A DNA stretch of 64,000 nt. Source: an uncultured Gammaproteobacteria bacterium. GTDB lineage: Bacteria; Pseudomonadota; Gammaproteobacteria; UBA9214. Shown here piece after piece: positions 1-64,000 of the stretch. A program made the translations under genes and the position numbers. Below the pieces are notes generated by a model. That model was given only the letters and a program-made list of their open reading frames with translations, made no database searches and had not been told where the DNA came from. The stretch spans positions 320,001 through 384,000 of the forward strand of contig CAVVHS010000007.1 in the NCBI GenBank assembly GCA_963748215.1. Reading direction: 5' to 3'. Numbering within the stretch: position 1 is the stretch's first letter; each line of letters starts with the position of its first letter.

Positions 1-343
1 GGAGCGGGCCACGGCGCTGGTGGATTTCAAGCGGCTGGACAAGTCGCTGGCGACGCGACTGGTCACCGACATCCCCTATGCCTCGCAGCGCAGCTTCGGG
101 TCGGTTGCGCTGGACTGGTGCTGGCTGGCGGCGGGGCGCAGTCACGTCTACCTGCACGGTCGCTCCAATGTCTGGGATTACGCCGCCGGTGAGTTCATCT
201 TCACGCGCGCCGGCGGCCATGCCTGCACGCTGCAGGGCGAAGCGGTTTTCACCCAGGCGCTCACGCCGCGCTCCTCGGTGGCAGCGGTCGACAAGCCGCT
301 GTTCGACGCCTGGACGACCTGGCTGAAGGTGCCGCTCGGCTGA
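1..343 (+). CDS. Inositol monophosphatase family protein, C-terminal part (5' end outside window)
   Basis: RSFGSVALDWCWLAAGR and WDYAAG motifs typical of IMPase/SuhB C-terminus. Confidence 0.85.
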   Translation, partial: ERATALVDFKRLDKSLATRLVTDIPYASQRSFGSVALDWCWLAAGRSHVYLHGRSNVWDYAAGEFIFTRAGGHACTLQGEAVFTQALTPRSSVAAVDKPLFDAWTTWLKVPLG

Positions 344-552
344 GGCCGGCCGGGCCGGGCTTGGTAAGACAAATATAAATAACAATAGGATAAAGAAATA
401 ACTTCATAGTATTTATAATCCGGGGAAGGCATAGCACCTTTGTCGGATAGACCGCTGCGGGTCTTGTATACGAAAATACTGACGGACCATTGTCAGTTAA
501 ACGAGCGGAGCCGCCCGCACCCGGGCCGGCGCAGAAGCACAATAACAACAAA

Positions 553-2307
553 ATGAATTTCAAAACGGCCCTGCAATCACTCCGGCACTACAAGCTGCCA
601 AGGACGCGTGTCCTCGAGCAGGAGCTCGACAGCGTCAGGGCGGATTACCAGGCCGTGTCCGCCCAGCTGGAACAGGTACGTGGCGAGTTCGAGCGGGCGC
701 ATGACGGCGACACGCAGCAGATTGAGCTGCTGCAATCACAGCTTGGCGATATCGAGTACGACCGCAACGCCGCGCGCCAGCAGGTGCAATCACTGGAGCG
801 TTCGCTGGAAGAGGTGCGCGGGGAATTCGAGCGCGCCCGCAGCAACGACAGCAAGCAGATCGCCGCGCTGCAATCGCAACTGGTGCAGATCGAGTCCGAC
901 CGCAACAGCGCGCGCCAGCAGGCAGCCTTGCTGGACGGGGCGCTCGCGACGGCCACGCAGCGCCAGGAAACGACCGAGCAGCGCCTGCGCGCGCTGGAGG
1001 CGCAGCTCGAGCAGGCGCGCGACCGCCACACGTCCGAGCTTGCGCTGGCCAGGGAATCCCTGGCCAGCCTGCAATCGGAGCAGCAAACCCTGCTCGCCCT
1101 GCAATCCGACATGACGCATAGTTTCGGCGACGCCAGTGCCGTACTGGTGAAATCGGTCCAGGCCATATCATACCCGTCGCTGTGGCAGCTGGTGCTGGTG
1201 GCCTGCCTGTTGTTTATATCCGGGGCACTGGCAACTGCGCTGATCCTGCACGAGACGCGCCAGCCGCAGCTGGATATATCCGGCATCAGCGAGGGCGTCG
1301 ATGAGCTGCAGCTGATGATGCAGGCACATTTCAGGAGTCACGATGAACTGCTCGAGACGCTGAACCGGCTCGTCAGCGGACTGTCGACCGGTACCGCGGT
1401 GCCGCAGGTCACGCCGGTGCCGGAGGTGCTGGATCCCGACGAACAGGTGCAACTGGATGTAATGCCGGGTGACCAGGTGAGGGTGGTGCAGGAGAATCTG
1501 CAGACCCTGGGTTTCGACATTGGCGCGGCCGGTGTCGATGGTGTTCGAGGTGCGCAGACCGGACGTGCGCTGGCCTGGTTCCGCATCCTGTACCTGCCGG
1601 ACAATCCGGATGCCTCGATTCAGGACATCGAAACCAGCCTGCAACGCCATGCGGACCTGGCGAACGCGGACGCGCAGAAGTACCGGCTCGACAGTGCGGT
1701 GATGGCGGCTATACGGCTCGGCAACCTGCGCACCGGCGTTGAGTTTCCCTATCTTATGGAACTGGCCGCGGTGGAGAGCAGCTTCAACCCGCGCGCGCAA
1801 GCGAATTCCACATCCGCCGCCGGTCTGTACCAGTTCAAGGAGGACACCTGGCTGGAGGCGGTCAAACGGCATGGCAGCAGCTACGGAATTGGCCACTATT
1901 CCAAACAGGTCGAATACATCGTGGATGAAGACGGCAGACGGCAGCCGCAAATCTCCGATCCGGAACTGCACCGGAGGGTGCTCGATCTGCGTTTCAATCC
2001 GGGGCTGTCCGCCCTGCTGGCGGCGGAGAAAGTGCGTGACGGAAAGCGCAGGCTGTCCGGCAAGCTGGAGCGTGAACCCGGCCGCGCCGAACTGTACCTG
2101 ACGCACTTCTTCGGCATGACCGGTGCGCTTTCCTTCCTGGAGGCGCTGGCGAAAAATCCGGACCGCATTGCCGGCGAGATCTTTCCGGGGCCGGCACGCC
2201 GCAACCGCAATATCTTCCAGCGCAGTAACCGCACGCTGCGCACCATCTCCGAGGTCTATCGCGTGCTGGAGCGCAAGTTCAATACCGCACGTTTCGAGGA
2301 CAGCTAG
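553..2307 (+). CDS. Coiled-coil/TM/peptidoglycan-binding/lytic transglycosylase (SLT-like) multidomain protein
   Basis: N-terminal Q/E-rich coiled coil, TM (LWQLVLVACLLFISGALATALIL), PG-binding motif (VQENLQTLGF..GVDGVRGAQTGRAL), SLT motifs AAVESSF and SAAGLYQF; ATG 553 chosen as start. Confidence 0.75.
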   Translation: MNFKTALQSLRHYKLPRTRVLEQELDSVRADYQAVSAQLEQVRGEFERAHDGDTQQIELLQSQLGDIEYDRNAARQQVQSLERSLEEVRGEFERARSNDSKQIAALQSQLVQIESDRNSARQQAALLDGALATATQRQETTEQRLRALEAQLEQARDRHTSELALARESLASLQSEQQTLLALQSDMTHSFGDASAVLVKSVQAISYPSLWQLVLVACLLFISGALATALILHETRQPQLDISGISEGVDELQLMMQAHFRSHDELLETLNRLVSGLSTGTAVPQVTPVPEVLDPDEQVQLDVMPGDQVRVVQENLQTLGFDIGAAGVDGVRGAQTGRALAWFRILYLPDNPDASIQDIETSLQRHADLANADAQKYRLDSAVMAAIRLGNLRTGVEFPYLMELAAVESSFNPRAQANSTSAAGLYQFKEDTWLEAVKRHGSSYGIGHYSKQVEYIVDEDGRRQPQISDPELHRRVLDLRFNPGLSALLAAEKVRDGKRRLSGKLEREPGRAELYLTHFFGMTGALSFLEALAKNPDRIAGEIFPGPARRNRNIFQRSNRTLRTISEVYRVLERKFNTARFEDS

Positions 2308-2551
2308 CCCGCATTTCTCACCGGGCGGCTGTTGACCGACATAATGAATTGAAATCATGAAAGTGATGCCAATTCGGTAACAAACCGTGTGACATCGGGC
2401 TGTACCTATCCCGGCCCTGGCTGGTTCTCTCGCACCCGTACTTGCTCTTCATTCAAGTGGTAGCTACGGCTACCACTTTCATTCCAGAGCGGCGTCCGGT
2501 TACGCGAGCCCTGCGCCAGCATCCGGGATCCCGGTGAGAAATGCGGGCTAG
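2304..2551. mobile_element. MITE-like element, family A copy 1 (248 bp)
   Basis: Perfect 22-bp terminal inverted repeats ctagcccgcatttctcaccggg (2304-2325) / cccggtgagaaatgcgggctag (2530-2551); internal similarity to copies at 4381 and 34646. Confidence 0.85.
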
Positions 2552-2840
2552 CCCGGGCAAGGCACGCGTACGGACCATCCCCGTCATTTGCTTGCATGAG
2601 TGCATCGATACGCTGTTGCTGAATATCCCGGGTGCCGTGCCACAGTGCACCGCACGGTTGCCGGGACCATGCCGGCATGCTGGCTTCGTTATCTGGCCGG
2701 GGTTATCCTACCCTGAATTTCCCCGCCGGGTCGGCGGCAGGATCACGATGGAGCCGGGTTCATGGTCAGTATGAGCATCCGTGTCGGGACGATACGTCGC
2801 CGTATTCTGCCTGCGCTGACCGGCAGCAAGGTCTGACCGC

Positions 2841-3590
2841 ATGGCAGGCAGGCAACAGCTGCGTAAACCGGTGATCGACCGCTTCGAAATCCAGCCCGGG
2901 CGGGTGCTGGCACGCAAGTATGAAGTCATCAAGCTGCTCGGACGCGGTTGGGAAGGCGAGGTCTACCTGGTGTGCGAACGACGCACGAATATCGAGCGCG
3001 CCGTCAAGATGTTCTACCCGCAACGCAATCCCGGTGACAAGATCGCGAATTTCTATGCCTGCAAGCTGCACAAGCTGCGCCATTGCCCGATCGCCATCCA
3101 GTATCACACGCACGAGACCATCACCTACCAGCACCATCAGATCACGCTGCTGGTGTCCGATTTCGTGGAAGGGGAACTGCTCTCGGAATTTATCGCGCGC
3201 CAGCCCGGCAAGCGGTTGCCCGCCTACCCGGCGCTGCATCTGCTGCATGCGCTGGCCGCCGGCATCGAGTGTATCCACCAGATGAAGGAATACCACGGCG
3301 ATTTGCACAGCGAGAACATCATGATGCAGCGTTACGGGCTGGGCTTCGACCTGAAGCTGCTGGATTTCTTCCACTGGGGAAAGCCGAAGCCGGAGAATAT
3401 CCGCGACGACGTGGTCGACCTGGTGAAGCTGCTGCACGAGGCGATCGGCGGCCAGCGTCATTACAGCAAGCAACCGCCCGAGCTCAAGGCGATCGTGTGT
3501 GGCCTGAAACGCAGTCTGATCCTGAAGAAATTCCGCACTGCGGGCCAACTGCGAGAATACCTTGAGAGCATGCAGTGGAGCCGGGGCTGA
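2841..3590 (+). CDS. Short Hanks-type Ser/Thr protein kinase
   Basis: LGRGWEGEVY Gly-loop, AVK, YHGDLHSENI catalytic loop, LLDFF at DFG position. Confidence 0.8.
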   Translation: MAGRQQLRKPVIDRFEIQPGRVLARKYEVIKLLGRGWEGEVYLVCERRTNIERAVKMFYPQRNPGDKIANFYACKLHKLRHCPIAIQYHTHETITYQHHQITLLVSDFVEGELLSEFIARQPGKRLPAYPALHLLHALAAGIECIHQMKEYHGDLHSENIMMQRYGLGFDLKLLDFFHWGKPKPENIRDDVVDLVKLLHEAIGGQRHYSKQPPELKAIVCGLKRSLILKKFRTAGQLREYLESMQWSRG

Positions 3591-4384
3591 TGGCACCACG
3601 TTTGCTGCTCGGACAGGACATGGCGGCGCCGCTGATCGTGCCGCTGGCGGATGGCCTGGCCTGTGTTTTTACCGAACGCCGGCCGGGACGCGAGAGCGAC
3701 AACGAGGACGCCGTGGCGCTGATCCCCGGTGATGCCGACAGTGCCGTGGTCGCCGTGGCTGACGGCCTGGGCGGCCTGCCGTCCGGCAACCTGGCCGCAG
3801 CACTCGCCTTGCAGCAACTGAGCGACTGCGTGGCCGGGAAGTCCGGGGATGCCCAGCGCGAGGCAGTGCTGACCGGCATCGAGGCCGCCAACGCCGCCGT
3901 ACTGGCGAACGGGCAGGGCGGCGGGACGACCCTGGCCGTGGTAAGTGTCTACAATGACACGGTGCGCGCCTACCACGCGGGTGATTCCATGATCGTGGTG
4001 TGCGGACAGCGCGGCAAGCTCAAGTACCAATCGGTGCCGCATTCGCCGGTCGGTTACGCCGAGGCGTCCGGGATGATGAACGAGGACGAGGCCATGTTCC
4101 ACGCCGAGCGACACCTGGTGTCCAACATGGTCGGGATGACCGACATGCGCCTCGAGGTCGGTCCGCTGGTGAAGCTGGCCCGCTACGACACCGTGGTGCT
4201 TGGCAGCGACGGTCTGTTCGACAACCTGTACGTCAGCGAGATCATCGACCTGGTGCGTGCCGGGCCACTGGAAAAGGTGGCGCAGCGCCTGCTGGCCACG
4301 TGCCGTGAACGCATGCAGATGGTTGACGACGAACGTCCGCACAAGCCGGACGACCTGGCCTTCGTCCTGTTCCGCCGCAGCTAG
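3590..4384 (+). CDS. PP2C/PPM-family protein phosphatase
   Basis: NEDA, VADGLGG, AGDS, SDGLFD and DD motifs; TGATG overlap with kinase stop. Confidence 0.85.
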   Translation: MAPRLLLGQDMAAPLIVPLADGLACVFTERRPGRESDNEDAVALIPGDADSAVVAVADGLGGLPSGNLAAALALQQLSDCVAGKSGDAQREAVLTGIEAANAAVLANGQGGGTTLAVVSVYNDTVRAYHAGDSMIVVCGQRGKLKYQSVPHSPVGYAEASGMMNEDEAMFHAERHLVSNMVGMTDMRLEVGPLVKLARYDTVVLGSDGLFDNLYVSEIIDLVRAGPLEKVAQRLLATCRERMQMVDDERPHKPDDLAFVLFRRS

Positions 4385-4629
4385 CCCGCATTTCTCACCG
4401 GGCGGCTGTTATCCGACATCGATGAGCTGAAACCATGAAGCTAATACCCATTCGTCAATAACAGCGTGTCTGTGGCCGGTGCCTATCCCGGCCCTGGCTG
4501 GTTCTCGTACGCCCGTACTTGCGATGTACAGGGAAGTACAGTGGTCGCTCTCGCACATGGCCCAGGCCAGTCTCTCGACCGCTACGCGGTCTCACCTTCT
4601 CCTGGATCCCGGTGAGAAATGCGGGCTAG
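4381..4629. mobile_element. MITE-like element, family A copy 2 (249 bp)
   Basis: Same perfect 22-bp TIRs (4381-4402 / 4608-4629); shared internal block cctatcccggccctggctggttctc. Confidence 0.85.
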
Positions 4630-5462
4630 GGCAGCAGTTCCAGCGCCTCGCGAATCGTTTCTTTGCGGTCCGAGCCGGTCCGGTATACGGCGAACACCGG
4701 ACGCTCGATCTGCGGCGCGTCCTTGACCCGGTAGAGCCGCCGGCTGCCGTGCGCGGTCGACAGCATTTGTTCGGGCAGGTAAGCGGCACCCTCGCTGTGG
4801 TCGAGGTGGCGCCGCGCCAGAGTCCCCAGGTTCATATGCAGTGCCGGCGCCGGCAGGTCCGGAAACAGCCGCGCATGGTTGCGCGCGAAGGCCGTGCCCC
4901 AGTCGACCAGGATGTAGCCGGAACGGCAGGCCTCGTCCACCTTCAGGCCACGACGCGTGGCCGCCAGCACCAGGTTGATGACGCCCAGCTCGCGGATATC
5001 CAGTTCCGGCGCCTGCGGTGGCTCGAACAGCACGGCGAGGTCGATCACGCTGTCGAGCAGTTTGCGGATCAGCAGGTCCGCTGTACCCGTTTCCACCTGC
5101 AGCGCCGTTTCGGGCATCCGGGTGCGCAGGCGCGGGAGCCAGTCTCCCAGCAGGGTTTGCCACAGGTCCAGCATGGCGCCGATGACCAGGCCGCGGGTGA
5201 ATTCCGCTCCCAGGCCGGTCTCATGGCGCGCGCGGGCCCATACCTGGACGATGGTTTCGGCATGCTTGTGCAGCTGCCGGCCTTCCTGGGTGAGCTGGAT
5301 GTTATTACGGCTGCGAGTGAACAGTGGCATGCCGATGGTCTCTTCCAGCTGCCGAACGCGGGCGCTGACCGCGGATTGTGTAACACACAATTCGCTGGCG
5401 GCCTTGCCGAAGTGGCGATTACGCGCGACTTCCAGAAACGTGCGCAGCAGTTCGATGTCCAT
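4626..5462 (-). CDS. LysR-family transcriptional regulator (HdfR-like)
   Basis: MDIELLRTFLEVARNRHFGKAASELCVTQSAVSARVRQLE HTH closely resembles HdfR N-terminus. Confidence 0.9.
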   Translation of the reverse strand: MDIELLRTFLEVARNRHFGKAASELCVTQSAVSARVRQLEETIGMPLFTRSRNNIQLTQEGRQLHKHAETIVQVWARARHETGLGAEFTRGLVIGAMLDLWQTLLGDWLPRLRTRMPETALQVETGTADLLIRKLLDSVIDLAVLFEPPQAPELDIRELGVINLVLAATRRGLKVDEACRSGYILVDWGTAFARNHARLFPDLPAPALHMNLGTLARRHLDHSEGAAYLPEQMLSTAHGSRRLYRVKDAPQIERPVFAVYRTGSDRKETIREALELLP

Positions 5463-5469
5463 ATTGTGT

Positions 5470-5484
5470 TATCGATAAACGATA
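5470..5484. promoter_or_regulatory. Possible LysR autoregulatory box
   Basis: Dyad TATCG-N5-CGATA containing T-N11-A, just upstream of LysR start in a divergent intergenic region. Confidence 0.35.
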
Positions 5485-5688
5485 TTGATCGTGATGGCAA
5501 CAAATATTCGTTTGCCGCCTGCGTCCATGCACCCTATAAGCCTGTACTTATGATTATCCTGAATCGTACCTGCACCCGGTCCCTGCCGCACCTGCCGGGC
5601 CGTCAGCCGGATGGGCGATGGCCATGCCGTGATCATGGCCGGTGCGTTATACACCCGAAAGCGTCCCGTTTGTCTGGAGAAATACACC

Positions 5689-6009
5689 ATGAAACATGAA
5701 CCTTGCACCACGCGGGTGCTGCGCTGCCTTCTGGCGGCCGTGCTGCTGACCGGCGCTGCCTCGTTGCCGGCCGACCCGGCGGCGGAGTGTCGACAGGAGG
5801 CGCAGGACTATGCCGTTCCTCCGGAACAGGAGGCGGATTACATCGATGGCTGCATACTGTCGCGCGGCGGTTCACTGGCGCCCGCCGCTGCTGAGGAAAA
5901 TGTGCCGGTGGATGAATCCGGAGCCGTTCCGCCGATGGAAACCGATGAGATGATTGACGCAGGGCAGCCGGACGGAGCGCTGCCGGGAGATATCAATGGC
6001 TCGTACTAA
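5689..6009 (+). CDS. Small exported hypothetical protein
   Basis: GGAGA SD, signal-peptide-like N-terminus, two Cys, acidic tail. Confidence 0.6.
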   Translation: MKHEPCTTRVLRCLLAAVLLTGAASLPADPAAECRQEAQDYAVPPEQEADYIDGCILSRGGSLAPAAAEENVPVDESGAVPPMETDEMIDAGQPDGALPGDINGSY

Positions 6010-6313
6010 ATCAAATGCCCGGGCTGCCGTTGCGCCGGGTCGCAAGAGGTCCGCTGGCAAGGCGCGCGGTGTTGCGAGGACCGCCGACAAGGCGCGCAAG
6101 AATACCGACCAGAATGCCGCACAGGCCGACTGGGAAGATGTCGTGGAGGAGCTGGACGTGATTCCGGATATCGACGGCCTGCTCGACAAGCCCGCGGCCA
6201 ATCGCAGCAGTGAAAACGAAGCACGCCGGCGCATCGAGCGGCTGCGCGAGGAGCGCCTGTTACAGCAGGCACTCTGCGAAGTGTTCGATTTCCAGGACGA
6301 TCGCGCTTCCTGA
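5996..6313 (+). CDS. Small hypothetical protein (basic N-terminus; PA3496/DUF3545-like C-terminus)
   Basis: GGGAGA SD; ARRRIERLREERLL motif. Confidence 0.6.
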   Translation: MARTKSNARAAVAPGRKRSAGKARGVARTADKARKNTDQNAAQADWEDVVEELDVIPDIDGLLDKPAANRSSENEARRRIERLREERLLQQALCEVFDFQDDRAS

Positions 6314-6447
6314 TATTCCACCGGGCAGGGTGCGATGCAGCGCCCGGATCGCCGCCCGGCCGCGGGACAAGCCCGGCAGCAACAACTTTCCATCCGGGTT
6401 ATGGTCAAACCCTAACCGAATCCATTGCCCCGGTAGGAGCGAAGTCC

Positions 6448-7194
6448 ATGAAGGATGCAAGCCATTACGGCATGCTGCTGGCCTGCGGGGTATTGATGCT
6501 GCTGACGGCCGGCCGGCTCTGTGCCGGGTCCGATGACGGCAGCTACCGTGAAACCCGCGACGCCTGGCAGGCGGAACAGGCGGCCAAAACGGCGCAGGCG
6601 CCATACTCGGAAAGCGAGCGACAGGTCATGCAGCGGGCTGCGCAGGATCTGGCCCGCTCGTTGCCCGATCCCGGTATCAAGCCGGGCGAGCAGGCCCCCG
6701 ATTTCACACTCGGCAATGCCTACGGCAAGCCGGTGCGGCTGGCGGACCGGTTGCGGGAAGGGCCGGTGGTGCTGGTGTTCTACCGCGGTGCCTGGTGTCC
6801 GTTCTGCAACCTGTATCTGCGCACGTTGTACGAGCAGCTTACCGCCATCGAGGCGCATGGCGCGCAGCTGCTGCTGGTGACGCCGCAGCTACCGGACAGG
6901 TCCAGGAAACAAATGGAGGAAGGCCGCTACCGCTTTGAAGTGCTGAGCGACCTGGACGGCGCGGTGATGAAGGCCTACCGGCTGTACTTCGAGCTGGACC
7001 CGGAACTCGTCCGGATCTACGCCGCTCACGGCCTGGTGGTGGAGGACTTCAACGGTCCGGGGCGCAATGTCCTGCCGGTTCCCGGTACGTTTGTCATCGA
7101 TCGCGACGGGATCGTGCGTGCCATGCACGCGGATACCGACTACAAGGAGCGCATGGAACCGGCGGATATCCTCCGCGCGCTGGATGCCCTGTAA
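6448..7194 (+). CDS. Peroxiredoxin-like AhpC/TSA family protein, exported
   Basis: APDFTL, FYRGAWCPFC, PVPGTFVIDRDG; N-terminal hydrophobic segment. Confidence 0.85.
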   Translation: MKDASHYGMLLACGVLMLLTAGRLCAGSDDGSYRETRDAWQAEQAAKTAQAPYSESERQVMQRAAQDLARSLPDPGIKPGEQAPDFTLGNAYGKPVRLADRLREGPVVLVFYRGAWCPFCNLYLRTLYEQLTAIEAHGAQLLLVTPQLPDRSRKQMEEGRYRFEVLSDLDGAVMKAYRLYFELDPELVRIYAAHGLVVEDFNGPGRNVLPVPGTFVIDRDGIVRAMHADTDYKERMEPADILRALDAL

Positions 7195-7197
7195 GGT

Positions 7198-7422
7198 TCA
7201 GTCGAGGTCGGGGCCGAGGATGAAATCCACGCTGCTGAAGCCGTTGTCCTCGAGCAGCGCCTCGATGTCGGCCCAGTCGTAGTCCGGATCGTTTTCCTCG
7301 ACGGTGGCGATCAGGGCGGTGACGTGGCGATACGCCTCGTGCGACTCGAAATCGGCGGGTACGCGCACCAGCCGGATATTTTTCGGGTCGCGGGCGGACA
7401 GGATCATCAACGAGTCATTCAT
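7198..7422 (-). CDS. Small acidic hypothetical protein
   Basis: 74-aa ORF co-oriented downstream of gltA, host-like codon usage. Confidence 0.65.
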   Translation of the reverse strand: MNDSLMILSARDPKNIRLVRVPADFESHEAYRHVTALIATVEENDPDYDWADIEALLEDNGFSSVDFILGPDLD

Positions 7423-7457
7423 GGTATTTCCCCGGGAACGGTGACACGGCATCCGAC

Positions 7458-8750
7458 TCAGATGCGGTTTTCCATCGGCACATATCCGGACAGCGTGTTA
7501 CCGGTATACACCTGGCGCGGCCGCGCGATACGCATTTTCGGGTCGCTGTTCTGCTCGTGCCAGTGCGCGACCCAGCCGGGCAGGCGGCCGATTGCGAACA
7601 GCACGGTGAACATGTTGGTCGGTATGCCGATGGCACGCAGGATGATGCCGCTGTAGAAATCGACATTGGGATACAGCTTGCGTTCCAGGAAGTAATCGTC
7701 GTTGAGCGCGATGTCTTCCAGGTTGCGCGCGATCTCCAGCAACGGATCGCTCACGCCGAGCTTGTTGAACAGCTGCTCGCTGACCTTGCGCAGCATGGTG
7801 GCGCGCGGATCGAAATTCTTGTAGATCCGGTGGCCGAAGCCCATCAGCCTCACGTCGCTCGACTTGTCCTTGGCGGCCGCGATGTATTCCGCGGCTGACT
7901 GCTTGCCGTGGTGTATGGATTCCAGCATCTCGATGACTTTCACGTTGGCGCCACCGTGCAGCGGACCCCACAGCGCGGACACGCCGGCGGCGCAGGATGC
8001 AAACAGGTTGGCGCGGCTCGAGCCGACCATGCGCACGGTCGAGGTGCTGCAATTCTGCTCGTGGTCGGCGTGCAGGATCAGTAACAGGTTCAGTGCGCTG
8101 CGCACTTCCGGTTCGGACATGTATTCCCTGTAGGGCTCCGAAAACATCATGTGCAGGAAGTTGGTGACGTAGGGCAGTTTCGGATCCGGGTAGATGTACG
8201 GCTTGCCGTGCGAGCGGCGATAGGTATAGGCGGCCAGCGTACGTATCTTGCTGATCAGTCGCGCGACGGCCTGCTCGAACTGGTCCGGTGTATGCAGGTC
8301 CAGCAGCTGCGGGTGGAAACACGACAGCGTGGAGATCATCGCCGACAGGATCGCCATCGGTGGCGCCGAGCGCGGGAAACCGGCGAAATGGTGCTTCATG
8401 TCCTCGTCGAGGTTGGCATTCTCGGTGAGCTGCCGGCTGAAACGCTCGTACTCGGACTGGTTCGGCAGGTGGCCGAAGATCAGCAGCCAGGCGACCTCGA
8501 CGAAATTCGGGTGTTCGGCGAATGCCTCCAGCGGGATGCCACGGTAGCGCAGGATACCCTTGTCACCGTCGATGAAGGTGATGTCGCTGGTGCAACTGGC
8601 GGTATTGCCGAAAGCCGGGTCATAGGCAGTGAGTCCGGCAGTGTTGCGCAGGCTGGTAATGTCGATGGCGCGATCGCCCTCGCTGCCTGTGATGACGGGC
8701 AGTTCATATGTCTTGCCTTCGAAGATCAGTTCGACCTTGTTACTGGACAT
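7458..8750 (-). CDS. gltA: Citrate synthase (type II)
   Basis: HADHEQNCST, GPLHGGAN, GFGHR, YPNVDFYSG, RPRQ motifs. Confidence 0.97.
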   Translation of the reverse strand: MSSNKVELIFEGKTYELPVITGSEGDRAIDITSLRNTAGLTAYDPAFGNTASCTSDITFIDGDKGILRYRGIPLEAFAEHPNFVEVAWLLIFGHLPNQSEYERFSRQLTENANLDEDMKHHFAGFPRSAPPMAILSAMISTLSCFHPQLLDLHTPDQFEQAVARLISKIRTLAAYTYRRSHGKPYIYPDPKLPYVTNFLHMMFSEPYREYMSEPEVRSALNLLLILHADHEQNCSTSTVRMVGSSRANLFASCAAGVSALWGPLHGGANVKVIEMLESIHHGKQSAAEYIAAAKDKSSDVRLMGFGHRIYKNFDPRATMLRKVSEQLFNKLGVSDPLLEIARNLEDIALNDDYFLERKLYPNVDFYSGIILRAIGIPTNMFTVLFAIGRLPGWVAHWHEQNSDPKMRIARPRQVYTGNTLSGYVPMENRI

Positions 8751-8971
8751 GTGTTTCTCCGCTTGTTTCTATTCGGTGACAGCGATGCTGCAGGCTGTTC
8801 TGGTCGATGACCATACCCTTTTCCGGACTTGCAGGGAAGCTACGCGGACCGTCCCCGGGTGTTGACATTGTGCTGCAAACGCGGCTGTATTGGTACGCTC
8901 AGGCGTTGCGCCAATGCCGTTTTTCAGCGATCGAGCGGCGGTCCCGGGCAGGAATCCGTGCCGGCCAGCCG

Positions 8972-10090
8972 TCAGGTCGGCGCGTCGCGGGAAACGATAA
9001 GGGCCGTACGCAGGCGTTGCTGTCCGAAGATGGAAATCCGCGCAAAATCCTCGCGCGCGATAGGCAGGTACTGACAGTCGAGCGCGCCCTGGCTTATTTC
9101 TTCCGGATCGGGGTCATGTACGTACAGGCACTCGCTGTCGTGGCCGCTGACGGTGACCCAGTGTGGTGCCTTCTTGCCATCCAGCCGCCAGGTGCTGATC
9201 ATCACCAGCGGGATGGCGTTGTGATTGAGGGCATGGATGAGCCGTTCCTGCTTGATGTCGGAATAGTGGATCCTGATTCCCTTTGCCTTCGCCTGTTCGA
9301 GGTAGTCCTTGTGAACCAGCTCGATGACCCGTTTCTTGTTGGCATCGCGCACGCTGTCGACGAACAGGGTCTTGCGCGTATTGATCCAGACCTCGGCACT
9401 GAAGCCGCGCTGCCGTGCGGCCAGCGCCAGGCCGAGCGGGTGACAGCCGCCATGGCCGGAGGTCATGAAGATGGTGGTGGCCTCGCGCCAGATCTGCAGT
9501 TCCTCGTGATGCGACGGGACGTAGTCTTTCGACACGCCGCTCATGGCCATCATCAATGCCGCCGGTCCGCAGGTGAAGGGTGTGCTCTGGCGAATCCACG
9601 GCATCTCGATGTGGCGCTCGCGTACGCGGTACTGGTGAATGCGTTTTTGCATGCGAATGGCGTCACTGTGATCGTCGTAGTAGTCGCGGTAGACGCCGAA
9701 CGGCGTGTATCCCAGCGACTCGTACAGCCGGATCGCGCCGCGGTTTTCGGCGCCGACCTCCAGGCGCATGATGAAACGCCCGCTCTCGCTGGCGGCCTTT
9801 TCGCCGGCCTCGATCAGGCTGCGCGCAATGCCGCGACCGCGAAAGTTACGATCGGTGGCGATCGAGTACAGGCGTGCCAGGCGTGTGCCGGTGTGGTAGA
9901 TGACCAGGATGTAGCCGGCCAGGACGCCGTCGATGCTGGCGACCAGGAAGGCGCGGCTGGTGCTGGCGATCCAGTGCCGGAAGCTGCGCCGGCTGAGCCG
10001 GTCGGTGCTGAAGGCGGCTTCCTCCAGCGTCACCAGGGCATCCAGGTCGTCAGCCCTGACCACGCGCAGCCTGAACCCGTTATCCGTCAT
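8972..10090 (-). CDS. GNAT (RimI-like) acetyltransferase fused to peptidase C39-like (DUF3335) domain
   Basis: RGRGIA acetyl-CoA motif, NRGAIRLYESLGY; C-terminal QSTPFTCGPAAL, APHWV, HDP. Confidence 0.85.
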   Translation of the reverse strand: MTDNGFRLRVVRADDLDALVTLEEAAFSTDRLSRRSFRHWIASTSRAFLVASIDGVLAGYILVIYHTGTRLARLYSIATDRNFRGRGIARSLIEAGEKAASESGRFIMRLEVGAENRGAIRLYESLGYTPFGVYRDYYDDHSDAIRMQKRIHQYRVRERHIEMPWIRQSTPFTCGPAALMMAMSGVSKDYVPSHHEELQIWREATTIFMTSGHGGCHPLGLALAARQRGFSAEVWINTRKTLFVDSVRDANKKRVIELVHKDYLEQAKAKGIRIHYSDIKQERLIHALNHNAIPLVMISTWRLDGKKAPHWVTVSGHDSECLYVHDPDPEEISQGALDCQYLPIAREDFARISIFGQQRLRTALIVSRDAPT

Positions 10091-11187
10091 GCCAGCATTC
10101 CCTCCAGCGCCAGATCGATGACCTGGCGTGCCCGCGAGAGTACCTGCCTGCGCCAGTCCGGGTCGGCCGGGCAGAAGTGCGCGCGCAGCGCATCGACCAG
10201 TGCCAGGTAGTCCGGGTGCAGGGTGGGCTCGCTGCCATGCGCGGCGCGGAAGCGGTGATCGCGCAGCAGCACATCGAACAGCTCGCCGGTGGCCTGCGTG
10301 CCGAATTCCAGCGTGACGAAACAGCTACCCGGCTGCATTATCGCATGCCAGGCGTAATCGAGCAGGCCGAGTTTGGGTACCGAGCTGGATGTACCCAGCG
10401 CGGGCAGGGTGCATTCGTCGCCGTACCACGCGTGTGCGGTGTGTGCGCCATCGCTGTCCGGCTGGTTGTCGCAGATGATCTCGCCGTAGCCATACGGACC
10501 CAGCCCGGTGTGCACGTCGATGACGGCAAGGCGGCGTTCCAGGAGCCGGTACTCCGCCATGACGGCTTCGATGGTGCGACGCCCCTGCGCCGGCTGTATG
10601 CCGCCGTAGAACGGGCCGAGCGGGTCGCAGTACTGGCCGCCGCTGACCGCGATTTCGTACGCGGTCTGGCCATGCTCGCGGCGATACCTGTCCAGGGCGT
10701 GTTGCCGCCGGTTTCTGTCGTCGTCGAACAGGGCCGCGCGCAGCGCGCGGTAACCCGGGTTGTCCGGCAGCGGTTGAGTGAAGTCGATGAAGTTCCGGTT
10801 CAGGTCTATACCCTCGGCATCGCAGCGCCGGTGCCATGCATAGCCCCAGGGGTTGAGCGCATGGATGCACAGGATGGCGAGGTCGTCCGGGAGTTGTGCC
10901 GGCAGGCGGGCGAGCAGGTCACAGAGGACGGCCGTGCCGGCGAAACCTTCGATACCGTGCGTGCCGCCGATCACGACCAGCACCCGGCGCGCGGACGCAG
11001 TGCCCAGCCAGGCGCTGTGTGTTGCCAGCGCGGCCCCTTCGGGCGTGTGGCCGGGGACAGGCCAGCTACGCACGGTGGCAGACAACCCGCAGGTCGCGAG
11101 GTGTGTCTCCCACAGCCGGCATGCCTGCAGGTAGCTGTCCGGGAATACGGCCAGTGAAAACTCGGAAGTTGTGAAGGGTAATTGCAT
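10087..11187 (-). CDS. M14-like zinc carboxypeptidase (DUF2817 family)
   Basis: GTHGIEG, NPWGY, DLNRNF, DVHTGLG, LEFGT; 4-bp overlap with the GNAT gene. Confidence 0.85.
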   Translation of the reverse strand: MQLPFTTSEFSLAVFPDSYLQACRLWETHLATCGLSATVRSWPVPGHTPEGAALATHSAWLGTASARRVLVVIGGTHGIEGFAGTAVLCDLLARLPAQLPDDLAILCIHALNPWGYAWHRRCDAEGIDLNRNFIDFTQPLPDNPGYRALRAALFDDDRNRRQHALDRYRREHGQTAYEIAVSGGQYCDPLGPFYGGIQPAQGRRTIEAVMAEYRLLERRLAVIDVHTGLGPYGYGEIICDNQPDSDGAHTAHAWYGDECTLPALGTSSSVPKLGLLDYAWHAIMQPGSCFVTLEFGTQATGELFDVLLRDHRFRAAHGSEPTLHPDYLALVDALRAHFCPADPDWRRQVLSRARQVIDLALEGMLA

Positions 11188-11342
11188 GTAGCGACATCGC
11201 AGCGGTAGGGCGCAGCATAGCCCCGGCGCCGGCGGTTGCAAGCTAAATATTTACACCGGCGCACAGAATCCGCTTGAAGCAATAAACTGATGTGCGCACA
11301 ATCAGGCTACCTTGCAACCCTGACGGAAATCTGCGGACCCGG

Positions 11343-12809
11343 ATGTCACAAACACTGATCGTGGTCGATGACCTGGAGGACTGGGCGCCTTTCTACCCCA
11401 GCGAGCAGGTCATGAGTTTCAAGGCCTACCTGGACGGCGGGCGTTTCGATAATCCCCAGCGCATACGCATCATTAACCTCTGCAAGGGTTACCGCTACCT
11501 CGCAGAGGGCTATTATTGCTCACTGCTGGCAGAGGCGCGCGGGCATCATGTCATCCCGTCGGTGCAGGTGATCAATGACCTGGGCAAGCGTGCCCTGTAC
11601 CAGTTACAGCTGGGTGAGTTGGCCGAGGCGCTGGAACGCAGCCTGGCCGATCATGACAGGAGCAAGCAGCTACGGGTCAGGAGCTATTTCGGCACCACGC
11701 CGGAGCCGGCCTATCGCGACCTGGTGCGCAAGCTGTTCGAACTGTTTCCCTGCCCGGTGCTGGAGGCCGAGCTGCAATACCGGCGGCAGTGGGAGGTGGT
11801 GTCGCTCAAGGCCCTGTCGGCACACGACCTGGACGATGCCGCGCAGACCGCATTTGCCGAGGCGCTAGACCATTACAGCCGCCAGGTCTGGCGCGGCGCG
11901 CGCAAGCGCAAGCGTTATCGCTACGACCTGGCCATTCTGGTCAACCCCGATGAGCAGATGCCGCCCAGCGACGGTGCGGCGCTGAAACGGTTCATCCGGG
12001 CCGGCCGTGAACTGGGTATCGATGTCGAGCTGATCAAGCAGCGCGATTACCCGCGGCTGACCGAATTCGACGCGCTGTTCATCCGCGAGACCACGGCGAT
12101 CGACCATCACACCTACCGCTTCGCGCGCAAGGCGGCGGCCGAAGGGCTGGTCGTCATCGACGACCCCGACTCCATCCTGCGCTGTACGAACAAGGTCTAC
12201 CTCGCCGACCTGTTCCATAACCGCAAGGTGCCGGCACCGCGCACCCGCATCCTGCACAAGGGCAGCCCCGGTCGGGTCGAAAAGCTGGAGGAGGAGTTCG
12301 GCTACCCGATCGTGCTGAAAATTCCGGACGGCTCGTTTTCACGTGGCGTGGTCAAGGTCGAGAATGCCACGGAACTGCAGGCCAGTCTCAAGGACCTTTT
12401 CAAAAAGTCGGCGCTGCTGCTGGCGCAGGAGTTTTTCTACACCGATTTCGACTGGCGCATCGGCATCCTGAACAACAAGCCGCTGTATGCCTGTCGCTAC
12501 TTCATGGTGAAGAAACACTGGCAGATCTACCGCCATGGCAATTCCCGCACTGCCAGCGGCGGCTTCGATACCCTGCCGACGTTCGAGGTGCCGCGTGACG
12601 TGCTGCGTTCGGCACTGGCCGCAACCCAGCCGATCGGTGACAGCCTGTATGGCGTCGACGTCAAGGAAAAGGACGGCAAGGGTTACGTCATCGAGGTGAA
12701 CGACAATCCGAATATCGACCGTGGCGTGGAGGACAAGTACCTGGGCGAGGAGCTGTATCGCCTGATCATGGGCGAGTTCCTGCGCCGCATCGAGGAGCGC
12801 GGTGTCTGA
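11343..12809 (+). CDS. RimK-family ATP-grasp ligase with N-terminal RLAN domain
   Basis: INLC..YRY..EGYYCSLLAEARGH N-domain; LKIPDGSFSRGV, DWRIG, YGVD, EVNDNPN. Confidence 0.9.
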   Translation: MSQTLIVVDDLEDWAPFYPSEQVMSFKAYLDGGRFDNPQRIRIINLCKGYRYLAEGYYCSLLAEARGHHVIPSVQVINDLGKRALYQLQLGELAEALERSLADHDRSKQLRVRSYFGTTPEPAYRDLVRKLFELFPCPVLEAELQYRRQWEVVSLKALSAHDLDDAAQTAFAEALDHYSRQVWRGARKRKRYRYDLAILVNPDEQMPPSDGAALKRFIRAGRELGIDVELIKQRDYPRLTEFDALFIRETTAIDHHTYRFARKAAAEGLVVIDDPDSILRCTNKVYLADLFHNRKVPAPRTRILHKGSPGRVEKLEEEFGYPIVLKIPDGSFSRGVVKVENATELQASLKDLFKKSALLLAQEFFYTDFDWRIGILNNKPLYACRYFMVKKHWQIYRHGNSRTASGGFDTLPTFEVPRDVLRSALAATQPIGDSLYGVDVKEKDGKGYVIEVNDNPNIDRGVEDKYLGEELYRLIMGEFLRRIEERGV

Positions 12810-12810
12810 T

Positions 12811-13290
12811 TGATAATGGCCACGGAATCCACGGAATAACACGGAAGAATGAAATCCGGGCGTAGGGTGCGTTTTACGCGCCGCCAACGGTGCACGGAGT
12901 GCACCCTACAAAAACATAATAGCCACGGAAGCACACGGAATTACACGGAAAAACAATGTCAGGCGTAGGGTGCGTTTTACGCACCGGCAAAGGTGCGCCG
13001 AGTGCACTGTATAAAAGTAGCCACGGAATCCACGGAAGAACACGGAAAGAATGTAGGGTGCACTCTGTGCACTATTGAGTGAGACGTGAAAGGTGAAACG
13101 TGTATTACGCGTGCGAAAGATAATGGCCACGGAATCCACGGAATTACACGGAAAAATGAAATCCGGGCGTAGGGTGCGTTTTACGCACCGCCCACTGAAA
13201 AAATGGCCACGGAAGCACACGGAAACACACTGAATGTTGTTGGTTTTTCCGTGTGCTTCCGTGTGGTTCCGTGTGGTTCAGTGGCTATTA
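12811..13290. repeat. Composite repeat cluster: (CACGGAA)x3 units alternating with GTAG-type REP palindromes
   Basis: Units at ~12816, 12919, 13018, 13123, 13203, inverted at 13247-13288; REPs gtagggtgcgttttacgc(a/g)cc at 12862, 12965, 13169; inverted REP 12889-12909. Confidence 0.9.
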
Positions 13291-13361
13291 CCTGTCCTGA
13301 AAGTGATCCAGATGCAGGTGGTACAGAAGGTAAGGCCAGAAATAACGGCTTGATCAGGCTC

Positions 13362-15165
13362 CTAGTGCTGTACATCGCGCGTCAGCATGTCGAGCGACAG
13401 CGGCGGAAAGTACATGCCGAGCGGCTTGCTTGCCCACCAGTTGCCGGTCGCGGCGCGTTCCTGCGGGGTGGTGAAACGATAATCCTCCAGGCGCGCGCGC
13501 ACCAGCCGCGGCGGCCGCTCCGGAAAGGGGTTGTATTCCAGCAATGCCGTTACCTGCGGCGAGCCTTCCAGCAGGCGCACCATGAAATCGGGAAACCAGA
13601 ACGTGGTGCGCGTGTTGGGCCGGTTGATGGCGGCGAACCACATCATCCAGTCGAGTCGCGGCTGGTGCGGGATGTTGAAGCGCGGACGCCGGGACAGGTC
13701 GCCGGGCTTGTAACGGAAGCCGTAGGCATGCCACTCGCGTCCGTCGTCGGACCCTTCGACGATGATCTCCGGACGTTTCGTCGTCATGTTGGGAAACACG
13801 TGGTAGTTGTTGACGATGTGCCAGTGCACCAGCAGGCGCACCACCGGCTCGTTGAAGGCGGGCAGTGGCCGACGGGTGAACGAGGACCACATCATGCTGA
13901 GGCTGGAGGACACGATCAGCACGGCCAGCAGCGCCGCAGTCGCGGTCGCGATCCGGCCGGGCCGCAGCGGCAGTTGCGGCAGGCGCAGGCCGCGCAGCGC
14001 CCGGTCATCGAACAGCAGCAGGCACAGCAGGATGGTGAGCAGGTTGAAGAAGTTGTGGTTGCTGCTCAGCATGATCAGCAACTGCATCAGGATGGTTACC
14101 CACGCCGCGAACAGGCGCGGCCTGCGCGGCAGGAACACCAGGAACGGCACCAGCAGTTCGGCGAAGAAGGTGAATCCGACCCCGGCGCGCAGCACCACCT
14201 CCGGCAGCTGGTGCGCGAACCACGCGCCGACGGTCGGCAGGGGCTGGGTCTCGAAGTAGTGTGTCAGCGCCGTGAAGCCGGCCCAGGATTCGTCGCCGCT
14301 GAGCAGCTTGTAGGCGCCTGACAGGAAGCGCAGCCGGAACAGCACCCAGTGCATCAGCCAGATAATCACGGCGGAACCCCAGGGCAGGAAGATGGCGAGG
14401 AAGCCGGTCTCCAGCAGCAGGAAGTCCCACTGGAAGGTCATGAACACCTGGCCGGCATAGACCAGCGACAGGTAGAGCAGGAACAGCAGCGGCAGCACCG
14501 TGCGCGTGAAGATGTTCAGCGTCAGCAGCAGGGCTGGCAATGGCGCCGGCGACACACACGGCCTGGATCGCGGTATCGCCGGCATCCAGCCAGAACAGGC
14601 TCGGATTCAGCCACCAGGGCCGCGTGCCATGCTGTGCGATCAGGGCCTGCAGTTCGTCCGTCAGCGGCAGGATGCCCTGGCTGCCGATCAATCCCAATGC
14701 CTGGACGCCGAACGAGACAAAGGCCGCGAGGTAGACCAGCCCCAGCAGGCGCAGGAACAGCCAGCTGACCGCGCGATAGTCGGAGGGATAGCGTTCGCGG
14801 CCCCACAGCAGGCGCGCCAGCCGGCCGGCGGCCACACGGTGCCGGGCCGTCAGCCGGTAGATTCCTTCCGCCAGCGGCGCGAACCCGGGCAACCACCGGC
14901 TGGCACGCAGCCAGCCGGGTCGGCCACCGGCGGCGAGCACGCGAAAGGCCGCCGCGGCACCGCTGTGGCGGCTGCCGTCGGGCGCCAGCAGCTGGATGCT
15001 GCGGACGAATTCCTCATGCGGGATCTGCGGGAATTCGGCTGCGGCCTGCTGGAAAGGGGCGTAGTCCACGGCGTCGCCGGTCAGGCGCTGCCAGTAACGC
15101 ACCTGGCCACTGCAGAAATCGCAATCGCCATCGTAAACCAGTAACGGCCGGTCGGAGTGGGGCAT
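13362..15165 (-). pseudogene. DCC1-like thiol-disulfide domain + lipase maturation factor (LMF) protein, split by a +1 frameshift (possible sequencing error)
   Basis: YDGDCDFC N-terminus; LMF motifs FQWDFLLLETG, HYFETQPLP, PHQPRLDWMMWF; removing one G of GGG 14531-14533 joins the frames. Confidence 0.8.
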
Positions 15166-15316
15166 GGCGGCAGTATAGCCGTACACGGTGCACGGTTAAC
15201 TGATACGTGTCAGGTGGCGAACGGTTTGCCGGGGTTATCATGGCAGCAAGTCGGGCGGTTCAGCCGGTTTTTCGGATGCCGGAAAGTGGTTACCTGCAAA
15301 CGACACAAACAGCGGG

Positions 15317-16054
15317 GTGATGATGATGGTATTTCAACAACTGCTGGCGGGCCTGCTGTGTGCCGCCATGAGCGCCGGTCTGGCGGCAGCGCAGGACCGG
15401 AGTGCGGAACGCGATGCCATGGTCGAGCTGATCGACCAGAAGGTGGCGGAGACGGCGGAATTCATCGGCAAGCCACGGCTGGATGACGCCGTGCTGGAGG
15501 CCATGCGCACGGTGCCGCGCCATGCTTTCGTGCCGGAGGACGAACGCGCGCGCGCCTACGACAACCGGCCGCTGTCGATCGGCTATGGCCAGACCATTTC
15601 CCAGCCCTTCATCGTGGCGTTGATGACCGACCTGCTGGACGTCGGGCCCGATGCCACGGTGCTGGAAGTCGGTACCGGCTCGGGCTACCAGGCGGCCGTG
15701 CTGTCCGGCCTGGTGGCCAGCGTCTACACCATCGAGATCGTGCCGCAGCTGGGCGAGCGGGCGCGGGGCGTACTGCAACGGCTCGGCTATGACAACGTCG
15801 AGGTACGCATCGGCGACGGTTATTACGGCTGGGAGGAGCACGCGCCGTTCGATGCCATCATCGTCACGGCGGCGGCCAGTCATGTGCCGCCGCCGCTGGT
15901 CCGCCAGCTCAAACCCGGCGGGCGCATGATCATTCCGGTCGGTTCGCGGTTCATGGTGCAGGAACTGCTGCTGGTGGAAAAGACCGCGGCGGGCGAGGTA
16001 TCGACGCGGCAGGTCCTGCCGGTGGCGTTCGTGCCGCTGACCGGCGGTCACTGA
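15317..16054 (+). CDS. pcm: Protein-L-isoaspartate O-methyltransferase with N-terminal signal-like peptide
   Basis: VPRHAF, GQTISQP, VLEVGTGSGYQAA, APFDAIIVTAA, FVPL. Confidence 0.93.
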   Translation: MMMMVFQQLLAGLLCAAMSAGLAAAQDRSAERDAMVELIDQKVAETAEFIGKPRLDDAVLEAMRTVPRHAFVPEDERARAYDNRPLSIGYGQTISQPFIVALMTDLLDVGPDATVLEVGTGSGYQAAVLSGLVASVYTIEIVPQLGERARGVLQRLGYDNVEVRIGDGYYGWEEHAPFDAIIVTAAASHVPPPLVRQLKPGGRMIIPVGSRFMVQELLLVEKTAAGEVSTRQVLPVAFVPLTGGH

Positions 16055-16078
16055 GGCCGTGACGCGGCCGCGAAACCG

Positions 16079-18541
16079 GTGACCACGGTGCCGGGCGCAC
16101 ATCGCGAGGCCCGCGTCCCGCTGCTGTCGGTGGCGCTGCTCTCGGTCAGCGTGCTGGCCTACGAGATCCTGCTCATGCGCCTGTTCTCGATCATCCAGTG
16201 GCATCATTTCGCCTACATGGTGATCAGCCTGGCGCTGTTGGGCTACGGCGTAAGCGGCACCCTGGTGACCCTGTTGCAAGCGCGGCTGATGGCGCGCTTT
16301 GCTGCGGTGTATACCGGCTGCATTGCCGCCTTCGCGCTGAGCGCCGTGTTCTGTTTTCTGGCCGCGCAGCAGGTGCCGTTCAACGCCGAGCTGGTGCTGT
16401 GGGACATGCGCCAGCCAGGGTGGCTGCTGTTGCTGTACCTGCTGCTGGCCGCGCCCTTTCTGTTCGCCGCCACGGCGCTGGCGCTGGCGTTGATGCGTTA
16501 CAGTGAGGCGATCGGCAGGGTCTACGCCGTTGACCTGGCCGGTGCCGGCCTGGGCGGGCTGCTCGTCATCGCTTTGCTGTTCCTGGTCACGCCGCTGCAG
16601 GCGCTTACCGTCATCGGCCTGCTGGCGCTGCTGGCCGCGGCTATCGGTGCGCGCGAGACCGGGCTGGTCAACGGGCGCCGGCTGCGCGCGCTGCTCGGTG
16701 TCGCCGCGCTGGTGCTGATCGGCGGTGGCCTGCATGGCGAATTGCAGCTCTCGCCCTACAAGGGACTCAGTCAGACGCTGCTGGTGCCCGGTACCCATGT
16801 CGTGGCACAGCGCTCGAGCCCGCTCGGCCTGCTGAGCGTGGTAGAAAGTACGCAGGTGCCATTGCGCCACGCCCCGGGCCTGAGCCTGCTGGCCACGCAG
16901 GAGCCGCCACCCCAGCTGGGCGTGTTCACGGACGGTGACGGCATGACGGCCATCACGCAGGACAGCGGCGAGCGCGCGGCACTGGCGTGGCTCGATCAGA
17001 CCACGTCCGCATTGCCGTACCACCTGCGCGGCATCGAACACGCACTGATCCTGGGTGCGGGTACCGGCGCGGATGTACTGCAGGCGGATTACCATGGCGT
17101 GCCGCGGATCACGGCGGTGGAACTCAATCCGCAGGTCATCGACCTGGTGCGCGACCGCTATGCCGCGTTTACCGGGCACCTCTACCAGCGTGCGGCCGTG
17201 CACACCGATGAGGCGCGCGGCTTCGTGGCGGGCAGCCCCGGGCGCTACGACCTGATCAACATCGCCCTGCTGGATGCGTTCGGCGCCGCGGCGGCCGGCC
17301 TGTATGCACTCAACGAAAGCTACCTCTACACCGTCGAGGCGCTGGAGGATTACCTTGCCCACCTGCAGCCGGACGGCTACCTGTCGATCACGCGCTGGGT
17401 GACGCTGCCGCCGCGCGATACGCTCAAGCTGTTCGCCACCGCGCTGACCGCGCTGCAGCGCCGCGGTGAGGCACACCCGGCCGACCACCTGGTGCTGGTC
17501 CGCAGCTGGCAGACCGCGACCCTGCTGGTCGGGAACGCGCCGTTCAGCCCGGCGGAGATCGAGCAGGTGAAGACCTTCGTGCAGCGCCTGGGTTTCGATG
17601 TCGCCTGGTATCCGGGCATGCCGGCGGTGGAGGCAAACCGTGTCAACCGCCTGCGCGAAGCGTATTTCTACCAGGCGGCCGTGCGCCTGGCCGGCGCCGA
17701 ACGGCAACAGTACCTGCAGGACTACAAGTACGACCTGCAGCCGGCGACTGACAACCAGCCGTACTTTTTCCATTTTTTCAAATGGAGCGCGTTACCGGAA
17801 ATGCTAGCGCTACGCGGGCAAGGCGGCATGCCGCTGCTGGAGTGGGGCTACCTGGTGCTGGTTGCCACCCTGCTGCAGGCGCTGCTGGCGAGCGTCGTGC
17901 TGATCCTGGTGCCGCTGCTGGCGCTGCGGCGCCGCGCACGCAACGCTATGGCCGACAGCGTCGGACGGGGCAGGGTGTTCGTGTATTTCGCGGCCATTGG
18001 CCTGGCCTTCCTGTTCATCGAGATGGCGTTTATCCAGCGCTTCACGCTGCTGCTGCACCATCCGCTGTACGCGGTCGCCACCACGCTGAGCGGTTTTCTG
18101 GTGTTCGCCGGTCTCGGCAGCCACTGGAGCCAGCGCTGGTCGCGGCGCAGGCAGCAGACGCGCGGCATCGCATTCGCGGTCGCCGGCATTGCCGCCATCA
18201 GCCTGGCCTGGCTCGTGTTACTGCATACCTGGCCGGCCGCGCTCACGGGCTGGTCGCTGCCGGTCAAGGTCGTGCTCACGCTGAGTATGATCGCGCCGCT
18301 GGCGTTCTGCATGGGACTGCCGTTTCCACTCGGCCTGTCGCGGCTGGCGGAACAGGCACCCGATTACCTGCCCTGGGCCTGGGGCGTGAACGGCTGCGCC
18401 TCGGTGATCAGTGCCGTGCTTGCCACGCTGCTGGCAATCCACTTCGGTTTCAGTGCGGTGATCCTGCTGGCGGTGCTTTTGTACGGGGTCGCAGCGCTGA
18501 GTGTGCCAGGCGGACGAAGTGTGATCGCTGCGCAACGATAG
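16079..18541 (+). CDS. Multi-TM membrane protein with central spermidine-synthase-like SAM-binding domain
   Basis: TM bundles at both ends; LILGAGTG, VELNP, EAR, PATDNQPYF, WAWGVNG. Confidence 0.8.
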   Translation: MTTVPGAHREARVPLLSVALLSVSVLAYEILLMRLFSIIQWHHFAYMVISLALLGYGVSGTLVTLLQARLMARFAAVYTGCIAAFALSAVFCFLAAQQVPFNAELVLWDMRQPGWLLLLYLLLAAPFLFAATALALALMRYSEAIGRVYAVDLAGAGLGGLLVIALLFLVTPLQALTVIGLLALLAAAIGARETGLVNGRRLRALLGVAALVLIGGGLHGELQLSPYKGLSQTLLVPGTHVVAQRSSPLGLLSVVESTQVPLRHAPGLSLLATQEPPPQLGVFTDGDGMTAITQDSGERAALAWLDQTTSALPYHLRGIEHALILGAGTGADVLQADYHGVPRITAVELNPQVIDLVRDRYAAFTGHLYQRAAVHTDEARGFVAGSPGRYDLINIALLDAFGAAAAGLYALNESYLYTVEALEDYLAHLQPDGYLSITRWVTLPPRDTLKLFATALTALQRRGEAHPADHLVLVRSWQTATLLVGNAPFSPAEIEQVKTFVQRLGFDVAWYPGMPAVEANRVNRLREAYFYQAAVRLAGAERQQYLQDYKYDLQPATDNQPYFFHFFKWSALPEMLALRGQGGMPLLEWGYLVLVATLLQALLASVVLILVPLLALRRRARNAMADSVGRGRVFVYFAAIGLAFLFIEMAFIQRFTLLLHHPLYAVATTLSGFLVFAGLGSHWSQRWSRRRQQTRGIAFAVAGIAAISLAWLVLLHTWPAALTGWSLPVKVVLTLSMIAPLAFCMGLPFPLGLSRLAEQAPDYLPWAWGVNGCASVISAVLATLLAIHFGFSAVILLAVLLYGVAALSVPGGRSVIAAQR

Positions 18542-18669
18542 CCGCATCTGATGCGGTTCGCTGTGCTTACCATATCCTGCGGGCTTAAGCTGTTGATTCA
18601 CAGTACCCTGGGTAAGGAATTCGTAATTTACGAATAGTGATAAACGTATTCTGTCCCTGCCTATTCGTC

Positions 18670-19638
18670 TCACACGGAGATGACGACTTTTCCTCGCGCG
18701 TGTCCCTGTTCGATGTAGCCGAGAGCCGCAGCTGTCTCGCGCAGCGGGTACGTCCTGTCGATAACCGGCGCCAGTTTGCCTGATTCGACCAGCTCTTTGA
18801 GAACAACCAGGTCCTCGTGATTAGGTATCGAGAGATACCGGCGCAGGTTCTGGCGTACGAACGGTGACAGCATGAGCGGCTTGACCAGGCGGACCAGCAG
18901 TTCGAAGCCCTGCGCCCCTGAACCACTGTTGAGGATGAGTGTCCCGTCGGAGGTGAGTGCGCGCCTGCAGTCCGACAGGGTGCGGTTCTCCACGTTGTCG
19001 AAGACAAGATCGTAACGCTGACCACCCCGAGTAAAATCCTCCCGAGTGTAATCGATGACATGATCGGCGCCGATCGAGCGGACCATGTCCACATTTCCCC
19101 TGCTGCATACGCCGGTCACTTCTGCCCCAAATGACCGGGCAATCTGCACGGCGAACGTTCCCACACCGCCCGATGCCCCATTGATCAGGACCTTCTGTCC
19201 CGGCCGTACTTTTCCCACATCGCGAAGGGCGTGCAGGGCCGCGAGCGCGGAGGTTGGTATGGCAGCAGCTTCTTCAGGTGTGAGGTTTTCGGGTTTGTGT
19301 ACAAGCTCGTCTTCTCCGGCACGCACATACTCGGCACAGGTGCCGGTAGTCGCGCCGAACACCTCATCGCCGGGCCGGAATCGCTTCACATTGTTGCCCG
19401 CTGCCTCGACCCGACCTGCCACGTCGTATCCCGGAATGCCGTGTTTTGGTTTGAGCAGCCCGGTAGCCAGTCGCACGGGGAACGGCGCGCCTCGCACAGT
19501 GAAGCAGTCGCCTGCATGGAGTCCCGCAGCGTGAACGCGTACCAGCACCTGATCATCGTTGATGACCGGTGCGTCGATGTCCCTGAGTTCCAGGACATTA
19601 TCAGGTGCCCCGTACTTGTCTTGAACGATGGCCTTGAT
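18670..19638 (-). CDS. NAD(P)-dependent MDR oxidoreductase (quinone reductase/ADH-like); apparent start codon is ATC
   Basis: (I)KAIVQDKYGAPDNVLEL N-terminus, GYDVAG, LINGASGGVG, GHARGKVV. Confidence 0.85.
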   Translation of the reverse strand: MKAIVQDKYGAPDNVLELRDIDAPVINDDQVLVRVHAAGLHAGDCFTVRGAPFPVRLATGLLKPKHGIPGYDVAGRVEAAGNNVKRFRPGDEVFGATTGTCAEYVRAGEDELVHKPENLTPEEAAAIPTSALAALHALRDVGKVRPGQKVLINGASGGVGTFAVQIARSFGAEVTGVCSRGNVDMVRSIGADHVIDYTREDFTRGGQRYDLVFDNVENRTLSDCRRALTSDGTLILNSGSGAQGFELLVRLVKPLMLSPFVRQNLRRYLSIPNHEDLVVLKELVESGKLAPVIDRTYPLRETAAALGYIEQGHARGKVVISV

Positions 19639-19965
19639 GGTAGCCTCCCGATCCGTTGACCGTTACGGTGGGTCAAACCCCTCCACATTATTCATACACG
19701 CCCTGGCGTGATGACGTACCGGATTCGATGTTGGTGCCTTGAATGAAATCTCCACAGCCCCTGACATGACGACACGAGCACTTGTATAGTTTCACTGTCT
19801 AGCAGAGCATTCTGCACCTTTAGGCAGGGAATATCCTGTTTCTGTTAGTTGCTATCCCTTCGTCGCGCTTTGAGTGCCGATTATTGCTGAGGCCGTTGAG
19901 GGAAATGGGCGGCCAACCGCAGAATTTCGACAAAAAGCATCACGGCGTCCGGATGAGAAGAATGC

Positions 19966-20274
19966 TCAGCGAGTACGCTGGCCACCGTCCGGCAATATCT
20001 GCTGCATCATCCCTGCCGGATTCATTTTTTGAAGCTGCTGGCTTCCCTGGGAGAATGTCTGCCCCAGGCCGCGAATGCTTTGCTCCATGCGCTGCATGGA
20101 CTCATTCATGTTTCTCACACTGTCCTGCATTTCGCTGACATCCTGCGAAATGGCGCCCACGTGTTCGGTCATCTCGCCCATCGATTTACTCATATCGAAC
20201 ATCAGCTTCAGAAATAACAGTGCAATGACTCCTGTGGCGAGTATTAATAGCGTCTGTGTCGGTTTGCTGGTCAT
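19966..20274 (-). CDS. Small membrane-anchored Met-rich coiled-coil hypothetical protein
   Basis: GAGG SD, N-terminal TM, heptad pattern. Confidence 0.65.
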   Translation of the reverse strand: MTSKPTQTLLILATGVIALLFLKLMFDMSKSMGEMTEHVGAISQDVSEMQDSVRNMNESMQRMEQSIRGLGQTFSQGSQQLQKMNPAGMMQQILPDGGQRTR

Positions 20275-20342
20275 GGTATTGTTTGCCTCATTGGCTCAGC
20301 GGGTCTGATGCTATTGATTCGTCGATATTAACGGAGGCAAGC

Positions 20343-20474
20343 ATGTACATACAATTGCAACCACTCGCCGCATTGATCGCGGGCATCCTGATCCTGGCCG
20401 TGCCTCGTTTGCTCAATTATATCGTAGCCATCTATCTCATTCTCGTCGGTGTCATCGGCGTTTTCAAGCTCTGA
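20343..20474 (+). CDS. DUF3096-like small membrane protein (43 aa)
   Basis: GGAGG SD; PLAALIAGILILAVPRLLNYIVAIYLI. Confidence 0.8.
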   Translation: MYIQLQPLAALIAGILILAVPRLLNYIVAIYLILVGVIGVFKL

Positions 20475-20583
20475 AACGCGGCTCAATCGGGACGTCGAAA
20501 AAATCCATACGAGTGGTGGATGTGAGCGGAAGAGTGGTAATGATTATTCCCAGTGCGGCATCATCATGGCATCAGTAAATGGG

Positions 20584-20775
20584 AACTTCCGGATTGGAGC
20601 GCAAATCCGACCTTCAGATGAAGTGATGTATCTGTGCGATCACGGTGTGGGTAACGTCAGACGCCGGCCACAATGCGACATTCCCGTAGCTCCTGTGAAG
20701 GTCAGGAACGCAGCAATAGTTGCCGTTCGCAGAATTCTTGGGTACTTCGTTTACCGATCAATAACGGGCTGTCTT
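20584..20775. repeat. Cluster of ~30-bp imperfect palindromes (island boundary module, variant)
   Basis: Units 20584-20614, 20653-20682, 20698-20727; cggccacaatgcgacattcc (20665-20684) is identical to 25398-25417. Confidence 0.65.
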
Positions 20776-20803
20776 TGGTTTTTACTCTGACCCCAAATCA
20801 TAT

Positions 20804-20828
20804 AAGAAAAGGGGCCGTCAGGCCCCTT
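20804..20828 (-). terminator. Intrinsic terminator downstream of the Gly-rich protein gene
   Basis: aaggggcc-gtca-ggcccctt stem followed by T-rich tract on the minus strand. Confidence 0.6.
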
Positions 20829-20903
20829 ATCCGTTGCAGCTTAGGCGTCAGGGATGCAAAGAAACAGCTACACCCTGAAGCCTTTGGCCGGAATGGCTTA
20901 TCG

Positions 20904-21440
20904 TTACTGATAACTACCCGGCGGCGCAGCCCAGGGCTGCATTGGTGCCGGCTTGTTGGCCTCCTCGAGTTTCCTGATACGCGCCTTCAAACGTTGAATC
21001 TCAGCGGCACTCCCTGCGTCTGCCGGTGCACCCGCACCGGGCGCTCCGACATGGCCGGGACCACCACCATAGCCGGGACCACCACCATAACCGGGCCCAC
21101 CACCATAGCCGGGACCACCACCATAGCCGGGCCCACCACCATAGCCGGGACCACCACCATAGCCGGGCCCACCACCATAGCCGGGCCCACCACCATAGCC
21201 GGGACCACCACCATAGCCGGGGCCACCACCATAACCGGGCCCACCACCATAGCCGGGGCCACCACCATAACCGTAGCCTTGCCCCCTGTCATAATCATCG
21301 TCACGGTCTTTATCTTTATTACCACCCATCCACTTGGATGGATTCATCATATTACCCATATCCAATGCACAGGCCGGGTTGGCAAACAGCACGCTGACCG
21401 CCATAAAAATTATACTGATTGTTATTTGCTTGTTTTGCAC
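20904..21440 (-). CDS. Secreted Gly/Tyr/Pro-rich repeat protein, (YGGGPG)12
   Basis: Signal peptide, GAGG SD, repeats, C-terminal short coiled coil. Confidence 0.85.
   Translation of the reverse strand: MQNKQITISIIFMAVSVLFANPACALDMGNMMNPSKWMGGNKDKDRDDDYDRGQGYGYGGGPGYGGGPGYGGGPGYGGGPGYGGGPGYGGGPGYGGGPGYGGGPGYGGGPGYGGGPGYGGGPGYGGGPGHVGAPGAGAPADAGSAAEIQRLKARIRKLEEANKPAPMQPWAAPPGSYQ
21054..21269. repeat. Coding tandem repeat, 12 x 18 bp
   Basis: Unit (g/a)ccgggNccaccaccata; variation only at synonymous positions of the minus-strand frame. Confidence 0.95.
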
Positions 21441-21611
21441 CGTCTATTCCTCGCGTATTATTAATGTAATCGTCAGCGGACAAACGATGCTGCCCGCCTG
21501 CCTCTCGACTACCCTTATCCCACTAGCCGGTCATGGGGTCAAATAAAAGTACATAAATGGGTTCTTATGCGAGGGATAAGCTCAAGACAGGTAGGTATAC
21601 AGCCTAATGTG

Positions 21612-21747
21612 AAGGTCTGGAAAGGGGCGGCTCCCGGTCACCTGACTAATTTACTCAGGAATTTCTCCGGGAACTTCCGAATCCGGCCAACAAGAGACCT
21701 TCTCGGTTACCGGCCTGAACGGAAAGTTCATAGACAACTGAGACGTT
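21612..21747. repeat. Island boundary module
   Basis: Left unit aaggtctggaaaggggcggctcccggtcacc, core taatttactcagg (shared with 25463), right unit 21672-21701, extra unit 21718-21747. Confidence 0.7.
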
Positions 21748-22105
21748 CGAACTGATTTTATTAAGAAAGCCCGTTTTCAGGACATTCCCTTGCCATTCGA
21801 ACTCTACATCAGCATTTGGTGATTAGATGATGTATAGCTTTCAGTCATAGTATTCGCATACAGCCTCTCTCCATTTGCTTCTATAGAGATCCAGGCCGGT
21901 GCATGTTGGACAACACGAACAGCCGGTTATGGAAAATCCATTATTAATCGAGACATCCCTTGCTGATGACGACATTCTAGCGATTGATGGCATTGCTTAT
22001 CAGGCAAGCGGAGTCGTGGAACGGCAACGACGATTTCCGAATCCCTGGTACACTGCGATCGGGACTGCGTTTCGTATAAATCATAGTCTGTGCTCGAATC
22101 ACAAA

Positions 22106-23470
22106 ATGTGGTCTGTTCGCCCATCAGCATTCCTTCTGCCGCTGGTACTCCTGCTCTGGCTGAACGGCGCCGGCGCACAACCCTTTGCAGGCATCCAACA
22201 ACCCGAATCGCCGGTTTCATTTATTGATATACCGCTGCGGCTGTCTCTCGAGCCCCTCATCAATGCGGCTGACAGGATGCTCCCGTACCAGGCTGGCAAC
22301 TGGCGCGCATGGAAGGACTGGCACGGTATAGATTCACAATACCGTGGCTGGCGCGGGCCGCTCAGCATTACTGCCTCAGGCAATGTGCTATTAGTACAGG
22401 CGCATATCCGTTACTGGATCAGGGCACAAAAAAAATTGCTTGGTGCAGTCACCCTGAAAGCCAGCTGCGGCATCGATGAAGCGCCACGACAGGCAGTAAT
22501 CGGCATGCAGGTGCTGCTGGAGTGGGGACCGGACTGGACCTTGAGACCGAGGTTTCGCATTCTGCCGACCCGGTTTCTCGACCGCTGCGAAATGACCATC
22601 GCGAATATCGATGTTACGCCCGTCGTCGAGACTGAATTCCGCAAGCAAATGCAGGAAAGCCTGCGTGCGGCACTCAAGTCGCTGGCTCCCGACGTGAATG
22701 CAATCCAGCGTCAGGCTCAGCAAACCTGGTCGTTATTGCAGGAACCGGTGGAACTCGGACAGGACAACTGGTTATTGCTCAGGCCGGCGAGTGTCGCACT
22801 GTCTCGCATAGACGGTGGGGAGAAATACCTCGACGCACATCTTGCACTGACATTGCAGCCGGCGCTGGTGACCGGAGCTGAACCCGCCGGTAAACCGGTG
22901 CCGCTGCCACCATTAGGACAGTATTATCCCCGGTCCGGCGAGTTAAATCTGCACCTGATTTTGAACCTGGATTTCCCCACACTCAATCAGCGGCTTTCCG
23001 ACACCCTGGCCGGCAAATCATTTGTCATCAAAGGTCAGAAGACCGGCATCAAAAAGCTCGACCTGGGGGGTAGCGGACAGGAAATCAGAGCCCGGATGGA
23101 ACTCGCCGGCGACCTGACCGGTACGGCGGAACTGCGTGCGAGGGTGGCCTATGATGCGCAACACCAGAAGCTTGAATTACAGGACCTGACGTTTGAGTAT
23201 GACGCGGAAGATTCCACCGTGGAGATGTTAGCGGAGGCGTTCCATGAACCCATCCGTCAGGCACTGGAAGACGCGGCTAACCAGGCATTGGCACAGCACC
23301 TCGATCTGCTCGGCGAGCGCCTTGGGACGGTTCTGAAGAAAATCATGCCAGCGGGTGTAGTGCTGGACCTGTCTGCCTTGCAGCTAAGCAGCGTGCAAAT
23401 TCTTATCGAACAACAGGGTATCAGGCTGGATGGAACCGCCACCGGGAGCGCCCGCCTGGTGTTACGCTGA
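22106..23470 (+). CDS. DUF4403-like exported protein
   Basis: Signal peptide, WRGPL, WLLLRP, elongated beta-rich pattern; start at ATG 22106 inferred. Confidence 0.7.
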   Translation: MWSVRPSAFLLPLVLLLWLNGAGAQPFAGIQQPESPVSFIDIPLRLSLEPLINAADRMLPYQAGNWRAWKDWHGIDSQYRGWRGPLSITASGNVLLVQAHIRYWIRAQKKLLGAVTLKASCGIDEAPRQAVIGMQVLLEWGPDWTLRPRFRILPTRFLDRCEMTIANIDVTPVVETEFRKQMQESLRAALKSLAPDVNAIQRQAQQTWSLLQEPVELGQDNWLLLRPASVALSRIDGGEKYLDAHLALTLQPALVTGAEPAGKPVPLPPLGQYYPRSGELNLHLILNLDFPTLNQRLSDTLAGKSFVIKGQKTGIKKLDLGGSGQEIRARMELAGDLTGTAELRARVAYDAQHQKLELQDLTFEYDAEDSTVEMLAEAFHEPIRQALEDAANQALAQHLDLLGERLGTVLKKIMPAGVVLDLSALQLSSVQILIEQQGIRLDGTATGSARLVLR

Positions 23471-23580
23471 CCGCTTAGCACCAAGACCACGGCCGCGGCC
23501 TGCCCGCACTGTACGTGGACAGCGTGCTCCTAGGCTGTAATCGAAGGTCTTCTTACGCTGCCTTTCGTGCCATCTGATCG

Positions 23581-23668
23581 AATGTCTACAACGGGTCGGC
23601 TCTCATCGATTAGAGAAATCTTTTATAAGCGTCTCGTGTAGGGATGGGCTCGGCCAGAACTTGCCGTT
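23581..23668. repeat. Island boundary module (88 bp)
   Basis: 30 + 28 + 30 bp; core gaaatcttttataagcgtctcgtg nearly matches 28759-28782. Confidence 0.75.
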
Positions 23669-23873
23669 CGTGCAAACAAAAACGGCGTCCAGCGAATAAA
23701 AGAAGGCCGCCGGATGAATGCAAGTCTGTAAAGCCGCTTTCCTTCTTGCTATCCCGACCAGACCCTGCAGGCCAGTGCCTGAGAGGTACAGTCTGCGACC
23801 TGGCACTGCCTGGGGAGGTTGCCGTAGAGCGTCTCTGCGATATACTCGACATCATCTTATCGAGGGAGTAGGT

Positions 23874-24455
23874 ATGAAGATAATCAGAATGATAGTCTTG
23901 CTGACGCTACTGGCTGCACAGGGGCTGGCGTGGAGTGGCTTTGATGAGGGGCTTGCGGCAGCCAAAGCTGGAGACTATGCAACGGCGTTACGTGAATGGA
24001 GACCATTGGCTGAACAGGGTAATTCCAGAACGCAATATCATCTCGGGATCATGTATGAAAATGGTCAGGGTGTTCCGCAGGACGACAAAGAAGCGGTGAC
24101 TTGGTACCGCAAGGCGGCTGAACAGGGTCATGCCGGTGCGCAATATAATCTCGCACTCATGTGCCGCAAAGGCCAAGGTGTCCCGCAGGACGACGAAGAA
24201 GCGGTGAACTGGTACCAAAAGGCGGCTGAACAGGGGTATTATATGGCGCAAAACAACCTCGGCCTCATGTATGGCAGTGGTCTGGGCGTCCCGCAGGACT
24301 ATGTCCAAGCCTATAAGTGGTTCAACATTGCAGGCGCAAACGGTGATGAAACAGGAACAAAGAACCGAGATAGCGTTGCTGAAAAAATGACCCCCGCACA
24401 GATCGCAGAAGCGCAGAAACTCGCCAAGGAATGGATGGAGAAACATCAGCAATAG
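23874..24455 (+). CDS. Sel1-repeat (TPR-like) exported protein
   Basis: Signal peptide; repeated AEQG..AQY.LG.MY..GQGVPQD..EAV.WY. Confidence 0.92.
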   Translation: MKIIRMIVLLTLLAAQGLAWSGFDEGLAAAKAGDYATALREWRPLAEQGNSRTQYHLGIMYENGQGVPQDDKEAVTWYRKAAEQGHAGAQYNLALMCRKGQGVPQDDEEAVNWYQKAAEQGYYMAQNNLGLMYGSGLGVPQDYVQAYKWFNIAGANGDETGTKNRDSVAEKMTPAQIAEAQKLAKEWMEKHQQ

Positions 24456-24560
24456 CTGATTGCCACTGTCGGCATTGTCCTACAAACCCACAACAAATCC
24501 AGATGGGACCTGTATGGCTCGTTAGTTCCATTAAGTGACCATTCATATAGGAGTCGGCTA

Positions 24561-24647
24561 AACGTCCGAGAAGGGTCGTCTCCCGCTGTTTAGAGGTTAC
24601 TTATATAGTAATTGTCCCTGCGTCTCAGTACGGCCAGACTGGACATA
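24561..24647. repeat. Island boundary module
   Basis: aacgtccgagaagggtcgtctcccgctgtt + 28-bp core + tgcgtctcagtacggccagactggacata. Confidence 0.7.
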
Positions 24648-24806
24648 GACTATAGGCAAAAAACACCGCTGATGCGGGTTCATGTAGATCCTTGTTCAGC
24701 CAGGAACAGCCGTCCAGAGTTTTCGCGAAATTGCCATGCGTTTCGGCTTTGGAAGAAAAGTGATGGTGTTTATATGTGCGTTTCACAATCGGCCTTGTAG
24801 TTGCTG

Positions 24807-25028
24807 TCAACGCGAGACTCCGCGCCAAATGAAAAGGCTTCCAATGACAACAAGTGCGATCATTCCTATCCAGTAAGCTTCTGGCGCGGTTTCCGGACAA
24901 ACGGGGTAACCACCAGTGCGCGAGGTTGCTGGGAAACAGCCAGTCACAAATCCGTAGGCAGCAAATCCAAGTGAAAGACAGCCCGCAACGAACATTTTAG
25001 GTCCCGAGTTGCCCCACCAATTAAACAT
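24807..25028 (-). CDS. Small two-TM hypothetical protein
   Basis: 73-aa ORF, two hydrophobic segments around a Cys-containing loop; bounded by boundary modules. Confidence 0.55.
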   Translation of the reverse strand: MFNWWGNSGPKMFVAGCLSLGFAAYGFVTGCFPATSRTGGYPVCPETAPEAYWIGMIALVVIGSLFIWRGVSR

Positions 25029-25236
25029 AACCTACTCAAGCGATAAAGTGCCGACACTATATAAGTCCCGGGTCGTAATCCAACTTCGACGGAAAGTCGG
25101 AAAGCCGAGATAGCATGCCAGGGATATCGTCGGCTCCGATAGATATTCCTTTATTACTATATTGATAGTATGACTGTGAAAGTATGGAGGTCACGTAAGG
25201 GTCGATCCCGGAAGTACAGCCTGTAGGTCGCAATTC

Positions 25237-25402
25237 GGCCTGTTGTCTTGAAAAACTCCAATGACCTGCTGACGTCATTATGTTCATTTAGAAATCGTGC
25301 ATGAGGGCTTCCTGAAATCCGTAATATTTTGCAACATGACAAAGCATCTCACTCTCGTGCGCGGTCGATTTCTAGTAGCAGGGTTTTTCAACACTATCGG
25401 CC
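25237..25402. mobile_element. MITE-like element, family B (166 bp including duplicated GGCC)
   Basis: Imperfect TIRs ggcctgttgtcttgaaaaactc / gggtttttcaacactatcggcc; removal restores a 30-bp palindrome unit. Confidence 0.7.
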
Positions 25403-25430
25403 ACAATGCGACATTCCAGGTGTTCACGTG

Positions 25431-25517
25431 AAGGTCTCAGTAGCAGTGCCAGTTCATTCGAGTAATTTACTCAGGTATTCCCCATGTTACTTCCGAGTGC
25501 GGCGAGAACCGGACGTT
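25431..25517. repeat. Island boundary module
   Basis: Core taatttactcaggtattcccc matches 21647; right unit tacttccgagtgcggcgagaaccggacgtt. Confidence 0.7.
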
Positions 25518-25639
25518 CCCTGGATGCAGAAAACCCTGCTAGTGCGGGTCTCCTGGGTGGCAACTTTAGGCCAGCAACAGGCGCTGTGCCGCCGAATATT
25601 CTTTACGCTATTTCGTGATTGTCTGGTGATGCCAGAGTG

Positions 25640-26494
25640 CTAATGCTTGCCAAATAAAATGGCTTTTAGATGTGCAAATATTCCAGGTCTGGCAACATCG
25701 TCAACAATATACAGTCGATCACCGAATTGTAAATCGTCGAGACGTTTACTCAGTTGCGCCGTCTCCTGTGAGAGTCGCTCCACCAGCAAAAATATTTCAT
25801 TGTCAGATTCTTTGTTTCCAGAGATATTCTCGCTTGTTGCTGTTATTGACCCGTCAAGGTTATGGCCAGCCGCTTCCGGACGCCTTCCTGTTTCTCTCGA
25901 CATTGCTTTCACTGCTACTTGCATCTGTGTTGTTGTTTCAGTCAGTTCATTACTGAGAGTTGCGACATCAGCCCTGAAGTCAGTTGCTCTGTGCAATATT
26001 TGTCTTATTGCACTGTCTTTGGCTTCAAGATAGCAGTGAATTACCAGGTCCATATCCAGGAAGACCACTTTGCTTAAGGCTTCCAGAAGCCGGGCAATCG
26101 ATTTCTTATCCCCCGTATGATTCTCGGTAATTAGTTCGATAATCTGACCAAACATCTGACAGTATCCACCGATATACCAGTTGATGGTTAGCCCAACTTG
26201 TGCATGCGCACGTCCGATCTGTTGCGCCCTTTCAAAGAATGCATTGTCGTATTCACCATTGAATAATGAGTTCAACCAATGATATTTTTGCCCTGCGCGG
26301 GCGCGTGCGATTGCATCACCATCAACAAAAAGTTTCTTAAGTTCAGGCTGTCTGAGCAGGTGATCGTAAAATCGATCTAGCATTCCGTCCATTGCTGGCT
26401 CGATGAATATTCTGGCGGCCTGAATTTCGCGAGTTGTTTCTGTATCAATTTTCAGAAATTTGAGGCGCTCCTCGATCATTTGTGTATGTGGCAT
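25640..26494 (-). CDS. Protoglobin/globin-sensor domain protein with C-terminal helical region
   Basis: RLKFL, FYDHL, IGRAHAQVGL..WYIGGY, KVVFLDMDLVI; GGAGG SD before ATG 26494. Confidence 0.85.
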   Translation of the reverse strand: MPHTQMIEERLKFLKIDTETTREIQAARIFIEPAMDGMLDRFYDHLLRQPELKKLFVDGDAIARARAGQKYHWLNSLFNGEYDNAFFERAQQIGRAHAQVGLTINWYIGGYCQMFGQIIELITENHTGDKKSIARLLEALSKVVFLDMDLVIHCYLEAKDSAIRQILHRATDFRADVATLSNELTETTTQMQVAVKAMSRETGRRPEAAGHNLDGSITATSENISGNKESDNEIFLLVERLSQETAQLSKRLDDLQFGDRLYIVDDVARPGIFAHLKAILFGKH

Positions 26495-27621
26495 ATTCCA
26501 CCTCCAAGACATGTGTTATTCGAGCCGAATATTGAATCTCGGATATACCTCGGTATCCGGCTAATTGGTGAGCCAGGTCACAGCAGCATTCGCCATGTGT
26601 TCGTGACTTGTTCTGTTATAATGTTGTTGCATTTCTTTCAGTTCAATTCTGTGCCTATGTTCTCGGCGCGAGACATGCAGAAAGCATAACCCACTTATCT
26701 CGAAATAATCCATCCACAGAACTACCTGCGCGCGCAGGTTAATGCGGCCGCATCGGCATATCCACTGAATACGCACTCGTAGATCGCCAGCGCTTGCTTA
26801 TGGTTCCTCAATGGCATCCCACCAGCAGGCTGCAGACTCACCTGTTGATTGACGTCCAGAATAAATTCCTCAGAATTCGTTGTACATCTCCAGGTGTCAT
26901 GCAATTTTGTATATCAGGTAGCGATTGTGTCACAAGCGAATTCAACGAGTCATGATGTGGCATTTCGCGTTTGTATTCTGTATTGACTGCCACGCTGTCC
27001 GATCGAACAGAATACATCAGTAAAATATTCTATGCTGTGCATATACATAGCCCTTTCTCTATTTCCCAGACATTTCCCCTGGTACTTCCGAACCCGGTCA
27101 ATACATGTTATTCGCCAGATTTCCATGGACATCATGTTGATACTGGTTGTGGGCATGCGTGAGATCCATGTCTAGAACCTATATCAAATAGGCCAATGCA
27201 TCTCCTTATCGGTAATTATCTTCGCACTTGCATGGCGTGCATGTCCGCCAGTAAATCAGCAACACATGCGGCGAAGTGTTCACTGAATACTGTTGTCGCA
27301 GATCAACTACATTGCATCGTACATCAGAACGCAGAATTTCCTGGTTCAATCCAGCACACTAGCTTCAAAAGTGGCAACCGATCAAATAACCATTGATCAC
27401 AGCGTCGTAAATCAGAGACAACGTATCGTACGTCGGTACACATAACCACCTGATTTAATTTGACACATCGAACTGGTGCGTAACTTGCAGCTAGTCGTGC
27501 GTCTGCGAAAATGAGCAAACATGGCGATCACAGGAAAGCACCCACACTGAGCATTAGTACGCATTATTTGCGCCGATACTACATATAGGAGATTTTGAAG
27601 TTAAAGTTAGTTTTCTAAATT

Positions 27622-28542
27622 ATGGAATGGATCAAACAAAAATTGGAGGAGACGCGTAAACGACGGGAGCTGGTGCAGCAAGTCCATGCTGCCTTATCTG
27701 CAGATATGCTGTATCCACCACAGCGCGCCTTCGGCGCTGGGACATATCGGCTGCTCCCCCTGAAGGGCAGCATGTGGCGTATATCAGAAATAGCCATGGT
27801 GATCGCATCGGTCATAATTGCCTGGTTGATCGGAACGGGCCAGGGGCCGGTGGTATGGTTACACAATCTTGACCTGCTTGAATCCAATCAAGTCAGCTCA
27901 GCCGAAAGCCCGGCCGATGAACAGCTGCAGACGCATGTCACCGGCCTAACTGAACGCGTGGACAAGCTGACTGATTTGATTCTAAATCTGGAGTCTGGGC
28001 TGATACATGCCCGCGGTATCACGGATTCAATTATCGATTCTGAACAGAAAATTGCGTCCTCGACTACTCCAGAGCCGTCGACAACTGGCGAGGTAGTGCA
28101 AATCCTTGAGACATTGCCGTCCTCAGCCGCTGGCAAAACACGCAGAGGGATGAGCATTGAAAAAATGCCCCGGCAAACCCCAGCCTGGAGAACAACCAGG
28201 CCCAAAAACACAACTGGTATCCCCGCTATCACCGTCAGTAAGACCGCGATAGAGGGACAGAAGAATTCGGTTATTGGTATACAACCCGCGGTCAGCGTGG
28301 CTCAACAGGGCCCATGGGTCGTCAATCTTGCTTCTTTACCGAGTAAGACCGATGCCGAACGATTCGCGGAAAATGTCCGGATCATGGATATCGAAACGGA
28401 ACAGCAACACGTCACCGTGAAAGGCAAACAATACTGGCGTGTGCAGATAACCGGCTTCTCAACAGCGGCGGAGGCCAAGGCTACTGCCGGAACCACTATG
28501 GAAAAGCTGGGACTTAAGGAAATCTGGATAACGAAGCACTGA
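27622..28542 (+). CDS. Membrane-anchored SPOR-domain protein
   Basis: TM, coiled coil, low-complexity linker, C-terminal WVVNLAS...YWRVQITGF...EA SPOR. Confidence 0.75.
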   Translation: MEWIKQKLEETRKRRELVQQVHAALSADMLYPPQRAFGAGTYRLLPLKGSMWRISEIAMVIASVIIAWLIGTGQGPVVWLHNLDLLESNQVSSAESPADEQLQTHVTGLTERVDKLTDLILNLESGLIHARGITDSIIDSEQKIASSTTPEPSTTGEVVQILETLPSSAAGKTRRGMSIEKMPRQTPAWRTTRPKNTTGIPAITVSKTAIEGQKNSVIGIQPAVSVAQQGPWVVNLASLPSKTDAERFAENVRIMDIETEQQHVTVKGKQYWRVQITGFSTAAEAKATAGTTMEKLGLKEIWITKH

Positions 28543-28684
28543 GTGTTCAGGGGACGCAGAAATATCTGATTCCTGACCTGTCGTTCCGAGCAAGTGCCGT
28601 TGTACAACTACTCCAGCTGATATCTGATAGTTGACCGGGTATGCCCGCTTCTCACCGGCTTCTTCCATTTTGTGGTTTTGTCTA

Positions 28685-28812
28685 TACGTCGTCTACGGGT
28701 CAGTCTTTCCCGTTAAAGCGACTAAAGGTTCGACTGGGTTCGTCTCCCGTCCTTTGCCGAAATCTTATATTGGCGTCTCGTGTAGGACAGGGATCGGACA
28801 ATAGTTGACGTT
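28685..28812. repeat. Island boundary module plus upstream extra unit
   Basis: Units 28685-28714, 28725-28754, 28783-28812; 28-bp core. Confidence 0.75.
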
Positions 28813-28898
28813 TAGATAATACTGATACTTAATTCCGAGCACATTACAGGGGCACTCCGTGCACCCCCGATAACCCACGTGGCTGTTGCAGTGTGCCC

Positions 28899-28926
28899 AA
28901 ATAAATCGGCGACCCGAAGGCCGCCG
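28899..28926 (-). terminator. Intrinsic terminator downstream of the VPLPA-CTERM gene
   Basis: cggcggcc-ttcg-ggtcgccg followed by atttattt on the minus strand. Confidence 0.6.
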
Positions 28927-28948
28927 CTGTTGAATCGGTTATAGCTAC

Positions 28949-29506
28949 TTACGCTTTCTTACGTCTGGATATTCCGACTAGCCATAAAAGGCCAGAGCCG
29001 AACAAATATGCCGCCGCGGGAATCGGCACGGTCGACAGGGTGGCAGTCAACGTCGAGGATGATGTTAGAATCGTTGAATCGTTGATAAGAGCTCCGTCTA
29101 TGGACAATAGCTGATTCGGGTTACCGCTCACGAAACCCAATCCTGAAGCCCCCACCCAGTTCCACGCTTGGCCGCTCGTAGAGGTGCTTCCACCGCCGGT
29201 AATAAATTGCTGGGTGTTGGTATCAAAATTGAAATTGAAAGTTGTGGTACTACCGTCCGTCAGGTTCCAAGTACCGATCAACTGAGTGTTGAGGTACGCT
29301 TCTAACATCAGTGTGTCGATACTGTTTTCATCAATCACACCCGTTCCGATCAGGCTATCACTGTAACTAAATGCGCCGCTCATGGTGTACCCATTGGCGC
29401 CGGCCCATGAAATGTCGAACGAGACTGCGCTGGATATGCCGGGCATAAACCCTGCTACGACCAGTCCCAGCGAGCAAACAATACCTAAAAGGCCTGATTT
29501 TTTCAT
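28949..29506 (-). CDS. VPLPA-CTERM (PEP-CTERM-like) sorting-domain surface protein
   Basis: Signal peptide; C-terminal VPIPAAAYLFGSGLLWLVGISRRKKA. Confidence 0.88.
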   Translation of the reverse strand: MKKSGLLGIVCSLGLVVAGFMPGISSAVSFDISWAGANGYTMSGAFSYSDSLIGTGVIDENSIDTLMLEAYLNTQLIGTWNLTDGSTTTFNFNFDTNTQQFITGGGSTSTSGQAWNWVGASGLGFVSGNPNQLLSIDGALINDSTILTSSSTLTATLSTVPIPAAAYLFGSGLLWLVGISRRKKA

Positions 29507-29885
29507 ACTGCATCATCCTCTAATACTATGTTGATGTTCACAAATTAGAATTCCAGAATTATTGATCTATTGTCAAAAGCCCCAGACCCATACAAAGCAA
29601 AGATATCCAAATGCATAGGGCTATGCTGTCATTGGCCCTCGGCCGAATAGCTCTCTTCAGCATCACTCTCATTTAGAAATACCCAATATACATTGAGTGA
29701 GCGTCTTTTAGAACTGTTTGCCAGAGCGTAAAAGTTCATAATGCAGACGGACTCACAATATTCGCACCGCATACCCGTCAAAAGAGTGAAGTGACATAAC
29801 TTTACATGTGACATGTAAAGAACTGTGTGTCTGAGATCGCAAATCTTTCCGATCACTAAGCGGTTGTTCGTATATATGGTGTTTA

Positions 29886-29974
29886 AACGTCTGAAAAGGG
29901 TCGTTCTTTGTCGTTAAGTCATTGTTTATATGCGCGGTTTATGTAGGGCCGGAATGGGATTTGTTCCAGACCTT
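29886..29974. repeat. Island boundary module (rightmost)
   Basis: aacgtctgaaaagggtcgttctttgtcgtt + 28-bp core + tagggccggaatgggatttgttccagacctt. Confidence 0.7.
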
Positions 29975-30177
29975 AACCTGTCGTTTAAGCAAGCGCAGAC
30001 TTTACCTCCGGAACGAGTCAGCACTGAGCTTTGATAAATCAACAGAAGTGCCTCACGAGAATGCCCTGGTAGCGGGCCGCTGTACTACAGCGCGGTCCGA
30101 TGTCGAGGGGGACTTGCACACAGGCGGGTAATTCGTCAGCAGCAGTGCCATCCCGGTGAACACCGCTACGCGCTGTC

Positions 30178-31125
30178 TCAGGCGGCGCTGCCGAGCCAGA
30201 AGCTCATGTCCTTGTCGAGGAATTCGTGCCAGGACATGTAGTGCGAGCCGTCGCAGGAGAAGGTCAGGCTGATCATGCCGTTGAAGATGTTGATCGAGGC
30301 CGAGCGCAGGTACAGCGTTTCGTCGGCCGTGCGCAGCTGGCGCATGCCGCGCAGGATGCTGCCGATCTTCTGCTGCGGAATCAGCGCATCCGTCGGCCAG
30401 AGACGGCGCGGGTAGAGCATGCAGATATCCGGGTCGCCGAGCGCCTCGTGGTCGAGGATGCGGTAGCGGTACGGGTCTTCCATGAACCACACGGTGGCGC
30501 GGCTGCTGGAGAAGTGGATCACGGCCTGGAACAGGCCGCGCTCGGTGAACAGTTCCTCGAATATGGCCATGGCCGGTTCCATGTTGCGGTCCATCACGCT
30601 GTCCACGCGGCATTGCTGGAACACCGTGCCGCGGATCGCGGGGTCGCCCTTGATCTGGCGCCAGGCGTCCGATTCCACGTAATGCGCGGCCGTGACCGGC
30701 AGGTCGCGCAGGTCAAAGTCGACGCCGATGTAGCCCAGCCGCTTACTGTCGTCGCACACCACCTTCAGCGCGGTCAGGGAGGGCCGGTTGGATCGCAGGC
30801 TCAGGTAGGCACCGGAGAGCAGCAGGCCGCACTCGGGCACGGCCTCGCGCATATAGGGGCGTTGCGAGCGGTCGCGGCCGAAGTGCTCCGGCAGCAGGCC
30901 GGTATGGCTGATGTTGTCGCTGATCTGGATGCCGTTGCTGTCCAGCGCATAGAAGAACATGCCGTAGGGTACACTGCGCAGCCCATCGCCCAGCACGATA
31001 TCGAGTTCCTCGCGCGATCCCCAAACGGGTACGCATTGTGTGGCAAGGTCTTGCAGCGGGACGGATAGTTCACTCTCCAGTGACTTGCGCTGGCGGGCGA
31101 CGGCGTCTTTCCAGGTATCTTTCAT
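30178..31125 (-). CDS. Soluble Cache/PDC-like sensor domain protein
   Basis: YALDSNGIQIS, DRSQRPY, LSGAYLS...PSLT, GVDFDL resemble a Cache/PDC fold. Confidence 0.65.
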   Translation of the reverse strand: MKDTWKDAVARQRKSLESELSVPLQDLATQCVPVWGSREELDIVLGDGLRSVPYGMFFYALDSNGIQISDNISHTGLLPEHFGRDRSQRPYMREAVPECGLLLSGAYLSLRSNRPSLTALKVVCDDSKRLGYIGVDFDLRDLPVTAAHYVESDAWRQIKGDPAIRGTVFQQCRVDSVMDRNMEPAMAIFEELFTERGLFQAVIHFSSSRATVWFMEDPYRYRILDHEALGDPDICMLYPRRLWPTDALIPQQKIGSILRGMRQLRTADETLYLRSASINIFNGMISLTFSCDGSHYMSWHEFLDKDMSFWLGSAA

Positions 31126-31209
31126 GGTGTTCGTCTGTCGGTGAAACGCAAATACCGCGGGTCAGGCAAGGCAGGGAATTTTATGCCCTCGACCAGCCAG
31201 CCGGCAAGT

Positions 31210-31896
31210 TCATGCATCGTCGGGTAAGACGATGGCGTCGAAGTCGCTGGCCTGCGGATGCGTGGCCGCCGGGTCCGGTGTCGCATCACGCACCAGCCAG
31301 GTGGTATGCATGCCGGCCGTGCGCGCGGCATCCAGTTCCTCGCGGATATCGGACAGGAACAGGATGCCCCGCGCCGGCAGGTCGATGTCGGCGGCAATCG
31401 CGGTGTAGGCGGCCGGGTCGCGCTTGTTGCCGATGCGCGTGTCGTAGTAGCCGGAGAACAGCGGGGTCAGGTCGCCCGCGTCGCTGTGGGCGAACAGCAG
31501 CTGCTGGGCCTGCACCGAGCCGGACGAGAACACGTACAGGCGCAGGCCGCTGCCGCTCCAGCGTTCGAGCGCCTTGACCGCATCCGGGTAGACATGTCCG
31601 GTGAAATCGCCCTTGGCGTAGCCGGCTTCCCAGATCATGCCCTGCAGGGCCTTGAGCGGTGTGATCTTCTCGTCCGCGTCGATCCAGGCGATAAGCTGCG
31701 CGACGATGCCGTCCAGGTCGAGTTCCGTGCCGGTCAGCTGGCGCACGTCGTTCAGCTGGGATGCCACGCGCGGGTCCTCGGCATTGTCGCGCACGAATGC
31801 CGCGATGTGCGCACGGGCATAGGGAAACAGCACGTCGTGCACGAAGCGCAGCGAGGAGGTGGTGCCCTCGATATCGGTAAGGATGGCGCGGATCAT
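31210..31896 (-). CDS. mtnC: Enolase-phosphatase E1 (acireductone synthase)
   Basis: AILTDIEGTTSS, LFPYA, LKALQGMIW, SSGSVQAQ, FLSD. Confidence 0.95.
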   Translation of the reverse strand: MIRAILTDIEGTTSSLRFVHDVLFPYARAHIAAFVRDNAEDPRVASQLNDVRQLTGTELDLDGIVAQLIAWIDADEKITPLKALQGMIWEAGYAKGDFTGHVYPDAVKALERWSGSGLRLYVFSSGSVQAQQLLFAHSDAGDLTPLFSGYYDTRIGNKRDPAAYTAIAADIDLPARGILFLSDIREELDAARTAGMHTTWLVRDATPDPAATHPQASDFDAIVLPDDA

Positions 31897-32453
31897 GCGT
31901 GCTGCGCGACGTAGCTGTCGAAGTCGGGGAAGCGCGCGGCGATATTCGAGCCGGTGAAATCTCCGACCCAGCCTTCCGGCGCGGTGAAGAAGCGGATGCA
32001 CTTGAAAAACGGGCGTGTGCCCATGTCGAACCAGTGCGTGGTGTTGGCAGGCACACTGATCAGGTCGCCGCGCTCGCACAGTACCATGTAGATGCGGTCA
32101 CCGATGTGCAGGTAGAACAGGCCGCTACCGTCGACGAAAAAGCGCACCTCGAAATCCGCATGGGTATGTTCAGCGAGAAACTTGCTGCGCAGCGCAGTGG
32201 CATCGGGGTGCTCCGGCGTCAGACTGACAACGTCGATAGAGCGGAAGCCATAGCGCGCGTTGAGGACCGAAACGGAATGGCGGTAGGCGTCCAGCACGGT
32301 GTCCTGGTCGGCATCGGCTGCCAGTTTCCGGTCGGCCTGCCAGTGTTCGAACTCGACCCCGATGGCCTGCAGCCGCTCCGTGATGGCGGCGTGGTCGGTC
32401 CAGGTTTCCGCCGGGCCGTTGCCGTCGGCGGGAGCTATGGTCAGTGTTGTCAT
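31893..32453 (-). CDS. mtnD: Acireductone dioxygenase
   Basis: FLAEHTHADFEVRFF, GDLISVPANTTHWF. Confidence 0.95.
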   Translation of the reverse strand: MTTLTIAPADGNGPAETWTDHAAITERLQAIGVEFEHWQADRKLAADADQDTVLDAYRHSVSVLNARYGFRSIDVVSLTPEHPDATALRSKFLAEHTHADFEVRFFVDGSGLFYLHIGDRIYMVLCERGDLISVPANTTHWFDMGTRPFFKCIRFFTAPEGWVGDFTGSNIAARFPDFDSYVAQHA

Positions 32454-33088
32454 GGTCGTTTCACTCCCTGCAGTCGCAGTTCGCATTCAAACAGAAATTC
32501 CAGAGCCTCGACATGACGCAGCGTGTCGTCGACGCTGGCACCCCAGGTATAGAAGCCGTGGCCGCTGATCAGGTAAGCGGGCACCGGGTCGTGCACGTCC
32601 ATCCAGGCGTCGACCTGTTGCGCGAGGCGTCCGATGTCCTGGTCGTTGGGAAAGTTGGGTATCACCACCTCGCAGTCGTGGGTGTCGATGCCGGGCAGCG
32701 CCTTCAGCAACTCGTAGCCGCGCAGTACGCACGGCCCGCTGTCGAGACGCGACAGCAGGGTGGCGCTGGCCGGGTGCGGGTGCAGCACGGCATTGCAGTC
32801 CGGAAAGCGGCGGTAGAGCTGCACGTGCAGTGCGGTTTCCGCCGAGGAACGGCGGCCGTCCAGCGTATGCCCGTCGGCATCGATCAGCATCAGCTGCAAT
32901 GCGTCGAGCTTGCCCTTGTGCGCGCCGGACACGGTGATGAGGATGTCGCCGTTTGACAGCCGCGCCGAAAAATTACCGCTGGTGGCCGGTACCATGCCGC
33001 GTGCATACAGTTCCCGCCCGGCGGTGAGCAGTTCCTCGGTACGCGCGGTGATCTCCGGGCTGGCGTGTCGCGCCGCGGACATGCTCAT
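32450..33088 (-). CDS. mtnB: Methylthioribulose-1-phosphate dehydratase
   Basis: PATSGNFS, SAETALH, VLHPH, GHGFYTWG, EALEFL. Confidence 0.95.
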   Translation of the reverse strand: MSMSAARHASPEITARTEELLTAGRELYARGMVPATSGNFSARLSNGDILITVSGAHKGKLDALQLMLIDADGHTLDGRRSSAETALHVQLYRRFPDCNAVLHPHPASATLLSRLDSGPCVLRGYELLKALPGIDTHDCEVVIPNFPNDQDIGRLAQQVDAWMDVHDPVPAYLISGHGFYTWGASVDDTLRHVEALEFLFECELRLQGVKRP

Positions 33089-33104
33089 GCTGCCCGGCCA
33101 GTGC

Positions 33105-33599
33105 TCAGCCGCAGCATTTCTTGTACTTCTTGCCGCTGCCGCACGGGCAGGGATCGTTGCGCCCGACCTTGGGAGCATCGCGACGGATCTGGCCGGGACC
33201 GACCATCTTGCCGTCGTGGAAATACCAGGTATCGCCGACCTTGCGGAACTCGGCACGCTCGTGGTGCACGATCTTCTCGCCCTTGCGCCGGTAGGTGGCC
33301 CTGAATTCGACCATACCGGTGCTGCTGCCCGCGGGCATGTCGGACACATCGACGATTTCCAGGTTCTCCCACTGCGATTCCTTTGCCCAGCGCGCGGCGC
33401 CGGCCTCGTCGTAGTCGTGGCGCTGGTCCGGGTGCAGCGTCGCGGCAAGGTATGGCATGATCTGCATGGCATAGGCGGTGTAGCGCGAGCGCATCAGCGC
33501 TTCGGGGTCGGGTGCCTTGCGCGCGCCGCTGATGTAGGGCTCGCAGCAGGCCGTGTAATCCAGGCCGGAGTTGCAGGGGCAGGTCGTGATGTCGTTCAT
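33105..33599 (-). CDS. ychJ: YchJ family SEC-C motif protein
   Basis: [37 protein letters not shown]. Confidence 0.92.
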
Positions 33600-33669
33600 A
33601 CCGGGTCCTTTGTCATGAGGGCGCTAATATAGCAAATTTGCCGCGGGCAATGTGGGAGGGTGACAGGTT

Positions 33670-34296
33670 TTGCAGGCGATTCTGTACTACGCGCACGACC
33701 CCATGTGCAGCTGGTGCTGGGGGTTCGCGCCGGTGTTGCGCGCGCTGGAGTCGGACCTGCCGGACGGTATCGTCCTGCAACGCCTGCTGGGCGGGCTCGC
33801 GCCCGACACCGACGCGACCATGGCGGAGGAGATGCAGCAGCGGATCCAGTCCACCTGGCGGCGGATCGAGGAGACCATCCCGGGTACGGAATTCAATTTC
33901 GATTACTGGACCCGTTGCGTGCCGCGCCGCTCGACCTGGGCATCCTGCCGTGCAGTGATCGCCGCGCGCCTGCAAGGTGCCGAAAACGACAAGCGGATGA
34001 CCGCGGCCATCCAGCGCGCCTATTACACGCAGGCACGCGACCCGTCCGACGCGGCGGTGCTGGTGGAGCTGGCGCAGGAGCTGGGACTGGACGGGGCGCG
34101 CTTTGCCGATGACCTGGACAGCGCGGCGACCCGCGCGCAGCTGGATGAGGAAATGCAGCGCTGCGAGGCATTGCGCATTTACAGTTTTCCTGCCCTGGTG
34201 CTCGCAGCCGGCGAATCGCAATGGCACATACCCGTGGACTACCGCGACAGCATACCGATGCTGGGACTGGTCCATGACTTGCTCGAGATCGACTGA
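33670..34296 (+). CDS. DsbA/FrnE-like thioredoxin-fold protein
   Basis: HDPMCSWCWGF, LGGLAP, SFP. Confidence 0.88.
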   Translation: MQAILYYAHDPMCSWCWGFAPVLRALESDLPDGIVLQRLLGGLAPDTDATMAEEMQQRIQSTWRRIEETIPGTEFNFDYWTRCVPRRSTWASCRAVIAARLQGAENDKRMTAAIQRAYYTQARDPSDAAVLVELAQELGLDGARFADDLDSAATRAQLDEEMQRCEALRIYSFPALVLAAGESQWHIPVDYRDSIPMLGLVHDLLEID

Positions 34297-34315
34297 CCGA
34301 CAGGTATCCAAGCGA

Positions 34316-34573
34316 ATGGACATTCAACACGAATCACAGCGGCAACGCTTCGTCGTCACCATGGACGGCCTGGAATCCGTGCTGGAGTACCGGCTGCGCG
34401 ATGACAGTATCGACTTTACCCGCACCTTCGTGCCCGAGGCGCTGCGTGGACGCGGTATCGCCGAGAAGCTGGTGCGCACCGGGATCGCCTGGGCGCGCGA
34501 GCAGGGCTACGCCATGCAGGCCAGCTGCTGGTATGCAAAGCGGTTTCTCGAACGCGGCCGCAAGGGTGGGTGA
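34316..34573 (+). CDS. Small GNAT (YjdJ-like)
   Basis: TFVPEALRGRGIA...SCWYA. Confidence 0.88.
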   Translation: MDIQHESQRQRFVVTMDGLESVLEYRLRDDSIDFTRTFVPEALRGRGIAEKLVRTGIAWAREQGYAMQASCWYAKRFLERGRKGG

Positions 34574-35070
34574 GACACGGCCGGCGCTGCCGTGCCCCGG
34601 CTGGGTCAACTGGATTGCCCAGGACGCCAGTGGCGTGTGGTGGGGTAAGCCCGCAGTTCTCACAGGGCGGCGTTGAGAGCGCATTTCCTGTTGAAGAAAT
34701 TGAGAGAGTGCAAAATATGCTCAGCAGGTAGTGCTTCATAACGCTGCCTATCCCGGCCCTGGCTGGTCCTCGTGCACCTGGACTTGCGATGTACAGGGAT
34801 GTTCAAGTGTCGCGTGAGACAGGAAGTCGGGAGCGACCTCTTCACTCAAGTGGTAGCTGCGGCTACCACTTTCGCTCCAGAGCTGCGTCCAGGCACACGA
34901 TTACTGCGCCAGCATCCGTGATCCCTGTGAGAACTCCGGGCTACACTGTCGAGCCGTTGCGCTGCGACACCGGCTGGTACGAGAACGAGGTCGGTCGCTG
35001 CATACGGCTTGGGACCGGCGATCCGGCCGGCTGGGAGCATTCGCTGCAGCGCGTGACGGTCAGGGCCTGA
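34566..35070 (+). pseudogene. 69-aa Trp-rich small gene interrupted by MITE copy 3
   Basis: Deleting 34646-34940 gives MGETRPALPCPGWVNWIAQDASGVWWGYTVEPLRCDTGWYENEVGRCIRLGTGDPAGWEHSLQRVTVRA in frame. Confidence 0.75.
34646..34944. mobile_element. MITE-like element, family A copy 3 (~299 bp, diverged)
   Basis: TIRs agcccgcagttctcacaggg / ccctgtgagaactccgggct; interior aligns with copy 1 plus a 51-bp insert. Confidence 0.8.
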
Positions 35071-35812
35071 TTTCAACCTGTGTCGGCAGTCCCGCACGCA
35101 GCACGCTGTCGCCCGGGTCGAAGGCAATCGTCAGGGTGTAAAGACCGTTGTTGTCGGGCTCCGCACCGATGTGCTGAATGCTGCCCTCAAAGCGTGTGTC
35201 GTTCATGTTCACTATCACGGCCTGCCCGGAACGGAAGCCTGCCAGGTTGGCCGCGTCGATCCGGGCCAGTGCATGCATGGGCCGGTCCTGCGCGAGCGTG
35301 ACGAGCGGGGTTGCCTGTTGCGTGTTGATGACGGCCATGCCGGTGCTGACGTCCACTGCCAGCACGAGCCCGGCGAACGGGGCGTGCAGGGTGCTGTATT
35401 CCATGTTCAGCTTTGCCGCGTTGTGGGCCGCGAGGGCACTCGAATAGTCGGATTGCGCGGTGGCGAAGGCGATCTCTTCCAGCTCCAGGTCATGCACCGA
35501 GATCACCGTGCGTTCGTACAGTTCGCGGGTGCGTTCCAGTTCGCGCCGGGCCTCGTCGCGGTTGAGTTCCTGCTTGCGCAGCTGCGCCCCGGCGTCAGCC
35601 AGCGCGGTCGCAAACGGGCGCTGGTCGAGTTGCAACAGCGGTTGCCCGGCGCTGACATGCTCGCCGGGGCTGACGGCCACGGAACTGATCACGCCGGAGA
35701 CCGGCGTGCTCAGTACCGCCCGCTGAGACCAGTCCAGCACGGCAGGGAAGTCCGCGGCCGCGGCCGTCGTTACCTGTGCGAGAAGCGCGAGACTAGCGAA
35801 ATGTCGTTTCAT
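35060..35812 (-). CDS. Efflux membrane fusion (periplasmic adaptor) protein
   Basis: LSTPVSGVI..V.V.PG..V..GQPL lipoyl half, helical hairpin, LHAPFAG. Confidence 0.88.
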   Translation of the reverse strand: MKRHFASLALLAQVTTAAAADFPAVLDWSQRAVLSTPVSGVISSVAVSPGEHVSAGQPLLQLDQRPFATALADAGAQLRKQELNRDEARRELERTRELYERTVISVHDLELEEIAFATAQSDYSSALAAHNAAKLNMEYSTLHAPFAGLVLAVDVSTGMAVINTQQATPLVTLAQDRPMHALARIDAANLAGFRSGQAVIVNMNDTRFEGSIQHIGAEPDNNGLYTLTIAFDPGDSVLRAGLPTQVEIRP

Positions 35813-37145
35813 GGTGGTCGGGTCCGGGTTGTGCTGTTGACGTGGTTTCGATCCAGGGTGACCAGGGTTCACCGGTGAGTGCGGCCAGTCGCGCCCAGTT
35901 GAGCGCGAGGGCGAATTCCGTCTGCGCATGCAGCAGCGCCGACTCGGACTGCCCGACCAGGGCATCGCCGAAATCGGTCTTCAGTTCCAGCTCATACTCG
36001 GCCTGCGCGCGGTCGAAATTCAGCGCGCGCGAGCGGGTGAAGATCTCCACCTGTTCGCGCTGCGCCTGCAGGGTCTGGATATCGAGCCAGATCTCCAGCA
36101 GGCGCTGGCGCAGCTCGTACTCCCGCTGGCGTAACTCTGCTGTCAGCCGGTACACCTCGGCCTGGGCGTGCGCCACCTCGGCGTCGACACGCCCGCCGTC
36201 GTAAAGCGGGATCTCCAGGCGCAGTTCGGCCTCGAGCGGATTGCGTGACCCGACACTGCGTTCGTTGGCGGCTGCCCCCAGCGCGGCGCTCAGCACCGGG
36301 CGCTTGCCGACGCGCTGCGCGCGAACCTGCAGGCGAGCGGCCTCCAGGTCCGCGCGCAATGACAATACACTCGGGTTTGCGGCCAGCATTGCCTCGACCA
36401 GCTGTTCGTGCTCTGGCAACGGCCGGTCATTGCCCGTCAGGTCCGGCTGAACCAGGCCGGAAGGCAGCTGTCCAGGGCGGTCGAGCAGCTGGGCCAGCAG
36501 GGCGCGTGTGCTGCGCTGGCGCGCCTGCGAGCGGCTGCGCCGCATGCGGAATTCCTGGTACCGGGTTTCCTGTGCCAGCAGGTCGATGTCCGAGAGCTGC
36601 CCGAGTTCATTGCGATCACGGCTGCGGTCGGCCTGTACGTAGGCGACTGCCATGGCCTCGTTGTCGCGAGCGAACTCGAGATCGGCCAGCAGGACGTCGA
36701 AGAAGGCCTGCATGATGGCGATGCGATGGCGCAGCAGTTCGGCATCGTTGTGCAACTGCCCGCCCGTGACATTGGTCGCTGCGGCCGACTCGAGTGCCCG
36801 GGTATGGCCAAAATCGTAAAGCCGCTTGCGTGCGAACAGGATGGCGCGGGAGTCGTTGTTGCTCTGGTCGTCGGCGGTGGAAGGCGGGTCGACAACCCGG
36901 GCCTCCAGGGCGGCGCCGATGTCGATGGCATCACGCGCCGCGATGCGGTCCGCATCCGCCTCCAGTTGTGCCAGCCGTGCGCGGCTCAGCGCCAGCGCCG
37001 GGTGGTCCGCGCCCGCCAGACGCAGTGCGTCATCGAGCGTGAGCGGTTCGGGCAGCGGATCGGCGGCCTGCGCCTGCGCGCATGACAGCAGCAGGATCAC
37101 CGCCGCCCGGGGCCAGCTTCGGCCGTTAGCCGTCCGGGTCGTCAT
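35793..37145 (-). CDS. TolC-family outer membrane efflux protein
   Basis: Signal peptide, LTLDDAL, LYDFG, IPLYDGG duplicated OEP pattern. Confidence 0.88.
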   Translation of the reverse strand: MTTRTANGRSWPRAAVILLLSCAQAQAADPLPEPLTLDDALRLAGADHPALALSRARLAQLEADADRIAARDAIDIGAALEARVVDPPSTADDQSNNDSRAILFARKRLYDFGHTRALESAAATNVTGGQLHNDAELLRHRIAIMQAFFDVLLADLEFARDNEAMAVAYVQADRSRDRNELGQLSDIDLLAQETRYQEFRMRRSRSQARQRSTRALLAQLLDRPGQLPSGLVQPDLTGNDRPLPEHEQLVEAMLAANPSVLSLRADLEAARLQVRAQRVGKRPVLSAALGAAANERSVGSRNPLEAELRLEIPLYDGGRVDAEVAHAQAEVYRLTAELRQREYELRQRLLEIWLDIQTLQAQREQVEIFTRSRALNFDRAQAEYELELKTDFGDALVGQSESALLHAQTEFALALNWARLAALTGEPWSPWIETTSTAQPGPDHHETTFR

Positions 37146-37684
37146 CCGTTCGCGTCTTGCTTGCGCCTGTCGCGTTTGTAGGCTGTGAAACTTTGCGTGC
37201 GATAGTGGCCGTCGACGACGTATTCGCCGAGCCAGAGAAATTCCTGCATATCGCCGGTCGGACCGGTATGGCGGGCGATCAGGTTGCCGTCGAGGTCGAA
37301 GAAGGCGAATACCGGTGTCGCACGTACGTTGAATTGCCTGAATGCGAAATCCTTTTGCGTGGACTGCACGCCCTTGAAGTCGGTGATTTCCAGGTCACCC
37401 TCGATGTCTACGCTGAAGATGCGAAAGTGCTTGCGGAAGTAGTCCTGCACCTCTGGCTGGTTGAGCACGGTGGTCTTCATGCGATAACAGAACGGGCAGT
37501 CCTCCTGTTCGAAGAACAGCAGGATCGCCTGTTTTTGTTCCTCGCGCGCCAGGCCGAGCTCTTCGTGGAAGTTGCCGAAGGTCTCCTGGAAGAAGAACTC
37601 GTCGGGATCACGTGCCGTGTCACCGGCCTGTGTCAGCGACAGGGTAAACACGCCGAGCAGCAGTATCATTAGCCTGGGTATCAT
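37142..37684 (-). CDS. Exported thioredoxin-fold protein (SoxW-like)
   Basis: FFEQEDCPFCYRMK, VRATPVFAF; signal peptide. Confidence 0.8.
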   Translation of the reverse strand: MIPRLMILLLGVFTLSLTQAGDTARDPDEFFFQETFGNFHEELGLAREEQKQAILLFFEQEDCPFCYRMKTTVLNQPEVQDYFRKHFRIFSVDIEGDLEITDFKGVQSTQKDFAFRQFNVRATPVFAFFDLDGNLIARHTGPTGDMQEFLWLGEYVVDGHYRTQSFTAYKRDRRKQDANG

Positions 37685-37849
37685 GCTGGTTACCTTGTTT
37701 GCCGGGGCAGCCTCGGCTGTCTGGTGCAATCTAATGTCCGGCTATCGTCCGGTCAATACGACGCGTGACCGCCGGTCACAAGAGATGAGACAGCCGTCAT
37801 GGCCTGCGGTTCAGCAGGCGCGGGCAGGGCAGGGAGCAGCCGGCCGGGT

Positions 37850-38851
37850 TCAGTCTGCCGTCACGCTGCACGCTGTTGCCTGGCAGTGCTGCGCATCCCT
37901 GCCGCCGGCGTCGGCGCTGATATCAGCCAGGGTGTCACGATACGCGGTACTGTCGGGTGCTAATGCCACCGCGCAGCGCGCGGCATTGCGTGCCTGCTGC
38001 GGGCAGCCGGTTTGCAGCAGGGCATAGGCAAGGTTGTTCCAGCCGTCGGGATCGTCCGGGGCGAGTCGCGTCGCGCGCCGGAAGGCCTGTTCTGCCGCTG
38101 CGTGATCGGCAGCTGCATAGCGGTTGTTGCCGTATGCCATCCAGGCCAGTGCCGCGTCGGGCCAGCGCCGGATTGCAGCGGCGAACGCGTCACGCGCCGC
38201 CGCCTGCTGTGCTGATGATTCAAGGTCATGCGCGGCCTGCAGGTAGCGGGCCGGTTGTGCTGTGGCCGGTATTTGACCGGCCGGCACGATCACCTGCGCC
38301 CAGTAGTCGCCGCGTGCCCAGGTTCTTTCAAACGTGGGCAGCGTGGTGCGCCAGCGCCGGGTGGTACCGGAGCGCAGGATGATCGCGTCGTCCTCGAACC
38401 AATAGCCTACGACCACGGCATAATGCCAGCGTGGCAGCCAGTTCAGGCCGAGATTCTGAAACACCAGCACCGGGTTGCCGTGCGCAACTTCGGTGAGCAG
38501 ATCCTCGAGCGAGGGCTGCAGGGGGTAGGCCAGCATGCCGTAGTGGCGTGCGGTGGCCGTGATCTCCTGCAGCAGGCTGCCGTGCAATGCTGGCACGTAA
38601 AGACGTTCCGTCAGTGCGTCGGGTGTGATCCCGATGCCGTGCGACGCGAGCACCGTCGCCAGTGCGGCGGGTCCGCACTGATAGCGGGTTTGCGGGAAGA
38701 ACGGGGTCTGTGCGAGTTCGACGCCAGCGGCCAGTTCCGGCGGAGGCGTGTGCTGCAGGGCGCGGCTTTGCGGTGTTGCGGCGCAACCGGCCAGTATCAG
38801 CGTGCAAAGCAAAACACCCGCCAGCAGGCGGGTGTTGGTTGCATATCGCAA
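37850..38851 (-). CDS. PA2778-family C39-like cysteine peptidase lipoprotein with TPR
   Basis: LAGC lipobox, FFPQTRYQCGPAALA, WHYAVVVG, WNNLAYAL; TTG start inferred. Confidence 0.85.
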   Translation of the reverse strand: MRYATNTRLLAGVLLCTLILAGCAATPQSRALQHTPPPELAAGVELAQTPFFPQTRYQCGPAALATVLASHGIGITPDALTERLYVPALHGSLLQEITATARHYGMLAYPLQPSLEDLLTEVAHGNPVLVFQNLGLNWLPRWHYAVVVGYWFEDDAIILRSGTTRRWRTTLPTFERTWARGDYWAQVIVPAGQIPATAQPARYLQAAHDLESSAQQAAARDAFAAAIRRWPDAALAWMAYGNNRYAAADHAAAEQAFRRATRLAPDDPDGWNNLAYALLQTGCPQQARNAARCAVALAPDSTAYRDTLADISADAGGRDAQHCQATACSVTAD

Positions 38852-38858
38852 GCCCGAC

Positions 38859-39248
38859 TTACCTGACCGGGTGGACGAACGGGAAGATATCGGTGGCACC
38901 GATGGCGTCGGTGATGATGAACACGATGAAGATGAGCAGGATCACGCCCAGTACGCTGTCGCCGCCGGCCTGCAGGTGCCCGATGCCCTGGTTGATACGG
39001 GCGAGTTCACTGTCAGTCAGGTGCTGCACGCGTTCGCTGGCCCATTCCGGGCTGACGCCGAGGGCCTGCAACTGCTGTTGTGCAGCCTGCCTGCCAAGCA
39101 GTTGCTGCAGGCTGTCACGGGTTTGCTGGTGGCTGCTATTGGCCAGCAGTTCGTCGTTGCCGACCATGGCGGCCTGCGCGGACAGCACCGGTGTCAGGGC
39201 AAGCAGCAGGGACAGCAGGAAAGCGAGCGGGCGTTGCAGGGTGTTCAT
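38859..39248 (-). CDS. PA2779-family protein
   Basis: AQAAMVG, LGVSP..A..RV..LTDSEL, AGG, IITDAIGATDIFPFV. Confidence 0.88.
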   Translation of the reverse strand: MNTLQRPLAFLLSLLLALTPVLSAQAAMVGNDELLANSSHQQTRDSLQQLLGRQAAQQQLQALGVSPEWASERVQHLTDSELARINQGIGHLQAGGDSVLGVILLIFIVFIITDAIGATDIFPFVHPVR

Positions 39249-39350
39249 GCGGAAATCTCCAGTGGATTTTAACTGTCAATTCAGGTCGGTTGCCCGTATT
39301 GAAACCGGGTCAATAATAGCACCAATCCCGTGCGGGAACAGGTGCGGCCG

Positions 39351-39983
39351 TTACTGCCGGTAGGCACCGGCCTGGCTGAAGGTCCGCTGTACGGGCGTCA
39401 GTTCCACGCGCCGGTTGAGGATACGGCCGGGTTCGGTGGTGTTGGGCGCCAGCGGGCGGCTTTCGCCGTGACCACGAAACGTCAGCAGCCGGGAGTCAAC
39501 GCCCTGCTCGACGAGGTAATTGTGTACGGCCCGGGCGCGCCGCTTCGACAGGTCGAGATTGTAGGGGCCGGTGCCTTCGGCGCTCGCATGACCACCGACT
39601 TCCAGTGCCTGCTGCGGATTTTCGCGCAGTGTCTTCGCAACGCTGTCGAGGACCTTTTGGGAATCCGGTGTCAGTTCATCGGAGTCGAAATGGAAGTTCA
39701 CGCCGCGCAGGATCCAGCCTCCGCTTGCGGGACGTGATGGCATATAGGCGGGATAGACGGGATAGCCGCGATAGGCATTGAAGCGATTATAGCCACTGCC
39801 GCGACCGCGGCCGCTGAAGGAGGTGCCGAAACTGAAACCGCCGTCTGCGGCGCCGTCGAACGGGCCGGCGCCGTAATAGCCGTTATGGCCATAACCGGGG
39901 CCGTAACCCCAGGCCTGGACGTGAGCGGGGGCCAGGGCGAAGCCTGACAGGGCAATAACTGCGGCGAGGACGGTAGACTTCAT
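39351..39983 (-). CDS. OmpA-like peptidoglycan-binding protein with Gly/Tyr-rich sulfur-globule-like N-terminus
   Basis: Signal peptide; WGYGPGYG...DG..DG.F.F..S.SGRGRG; C-terminal VNFHFDS, GH, NLDLSKRRA, NRRVEL. Confidence 0.85.
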   Translation of the reverse strand: MKSTVLAAVIALSGFALAPAHVQAWGYGPGYGHNGYYGAGPFDGAADGGFSFGTSFSGRGRGSGYNRFNAYRGYPVYPAYMPSRPASGGWILRGVNFHFDSDELTPDSQKVLDSVAKTLRENPQQALEVGGHASAEGTGPYNLDLSKRRARAVHNYLVEQGVDSRLLTFRGHGESRPLAPNTTEPGRILNRRVELTPVQRTFSQAGAYRQ

Positions 39984-40175
39984 TGCGCGATTCTCCTGCA
40001 AGATCAGTAATTAATTAAATAATTATACAGAAGCCGGGAATGGCATGGAATTAAATATTATTCCATTCTTCACAATAGGTTGCATGACTTAACGCATGCT
40101 TGCGCAATCCTTGCATCCCGGCAATACCGTACACGAAACGGGTATCGGCACGGCAGCCGGTATCCTGTGCAAACG

Positions 40176-40397
40176 CTAGCGCTTGACTGCGCTGTCACGG
40201 TAATGCGCATCGAGCCAGCAGCGCGGCAGCGGTTCACCCGAAGGAAACTGCAGGTCGGACTTGTTGAATTTTTCCGGGTCCTGGACCTCTTCCCCGTGCT
40301 GGTAGCGCCCCACCACGCGTTTGCAGAACGGGTCGAACAGGTCGTTCAGTGACAGTATCTCAACCAGGTCGTCCTTGGTGCTGTGCTTCAGAAACAT
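40176..40397 (-). CDS. Small conserved hypothetical protein
   Basis: GGAGG SD; LVE.L....LFDPF...GR.Q.GEE.QDPE.F.K..L.FPSGE.LPRCW pattern recalled from a conserved family. Confidence 0.8.
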   Translation of the reverse strand: MFLKHSTKDDLVEILSLNDLFDPFCKRVVGRYQHGEEVQDPEKFNKSDLQFPSGEPLPRCWLDAHYRDSAVKR

Positions 40398-40489
40398 TGT
40401 ATCCTCCAGGCAGGCTTATTCAATGAGCATCCGGCAAGTATAGTCTTTATTGCGGGCGTTTGTCCGCACCTCACACACCATGGACCGCT

Positions 40490-40882
40490 ATGGACGACCG
40501 GGTTTTCCGTATTGACGATGTAGCCGACGACCCGCGCCGGCTGACGCAGTCCGTGCTGCAGATCACGGCGCTGCTTGGCCTGTACCAGGCCGAGCTCGCG
40601 CGCATCCTGTGCATCAAATGCAAGGACATCGGGCAACTCGCGTCCGGCCGCCGTTGCCTGGAACCGGGCAGCGAGCCATGGCGGCAGGCCCGGCGCCTGG
40701 TGCGTCTCTACCAGGCCCTGTATGCCCGGCAGGATGGCAACGGTGCCGCTATGTGTCACTGGCTGCGGGTGCCGCAGCCGGTGCTCGGCGGCGTGCCGCA
40801 CCTGCTGATGGTCGACGATGGCCGGCTGGCAGACGTGGTCCACTGCCTGGAGGAGGCAGCTGGCCCGCCGACAACCGTGTGA
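40490..40882 (+). CDS. Xre/MbcA/ParS-like antitoxin (DUF2384-type)
   Basis: HTH (LGLYQAELARIL) plus C-terminal HWLRVPQPVLGGVP..LM...G.L..V. Confidence 0.7.
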   Translation: MDDRVFRIDDVADDPRRLTQSVLQITALLGLYQAELARILCIKCKDIGQLASGRRCLEPGSEPWRQARRLVRLYQALYARQDGNGAAMCHWLRVPQPVLGGVPHLLMVDDGRLADVVHCLEEAAGPPTTV

Positions 40883-41007
40883 CGTATAACCCGCATGGTC
40901 CGCATGATTGATTTGCAAATGCAGTGCCGGACATGGAGTATCTCCACGCATACCCGGGTGCATCGCGGTCCGGTGCGGCCATCGACACAACATGACGGAG
41001 AACAGTC

Positions 41008-41715
41008 TTGCATACAGTCAAACTGATCGTGATGCTGGTATTGCTGGCTGGCGCGACGGGGTGCGCAGCACTCAGGCCATCTGCCGACGGGGCAAGCGAT
41101 GCTGTTGCCGGGACGGTCACTGAACCCACGGCTACCGGCTGGTGGTATGCACGTTTCAGCATTGCCCGTCCCGATGGCGAGGCGCCGCGCTGGCATATCG
41201 ACAGCCTGCTGGGTGGTGAAGTGATTGCACCGATGTTCGATCGCAATTACCAGGACATCATGATCTGGCGCGTGCACCGGCGTGCCGGCGACGACGCCTA
41301 CGGTCACGTGTTCAGCTTCATCTTCTACAGCACCGCCGCAGCTGCACAGCGTATCTACACCGACCTGGAAAACAATCCCGTGCTGCGCAAGCTCCGGCAG
41401 GATGGCACAGTGACCGGTGTCGATTACGATGACCTCACCACGATTACACGACCACGCATCGAGGATACCAGCGACGCAAGCTGGTCGCCGGTAGTGCAGG
41501 AGAGCTGGCCGGCATTTGCCATGGGCGCAAGCCGCATGTGGCTGGACATGGTGGGTGTGATTGCCGACGGGCTCGCCGACGAGCCCGACCTGGAACAGCG
41601 CTATCGCGCCGTACAGCAGGAGGTCGACACAATCTGGGCCAGCCAGGGCCAGCATGCCATGCTGCATCATCTGAGCGCGGTGTTCGGCTACCAGCCCTTG
41701 CTCATTACCTATTGA
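41008..41715 (+). CDS. Hypothetical lipoprotein
   Basis: Hydrophobic N-terminus ending ATGC; 235-aa ORF. Confidence 0.7.
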   Translation: MHTVKLIVMLVLLAGATGCAALRPSADGASDAVAGTVTEPTATGWWYARFSIARPDGEAPRWHIDSLLGGEVIAPMFDRNYQDIMIWRVHRRAGDDAYGHVFSFIFYSTAAAAQRIYTDLENNPVLRKLRQDGTVTGVDYDDLTTITRPRIEDTSDASWSPVVQESWPAFAMGASRMWLDMVGVIADGLADEPDLEQRYRAVQQEVDTIWASQGQHAMLHHLSAVFGYQPLLITY

Positions 41716-41738
41716 TTACCAGACAGGACAGGACGCAC

Positions 41739-41960
41739 ATGCAATGGCTCGACCGTATACCGTTTGCCCTGCTGTTGCCGCTGGCCGTGGTGCTGGCGCT
41801 GGCGCCTTTTACGCCGGAGCCTCATCTACTCGAAAAGCTCAGGATGCTGTTCAGCGGCACGCTCACCCGTCCCGTCGACATCTTCGACCTGATCCTGCAC
41901 GGGACGCCCCTGCTGCTGGTGATCCTGAAGCTGACCGTGCGCGGGCGCGGCCGGGGTTGA
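41739..41960 (+). CDS. Small two-TM conserved membrane protein
   Basis: AGGA SD; LAPF.PEPHL.EKL.ML..G.L.RP.DIFDL..HG. Confidence 0.8.
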   Translation: MQWLDRIPFALLLPLAVVLALAPFTPEPHLLEKLRMLFSGTLTRPVDIFDLILHGTPLLLVILKLTVRGRGRG

Positions 41961-41963
41961 CCG

Positions 41964-42130
41964 TCAGGGTGTAGCGAGTATCAGCTGCTGCAACAGCAGC
42001 CGGTAGGACAGGTCAATGACATCGTGGGCGCAGCGGACGGGTAGAAGTCGCAGAGCGAGTCGCAACAAGGGGTTGTTGTTGGCGATCTATCTCCACCATC
42101 GAAGTCCCCATACGCCGTACGGCGTGTCGA
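41964..42130 (-). pseudogene. Degenerate dockerin-like C-terminal gene remnant
   Basis: GDFDGGD...CDFYPSAAP in one frame, then DVIDLSYRLLLQQLILATP* in another. Confidence 0.4.
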
Positions 42131-42480
42131 AGCGGAGAGAACAGGCCTGCGGTATCGTACATCAGGCATGGAAACCGTTGTTACGGGCATCGGTTCGCTT
42201 GTTCTCATGCCTACCTCCGGACGGGCGATAGCCCACCAAACAAAAAAGCCTGACAGTCTGATGATTTCAGCATTTTTAATGCATTTATCCCGAATCGGGG
42301 TGTGCCCATCGCGCCGCGAGAGCGATCACTGCTTTCTGCAACCTGTTTTTGACGTTGGTCTTCACAGGCCGGGGCTTCTATACTGTTTGTCTACCGCTGA
42401 GAGATAGTAAAAAAAGCGCGTGCACTATGGTGGCGGAGTGTCCAGATAACAAAAATCTACAGGCTTTCGGCAGGAGCAGT

Positions 42481-42957
42481 ATGATGCAGCGGATAACAAG
42501 GAATTTCCTCCTGACCGGATCCAGACTGACCCTTGCGGCCTTTCTGTTATTGCATGACGGTCTGGCACGGGCGGGAGACGGCGGGGATCAATCGCTCACA
42601 GGCAGCATGCCCGCAGGCTCGCCGGAAACAGCGGTGCAGGCCCCGATCGCTGCGCAGGGTCTGCGCGTGTACCGCGATCCAAAAACGGGGCAGCTCGGCT
42701 CACCGCCTCCCGTTCAGGCGCCGTCTGTCCTGACAACCGCGGAGCAGCGCATGCTGAACCGCTCTGACCAGGGCTTGCAATCGCGCACCCTGCCGGGCGG
42801 GGGTGTTGCCGTCAATCTCCAGGGACGCTACAGGAGTATGGCTGTGGCAACGGTCGGCGCCGATGGGCAGGCTGCAGTGAGCTGTGCACTCACGCCGGCG
42901 CAGGCCGCGGCGGCCCTGCAGCCGGGCGAGCAGACTGTGGTCGGGCCAGCGGACTGA
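42481..42957 (+). CDS. Exported post-PEP-CTERM-1-like domain protein
   Basis: GLRVYRDPKTGQL...GGVAVNLQGRY; signal peptide; coupled to the next gene (TGATG). Confidence 0.7.
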   Translation: MMQRITRNFLLTGSRLTLAAFLLLHDGLARAGDGGDQSLTGSMPAGSPETAVQAPIAAQGLRVYRDPKTGQLGSPPPVQAPSVLTTAEQRMLNRSDQGLQSRTLPGGGVAVNLQGRYRSMAVATVGADGQAAVSCALTPAQAAAALQPGEQTVVGPAD

Positions 42958-44432
42958 TGCAGCGGCATCCGGGCTATGCCGGTTTGATCATCTGGCTGTT
43001 GCCGGTAGTGCTGGCGTGTCTGGTCGCAGCGTCGCCGGCTCTGGCGGCCAACTTCGTGATTAATAATCTGGACGACCCCGGCGAGGGCTTCAACGACTCC
43101 ACACCGGTTGCTCCCGTGGGCGGCAATGACGGGACCACCCTGGGACAGCAGCGTCTTAACCTGTTCCAGAAGGCGGCGGAGATCTGGGGGGCGGCCATCG
43201 AGAGTGCCGTGCCGATCGTCATCCAGGCGAGCTTCGATCCCTTGACCTGCTCTGCCAATTCCGCCGTTTTGGGTTCTGCGGGGACCATTGAGATTTTCAG
43301 CGACTTCCCCGGCGCACCCGAGCCGAATACCTGGTACCACGGCGCACTGGCCAATGCGATTGCCGGCTTCGATCAAAATCCGACCATGGATGATATCAGC
43401 GCGACCTTCAACAGCGACATCGACAACAATAGCAGCTGCATGTCCGGGAGCAACTGGTACCTCGGCTACGACCACAATCACGACAGCGATATCGACCTGC
43501 TGGCGGTGCTGCTGCACGAGTTCGCTCACGGCCTTGGATTTTCAAATTTCACTGACGAGTCTACTGGATCCTTCTTGCTAAACCGGCCTGACATTTTTTC
43601 ATACTTTACATTCGACAACACAATTGGTCTGCACTGGGATGAGATGAACAACACCCAGCGCAGTTTCTCCGCCACCAATACCGGCAACGTGGTATGGGAC
43701 GGCCCTGCTGTCCTTGCCGGTGTTGCGGGGTTTCTCACCAGCGGTACCGACCCGTCCGGCCATGCACGGCTATATGCCCCCAATCCGGTTCAGTCCGGCT
43801 CGTCGATTTCGCACTTCGACACCGTGGCTAATCCGAATCTCCTCATGGAACCCATCCTTACGTCGAATCTCGGTTCGGATCTCGATCTCACCGATGAGCA
43901 GCTGGTCGACGTGGGCTGGACCTCTGCGGACTCGGACGGTGACGGTGTGGCGAATACCGTGGACAACTGTCCGCAGGACCCGAACCCCGACCAGGCCGAT
44001 ACCGACGGCGACGGAGCGGGAGATGCCTGTGACAGCGACATCGACGGCGACGGACTGGACAACGCGACGGAGCTCTTGCTGGGAACAGACCCGGGGAATC
44101 CCGACAGCGATGGTGACGGACTCACTGACGGTGAGGAGGTGAATCTTTACACGACCGATCCGCTGAATCCCGATAGTGACGGCGATTACCTGGTCGATGG
44201 AGAGGAGGTCAATCTATACGGATCCGATCCCAACCATGATGACACCGGCGACCTGGCGCCGCGCGGTAATCCCGATGGTTCGCTGAATGCCGGCGACCTG
44301 ATGGTGTTGATGCGACTGGTGACGGCACTGGAAACGCCCGATGCGCGTGAGACGTTGCTGGCAGATATCAATCATGACGGCCTGCTGAATGCAGCTGACA
44401 TCCTGCTGCTTATGGCAACGCTTGGCCTGTAG
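42957..44432 (+). CDS. Secreted zinc metallopeptidase with TSP3-like Ca-binding repeats and C-terminal dockerin-like domain
   Basis: LHEFAHGLGF, GSSISHFD, LLMEP; DxDGDG repeats; GDL...DG.LNAGDL...ADINHDGLLNAADILLL. Confidence 0.85.
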   Translation: MQRHPGYAGLIIWLLPVVLACLVAASPALAANFVINNLDDPGEGFNDSTPVAPVGGNDGTTLGQQRLNLFQKAAEIWGAAIESAVPIVIQASFDPLTCSANSAVLGSAGTIEIFSDFPGAPEPNTWYHGALANAIAGFDQNPTMDDISATFNSDIDNNSSCMSGSNWYLGYDHNHDSDIDLLAVLLHEFAHGLGFSNFTDESTGSFLLNRPDIFSYFTFDNTIGLHWDEMNNTQRSFSATNTGNVVWDGPAVLAGVAGFLTSGTDPSGHARLYAPNPVQSGSSISHFDTVANPNLLMEPILTSNLGSDLDLTDEQLVDVGWTSADSDGDGVANTVDNCPQDPNPDQADTDGDGAGDACDSDIDGDGLDNATELLLGTDPGNPDSDGDGLTDGEEVNLYTTDPLNPDSDGDYLVDGEEVNLYGSDPNHDDTGDLAPRGNPDGSLNAGDLMVLMRLVTALETPDARETLLADINHDGLLNAADILLLMATLGL

Positions 44433-44731
44433 GTACCGGCCCTGGCTTGCATTACCCGCTGGTATTTTCGATCAGTTGTGCCCATTCAGCAATAAACTAC
44501 GGAACAGTCAGCATGAGCTAGTAACCGTCTCCAGCTACCAGCGTTGCTTTTTCCGTAAACCTTGCAGTGGTGCAGGCCGCGTGGTGATTTCCATACCGCT
44601 ATTACCTTCTATTTCAACATGCTGGCGGTGAACGCCGCACCAGCAGGCCGGCTGCCTGAAAATATGAGATAATGCCCAGCTTTACGTTTGCCGGGGCAGT
44701 CCCGGGCGAGCATCAACCGACAGGATATACC

Positions 44732-46340
44732 GTGATCTCTACCGCCAATATCACCATGCAGTTCGGGGCGAAGCCCCTGTTCGAAAACGTCTCGGTGCGC
44801 TTCGGCGCGGGTCATCGTTACGGCCTGATCGGTGCCAATGGCTGCGGCAAGTCGACCTTCATGAAAATACTCGGCGGCGATCTCGAGCAGACTGCCGGCA
44901 CGGTCAGCATCGACGAGAACGAACGGGTCGGCAAGCTGCGCCAGGACCAGTTTGCCTTCGAGGAATTTACCGTCATCGATACCGTCATCATGGGGCATGA
45001 GGCGCTGTGGACTATCAAGCAGGAGCGCGACCGGCTCTACTCACTGCCGGAGATGAGCGAGGACGAGGGCATGCGCGTTGCAGACCTGGAAGTGCACTTT
45101 GCCGAACTCGACGGCTACAGCGCCGAGTCACGCGCGAGCGAGCTGCTGCTGGGCCTGGATATTCCGCTCGAGCAGCATAACGGCCTGATGTCGTGCGGTG
45201 GCGCCGGGCTGGAAGCTGCGGGTGCTGCTGGCGCAGGCGCTGTTTGCCGATCCGGACATCATGCTGCTGGACGAGCCGACCAACAACCTCGATATCAACA
45301 CCATTCGCTGGCTGGAAGGCGTGCTGAACGAACGCAACAGCACCATGATCATCATCTCGCATGACCGGCACTTCCTGAACAGCGTCTGTACCCACATGGC
45401 GGACCTCGACTACGGCGAGTTGCGTATCTACCCGGGTAATTACGATGAGTACATGACCGCGGCCACCCAGGTCCGCGAGCGCATGTATGCCAACAATGCG
45501 AAGAAAAAGGCCCAGATCGCCGAATTGCAGACCTTCGTCAGCCGTTTCTCGGCCAATGCCTCGAAGGCCCGGCAGGCGACCTCGCGTGCGCGCCAGATCG
45601 AGAAGATCAAGCTCGAGGAGATCAAGCCATCCAGCCGGGTGAACCCCTATATCCGTTTCGAGCAGGCGAAGAAGCTGTACCGACTGGCGCTGGACGTCGA
45701 GGGCCTGAGCAAGTTCTGGGGCGAGCAGCGTATCTTCGACCGACTCGACCTGAAGATCGAGGCAGGCGAGCGCGTGGCCATCATCGGCGCCAACGGAATC
45801 GGCAAGACGACCCTGCTGCGCACCCTGGCCGGCGACCTGGAGAAAGACCAGGGCCGGCTGAAATGGTCCGACAACGCGGAACTCGGTTACTTCGCCCAGG
45901 ATCATGCGGACGAGTTCGACAGCGACATGAGCCTGTTCGAGTGGATGAGCCGCTGCGGCAGGGAGGGGGACGACGAGCAGGTCATCCGCGGCACGCTCGG
46001 GCGCCTGCTGTTTTCGCAGGACGAGATCAACAAGCCGGTCAGGGTGGTTTCCGGTGGCGAGCAGGGCCGCATGCTGTTCGGCAAGCTCATGCTGCAGCAG
46101 CCTAACGTCATGCTGATGGACGAGCCGACCAATCACCTCGACATGGAATCGATCGAGTCGCTGAATCTGGCGCTGGAAAACTATCCGGGTACACTGATCT
46201 TCGTCAGTCATGACCGGGAATTCGTGTCGTCGCTGGCGACGCGGATCATTGAAATGAAGCCGGACGGTGTGGTCGATTTCAACGGCAACTACGAGGAGTA
46301 CCTGCGCAGCCAGGAACTCGCGATGAAAAAGGCGGGTTAA
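44732..46340 (+). pseudogene. ybiT: ABC-F ATPase (YbiT-like), split by a +1 frameshift near 45193-45194 (possible sequencing error)
   Basis: [39 protein letters not shown], second NBD SGGEQGR. Confidence 0.88.
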
Positions 46341-46391
46341 CGTATATGCCGGCGCCGCTGCACCTGTGCCTCTGAAACAGGAACGATTGCG

Positions 46392-46769
46392 ATGACCAAT
46401 ATCATGGGTGTATTGCTCAACGGCATTGCCCAGCTGGAGTACGACCGCGACAAGCTGCTGCCGGAACATCAGCTGGCCTACCTGGATCGCATGGATGCGA
46501 AGATGGACAGTGGCATCCTGATCGGTACCGAGACCGTCCACAACCCCGACCTGAACCAGCGCACCCAGTTTGCGGCCGCCAACCTGGTGCATGCACTGCA
46601 GACGGCCGACGAGGCCACGGCAGCGGCCATGTGCAGCTACCTGGCCATCCGTCTGCCCGATCTCAAGCAGGTGCGCATCGAGGATGACGATGACAATGTC
46701 ACCGTCGAGTTCGTCTTCGACGAGGCCTACCGCAAGCAGGTAGTGGTGGATTTCAAGCCGCTGCACTGA
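46392..46769 (+). CDS. Conserved hypothetical protein
   Basis: 125-aa ORF with host codon usage downstream of the ABC-F gene. Confidence 0.75.
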   Translation: MTNIMGVLLNGIAQLEYDRDKLLPEHQLAYLDRMDAKMDSGILIGTETVHNPDLNQRTQFAAANLVHALQTADEATAAAMCSYLAIRLPDLKQVRIEDDDDNVTVEFVFDEAYRKQVVVDFKPLH

Positions 46770-46977
46770 GTGCGCGGCGCGACGGTGCCCGCTCGCGTGT
46801 CACGGGCGACCTGCCTTTTATAATATAAAAATACAACGATAACAGCAATTAGAGAAATAATAATATTATTGACATTAACTTGTACCTGGCGGGTTCGCTG
46901 CTTTTAAACGGCGGATTCGCTACTATATGCACGCGCCGGCGACATGCGTCCCGGCGTCAAGGAATTCGGAGGAGATT

Positions 46978-49900
46978 ATGGATTTTGCCCTGGCACTCGG
47001 GATGAACAAGGCGTCGGAAACACCCGAGGCAGAACGTGAAAAGGTGCAGCTCTACATCAACCTGAAGCTGGCATCCTCCGGCCAGCCGACCTGCATTCCG
47101 CCGGAATCCGCACGCCTGTTCGGCATCACGCGGGACCTGTTGCGCAGCTACCGTGAAAAGAACCGCCTGCTGTCCAGTTACCAGTGCCCGGTCGACAGAC
47201 GCATCCAGGATTTCCTCAACCGCTACCTGGCAGAGACCGGCACGGAGCAGGCACCCATGCTGCCAACCCAGACCTTTGTGCTCGACCGGCACGGCGTGGC
47301 GCGTGAGCTGTCGCTGCCGATGGGCAGGAACGAGTTTCATTCCGACATCGTGTCCAGCTATCGCGTGGAGCAGGGCGTGCTGCACAACCCGGCCAGTGAC
47401 CGGCGCACCACCAAGGGCTCGTTTCATATCGCCGAGGGCGGCCTGCCGATCCCCGGCGACAAGAAGGCGGTACCGAAGCAGACGTTTGCTCGCATGCTGG
47501 AGCGGGCGCTGGTGCCGACCGATGAGCTGCTGACCATCCCGTTCACCGCCGGGCTGGCCGTGCCGGCGCGCATGTTCGTCTCGCTGCTGCTCAGGCCGAC
47601 GGTGTGCCCCGAGGTGCCGGGCATGCAGCCGGAGAAGACCATGGAAGTGCGTTTCTTCGCGCCAGGCAACCTGGTCAGCAACCTGGACTTTGTGGAAAGC
47701 ATTTTCGGCAACGGCGGGAATCCGCAGCTGGCTGAAATCGATGCGGCACTCGATGTCGATCACTGGACCGGCACCACCGGTTGCGTGATCCTGGCGCCGC
47801 ACCTGGTCGGCATGACCAAGCGCGAGGCAGGGCTGCCTCAATGGAGTCAGGCCACGTCAGGCCAGAAGCGGGACGGCATGTGCTGGAAAGACGAAACAGA
47901 GCTCTACAACGACGGCGAGGCCTTCAAACTGACCGCACGCGACGCCTCCGGTGTGGTGGTGACCCTGCTGGCGGACAACTACTTCGGCTACTGCAAGAAG
48001 GAAGTGAAGACGCAGATCGGCTTTTCGGCCAACCTGATCGGGCTTGCCGAGGAGGAGCATGCCGGCGGGGCGCTGGCATTTGCGCGCCGCAATCACGGCG
48101 AGGAGTTTGGTGTCGACAGCCGCACCTACACTATCCCGGGTTATTCCTTCGACGACATGGTCGAACGCTATGGCGCGATGATGGACGTGCAGCCTGAAGG
48201 TTATGCCGTGGATCGCAATTATCCGCAAATCATCTACCTGCCGCAGAAACTGCGTATGGACCTTAACGCGCAGACCATCAGCTGGGAACACGACGGTGAG
48301 TTGCAGACCATCCGCCTGCAACCGGAAAGAATCTACATGCAACCGAACGGCTATCGCGTCGAGATGGAAAAGCACCCGGGCGCCCCGTCCTGGCGCCTGG
48401 TGGGTACGAGCGCGGATGGCACCTTCTGTCACAAGCCCAGCACGGTATCCGGCGGCGGCAAGTCCGAGATTTCCAAGTCGCTGAACGACGCGGTGATCTA
48501 CCGTCCCCTGTTTATCGATGATCTCGACAAGGACCTCGCGCAGGTACAGGAAATCTTCTCGCGCGACTATACGTCGCGCTTCAAGCCGGGTTTCGAAGGC
48601 GAGGACCGCGATGCCACGCGCAAGCCGCTCAGTCCCGAACGCAGCCTCGGGTCGGTGATCAAGTTGCTGACGCCGACTTCCCTGTACACCGACGACTACA
48701 ACGCCTGGCTGGCCTCGATCTCGCCGCGAATACTGGCGCTGGTTTACCTGATCAAGCGCTTCTACCGTACCGAATGGGGCGATAACTGGCGCAGCCACCT
48801 GTCGGTCGACGAGGTCGATGGCGCGCCGGCGCATGAGCTGAAACTCGATGACCGGAACATCATCGCATCCTACCTGCGCGTCGGCTTCGACAAGGGCGGC
48901 AAGTGGCGCACCTTCAAGCTGCGTCAGGACTACATCGCCACAGAGAAGGTACAGATGGAGGACGATATCTCCGCGTCCGTGGTGGTGCCGGCGAAGTGCA
49001 TCGAGGGCTGCGGTCCGCAAACGCGCGGCGATCACAGCGTCAAGCTGGTCAAGAACTGCGAATACCGCCTGTTCCAGCGTCCGGACGATGCCATCCATCC
49101 CGGTTTCGACAAGCAGACCGAGCTGGAGATGTCGCAGCCCGGCAACTTCATGGCCAATTACCAGCCACTGGGCAGGGATCACCTCGCCAACCTCGTGGAA
49201 GACGTGCACATCTTCTACAAGTACAGTGCGCCCATGCAGGGGTTGTTGCGCACGGCCTATGAAAAAGGCAGCGAATTCACCGTATCATCCGCACATCCGC
49301 GCATGGTCGACGGTGCGCCATCGAAGAACCCGCGCTATCTGCAGGTGCGCCCCGACCTGGTCCGGCCGGAGCGGAAGTACCTGGCCGAGATGGGCACGCG
49401 TCTGCAGCGCAAGCTGGATGCGCAGGCGCTGATCTGTTATCCGGTCGATGCGGTGCTGGCCGGGCGGCGCAACAACCCGCCGGAACCTGGCATCCGGCCG
49501 CTCGCGGTGTACAACCCGATCCATTACCAGGAACTGCCCGAACTGTTCATGGATTTCGTCTGCAGCCTGACCGGCAAGTCGCCGTCCACGACGGGGGCCG
49601 GCTCCGAAGGCGCGCTGACCAAGGGGCCATTCAACGCGCTGCGACCGACTGCCGACCTGAACAACGCGCTGGTGTCCATGATTCTGACCGGCCATGCCGG
49701 TTTTTCCAGTTCGGCCGGTTACGTCGGGCCGTACGTGCGGGTCGATCACGACATCAGCCTGCTGATCCCCGAAATCTGGGCACGTCTGTCGCTGGAGGAG
49801 CGTGAGCCCGCCTGGCTGATCGAGAAGGGATTCCTGGAACAGCTGGAAGACTTCGATCACGGCGGCAAGCGGGTGCTGGCGAGCCGGCTCGGGTATCGCA

Positions 49901-50598
49901 TCACCCAGCGTTTCGTGCACGGGTTCCTCGGCAAGATCTTCGACAACCCGGACGCGGTGTTCACTGACGAGATACTGAAACCGGAGATCCAGGATTTCGA
50001 GGTCTATGTCGATGGCATCAACAACATTGTCGAGGCACAGCAGCGCGTGGCGCTGCAGTATCTCGAGGACGGCAGCATCGAGGATGCCTGTCCGCCGCTG
50101 CAGGCGCTGCTGCTGGTGATGGCGACAGGCAAGTACGCGGGCATGGATGCGCATCACCCGGATTTCCGCGCCATGTTCACGCGCGAAAGCCTGCTGGCAT
50201 CGGACTGGTACAAGGAACGGCTGGAGACCAAGCAGCAGCGTGACATCGCGCTGTGGCAGCGTCATACCGCCAGCCTGCAACAGTTCCTCGATCTCGAGAT
50301 CTACGCCGACGAGGCCGAGCGTCTCGCCATCCCCGAGCGATTGCAGCATGCCCGGCTCAAGCTGCAGGCGGTGGAGAGTCCGGAATACCTGCAGAAACTG
50401 GTCGGCACCCTGGGCGCCGATCCGCTCGGACCGGCCCGGGTCATGCAGGAACAGCGCATCGTAGACTGGGGCAGGGCCAGGCTCTCACCGAGTTTCAGCA
50501 GCAATACCGGCCAGGAACCACAGGCAGCCGCGACCTACCGGGTGCCGTCGCTGCTGGAACGCTTAACCTCGCGCTTCAAGCGGGCACGCGCCAACTAG
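46978..50598 (+). CDS. Pyrophosphate-dependent phosphoenolpyruvate carboxykinase (PPi-PEPCK)
   Basis: ~1200 aa; HNPASDRRTTKG, LDFVESIFGNGG, DNYFGYCKKEVKTQI, HKPSTVSGGGKSEISKS, GKSPSTTGAGSEGALTKGPF; GGAGGAG SD. Confidence 0.85.
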   Translation: MDFALALGMNKASETPEAEREKVQLYINLKLASSGQPTCIPPESARLFGITRDLLRSYREKNRLLSSYQCPVDRRIQDFLNRYLAETGTEQAPMLPTQTFVLDRHGVARELSLPMGRNEFHSDIVSSYRVEQGVLHNPASDRRTTKGSFHIAEGGLPIPGDKKAVPKQTFARMLERALVPTDELLTIPFTAGLAVPARMFVSLLLRPTVCPEVPGMQPEKTMEVRFFAPGNLVSNLDFVESIFGNGGNPQLAEIDAALDVDHWTGTTGCVILAPHLVGMTKREAGLPQWSQATSGQKRDGMCWKDETELYNDGEAFKLTARDASGVVVTLLADNYFGYCKKEVKTQIGFSANLIGLAEEEHAGGALAFARRNHGEEFGVDSRTYTIPGYSFDDMVERYGAMMDVQPEGYAVDRNYPQIIYLPQKLRMDLNAQTISWEHDGELQTIRLQPERIYMQPNGYRVEMEKHPGAPSWRLVGTSADGTFCHKPSTVSGGGKSEISKSLNDAVIYRPLFIDDLDKDLAQVQEIFSRDYTSRFKPGFEGEDRDATRKPLSPERSLGSVIKLLTPTSLYTDDYNAWLASISPRILALVYLIKRFYRTEWGDNWRSHLSVDEVDGAPAHELKLDDRNIIASYLRVGFDKGGKWRTFKLRQDYIATEKVQMEDDISASVVVPAKCIEGCGPQTRGDHSVKLVKNCEYRLFQRPDDAIHPGFDKQTELEMSQPGNFMANYQPLGRDHLANLVEDVHIFYKYSAPMQGLLRTAYEKGSEFTVSSAHPRMVDGAPSKNPRYLQVRPDLVRPERKYLAEMGTRLQRKLDAQALICYPVDAVLAGRRNNPPEPGIRPLAVYNPIHYQELPELFMDFVCSLTGKSPSTTGAGSEGALTKGPFNALRPTADLNNALVSMILTGHAGFSSSAGYVGPYVRVDHDISLLIPEIWARLSLEEREPAWLIEKGFLEQLEDFDHGGKRVLASRLGYRITQRFVHGFLGKIFDNPDAVFTDEILKPEIQDFEVYVDGINNIVEAQQRVALQYLEDGSIEDACPPLQALLLVMATGKYAGMDAHHPDFRAMFTRESLLASDWYKERLETKQQRDIALWQRHTASLQQFLDLEIYADEAERLAIPERLQHARLKLQAVESPEYLQKLVGTLGADPLGPARVMQEQRIVDWGRARLSPSFSSNTGQEPQAAATYRVPSLLERLTSRFKRARAN

Positions 50599-50617
50599 AC
50601 GCTCCGGTCAAGTCGCG

Positions 50618-50803
50618 ATGGCGGACGTCATACGCTTCAGGAAACCGACAGCGGCCGACAAGGCGAAGGGCAACACGCTGTGCCGGCGTGGTTTCCACAA
50701 GTGGGTACTGGTGAACGAAAACCCGTTCGACAGCAAGCAGGGCAGGCTGGTGACCGGCTACCGCTGCAGCCGCTGCGGTGTCCTGAAGACGACGGTCCGC
50801 TGA
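50618..50803 (+). CDS. Small putative Zn-binding protein
   Basis: LC..GFHKW...YRC.RCG (C/H/C/C ligands). Confidence 0.7.
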   Translation: MADVIRFRKPTAADKAKGNTLCRRGFHKWVLVNENPFDSKQGRLVTGYRCSRCGVLKTTVR

Positions 50804-50809
50804 CGTTAC

Positions 50810-51229
50810 ATGCTGGTCATTTCACGCAATGTCTCGATCCCGGAACATGAAATCGAACTGACGGCGATCCGCGCACAGGGCGCCGGCGGGCAGAATGTCA
50901 ACAAGGTCGCGTCCGCGATTCACCTGCGGTTCGATATCAAGGCCTCCTCGTTGCCGGATTTCTACAAGCATCGTCTGCTGCAATTGAGCGACCGGCGCAT
51001 CACCGCCGACGGCCAGATCATCATCAAGGCGCAGCGCTTCCGCACCCAGGAGCAGAATCGTGCCGATGCCCTGGCACGCCTGCAGGAACTGGTCAAGGAT
51101 GCCGGGGTCATGCAGCGCCGGCGCGTGCCGACACGGGCGACCAACGCCTCGAAACAGCGCAGGCTTGATACCAAGACGCGGCGTGGCCGCGACAAGCAGA
51201 TGCGCGGCAAGGTGAAAGCGGATGACTGA
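50810..51229 (+). CDS. arfB: Alternative ribosome-rescue factor B
   Basis: GAGGQNVNK, RTQEQNR, basic C-terminal tail. Confidence 0.95.
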   Translation: MLVISRNVSIPEHEIELTAIRAQGAGGQNVNKVASAIHLRFDIKASSLPDFYKHRLLQLSDRRITADGQIIIKAQRFRTQEQNRADALARLQELVKDAGVMQRRRVPTRATNASKQRRLDTKTRRGRDKQMRGKVKADD

Positions 51230-51249
51230 TGGTGTGTCGTGGTGAAAAT

Positions 51250-51955
51250 CCATAGCCACGGAATCACACGGAAATACACGGAAAGATAAAAAACCTACCC
51301 TCATTCAGGTACGCAACGCGCCGGGACCTGCGAGGAAACGGGGACAGTCCCCGTTTTCCATGCGTGAAACGTAAGACGTAGAGGCGTGAGGCGTGAGACG
51401 TGAAAGGTCAAAGATCAATAATGGCCACGGAATCCACGGAAGAACACGGAAAAATATAAAACCCACCCCCTTCAGGCACACAACGCGCCGGGACCTGTAG
51501 GAGCGGATCCCATCCGCGATCTTGTTGAACACCTCATCGCCCATGAGAGGTGCTCCTGCCACAAGCTGTCCTGTAATGAAACAGGGGAGGTTCAGGCCCC
51601 GTTTTTCATAAGTACTGGCCGCGGAATCCACGGAACAATGAAGAATGAATTTCGTTGATAATGGGATGGGTTCATACCATCAGCAGTGAATGAATTTGTT
51701 TTTTTTCCGTGTCGTTCCGTGTGCTTCCGTGGCCATTATCTTCTGGAAATAGCCACGGTACCCACTGCTGTCCCACGAACGCCCTCTCCCACAGGGAGAG
51801 GTTGCTCTGTTTGTTTTAATGAATTTTTCCGTGTTCTTCCGTGGATTCCGTGGCCATCACTTTCTAAAAATAGCCACGGAACCCACGGTATTCACGGAAC
51901 TATAAATATTGAATATGTTTTTCGAGCCATGTCGTGTGCTTCCGTGGCTATTCGC
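51250..51955. repeat. Mosaic repeat cluster between convergent arfB and greB
   Basis: CACGGAA units in both orientations, palindrome 51336-51356, heptamer run ~51364-51410, REP 51497-51520, 27-bp direct repeat 51304/51471. Confidence 0.85.
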
Positions 51956-52046
51956 TTGCATGCGATCGGGGTGTGCAGGAGCCGGTGCGGGTCGAGCCGC
52001 GGCGATTGCGAATACGACGCATAACAGGACTGCAAGGGGTGTGGGC

Positions 52047-52547
52047 TCAGATCGTCGGGTAGCTGATCTCGACGATCACGTAGCTGGCGCTGCCGCCCGG
52101 CGTGGCCACCTGCACCGCTTCGTCCAGGCCCTTGCCGAGCAGGGCGCGCGCCATGGGCGAGTCGATGCTGATCCAGCCCTGTGCGGGGTCGAACTCGTCC
52201 GCGCCAACGATGCGGTAGCTGACCAGCTTGCCCGTGTCGTTTTCCAGCGTCACATTGACACCGAAAAACACCCGCGTGCAGTCGGACGGCGGGTCGCGCA
52301 CAACCTTCAGTACGGGCAGGCGTTTTTGCAGGTAGCGAATGCGCCGGTCGATTTCGCGCAGTTCCTTTTTGCGGTAGATATACTCGGCGTTTTCCGAGCG
52401 GTCGCCCTCGGCGGCGGCAGCTGTCAGCGCGCGTGTGACATCGGCGCGCCGTTTCCACAGCGCCTGCAGTTCGCTGGCGAGTTTGCGCTGACCTTCCGGC
52501 GTGATGTAGGGCGATGATTTCGGTGCGGGCGGGCGATAGCGTCCCAT
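52047..52547 (-). CDS. greB: Transcription elongation factor GreB
   Basis: YITPEG, GDRSENAEYIYRKKELREIDRRIRYL, ISIDSPMARALL. Confidence 0.95.
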   Translation of the reverse strand: MGRYRPPAPKSSPYITPEGQRKLASELQALWKRRADVTRALTAAAAEGDRSENAEYIYRKKELREIDRRIRYLQKRLPVLKVVRDPPSDCTRVFFGVNVTLENDTGKLVSYRIVGADEFDPAQGWISIDSPMARALLGKGLDEAVQVATPGGSASYVIVEISYPTI

Positions 52548-52580
52548 CGGGGTGATCCTGCGATGCGGAACGTCTCGTTC

Positions 52581-52610
52581 AAAAAAGAACCCCGCGCAAG
52601 CGCGGGGTTC
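52581..52610 (-). terminator. Intrinsic terminator of the cold-shock gene
   Basis: gaaccccgcg-cttg-cgcggggttc followed by T6 on the minus strand. Confidence 0.85.
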
Positions 52611-52637
52611 CGTTACTGCTCAGGTTATGGACTTCCG

Positions 52638-52841
52638 TTATTGTCCGCTGACGTTGACTGCCTGCAGTCCCTTTGGACCCTGCTCGACATCAAAGTTTAC
52701 TGTCTGGCCTTCCGCTAGGGTCTTGAATCCGTCCCCGCTGATCGCAGAAAAATGCACGAATACATCCTCGCCGCCATCGCTGGGTGCGATGAAACCAAAA
52801 CCCTTGGACTCGTTGAACCATTTAACAGTACCTGTAGCCAT
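52638..52841 (-). CDS. Cold-shock protein (CspA family)
   Basis: [22 protein letters not shown]. Confidence 0.97.
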
Positions 52842-53170
52842 TTAACACCTCTAAAAATATTGATTAACAGATTCCAGAATGCAGATTAAACGTGTGGACA
52901 AGCTGGAGTTACAGCAGGAACTTCCGGGATGACCTGAGAAATGTGCAATTCTGTCATAAATGCGAATCGAAAAATGGCAGGAATGATCCGTGCCCCCCTT
53001 GTCGATCACGACCTGATCATACAACAGAACAAGACGCAAATACCATACTCCTGTTCATGTTCCTGTTTCGAATCAAGGGTCGGAAAACTGACGTCGCATA
53101 TCGCGCATGAACACTGGCCAGTGCCGGAGGCTTTGCGCATAATGACACGCTTTTCACGGGGCGATTCATT

Positions 53171-54154
53171 ATGTGGTTCAGGAATCTTCAGGTATATCGT
53201 CTGGGCAAGTCGTTCGATCTCACTCCCGACATGCTCGATACCCGCATGCAGTCCGCCGCCTTCGGGGGATGCAGCCGGATGGAAATGCTCGCGCTGGGCT
53301 GGGTGCCACCGCTGGGCCGGCATGGTCAACAGCTGGTGCATGCGGCCAACGGGTACCTGATGATCTGCCTGCGCAAGGAAGAAAAGATCATGCCTGCGGG
53401 CGTGGTGCGGCAGTTGCTCGAGGACAAGGTCGCAGAGGTCGAGGCGGCCGAGGAACGCGAGATCTACCGCCGCGAACGGATGCGCATGAAGGAGGAGATC
53501 ATCGTCGATCTGCTGCCGCGCGCGCTGACCCGCATCAGCGACCTGTTCGCCTACATCGATACGCGCAACGGCCTGCTGGTAATCGACAGCCCGTCGCCCG
53601 CCAGGGCGGAATTGCTGGTCAGCCAGTTGCGTTCCACCCTGGGGCGTTTCCCCGCCACGCCGCTGCAGACCCGGCAGGCGCCGGCCAGCGTCATGACCCG
53701 GTGGCTCAACGGTGACCCCCTGCCGCACGATTTCGACACGGGCGCGGAGTGCGTGCTGAAACATCCGGACCCGGAAGGTGGTGTCGTCACCTGCAAACAT
53801 CAGGACCTGGGTGCGACAGAGGTACGCAACCACATCCGTGGCGGCAAGCAGGTGGTACGGCTGGCGATCCAGTGGCGCGAACGCCTGTCCTGCGTCATCC
53901 AGGACGACCTGTCGATCAAGCGCCTGCGTTTCGAGGATATCGTCACGGATGCGGAGGCCGGCACCGAGGCCGACGATCCGGTCAGCCGCTTCGACCTCGA
54001 CTTCTCGCTGCTGGTGCTGGAACTTGCGGAATTCCTGCCGGAACTGGTGCGGGTGCTGGGCGGCGAGGCGCTGCCGGAGGGCCTGCAGGCCGGTGCCGGC
54101 GAACAGGACCAGCCGGCGCGCCTGCCGGATGCCGCCGACGCGGAGCCCGCATGA
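53171..54154 (+). CDS. rdgC: Recombination-associated protein RdgC
   Basis: MWFRNLQVYR, GWVPP, EKIMP, LLPRA, GKQV..LA..W, IKRLRF. Confidence 0.93.
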   Translation: MWFRNLQVYRLGKSFDLTPDMLDTRMQSAAFGGCSRMEMLALGWVPPLGRHGQQLVHAANGYLMICLRKEEKIMPAGVVRQLLEDKVAEVEAAEEREIYRRERMRMKEEIIVDLLPRALTRISDLFAYIDTRNGLLVIDSPSPARAELLVSQLRSTLGRFPATPLQTRQAPASVMTRWLNGDPLPHDFDTGAECVLKHPDPEGGVVTCKHQDLGATEVRNHIRGGKQVVRLAIQWRERLSCVIQDDLSIKRLRFEDIVTDAEAGTEADDPVSRFDLDFSLLVLELAEFLPELVRVLGGEALPEGLQAGAGEQDQPARLPDAADAEPA

Positions 54155-54161
54155 CCGGACG

Positions 54162-54587
54162 GTGACAGACCTCCACCCCCAACTGCAGGCGGACTGCCTG
54201 GTCATCGGGCGCTTCCCGCTCTGCCACCTGCTGTTGATGCAGGACGCCAGCTACCCCTGGTTCATCCTGGTGCCGGACCGTGACGGGGTGCAGGAAATCC
54301 ATCAACTCGCAACGGCCGACCAGCGTCAGCTCATGGACGAATCCGTGCTGCTGTCGCGCGCACTGGCAGCGGCGTTCGCGCCGGACAAACTGAACATCGC
54401 GACACTGGGCAATATCGTGCCGCAATTACATGTGCACCATGTGGTGCGTTACCGCACCGATGCCGCCTGGCCGGCACCGGTGTGGGGCAGGGCGCCCGCC
54501 AGGCCCTATGACAGGCCCGGGCTGGAAGCCGTGCTGGCACAGCTCAGGCCGGCATTGCCCGCGGAGTTCGACTGGCAGCTGCGCTGA
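54162..54587 (+). CDS. HIT-family protein
   Basis: LHPQL..D, YPWFILVP, KLNIATLGNIVPQLHVHHV; GTG start. Confidence 0.9.
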   Translation: MTDLHPQLQADCLVIGRFPLCHLLLMQDASYPWFILVPDRDGVQEIHQLATADQRQLMDESVLLSRALAAAFAPDKLNIATLGNIVPQLHVHHVVRYRTDAAWPAPVWGRAPARPYDRPGLEAVLAQLRPALPAEFDWQLR

Positions 54588-54615
54588 AGGCAGGTTTGCC
54601 TGGCTGGCTGCGGAC

Positions 54616-54648
54616 AAAAAAATACCCGCGCAAGGTGCTACGGGTATT
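54616..54648 (-). terminator. Intrinsic terminator (possibly bidirectional) between convergent genes
   Basis: aatacccg...cgggtatt stem with adjacent A-tract. Confidence 0.6.
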
Positions 54649-54716
54649 CATAATGCGTTTTATCTTGTTTGTTTTGCCGCGGCATATGCCTCGGTTTGGA
54701 ACTTGCTATTGTGCCA

Positions 54717-54941
54717 CTAACCCACGCGTTCGGCACACAATTGCTGGCCGGTCATCTGGGCGAGGATCTCGAACGAGGACGTGGAGTCGGTATCGTAGGA
54801 GACCAGCATCAGGTGCGGGCGTTTGTCATTGAAGTGGGCGTGGACGACCCCCTTGTTCCCCGTCAGTGCCTTTTCGATGTTGCGCCGGCTGTCTACCCCC
54901 AGGGTGTTGTCGATGTGCATGACCATGTCTGTTATGTGCAT
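54717..54941 (-). CDS. Small HMA-like fold protein lacking CxxC
   Basis: AAGGAGGAG SD; IEKAL....GV..A.F.....HLM.VSYD pattern. Confidence 0.75.
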   Translation of the reverse strand: MHITDMVMHIDNTLGVDSRRNIEKALTGNKGVVHAHFNDKRPHLMLVSYDTDSTSSFEILAQMTGQQLCAERVG

Positions 54942-55279
54942 GAATTACTCCTCCTTAAATTAAACGAACAAGGACCAGCTACGTTCATCGGGTGGCTGCA
55001 TTTTTGTGGCTTCCCTGTCTTCCAGCGTCCGAGGTATGCACGGTAATGAAAAACCCTTTAGTTGTCAATGTAATTAAATCATAAGTTAATGTATTACAAG
55101 GTATTAATGTATTAATCCATATTATATCTATGGTATTGTTTTACCTTACTAAATTTATGTTTATTGTGTCGGCAGGGTACAGGCGGGGGTGCGCCATGCT
55201 GTTGTGCACGAAAAATTTTTCGCGCGAATGGCGTCACACCGGCTTGCGACGGTGTGACGTCGCGCTGCTGGTGCTGCGA

Positions 55280-57094
55280 TCAGGCGCTGCGCGCGGCGCG
55301 CTTGCGTTCGTGTTCGAGCAGGTGTTTCTTGCGTAGCCGTATGTGGTGCGGTGTGACCTCGACGAGTTCATCATCGTCGATGAACTCCAGTGCCTGTTCC
55401 AGGCTCATGCGGATCGGCGGCGTGAGCAGGATGTTCTCGTCTGTTCCGGCGGCGCGGATATTGGTCAGCTGTTTGCCCTTCAAGGGGTTCACCACCAGGT
55501 CGTTGCCGCGCGAATGGATGCCGATGATGGAGCCTTCGTACACCGATTCACCGTGCCCGATGAACAGGCGGCCGCGTTCCTGCAGGTTGAACAGCGCATA
55601 ACCCAGCGCCTTGCCGCTGCCGTTCGCAATCAGTACGCCGTTGATGCGCTGTCCGTACTGGCCGGGCTTCATCGGTCCGTAGTGCGAGAACACGCTGTAG
55701 ATCAGGCCGGTGCCCTGTGTGCTGGTGAGGAACTCGGTGCGGAAACCGATCAGCCCGCGCGCGGGCATGATGTAGTCCAGGCGCACGCGGCCCTTGCCGT
55801 CCGGCATCATGTCGGTCAGTTCGCCGCCGCGCTCGCCGAGCTTTTCCATCACGGTGCCCTGATGGATATCTTCCACGTCGACAGTCACCTGCTCGTAGGG
55901 TTCGTGTGTCTCGCCGTCGATCTCGCGCAGGATGACCTCCGGGCGTGACACGCCCAGTTCGAAGCCTTCGCGGCGCATGGTCTCGATGAGGATCGCCAGG
56001 TGCAGCTCGCCGCGCCCGGATACCCGGAACTTGTCCGGGTCACCGGTTTCGTCGACGCGCAGCGCGACGTTATGCAGCAGTTCACGCTGCAGGCGCTCGT
56101 GAATGTTGCGCGAGGTGACGTACTTGCCGTCCTTGCCGGCAAACGGCGAGTTGTTCACCTGGAAGGTCATGCTGACCGTGGGCTCGTCGACAGTCAGCGC
56201 CGGCAGGGCCTCGACCTGTGCCGGATCGCAGAGTGTGTCGGAGATGTTCAGCTTGTCGATGCCGGTAAAGGCGATGATGTCACCGGCCTGCGCCTCGGGG
56301 ACCTCGATGCGTTCCAGGCCCAGGAAACCGAATACCTGCCCGACACGCCCGTTGCGCGTCTTGCCCTTGCGGTCGATGAGCGTGATCGGCATGTTGGTGC
56401 GGATCTTGCCACGACTGATACGGCCGATGCCGATGACGCCGACGTAACTGCTGTAATCGAGCGTGATCACCTGCAGCTGCAGCGGACCGTCGGGATCGAC
56501 CTGCGGTGGCTGCACCTTGTCGACGATGGTCTCGAACAGCGGGGTCATGTCGGCGGCCGGATTGTCGTGCTCGTAGCCGGCATAACCCTGCAACGCGGAG
56601 GCGTAGATGACGGGAAAATCCAGCTGCTCGTTGGTGGCGCCGAGCCGGTCGAACAGGTCGAAGGTCTGGTCCAGCACCCAGTCCGGTCGTGCACCGGGTC
56701 GGTCGATCTTGTTGATGACCACGATCGGGCGCAGCCCCAGGTTGAATGCCTTCTGGGTCACGAAACGGGTCTGCGGCATCGGGCCGTCCACGGCGTCGAC
56801 CAGCAGCAGTACCGAGTCGACCATGGACAGCACGCGCTCCACCTCGCCGCCGAAGTCGGCGTGGCCGGGGGTGTCGACGATGTTGATGCGGTAGTCACCC
56901 CAGCGGATGGCGGTGTTCTTCGACAGGATGGTGATGCCGCGTTCCTTCTCCAGGTCGCTGGAATCCATGATGCGCTCGGGCACCGCCGCGCGCTCGCCGA
57001 GCGTGCCGGACTGACTGAGCAGCTGGTCGACCAGGGTGGTCTTGCCATGATCGACGTGCGCGATAATGGCGATATTTCTGAGTTTGCTGATCAT
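55280..57094 (-). CDS. typA: Translational GTPase TypA/BipA
   Basis: [45 protein letters not shown]. Confidence 0.98.
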
Positions 57095-57583
57095 GGGAAT
57101 TTGGGCCCGGACGCGGGCGGATGTGGTTTTAAGGGCGCAGATTATACAGGAGAAGCGAGTGGCCGCGTACAGCATTTGTTCCTCTCGCACCCGGCGTGCC
57201 GTTGCCCTGTGCCACTCAGGCGCGTACCAGTCGCTGCGAGGTGATCTCCGCGGGCACCCCGCGCCGTGACGGCGGGGCCCCCGGTAAGCCGTCGCCGGCG
57301 CTGACGTACAGCCACATGCGCCGCTCGACGCGGCGCAGGCCGGGCCCATGGCTAAAGAACACCAGGGTACCGCGAACAGCGACAGGCCAGGAATGATCCG
57401 GCCTGTGCGTTGCACCAGCGGCCGGCCGGCGTGCGCAACAGCCGATGCGCCAGGTAGCGATAGCCACGTCCCGGACCGCGAGAAAAAACAGGAAGAACAC
57501 AAGCGGCTATAAGGATATTATGGGCGGAAGGTATATGCTGACCGGCAGATTACGCATTCCCGGTCGGCAACAGGGGAATTCCT

Positions 57584-57952
57584 ATGAAAATCATGCTGGT
57601 CGTCGCGCATGGCAGCCGCCGTGCGGAATCCAATGACGAGGTGCGTGCGCTGGCACAGCAGCTCAACGGGCAGGCCCGGGAGTTCGATGTCGTCAGCTGC
57701 GCCTTCCTGGAACTGGCGGAGCCTTCCATTCCCGATGGTCTGCGCGAGGCTATCGCGGCTGGTGCGCGGGAAGTGGTCGTGGTGCCGTATTTCCTGTCGG
57801 CCGGGCGGCACGTGGTGACGGATATTCCGGGCGAGGTGGAAGTGGTGCGCGCCGAGTATCCGGATATCACCATCACCCTGGCACCCTACCTGGGCGCGGC
57901 GCCGGAGCTTGCCGACCTGCTGCTGAAGCAGGCGCAGCCGGACCGCGGTTAG
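57584..57952 (+). CDS. Short CbiX/SirB-type sirohydrochlorin chelatase domain protein
   Basis: AHGSR, AFLELAEPSI, VPYFLSAGRHV..DIP. Confidence 0.88.
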   Translation: MKIMLVVAHGSRRAESNDEVRALAQQLNGQAREFDVVSCAFLELAEPSIPDGLREAIAAGAREVVVVPYFLSAGRHVVTDIPGEVEVVRAEYPDITITLAPYLGAAPELADLLLKQAQPDRG

Positions 57953-57974
57953 CCCGCATTTCTCACCGGGCGGC
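57949..57974. mobile_element. Solo left end of MITE family A
   Basis: ttagcccgcatttctcaccgggcggc overlaps the cbiX TAG stop; no partner TIR seen. Confidence 0.75.
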
Positions 57975-58112
57975 GAAACCGGGAACCGGTCCAGCGGCAG
58001 GCCGGTACCTGGCGGGGGAGGCGCAAATCACGCTTGCCGGCACCTCGCACGTGCGCTAACGGAAACAGGGACAGTTCCGAGTTTCACCGGAATAGGATTG
58101 CAGAATATTCCC

Positions 58113-59393
58113 ATGCCAGCAGAGCCTGATCATATCGCCCTGTATTACCGCTTCGGGGCGGCCCTGCTGATCGGCCTGCTGGTGGGGCTGCAACGCGAGT
58201 ATTCGCAGCTGCAGCAGAAAGAATATGAAAAGATGTTTGGCGGGGTGCGTACCTATGCCCTGCTGGGGTTGCTTGGCTGCACGGCCGCCTTCATTGCAGA
58301 ACGCACCGGATCGGTGCTTGCGTTTGTGGTGATCATCGGCATCAGTGGTGGGCTGGTCATGATCGCCTATGCCGTGACGGTGCTGCGCGGCAGCATCGGC
58401 ATGACCTCGGAAGTGGCGGCGGTGATCACGCTGCTGACCGGCGCCTTGTGTTTCTGGGGCGAACTGGAGCTGGCCGCTGCCCTGGGTGTCACCATGACGG
58501 TGGTGCTGGCACTCAAGCTTCAGACACAGACGCTGGTGCGCAACATCACCCAGGCGGATGTCTACGCCACGCTGACCTTCGCCGTGATCGCGCTCGTTAT
58601 CCTGCCGGTGCTGCCGCGCACCAGCTTCGGACCGCCGCCATTCGACGTGCTGGTGCCGTACAAGATCTGGCTTATGGTGATCTTCATCTCCGGCATCAGC
58701 TTCCTCGGCTACGTGCTTATCAAGATCGTAGGGGCACGTCGCGGCGTGGGCCTGACCGGTCTGCTCGGCGGCCTGGCCTCGAGCACCGCCGTTACGCTCA
58801 GCTTCGCCCATCGCAGCCGTGACCTGCCCGGGCTGGCGCGGCCGTTTGCGCTGGCGATCCTGCTGGCCTGGAGCATTATGTTCGTGCGGGTCATGGTCGA
58901 GGTGGCGGTGCTCAACCAGCCACTGCTGCGCATTGTCTGGATTCCGCTGACCGCGGCGCTGGTCGTCAGCATGGCCTATTGCGTCTACCTGTACTACAGC
59001 CAGTCCGCCAGCAAGCAGGAAGAGGAAGACCACTTCAAGAACCCGTTTGAACTCGGGCCGGCGCTCAGCTTCGGCCTGCTGTACGCTGCCATTCTGCTGG
59101 CGGCCAATGCCGCGCGGCTCTACCTGGGGGATACCGGGGTCTACCTGTCCAGCATCGTCTCCGGTCTGGCCGATGTCGATGCCATCACGCTGTCGATGGC
59201 CGAGCTGAGCCGCGCCGGTGGCGCGATCGAGCAGTCAACGGCGGCTCGCGCGATCGTGCTGGCGGTTGTGTCGAATACCCTGGTCAAGGGCGGTATCGTG
59301 CTCAGTATGGGTTCCGCCGCGCTGGTCAGGGCAATCCTGCCCGGCATACTGGCGACGCTGGCCACGGCGGTCGGGGTGGTGTATCTGCTGTAG
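58113..59393 (+). CDS. MgtC/SapB + DUF4010 membrane protein
   Basis: IGLLVGLQRE, GGVRTY, GMTSE, GGLASSTAVT, SGLADVDAIT. Confidence 0.88.
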   Translation: MPAEPDHIALYYRFGAALLIGLLVGLQREYSQLQQKEYEKMFGGVRTYALLGLLGCTAAFIAERTGSVLAFVVIIGISGGLVMIAYAVTVLRGSIGMTSEVAAVITLLTGALCFWGELELAAALGVTMTVVLALKLQTQTLVRNITQADVYATLTFAVIALVILPVLPRTSFGPPPFDVLVPYKIWLMVIFISGISFLGYVLIKIVGARRGVGLTGLLGGLASSTAVTLSFAHRSRDLPGLARPFALAILLAWSIMFVRVMVEVAVLNQPLLRIVWIPLTAALVVSMAYCVYLYYSQSASKQEEEDHFKNPFELGPALSFGLLYAAILLAANAARLYLGDTGVYLSSIVSGLADVDAITLSMAELSRAGGAIEQSTAARAIVLAVVSNTLVKGGIVLSMGSAALVRAILPGILATLATAVGVVYLL

Positions 59394-59677
59394 CCCGGTT
59401 GTCACTTGCCGCCAGTGGGCCCGGGTGGATGCTGGCGGCGGCAGCGCCGTCTGGCCCGCTCACCGCATCCGGCGGGTTGTGTACTGCCGGAACGGATCCC
59501 GCATTACCATGCTTTGATACTTACGGCGAGCATCCAGTCTAGGAACATACTGCGCGCCGAATTTTCAACTTCCCTTGCGAACTTTTTCAACCCTGTTGGC
59601 CCGAACACGAGCATTATATTTAAAAATACGGCGACCAACGAATGAACGAAGGCCGCTGTGTGAGGAATAGCGCTTTG

Positions 59678-60244
59678 TTAAGCCGCCTTCCTACGCCTGC
59701 CTATCCCTATTAAACCCAGCAGTCCGGAGCCGAATAGCCAGGCAGCTGGGGGGGTGGGTACGTGTGACACCACGAAATCAAAACCATATGCATTTCGACT
59801 TAATGTTTGCAACAAGGATATTTCTATAATGTCGTTTTCTATCGGCGAGGAGAAACCAGGTCCCCAAAGGGTGTCAAGCAACGGCAGGATATCGACGCCT
59901 AAATCGTCTTGATTGACACTGAGGTGCTGCAAGCTGTCCGCGTAGTGGAGATTTAATCCAATATTGTACCCATTATCAGGCACTGGAAACTTTGTAAGAA
60001 TAATTGAATCAAGTCGAAAGCCATTTCTAAGGTCGATAGAAAAACTGTCTGCCGTGTCCGGGTATGCCCCAAGCTCACCATTTATCTCGTTACTTCCAGT
60101 GCCAACTTCAAGGATAAGTATCGCTGCATTCAGGCCAGGTAAATCTCCACTGGCCAGTTCGTCATATACGATGACTGCGTTGACGGACGAATGCCAGCAC
60201 ATCACAAGTAGTATGGATAATGGTTTGACAGTTTCATTGAACAT
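59678..60244 (-). CDS. VPLPA-CTERM (PEP-CTERM-like) surface protein in a low-GC patch
   Basis: Signal-like N-terminus; C-terminal VPTPPAAWLFGSGLLGLIGIGRRRKAA. Confidence 0.85.
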   Translation of the reverse strand: MFNETVKPLSILLVMCWHSSVNAVIVYDELASGDLPGLNAAILILEVGTGSNEINGELGAYPDTADSFSIDLRNGFRLDSIILTKFPVPDNGYNIGLNLHYADSLQHLSVNQDDLGVDILPLLDTLWGPGFSSPIENDIIEISLLQTLSRNAYGFDFVVSHVPTPPAAWLFGSGLLGLIGIGRRRKAA

Positions 60245-60658
60245 TGCTTTTTCTTGAACACCTCGCCACATTGATGATCGATGGTTCAAAAGATGGATTA
60301 TCTTATTGACTCTTCGGGTATGCATGAGGCACAAGTCCTGCTGCTGTCAACGACATGGAACCATGCCGTTATTGACCCGCAGCCGAATTGCTCTCTGTGA
60401 ATATGACTCTCGTTTGAAGATAGCCATTGTCGATGGCGTTAACGTCTGTGAGTGATGCTGGCTTGAGCAGAAAAGTTAATAGTTGCGGATGAGCTCACAA
60501 TATCCACACCACATCCCCGTCAAACGGGAGACGAAACATAACTTTAGGTTTGATAGGTAAAGAACTGTTTATGGCTTGGTGTCCGGATTGACCATACCCC
60601 GGTCATTCGAGCCATGCGTGATGCGGGATTTCCTGTCAGTTGGAATGCCGGCCTGCAA

Positions 60659-61858
60659 TCATGCGCCTGATGTCTTCCCCCATACCGCGAACACCGGGTC
60701 CGACCGCGACAGCTGGCCGGTGTACTTGTCGTCGGCCGGGCGCGGGTATCCGTGCACCGATTCACTGGCCAGCCCGGTGAAATTACCCGCCGCGCGCAGG
60801 TACTCCAGCACCAGGCCCATACGCTCGAACGGGTGCAGCTCGCTCCACAGCGCAATCGCCTTGGTCGGGAACCAGCGGTCGGAAAAGGTAATGACGAGCG
60901 GGGTTTCAGGCTTCAGCACGCGACCCAGCTCGCGCAGCACCGCCACCGGTTGGGTCAGGTATTCGATGGACACAGTGCAGACGGCCGCGTCGAACGTGCC
61001 ATCGCCGAACGGCAGGACCGGGTCCAGGTTCAGGTCGTGCACCACGCGCTGCGCGAGCCGTGGATTGTGCGCCAGCTCGTCCGCGTTCATGCCCAGCCCG
61101 GTGACCTGCAGGCCGTCGGTATCCCCGGGCAGGTGCGACACCCAGCTGCTCATCAGGTCGAGCACCCGCATGCCGGGGGCGAGGAAACGGCGGTGGATGG
61201 CCACGATGTTGTCGATGGCCGTGCTGTCGATATGCTGTACCAGGCGTGGCTGCGCGTAGAACTGCGCATCCTCGCGCGTGTCCATGCGCCGAAACGGGTC
61301 GGCGGAAAACCAGTCCGTGGCGCCGGGTGCCTGCAGCGTTTCCAGGCCGACGCCGGCGTCGAGCGCGTCCATGACGAGGTCGTTGCAGCGTCCGCCGTGT
61401 TCGCCGGCAGGGCCGATCCGCCGGTCGATGCGTGCCGCGACGGTGAGCGGCAGGCATGCCAGCGGGTGGTTGAGATCCAGTGTGACCGAGGCCTCGTCCA
61501 GCTCGACGATGCGCAGCGGCTGTACGTTTTCCGGATAGATGTCCGCCGTGCCGGCCGCAATGTAGCGCGGGTAGTGGCGGCCGCGGAAAATCTGTATTGG
61601 CGGGCCGTTGCGGCGCTGCAGCTTGAGCGCGCTGCGCGGGATATGATGCAGGTTGCGGTCTGTGTACGGCGGCACCAGCTCGCCGGGTGCGAAATTATCG
61701 GTGACCCACTCGCCCTCGCTGGGCGGGAGTTTGAGCGACAGCGCGCCCGGCAGGATGTCACGCCAGAAGTTGATTTTCCCGAAGTACTGCCGGTTGCCGT
61801 GCGTGATTGCGTCCTGTTGCCAGTCGATGCGCAATTCCACGGCGGCCTGTTCTGTCAT
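60659..61858 (-). CDS. Class I SAM methyltransferase with N-terminal SlyD/FKBP-like domain
   Basis: LDLNHPLA; FYAQPRLVQHID, VLDLMSSWVSH, VSIEYLTQP, FPTKAI. Confidence 0.8.
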   Translation of the reverse strand: MTEQAAVELRIDWQQDAITHGNRQYFGKINFWRDILPGALSLKLPPSEGEWVTDNFAPGELVPPYTDRNLHHIPRSALKLQRRNGPPIQIFRGRHYPRYIAAGTADIYPENVQPLRIVELDEASVTLDLNHPLACLPLTVAARIDRRIGPAGEHGGRCNDLVMDALDAGVGLETLQAPGATDWFSADPFRRMDTREDAQFYAQPRLVQHIDSTAIDNIVAIHRRFLAPGMRVLDLMSSWVSHLPGDTDGLQVTGLGMNADELAHNPRLAQRVVHDLNLDPVLPFGDGTFDAAVCTVSIEYLTQPVAVLRELGRVLKPETPLVITFSDRWFPTKAIALWSELHPFERMGLVLEYLRAAGNFTGLASESVHGYPRPADDKYTGQLSRSDPVFAVWGKTSGA

Positions 61859-61928
61859 GGTGCTTATCCGTATAAATGGAAAATTACTGTGTTGTTGGAG
61901 GGCATGGTGTTTTTACTGCTACAACTGA

Positions 61929-62198
61929 ATGGCCACGGAATCCACGGAAGAACACGGAAAAATAAAACCGGCATTGTATATGGCCCCGGGTGTATACGGG
62001 ATAAATCGCAATGCTACCTGCGTGCAGAGTTTGCGCAGTCAAGTCAGCGAATATCCGGCAGGCTGGAAAGTTCTTCTGTCCCCATTTGATATTCCTGTAC
62101 AAACTATCAGTGGCTGATAACGAATCAAGCGCCGGGTTCTCTCTGTCAAAAAACGTTGCTTTTTTCTTTCCGTGTTCTTCCGTGGGTTCCGTGGCTAT
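61929..62198. repeat. Inverted pair of (CACGGAA)x3 units
   Basis: atggccacggaatccacggaagaacacggaa at 61929; ttccgtgttcttccgtgggttccgtggctat ending 62198. Confidence 0.85.
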
Positions 62199-62229
62199 TC
62201 CAGATCATGCAAGAATTTTGTTGCCAGGG

Positions 62230-63219
62230 TCAGTATTCCGCATGGTCCTGGCTGAGCTCGATGTAGAACGTCGACAGGACCTTTTCCGGTTCCTTGCGTG
62301 CTGGCAGCGTCTGGCGGATGCGCGCCTCGACCCGTGCGGCATCGATGACCTGCCGGTCGATAATGCGCGGGTAGAGCCGGTACTGCTGCGCCAGCTTGAG
62401 CGGCTGCACACGGGCATGCTGCTCGAAGGTGGCACGCGTTGCCGTGTCCAGCGCGGGCAGCAACAGCTGCCAGGGGGCCTGCCAGCGGATAAAGTCATCG
62501 ATCAGCTGGCGGTGCATCGCATCGTGGTGCGTGGCATCGATCAGGGTGGCGGGAAAGGCGTCGCCGGCCAGCGTGCGGCCTGCCAGTACGGCGTCGAGGT
62601 CGATACCCGCCACGCCACAGCCGCTGCCGTCGTCCCGGCGTCGAAAGACCTGGGCGGCGGGGGTCGGGCCGGCACAGTCGTTGATGTAGGCGCCCAGGTA
62701 GTCGGCGATGGCCCCGGCCGCGGTGGCGTCGATACCGAGCTGTCCGGCAGCCGTGGAGATGAAGGTGCGCCGGCAGTTCTGGCCGGTCAGCCACACCAGA
62801 GATTGCCGGCTGGCCAGCTCATCCGGTGCCACGGCGCTGTCCAGCAGCACCAGCGGGCGCGCTGTCCGGTCCAGCAGCCACAGTTCGTAGTGGTCGTGGA
62901 AGGGGAAGGGGACCTGGTCGTGTACCGTCAGCAGGTGCTCGTACACACGCTGCCCCATCTGTTCCATGCGCCGGAAATCCTCGGAAGGAAAGATCGGACC
63001 GCGCCGGAGTCCCTTGTCCTGCGACCAGGCGCCGAAACGGATGTCGCTGACCTGCGGCCTGCCGTGACCCGCCAGGTCTTCCATCAGGCCGTCGTTGCTG
63101 ACGTAGATATCCCAGTGCACGCCATCCGCCGTGACGGCGTCCGCCGAGCCGTAGCGCACGCAGTTCATACTGCCGCGAAACGGGTTGAGCATGCGTTGTG
63201 AGTAGCACTGAAAAGACAT
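62230..63219 (-). CDS. Conserved hypothetical protein
   Basis: 329-aa ORF with host codon usage; no recognised domain. Confidence 0.75.
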   Translation of the reverse strand: MSFQCYSQRMLNPFRGSMNCVRYGSADAVTADGVHWDIYVSNDGLMEDLAGHGRPQVSDIRFGAWSQDKGLRRGPIFPSEDFRRMEQMGQRVYEHLLTVHDQVPFPFHDHYELWLLDRTARPLVLLDSAVAPDELASRQSLVWLTGQNCRRTFISTAAGQLGIDATAAGAIADYLGAYINDCAGPTPAAQVFRRRDDGSGCGVAGIDLDAVLAGRTLAGDAFPATLIDATHHDAMHRQLIDDFIRWQAPWQLLLPALDTATRATFEQHARVQPLKLAQQYRLYPRIIDRQVIDAARVEARIRQTLPARKEPEKVLSTFYIELSQDHAEY

Positions 63220-63330
63220 CGTCCCGGTGCGCCTTTCTGACCGCGATTAGGCTATCCTACACCACCCGGGACGAGTATGCCCGGTGATGCCTAACCATAG
63301 ACTGCAACGCTTTCCGATCCGGATTCAAAC

Positions 63331-64000
63331 ATGCCTGTACTGCGACTCGACAAGGTTTCGCTCGCCTTCGGCCATCGCGCGCTGCTGGACGGCGTGGACC
63401 TGGAATTGCGCAGGGGCGAGCGCGTGTGCCTGGTGGGGCGCAATGGCGAGGGCAAGTCCTCGCTGCTGCGCGTGATCAGCGGCGAGCAGGCCGCCGATGA
63501 GGGCGAGGTATGGCTGCGTCCCGGTATGCGGATTGCCACGCTGGCGCAGGAGGTCACCCTGGACAGCGCGGCCCCCGTCTTCGACGTGGTGGCCGGTGGC
63601 CTGGGGGCGCTGGCGGAAGTGGTCTCAGCCTACCATCATGCCGCTCATGCGCTCGGGCAGCACCAGGACGCGGCCGCCATGGAACGGCTGGCGGACCTGC
63701 AGCACAAACTGGAGGCCGGCGATGGCTGGCAGCTCGAGCAGCGTGTGGAGGCCGTGTTGTCACGCCTGCAGCTGGACGGCGAGGCCGGCTTCGACACGCT
63801 GTCCGGCGGCTGGCGCCGCCGCGTGTTGCTGGCGCGCGCGCTGGTGTGCGAGCCGGACATCCTGCTGCTGGACGAGCCGACCAATCACCTCGACATCGAG
63901 GCCATCACCTGGCTGGAAGAGTTCATGGCGGACTTTGCCGGGGCGCTGCTGTTTATCACGCACGACCGGGCCTTCGTGCGGCGGCTGGCGACGCGCATCA
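63331..64000 (+). CDS. uup: ABC-F ATPase Uup, partial (runs off window)
   Basis: Own translation: [55 protein letters not shown]. Confidence 0.9.
   Translation, partial: MPVLRLDKVSLAFGHRALLDGVDLELRRGERVCLVGRNGEGKSSLLRVISGEQAADEGEVWLRPGMRIATLAQEVTLDSAAPVFDVVAGGLGALAEVVSAYHHAAHALGQHQDAAAMERLADLQHKLEAGDGWQLEQRVEAVLSRLQLDGEAGFDTLSGGWRRRVLLARALVCEPDILLLDEPTNHLDIEAITWLEEFMADFAGALLFITHDRAFVRRLATRI

Follow-up and report, generated by a model that had tools for sequence, protein, structure and literature searches.

Organization of the module island

The window, which is the whole 64,000-nucleotide stretch of DNA analyzed here, contains an island on contig C7 of this genome (G000) that sits between two convergent conserved genes. 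GC content is 0.46 to 0.57 from 20 to 30 kb, compared with 0.62 to 0.69 in the flanks, in agreement with an earlier note that had described the region as low in GC. The island carries modules of ~90 to 105 bp, and R1, a covariance model trained on 18 module copies, matched six of them, all on the plus strand, with E values from 1e-10 to 8e-23. These are the modules that the earlier note had placed at 21612, 23581, 24561, 25431, 28725, and 29886, and its "variant cluster" at 20584-20775 proved to be three ~32-bp mini-sites, each consisting of an R box, N6, an inner box, N6, and an R box. All of the module positions lie between open reading frames, as had been claimed.

18670..19548, minus strand: zinc-type dehydrogenase, the first unit of the island, common to G030 (Pfam ADH_zinc_N_2, 8e-29)
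19910..19930, plus strand: right-arm unit (CGGCCA, N6, R box), start of the two-gene cassette 19910-20670 (homology to four other contexts)
19966-20274, minus strand: small coiled-coil protein
20256-20474, plus strand: DUF3096 membrane protein (Pfam DUF3096, 2.9e-17)
20582..20615, plus strand: mini-site 1 (R box, N6, short center, N6, R box; weak R1 match at 20576-20623)
20652..20683, plus strand: mini-site 2 (TAACGTC-AGACGC-CGGCCA-CAATGC-GACATTC; cassette 19910-20670 ends at its CGGCCA)
20697..20728, plus strand: mini-site 3 (breakpoint versus G030 at 20715)
20904..21440, minus strand: Gly-rich repeat protein (90%-identical copy at another hot spot, in G036)
21604..21710, plus strand: module, center type B (R1, 56 bits)
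21708-21752: two additional arm units directly after that module (from sequence)
21899..23470, plus strand: DUF4403 protein (Pfam), in cassette 21730-23550
23573..23677, plus strand: module, center type A (R1, 86.9 bits)
23874..24455, plus strand: Sel1-repeat protein (Pfam Sel1, 5e-38)
24553..24656, plus strand: module, center type A (R1, 63.5 bits)
24807..25028, minus strand: 73-amino-acid membrane protein with no family match (Pfam)
25223..25416, plus strand: module with a 170-bp center (type C, MITE-like, ~15-bp inverted ends; from sequence comparison)
25423..25526, plus strand: module, center type B (R1, 49.4 bits)
25640..26512, minus strand: protoglobin-domain protein (Pfam Protoglobin, 4e-40)
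27062..27115, plus strand: decayed type-B remnant or mini-site between the protoglobin and SPOR units (repeat family D3)
27622..28542, plus strand: SPOR-domain protein (Pfam SPOR, 9e-10)
28717..28821, plus strand: module, center type A, the best copy (R1, 93.2 bits)
28949..29506, minus strand: PEP-CTERM/VPLPA-CTERM type protein (weak NCBIfam match)
29878..29983, plus strand: last module, adjoining the conserved right-flank gene (R1; same place in G036 and G030)

The cargo is unrelated from unit to unit and lies on both strands, as the earlier note had it. Pfam matches among the island cargo are ADH_zinc_N_2, DUF3096, DUF4403, Sel1, Protoglobin, and SPOR, the last four of which back assignments in that note; its VPLPA-CTERM assignment corresponds to the weak PEP-CTERM match. 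The PEP-CTERM/VPLPA-CTERM cargo class recurs in other module arrays.

The basic site may be described as a ~32-bp imperfect palindrome consisting of GAAyGTC, 6 variable bases, a GGCC-containing inner box (CGGCCA or GGGTCG), 6 variable bases, and GACrTTC, and the 90- to 105-bp module would be a composite in which a short conserved center is held between two such arms. The earlier note had denied the modules an overall hairpin. This stands insofar as a single long DNA hairpin is predicted for only 2 of the 6 modules (folding z, -2.1 to +0.7 across the six), but dyad symmetry is present, with 72% of cells pairing compared with 24 to 53% when the partner is slid. Covariation in the dyad showed no excess over shuffles.

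Type-A modules contain GTAG in the right half, and PEP-CTERM genes are often found beside modules; together with six Y1_Tnp matches in G000, these features could indicate REP/REPIN sequences moved by Y1 (RAYT-type) transposases, or transcribed regulators of PEP-CTERM genes. Such an origin is extremely improbable, as none of the modules in G000 adjoins a Y1 gene, the abundant GTAG repeats of G000 belong to other families of 60 to 160 copies, and Y1_Tnp occurs in each of the 7 module-free genomes but in none of the module-rich genomes G042, G036, G013, and G044. The modules also have no Rfam match, and their orientation is independent of gene orientation.

Distribution of modules and hot-spot loci

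The earlier note had proposed scanning this and related genomes with a module model, and R1 found 24 distinct copies in G000 and at least one match in 46 of 53 related genomes. In G000, 21 of the copies fall into 7 clusters, all of them low-GC islands and each with a single module orientation, a uniformity that has a probability of ~2^-14 by chance. One array in G029 has mixed module orientation.

Conserved cargo synteny in relatives without modules would have spoken against gene capture; the loci instead include empty sites. The genes flanking the C7 locus are 231 to 795 bp apart in G025, G007, G002, and G027, compared with 11.6 kb in G000, and the zinc-type dehydrogenase is missing from these empty sites. 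A relative that is 95% identical to G000 carries different cargo at the same locus. The C9 locus measures 270 bp in G008, 823 bp in G002, and 12.6 kb in G000, and in G027, with other cargo and three modules in the same orientation, it spans 8.5 kb. Three relatives have ~90 bp at the C5 locus, versus 3.9 kb in G000. Repeated insertion at one site between convergent housekeeping genes may have produced the 11.6-kb row of foreign single-gene units.

Cassette mobility and breakpoints

Single cassettes were found again elsewhere at 85 to 94% identity. The DUF4403 cassette, which spans from an inner-box-like AGACA to the GGGT of the left arm, has 94% nucleotide identity to a copy in G013 (contig C225), in contrast to only 58% amino acid identity for the G013 ortholog of the left-flank gene. 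Cassette 19910-20670 is present in four other contexts (G030, twice in G040, and G015), one of them in another genus, at 85 to 88% identity. In 5/5 contexts it starts with CGGyCA and a common N6 (ACMGCA), and in a G040 context the homology stops after the next CGGCCA. Homology of the SPOR unit to G008 extends to 28797, where the right inner box ends. The three type-C centers, 92% identical to one another, likewise stop at a CGGMCW box on both sides, whereas the N6 and outer boxes around them differ. Metagenome contigs depart from the window at 20664/20665, 20715, 21686, 21729, and 25403; the departure at 20715, in a contig from run X2, leads into G030-type sequence, and a joint of 20492 to 20664 ends at the border of N6 and the inner box in mini-site 2. 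One metagenome contig departs at 23669, after the outer box, unlike the inner-box pattern.

Gain, loss, and replacement of cargo, in relatives and in metagenome contigs, all break at modules, as the earlier note had anticipated. The alignments place the breaks, as judged from sequence, at the inner CGGCCA/GGGTCG box and not at the outer box, where attC sites break. Exchange would then occur at the inner box, and therefore anything between two inner boxes could act as a swappable unit, which may be a gene, a noncoding center, or the recombinase gene itself.

Relationship to integrons

Modules lack RYYYAAC and GTTRRRY boxes, as had been noted, although certain copies carry CTAAAC...GTTTAG. A canonical-attC model, our own rather than that of IntegronFinder and trained on 24 sites of the host family, recovered none of the 6 window modules with filters off, whereas it found 21 sites in the array on contig C2, where G000 has a true integron with textbook attC sites. 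Reciprocally, R1 found no modules in 17 intI-adjacent stretches totaling 197 kb, so that each model misses the other repeat class. The match to known attC sites that the earlier note had named as counterevidence did not appear with the canonical-attC model.

It is improbable that the modules are a divergent attC class and their clusters CALINs made or moved by the integrase of G000 or its relatives. The layout of outer box, unpaired spacer, inner box, and variable center is attC-like, as is the CTAAAC...GTTTAG of certain copies; intI is present in 26 of the 53 relatives as well as beside the classical array on C2, and a canonical attC at C8:298169-298232 lies just 36 bp from a module. CALINs, clusters of attC sites without an integrase, are common according to part of PMC4889954, and IntI can also insert cassettes outside att sites according to part of bioRxiv 10.1101/2022.09.11.507474. 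In addition to the model results, however, the breakpoints are at the inner box and not at the outer G/TT position, a TGA interrupts the intI gene of G000 after residue 216, intI is missing from G042, a one-contig genome with 12 modules, and G002 and G007 carry intI yet lack modules.

A small tyrosine recombinase associated with modules

The earlier note had found no recombinase in the window, and all of the PF00589, PF01797, and PF00239 matches of G000 are indeed off contig C7. The co-occurring tyrosine recombinase that it had suggested looking for was found in relatives, where a 214-amino-acid enzyme lies within module arrays (G018, G029, G043, and G040). In total, 15 of the 53 relatives encode a PF00589 protein of 211 to 214 amino acids with R, K, HxxR, H, and Y all present, built from a catalytic domain and an N-terminal tail of only ~45 amino acids; the genes often carry stop codons. 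At 6 of 10 loci in the 53-relative family, an R1 match lies 79 to 90 bp upstream of the gene on the same strand, and a terminator and mini-site follow downstream. The enzyme scores far below the IntI cutoff (TIGR02249, 17.5 bits versus 265).

There are at least 562 homologs of the small recombinase in genome contigs. Outside the 53-relative family, TCGGCCA occurs within 170 nt after the recombinase stop at 36 of 71 loci (0.047 expected per 170 nt) and the full right arm at 11 of 71 (0.0053 expected); full arm patterns are limited to 4 to 11 of the 71 loci, and no module was detected by R1 in the surroundings of the recombinase there. Recombinase units of 786 and 842 bp, which are 99.2% and 99.9% identical across species (Beta- and Alphaproteobacteria), begin at TGGCCGATAG, and the 786-bp unit ends within CCGGCC.

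We consider it probable, at roughly 60%, that the modules are orphan recombination sites of this small recombinase family, which is widespread and apparently undescribed. The breakpoints, the empty sites, the null result of the attC model, and the recombinase in relatives support the earlier note in proposing non-attC recombination sites for an undescribed gene-capture system that acts in trans. The enzyme would act on these sites, presumably cutting at the inner box, with excision and integration proceeding via circles. The likeness of the modules to the ends of the small recombinase unit makes them an IS-like end of an apparently uncharacterized element, which the earlier note had not anticipated, any more than the true integron on C2. 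Neither the recombinase nor a remnant was found in G000, so that the array, having sites without a recombinase, would be an orphan, and either an enzyme in trans, brought for example by a recombinase unit entering the cell, or homologous recombination would be required for its recent turnover.

The absence of the recombinase from G000 and from its closest relatives, G030 and G036, counts against this reading, as the three genomes nevertheless differ in cassette content. Across the 53 relatives, module number is not correlated with recombinase presence (46/53 versus 15/53), and since any array gene is module flanked, the site linkage could mean that the recombinase is mere cargo. The modules might then be passive or selfish repeats, miniature recombinase units in AT-rich foreign DNA that mark cassettes and do not make them, with cargo changing through homologous recombination or transformation, for which the modules and conserved flanks would supply the homology. 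Module centers are 80 to 90% alike over ~60 bp, which is enough for RecA, and exchange inside a center would also put breakpoints at the center edges. The type-C center, present in three copies in the genome, has inverted ends and flanking direct CGGMCW, like a MITE with a target duplication. We regard this explanation as unlikely, since several junctions occur at mini-sites with only 6 to 7 conserved bases in common, too few for RecA, the clusters are uniform in orientation, and the recombinase units that are 99% identical between species stop precisely at the GGCC box.

In G000, and also in the closed genome G042, no tyrosine recombinases other than XerC and XerD are intact, and among solved structures those nearest to the small recombinase are XerD, XerH, and XerA. 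Use of the sites by host XerC/XerD, in the manner of pdif of Acinetobacter plasmids or Xer-exploiting integrative elements, is nonetheless very improbable, given that the dif site of G000 (C6:438289) has no likeness to the module arms and that the sites follow a 7-6-6-6-7 pattern, in which the spacers vary, rather than 11-6-11.

Comparison with known systems

In the pdif (XerC/XerD) modules of Acinetobacter plasmids, gene modules are bounded by short palindrome-like tyrosine recombinase sites and recur in different contexts, with the enzyme acting in trans. The arrays described here share all of these features but differ in having arms unlike the host dif, a small recombinase family of their own, and a chromosomal location with most clusters co-oriented. 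DNA invertases of the FimB/FimE type are likewise ~200 amino acids long, lack a long N-terminal DNA-binding domain, and target short inverted repeats, and inversion would be possible at the symmetric GGCC core; however, the match is weak (NF007371, 23 bits versus a cutoff of 222), and cassettes in direct arrays are bounded by the sites, which also bracket the recombinase gene. Certain IS elements insert into REP or attC sites. MITEs and such palindrome-targeting IS elements resemble the gene-less centers, which have inverted ends and each lie within another copy of a palindromic site, whereas the parent unit here encodes a tyrosine recombinase and not a DDE, DEDD, or HUH transposase, and gene cassettes have the same boundaries as the gene-less centers.

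Integrons and CALINs, as described in part of PMC4889954, share with the module arrays rows of genes that are mostly single, unrelated, and poor in promoters and that lie between imperfect palindromes, sites with conserved boxes and a variable center, a tyrosine recombinase as the enzyme, and strain-variable content of foreign composition that can lack a nearby recombinase. Beyond the differences in boxes, breakpoints, and proximity to intI given above, module arrays carry cargo on either strand and occur as numerous small arrays, each at its own hot spot, in place of a single platform with attI and Pc, and their candidate enzyme, of ~211 amino acids, is not IntI and is itself an array-borne unit.

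Anatomy of the modules

Repeat finding and reading of the window sequence both bore out the co-oriented repeats that an earlier note had described in the low-GC row of cassettes on contig C7 (the island, or C7 locus). An nhmmer profile, followed by a covariance model of the module (R1) trained on 18 module copies, matched six modules with E values of 1e-10 to 8e-23:

21604-21710, + strand, module with type B center
23573-23677, + strand, module
24553-24656, + strand, module
25423-25526, + strand, module with type B center
28717-28821, + strand, module
29878-29983, + strand, module

Each module has two arms, made up of an outer box, a spacer, and an inner box, around a center, and the consensus reads (CT)AAyGTC, N6, GGGTCGaCTCCCG, center, CGGGAtCGGCCA, N6, GaCrTTC. 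Two centers are common: type A contains TTATATAAG and GTAGGA, and type B, present in the two modules listed, also survives in a remnant at 27062. A third type, 170 bp long, lies at 25223-25416. The variant cluster of the earlier note is real and consists of three mini-sites of ~32 bp, each a module-type outer box, spacer, and inner box with the center almost absent. The low GC content was also confirmed (0.46 to 0.57 across 20 to 30 kb versus 0.62 to 0.69 outside), and the cargo found in the island agrees with that previously listed. The PGYGGG repeats of the Gly-rich cargo protein are encoded by 14 tandem 18-bp repeats (20983-21327), and the Sel1 units are encoded by three 108-bp repeats (24008-24331).

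The claim that the modules lack an overall hairpin holds in part. Only two of the six fold end to end as one DNA hairpin (z, -2.1 to +0.7 across modules), but dyad symmetry is present, with 72% of cells pairing in a dyad set by hand versus 24 to 53% when the partner is slid. Covariation in the dyad was not above that in shuffles, RNAalifold on a MAFFT alignment gave no consensus hairpin for the modules, and Rfam gave no match within 19000-31000 at E values up to 1. Canonical attC sites of the source genome (G000) have folding z-scores of -3.9 to +1.4, and such scores fail to separate modules from true attC sites.

Distribution and chromosomal hot spots

R1 found 25 matches in G000 at E values up to 0.01, representing 24 distinct places. 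Counts of a loose arm pattern across the genome (37 matches compared with 18 to 22 in shuffles) were uninformative. Seven clusters, on C7, C8 (three clusters), C9, C5, and C1, hold 21 of the 24 places; orientation is uniform within each, and all are low-GC islands (45 to 55% versus about 60 to 65% in the flanks). Of the 100 relatives scanned, 53 belong to the same family (five genera); the module occurs in 46 of these and in only 2 of the 47 genomes from outside it. One array, in the relative G029, has mixed module orientation.

The islands occupy positions that are nearly empty in some relatives. The C7 island is bounded by convergent conserved genes at 16079-18541 (+ strand) and 30178-31125 (- strand), and the gap between these genes is 231 bp in G025, 507 bp in G007, 587 bp in G002, and 795 bp in G027, with no module between them in any of the four; at this locus G027 retains only a 46-nucleotide (nt) mini hairpin. 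In G030, whose flanks are 91 to 96% identical to the window, 18666-20715 and the last module are shared, and 2.7 kb of different DNA stands in place of window positions 20715-29890. The C9 island, 12.6 kb long in G000, measures only 270 bp in G008 and only 823 bp in G002; its G027 counterpart spans 8.5 kb, with different cargo and three modules oriented as in G000. The C5 island is 3.9 kb in G000 versus about 90 bp in three relatives.

Individual units recur elsewhere. The unit at 19910-20670 is found at 85 to 88% identity in G030, in G015, and at two places in G040, a member of another genus, and the Gly-rich unit occupies a C5-type hot spot in G036. The DUF4403 unit (21730-23550), compared with G013:C225, G024, G031, and G003, is 94% identical to G013:C225, where the left-flank protein is only 58% identical. 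In distant members of the genus, a DUF4403 gene (75 to 76% identity) lies a few kilobases from the left-flank gene. The DUF4403 gene may be a resident gene that was turned into a cassette or replaced by one.

Breakpoints at the inner box

In five contexts, the cassette at 19910-20670 starts with CGGyCA, a shared spacer (ACMGCA), and an outer box, with different DNA farther left. Against G040, homology stops after the next CGGCCA, and the spacers then diverge. The three 170-bp centers of G000, 92% identical, are alike from CGGMCT to CGGMCA and differ in the spacers and outer boxes beyond, the A/C variant of the box being the same on both sides within each copy. Homology of the SPOR cargo to G008 stops at 28797, the final base of the right inner box. 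The DUF4403 unit has at one end an inner-box-like AGACA, together with the adjoining spacer and outer box, and at the other the GGGT of the following left arm, where G013 has a different center.

Logan contigs from four metagenome runs of two studies diverge from the window at 20664/20665, 20715, 21686, 21729, and 25403, with a single divergence past the outer box, at 23669. These data are contigs rather than reads, and therefore circles and frequencies cannot be seen in them; parts of the window without contig cover are not taken as evidence. Because the breakpoints fall there, the inner box, in either arm, appears to be the exchange point, and the spacer and outer box appear to travel with the neighboring (downstream) unit.

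A small tyrosine recombinase linked to the modules

The search for a co-occurring tyrosine recombinase, as the earlier note had proposed, revealed a 214-amino-acid (aa) PF00589 protein encoded between two modules in G018. It matches the catalytic domain only. The small recombinase conserves the catalytic residues R, K, HxxR, H, and Y; it falls under the cutoff of every NCBIfam model, and among solved structures it is closest to XerD, XerH, and XerA (E, 1e-5 to 7e-8). According to a published classification (PMC8138268), all tyrosine recombinases have a core-binding and a catalytic domain. Full-text literature searches turned up no account of the module sites or of a recombinase cassette of ~211 aa, although the supplements of the classification may list the group.

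Within the family, 15 of 53 relatives, from four genera, have the small recombinase, at 74 to 83% identity and with frequent stop codons, and it lies inside module arrays in G018, G029, G043, and G040. Six of 10 family loci have an R1 match on the same strand 79 to 90 bp upstream, and the conserved arrangement is an upstream module, a leader of ~85 nt, a terminator, and a downstream mini-site. Unit boundaries are blurred within the family by identities of 70 to 85%.

Beyond the family, at least 562 relatives of the small recombinase were found on contigs representing one genome per species, in Beta-, Alpha-, and Gammaproteobacteria and others, and 8,000 metagenome clusters were scored, mostly on contigs of 1 to 4 kb. 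The gene also occurs on 414 plasmid records, including those of Sinorhizobium, Escherichia, and Klebsiella, where it is annotated merely as a tyrosine-type recombinase/integrase. On plasmids NZ_CP024308.1 and NZ_CP025190.1, it sits amid small stress and accessory genes (Hsp20, DUF982, SPW repeat, and RelE/ParE), with no mobile element annotated.

Module boxes accompany the gene at these distant loci. TCGGCCA lies within 170 nt past the stop codon in 36 of 71 loci versus 0.047 expected per 170 nt, the full right arm in 11 of 71 versus 0.0053 expected, and the left arm in 4 of 71 versus 0.0024 expected. At 13 of 71 loci, the two flanks share an inverted match of 13 to 14 of 14 positions; by reading, the matches at nine of these loci are centered on TGGCCGAT / ATCGGCCA. 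A 786-bp recombinase unit is 99.2% identical between a Zoogloea metagenome-assembled genome and Z. oleivorans, and an 842-bp unit is 99.9% identical between two Comamonas. Both begin at TGGCCGATAG, and the 786-bp unit ends inside CCGGCC; these ends and their flanking boxes, the GGCC-box boundary also being seen in the window, make the recombinase unit boundary the same kind as that of the centers and cassettes of the window.

As had been noted for the window, no recombinase of this kind is present there, nor is the small recombinase found anywhere in G000; the window therefore holds sites and cargo only. The family of the small recombinase most likely uses the modules as its sites. The main weakness of this reading is that G000, G030, and G036 differ in their cassettes and the small recombinase is absent from all three; homologous recombination on passive repeats is therefore a serious alternative explanation of the cassette differences.

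Other recombinases and repeats

The only tyrosine recombinases of G000 are XerC, XerD, and a broken IntI. Its sole dif-like site (C6:438289) is unlike the module arms, and the modules do not have the 11-6-11 layout; a likeness to Xer/dif sites was rejected. Serine recombinases were rejected as the agent, with none in G000 and representatives in just 9 of 53 relatives. The small recombinase falls short of the NCBIfam cutoffs for FimB/FimE invertases, scoring 23.3 bits against a cutoff of 222 for NF007371 and 15.7 against 221 for NF007370. A sigma-54 promoter in the right arm was dismissed by eye, the GG-to-GC spacing being one base short.

A REP/REPIN-RAYT (Y1) origin was also rejected, as the repeats neither flank nor co-occur with Y1_Tnp genes. 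None of the six Y1_Tnp matches in G000 is near a module, no module-arm pattern occurs within the 1.5 kb flanking any of them, and three arm-pattern matches at Y1_Tnp loci sit inside or beside the Y1_Tnp genes themselves. Y1_Tnp is missing from four module-rich genomes and present in all seven module-free genomes. G000 also has several high-copy GTAG-type REP families (60 to 160 copies; e.g., GTAGGGTGCGTTTTACGCACC), some copies of which form 80- to 140-bp tandem arrays (whole G000; stretch L006, 14150-18560). The six Y1/RAYT-like genes are the likely partners of these families, which are far more common than modules.

A proposed gene-capture system

In the mechanism that we propose, the modules would be a composite form, particular to the clade, of a ~32-bp palindrome whose core is GGCC, and DNA flanked by two cores would be exchangeable, be it a gene, a short center, or the recombinase gene. 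The window array would be an orphan. The proposal starts from observed anatomy, distribution, hot spots, unit recurrence, breakpoint positions, and site-gene linkage; from these we infer binding of the sites by the recombinase, the cut position, circular intermediates, and supply of the enzyme in trans. We assign a probability of roughly 0.45 to the full reading, which would be a second gene-capture system of Proteobacteria, independent of integrons, in which a minimal tyrosine recombinase lacking the core-binding domain, itself a ~0.8-kb cassette, swaps DNA between GGCC-cored palindromes, building many small arrays at chromosomal hot spots and spreading single genes across genera. Excision, insertion, and inversion would all be possible at the same sites because the core is symmetric.

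Integrons are the textbook route by which bacteria gather single genes. If a smaller recombinase with its own sites does likewise, it would give much strain-to-strain gene variation a mechanism that escapes IntegronFinder, insertion sequence finders, and tyrosine recombinase classifiers in which a core-binding domain is taken for granted. With thousands of metagenome relatives, the plasmid records, and site arrays across the sediment family, the scale is considerable. As a compact tool for genome engineering, a recombinase of ~210 aa paired with a ~32-bp site would be appealing as well. The claim is directly testable because cultured hosts (Comamonas nitrativorans, Zoogloea oleivorans, and Aromatoleum) have intact copies.

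Comparison with integrons

G000 has an integron of its own, with intI (TIGR02249, 444 bits) at C2:97400-98338 broken by a TGA after residue 216 and a textbook attC array (YATAAC...GTTAT type) to its left. The array (G000:C2:85000-98338; stretches L006 and L041) is a low-GC row of small open reading frames with at least 13 textbook attC sites by nhmmer and up to 21 by R2, a canonical-attC covariance model built from 24 intI-adjacent sites of the same bacterial family. The 21 C2 sites served as the positive control for R2, which with filters off found none of the six window modules (best unrelated match, E of 1.2). The canonical-site profile was negative for the window and for module loci but gave 57 attC matches in 12 of 17 intI-adjacent stretches, which total 196,727 bases and were taken from G000 plus 12 relatives; conversely, R1 found no module with an E value of <0.2 in those stretches. 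Among 53 relatives, 26 have intI. The one-contig genome G042 carries 12 modules but lacks intI, and the reverse is seen in G002 and G007, where intI is present and modules are absent.

A canonical attC (R2, 31.9 bits) does occur at C8:298169-298232 (L009, 5170-5233), 36 bp from a module and behind a PEP-CTERM gene, so that the two systems meet, yet stay distinct. Its left end overlaps a point where module-type outer boxes adjoin (GGACATT|GAACGTCC), and it may represent IntI insertion into or beside a module; insertion by IntI at non-att sites is described in a preprint (bioRxiv 10.1101/2022.09.11.507474). In G051, a perfect palindrome about 100 bp upstream of intI (L030, 1613-1653; R1 E of 0.23) carries module outer-box sequence (CCTAAATGTCCAA...TTGGACATTTAGG) where attI or an intI operator is expected.

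The earlier statement that the modules lack attC boxes was upheld, the outer boxes being GAAyGTC / GACrTTC rather than RYYYAAC / GTTRRRY; CTAAAC-like left ends occur in only about 8 of 24 module copies and GTTTAG right ends in few. For attC and for CALIN (attC clusters without an integrase), we followed the definitions in PMC4889954. The cassette boundary is not at the G/TT of an outer R' box: an attC is cut in the outer R' box, whereas in the modules the homology breakpoints lie at the inner box.
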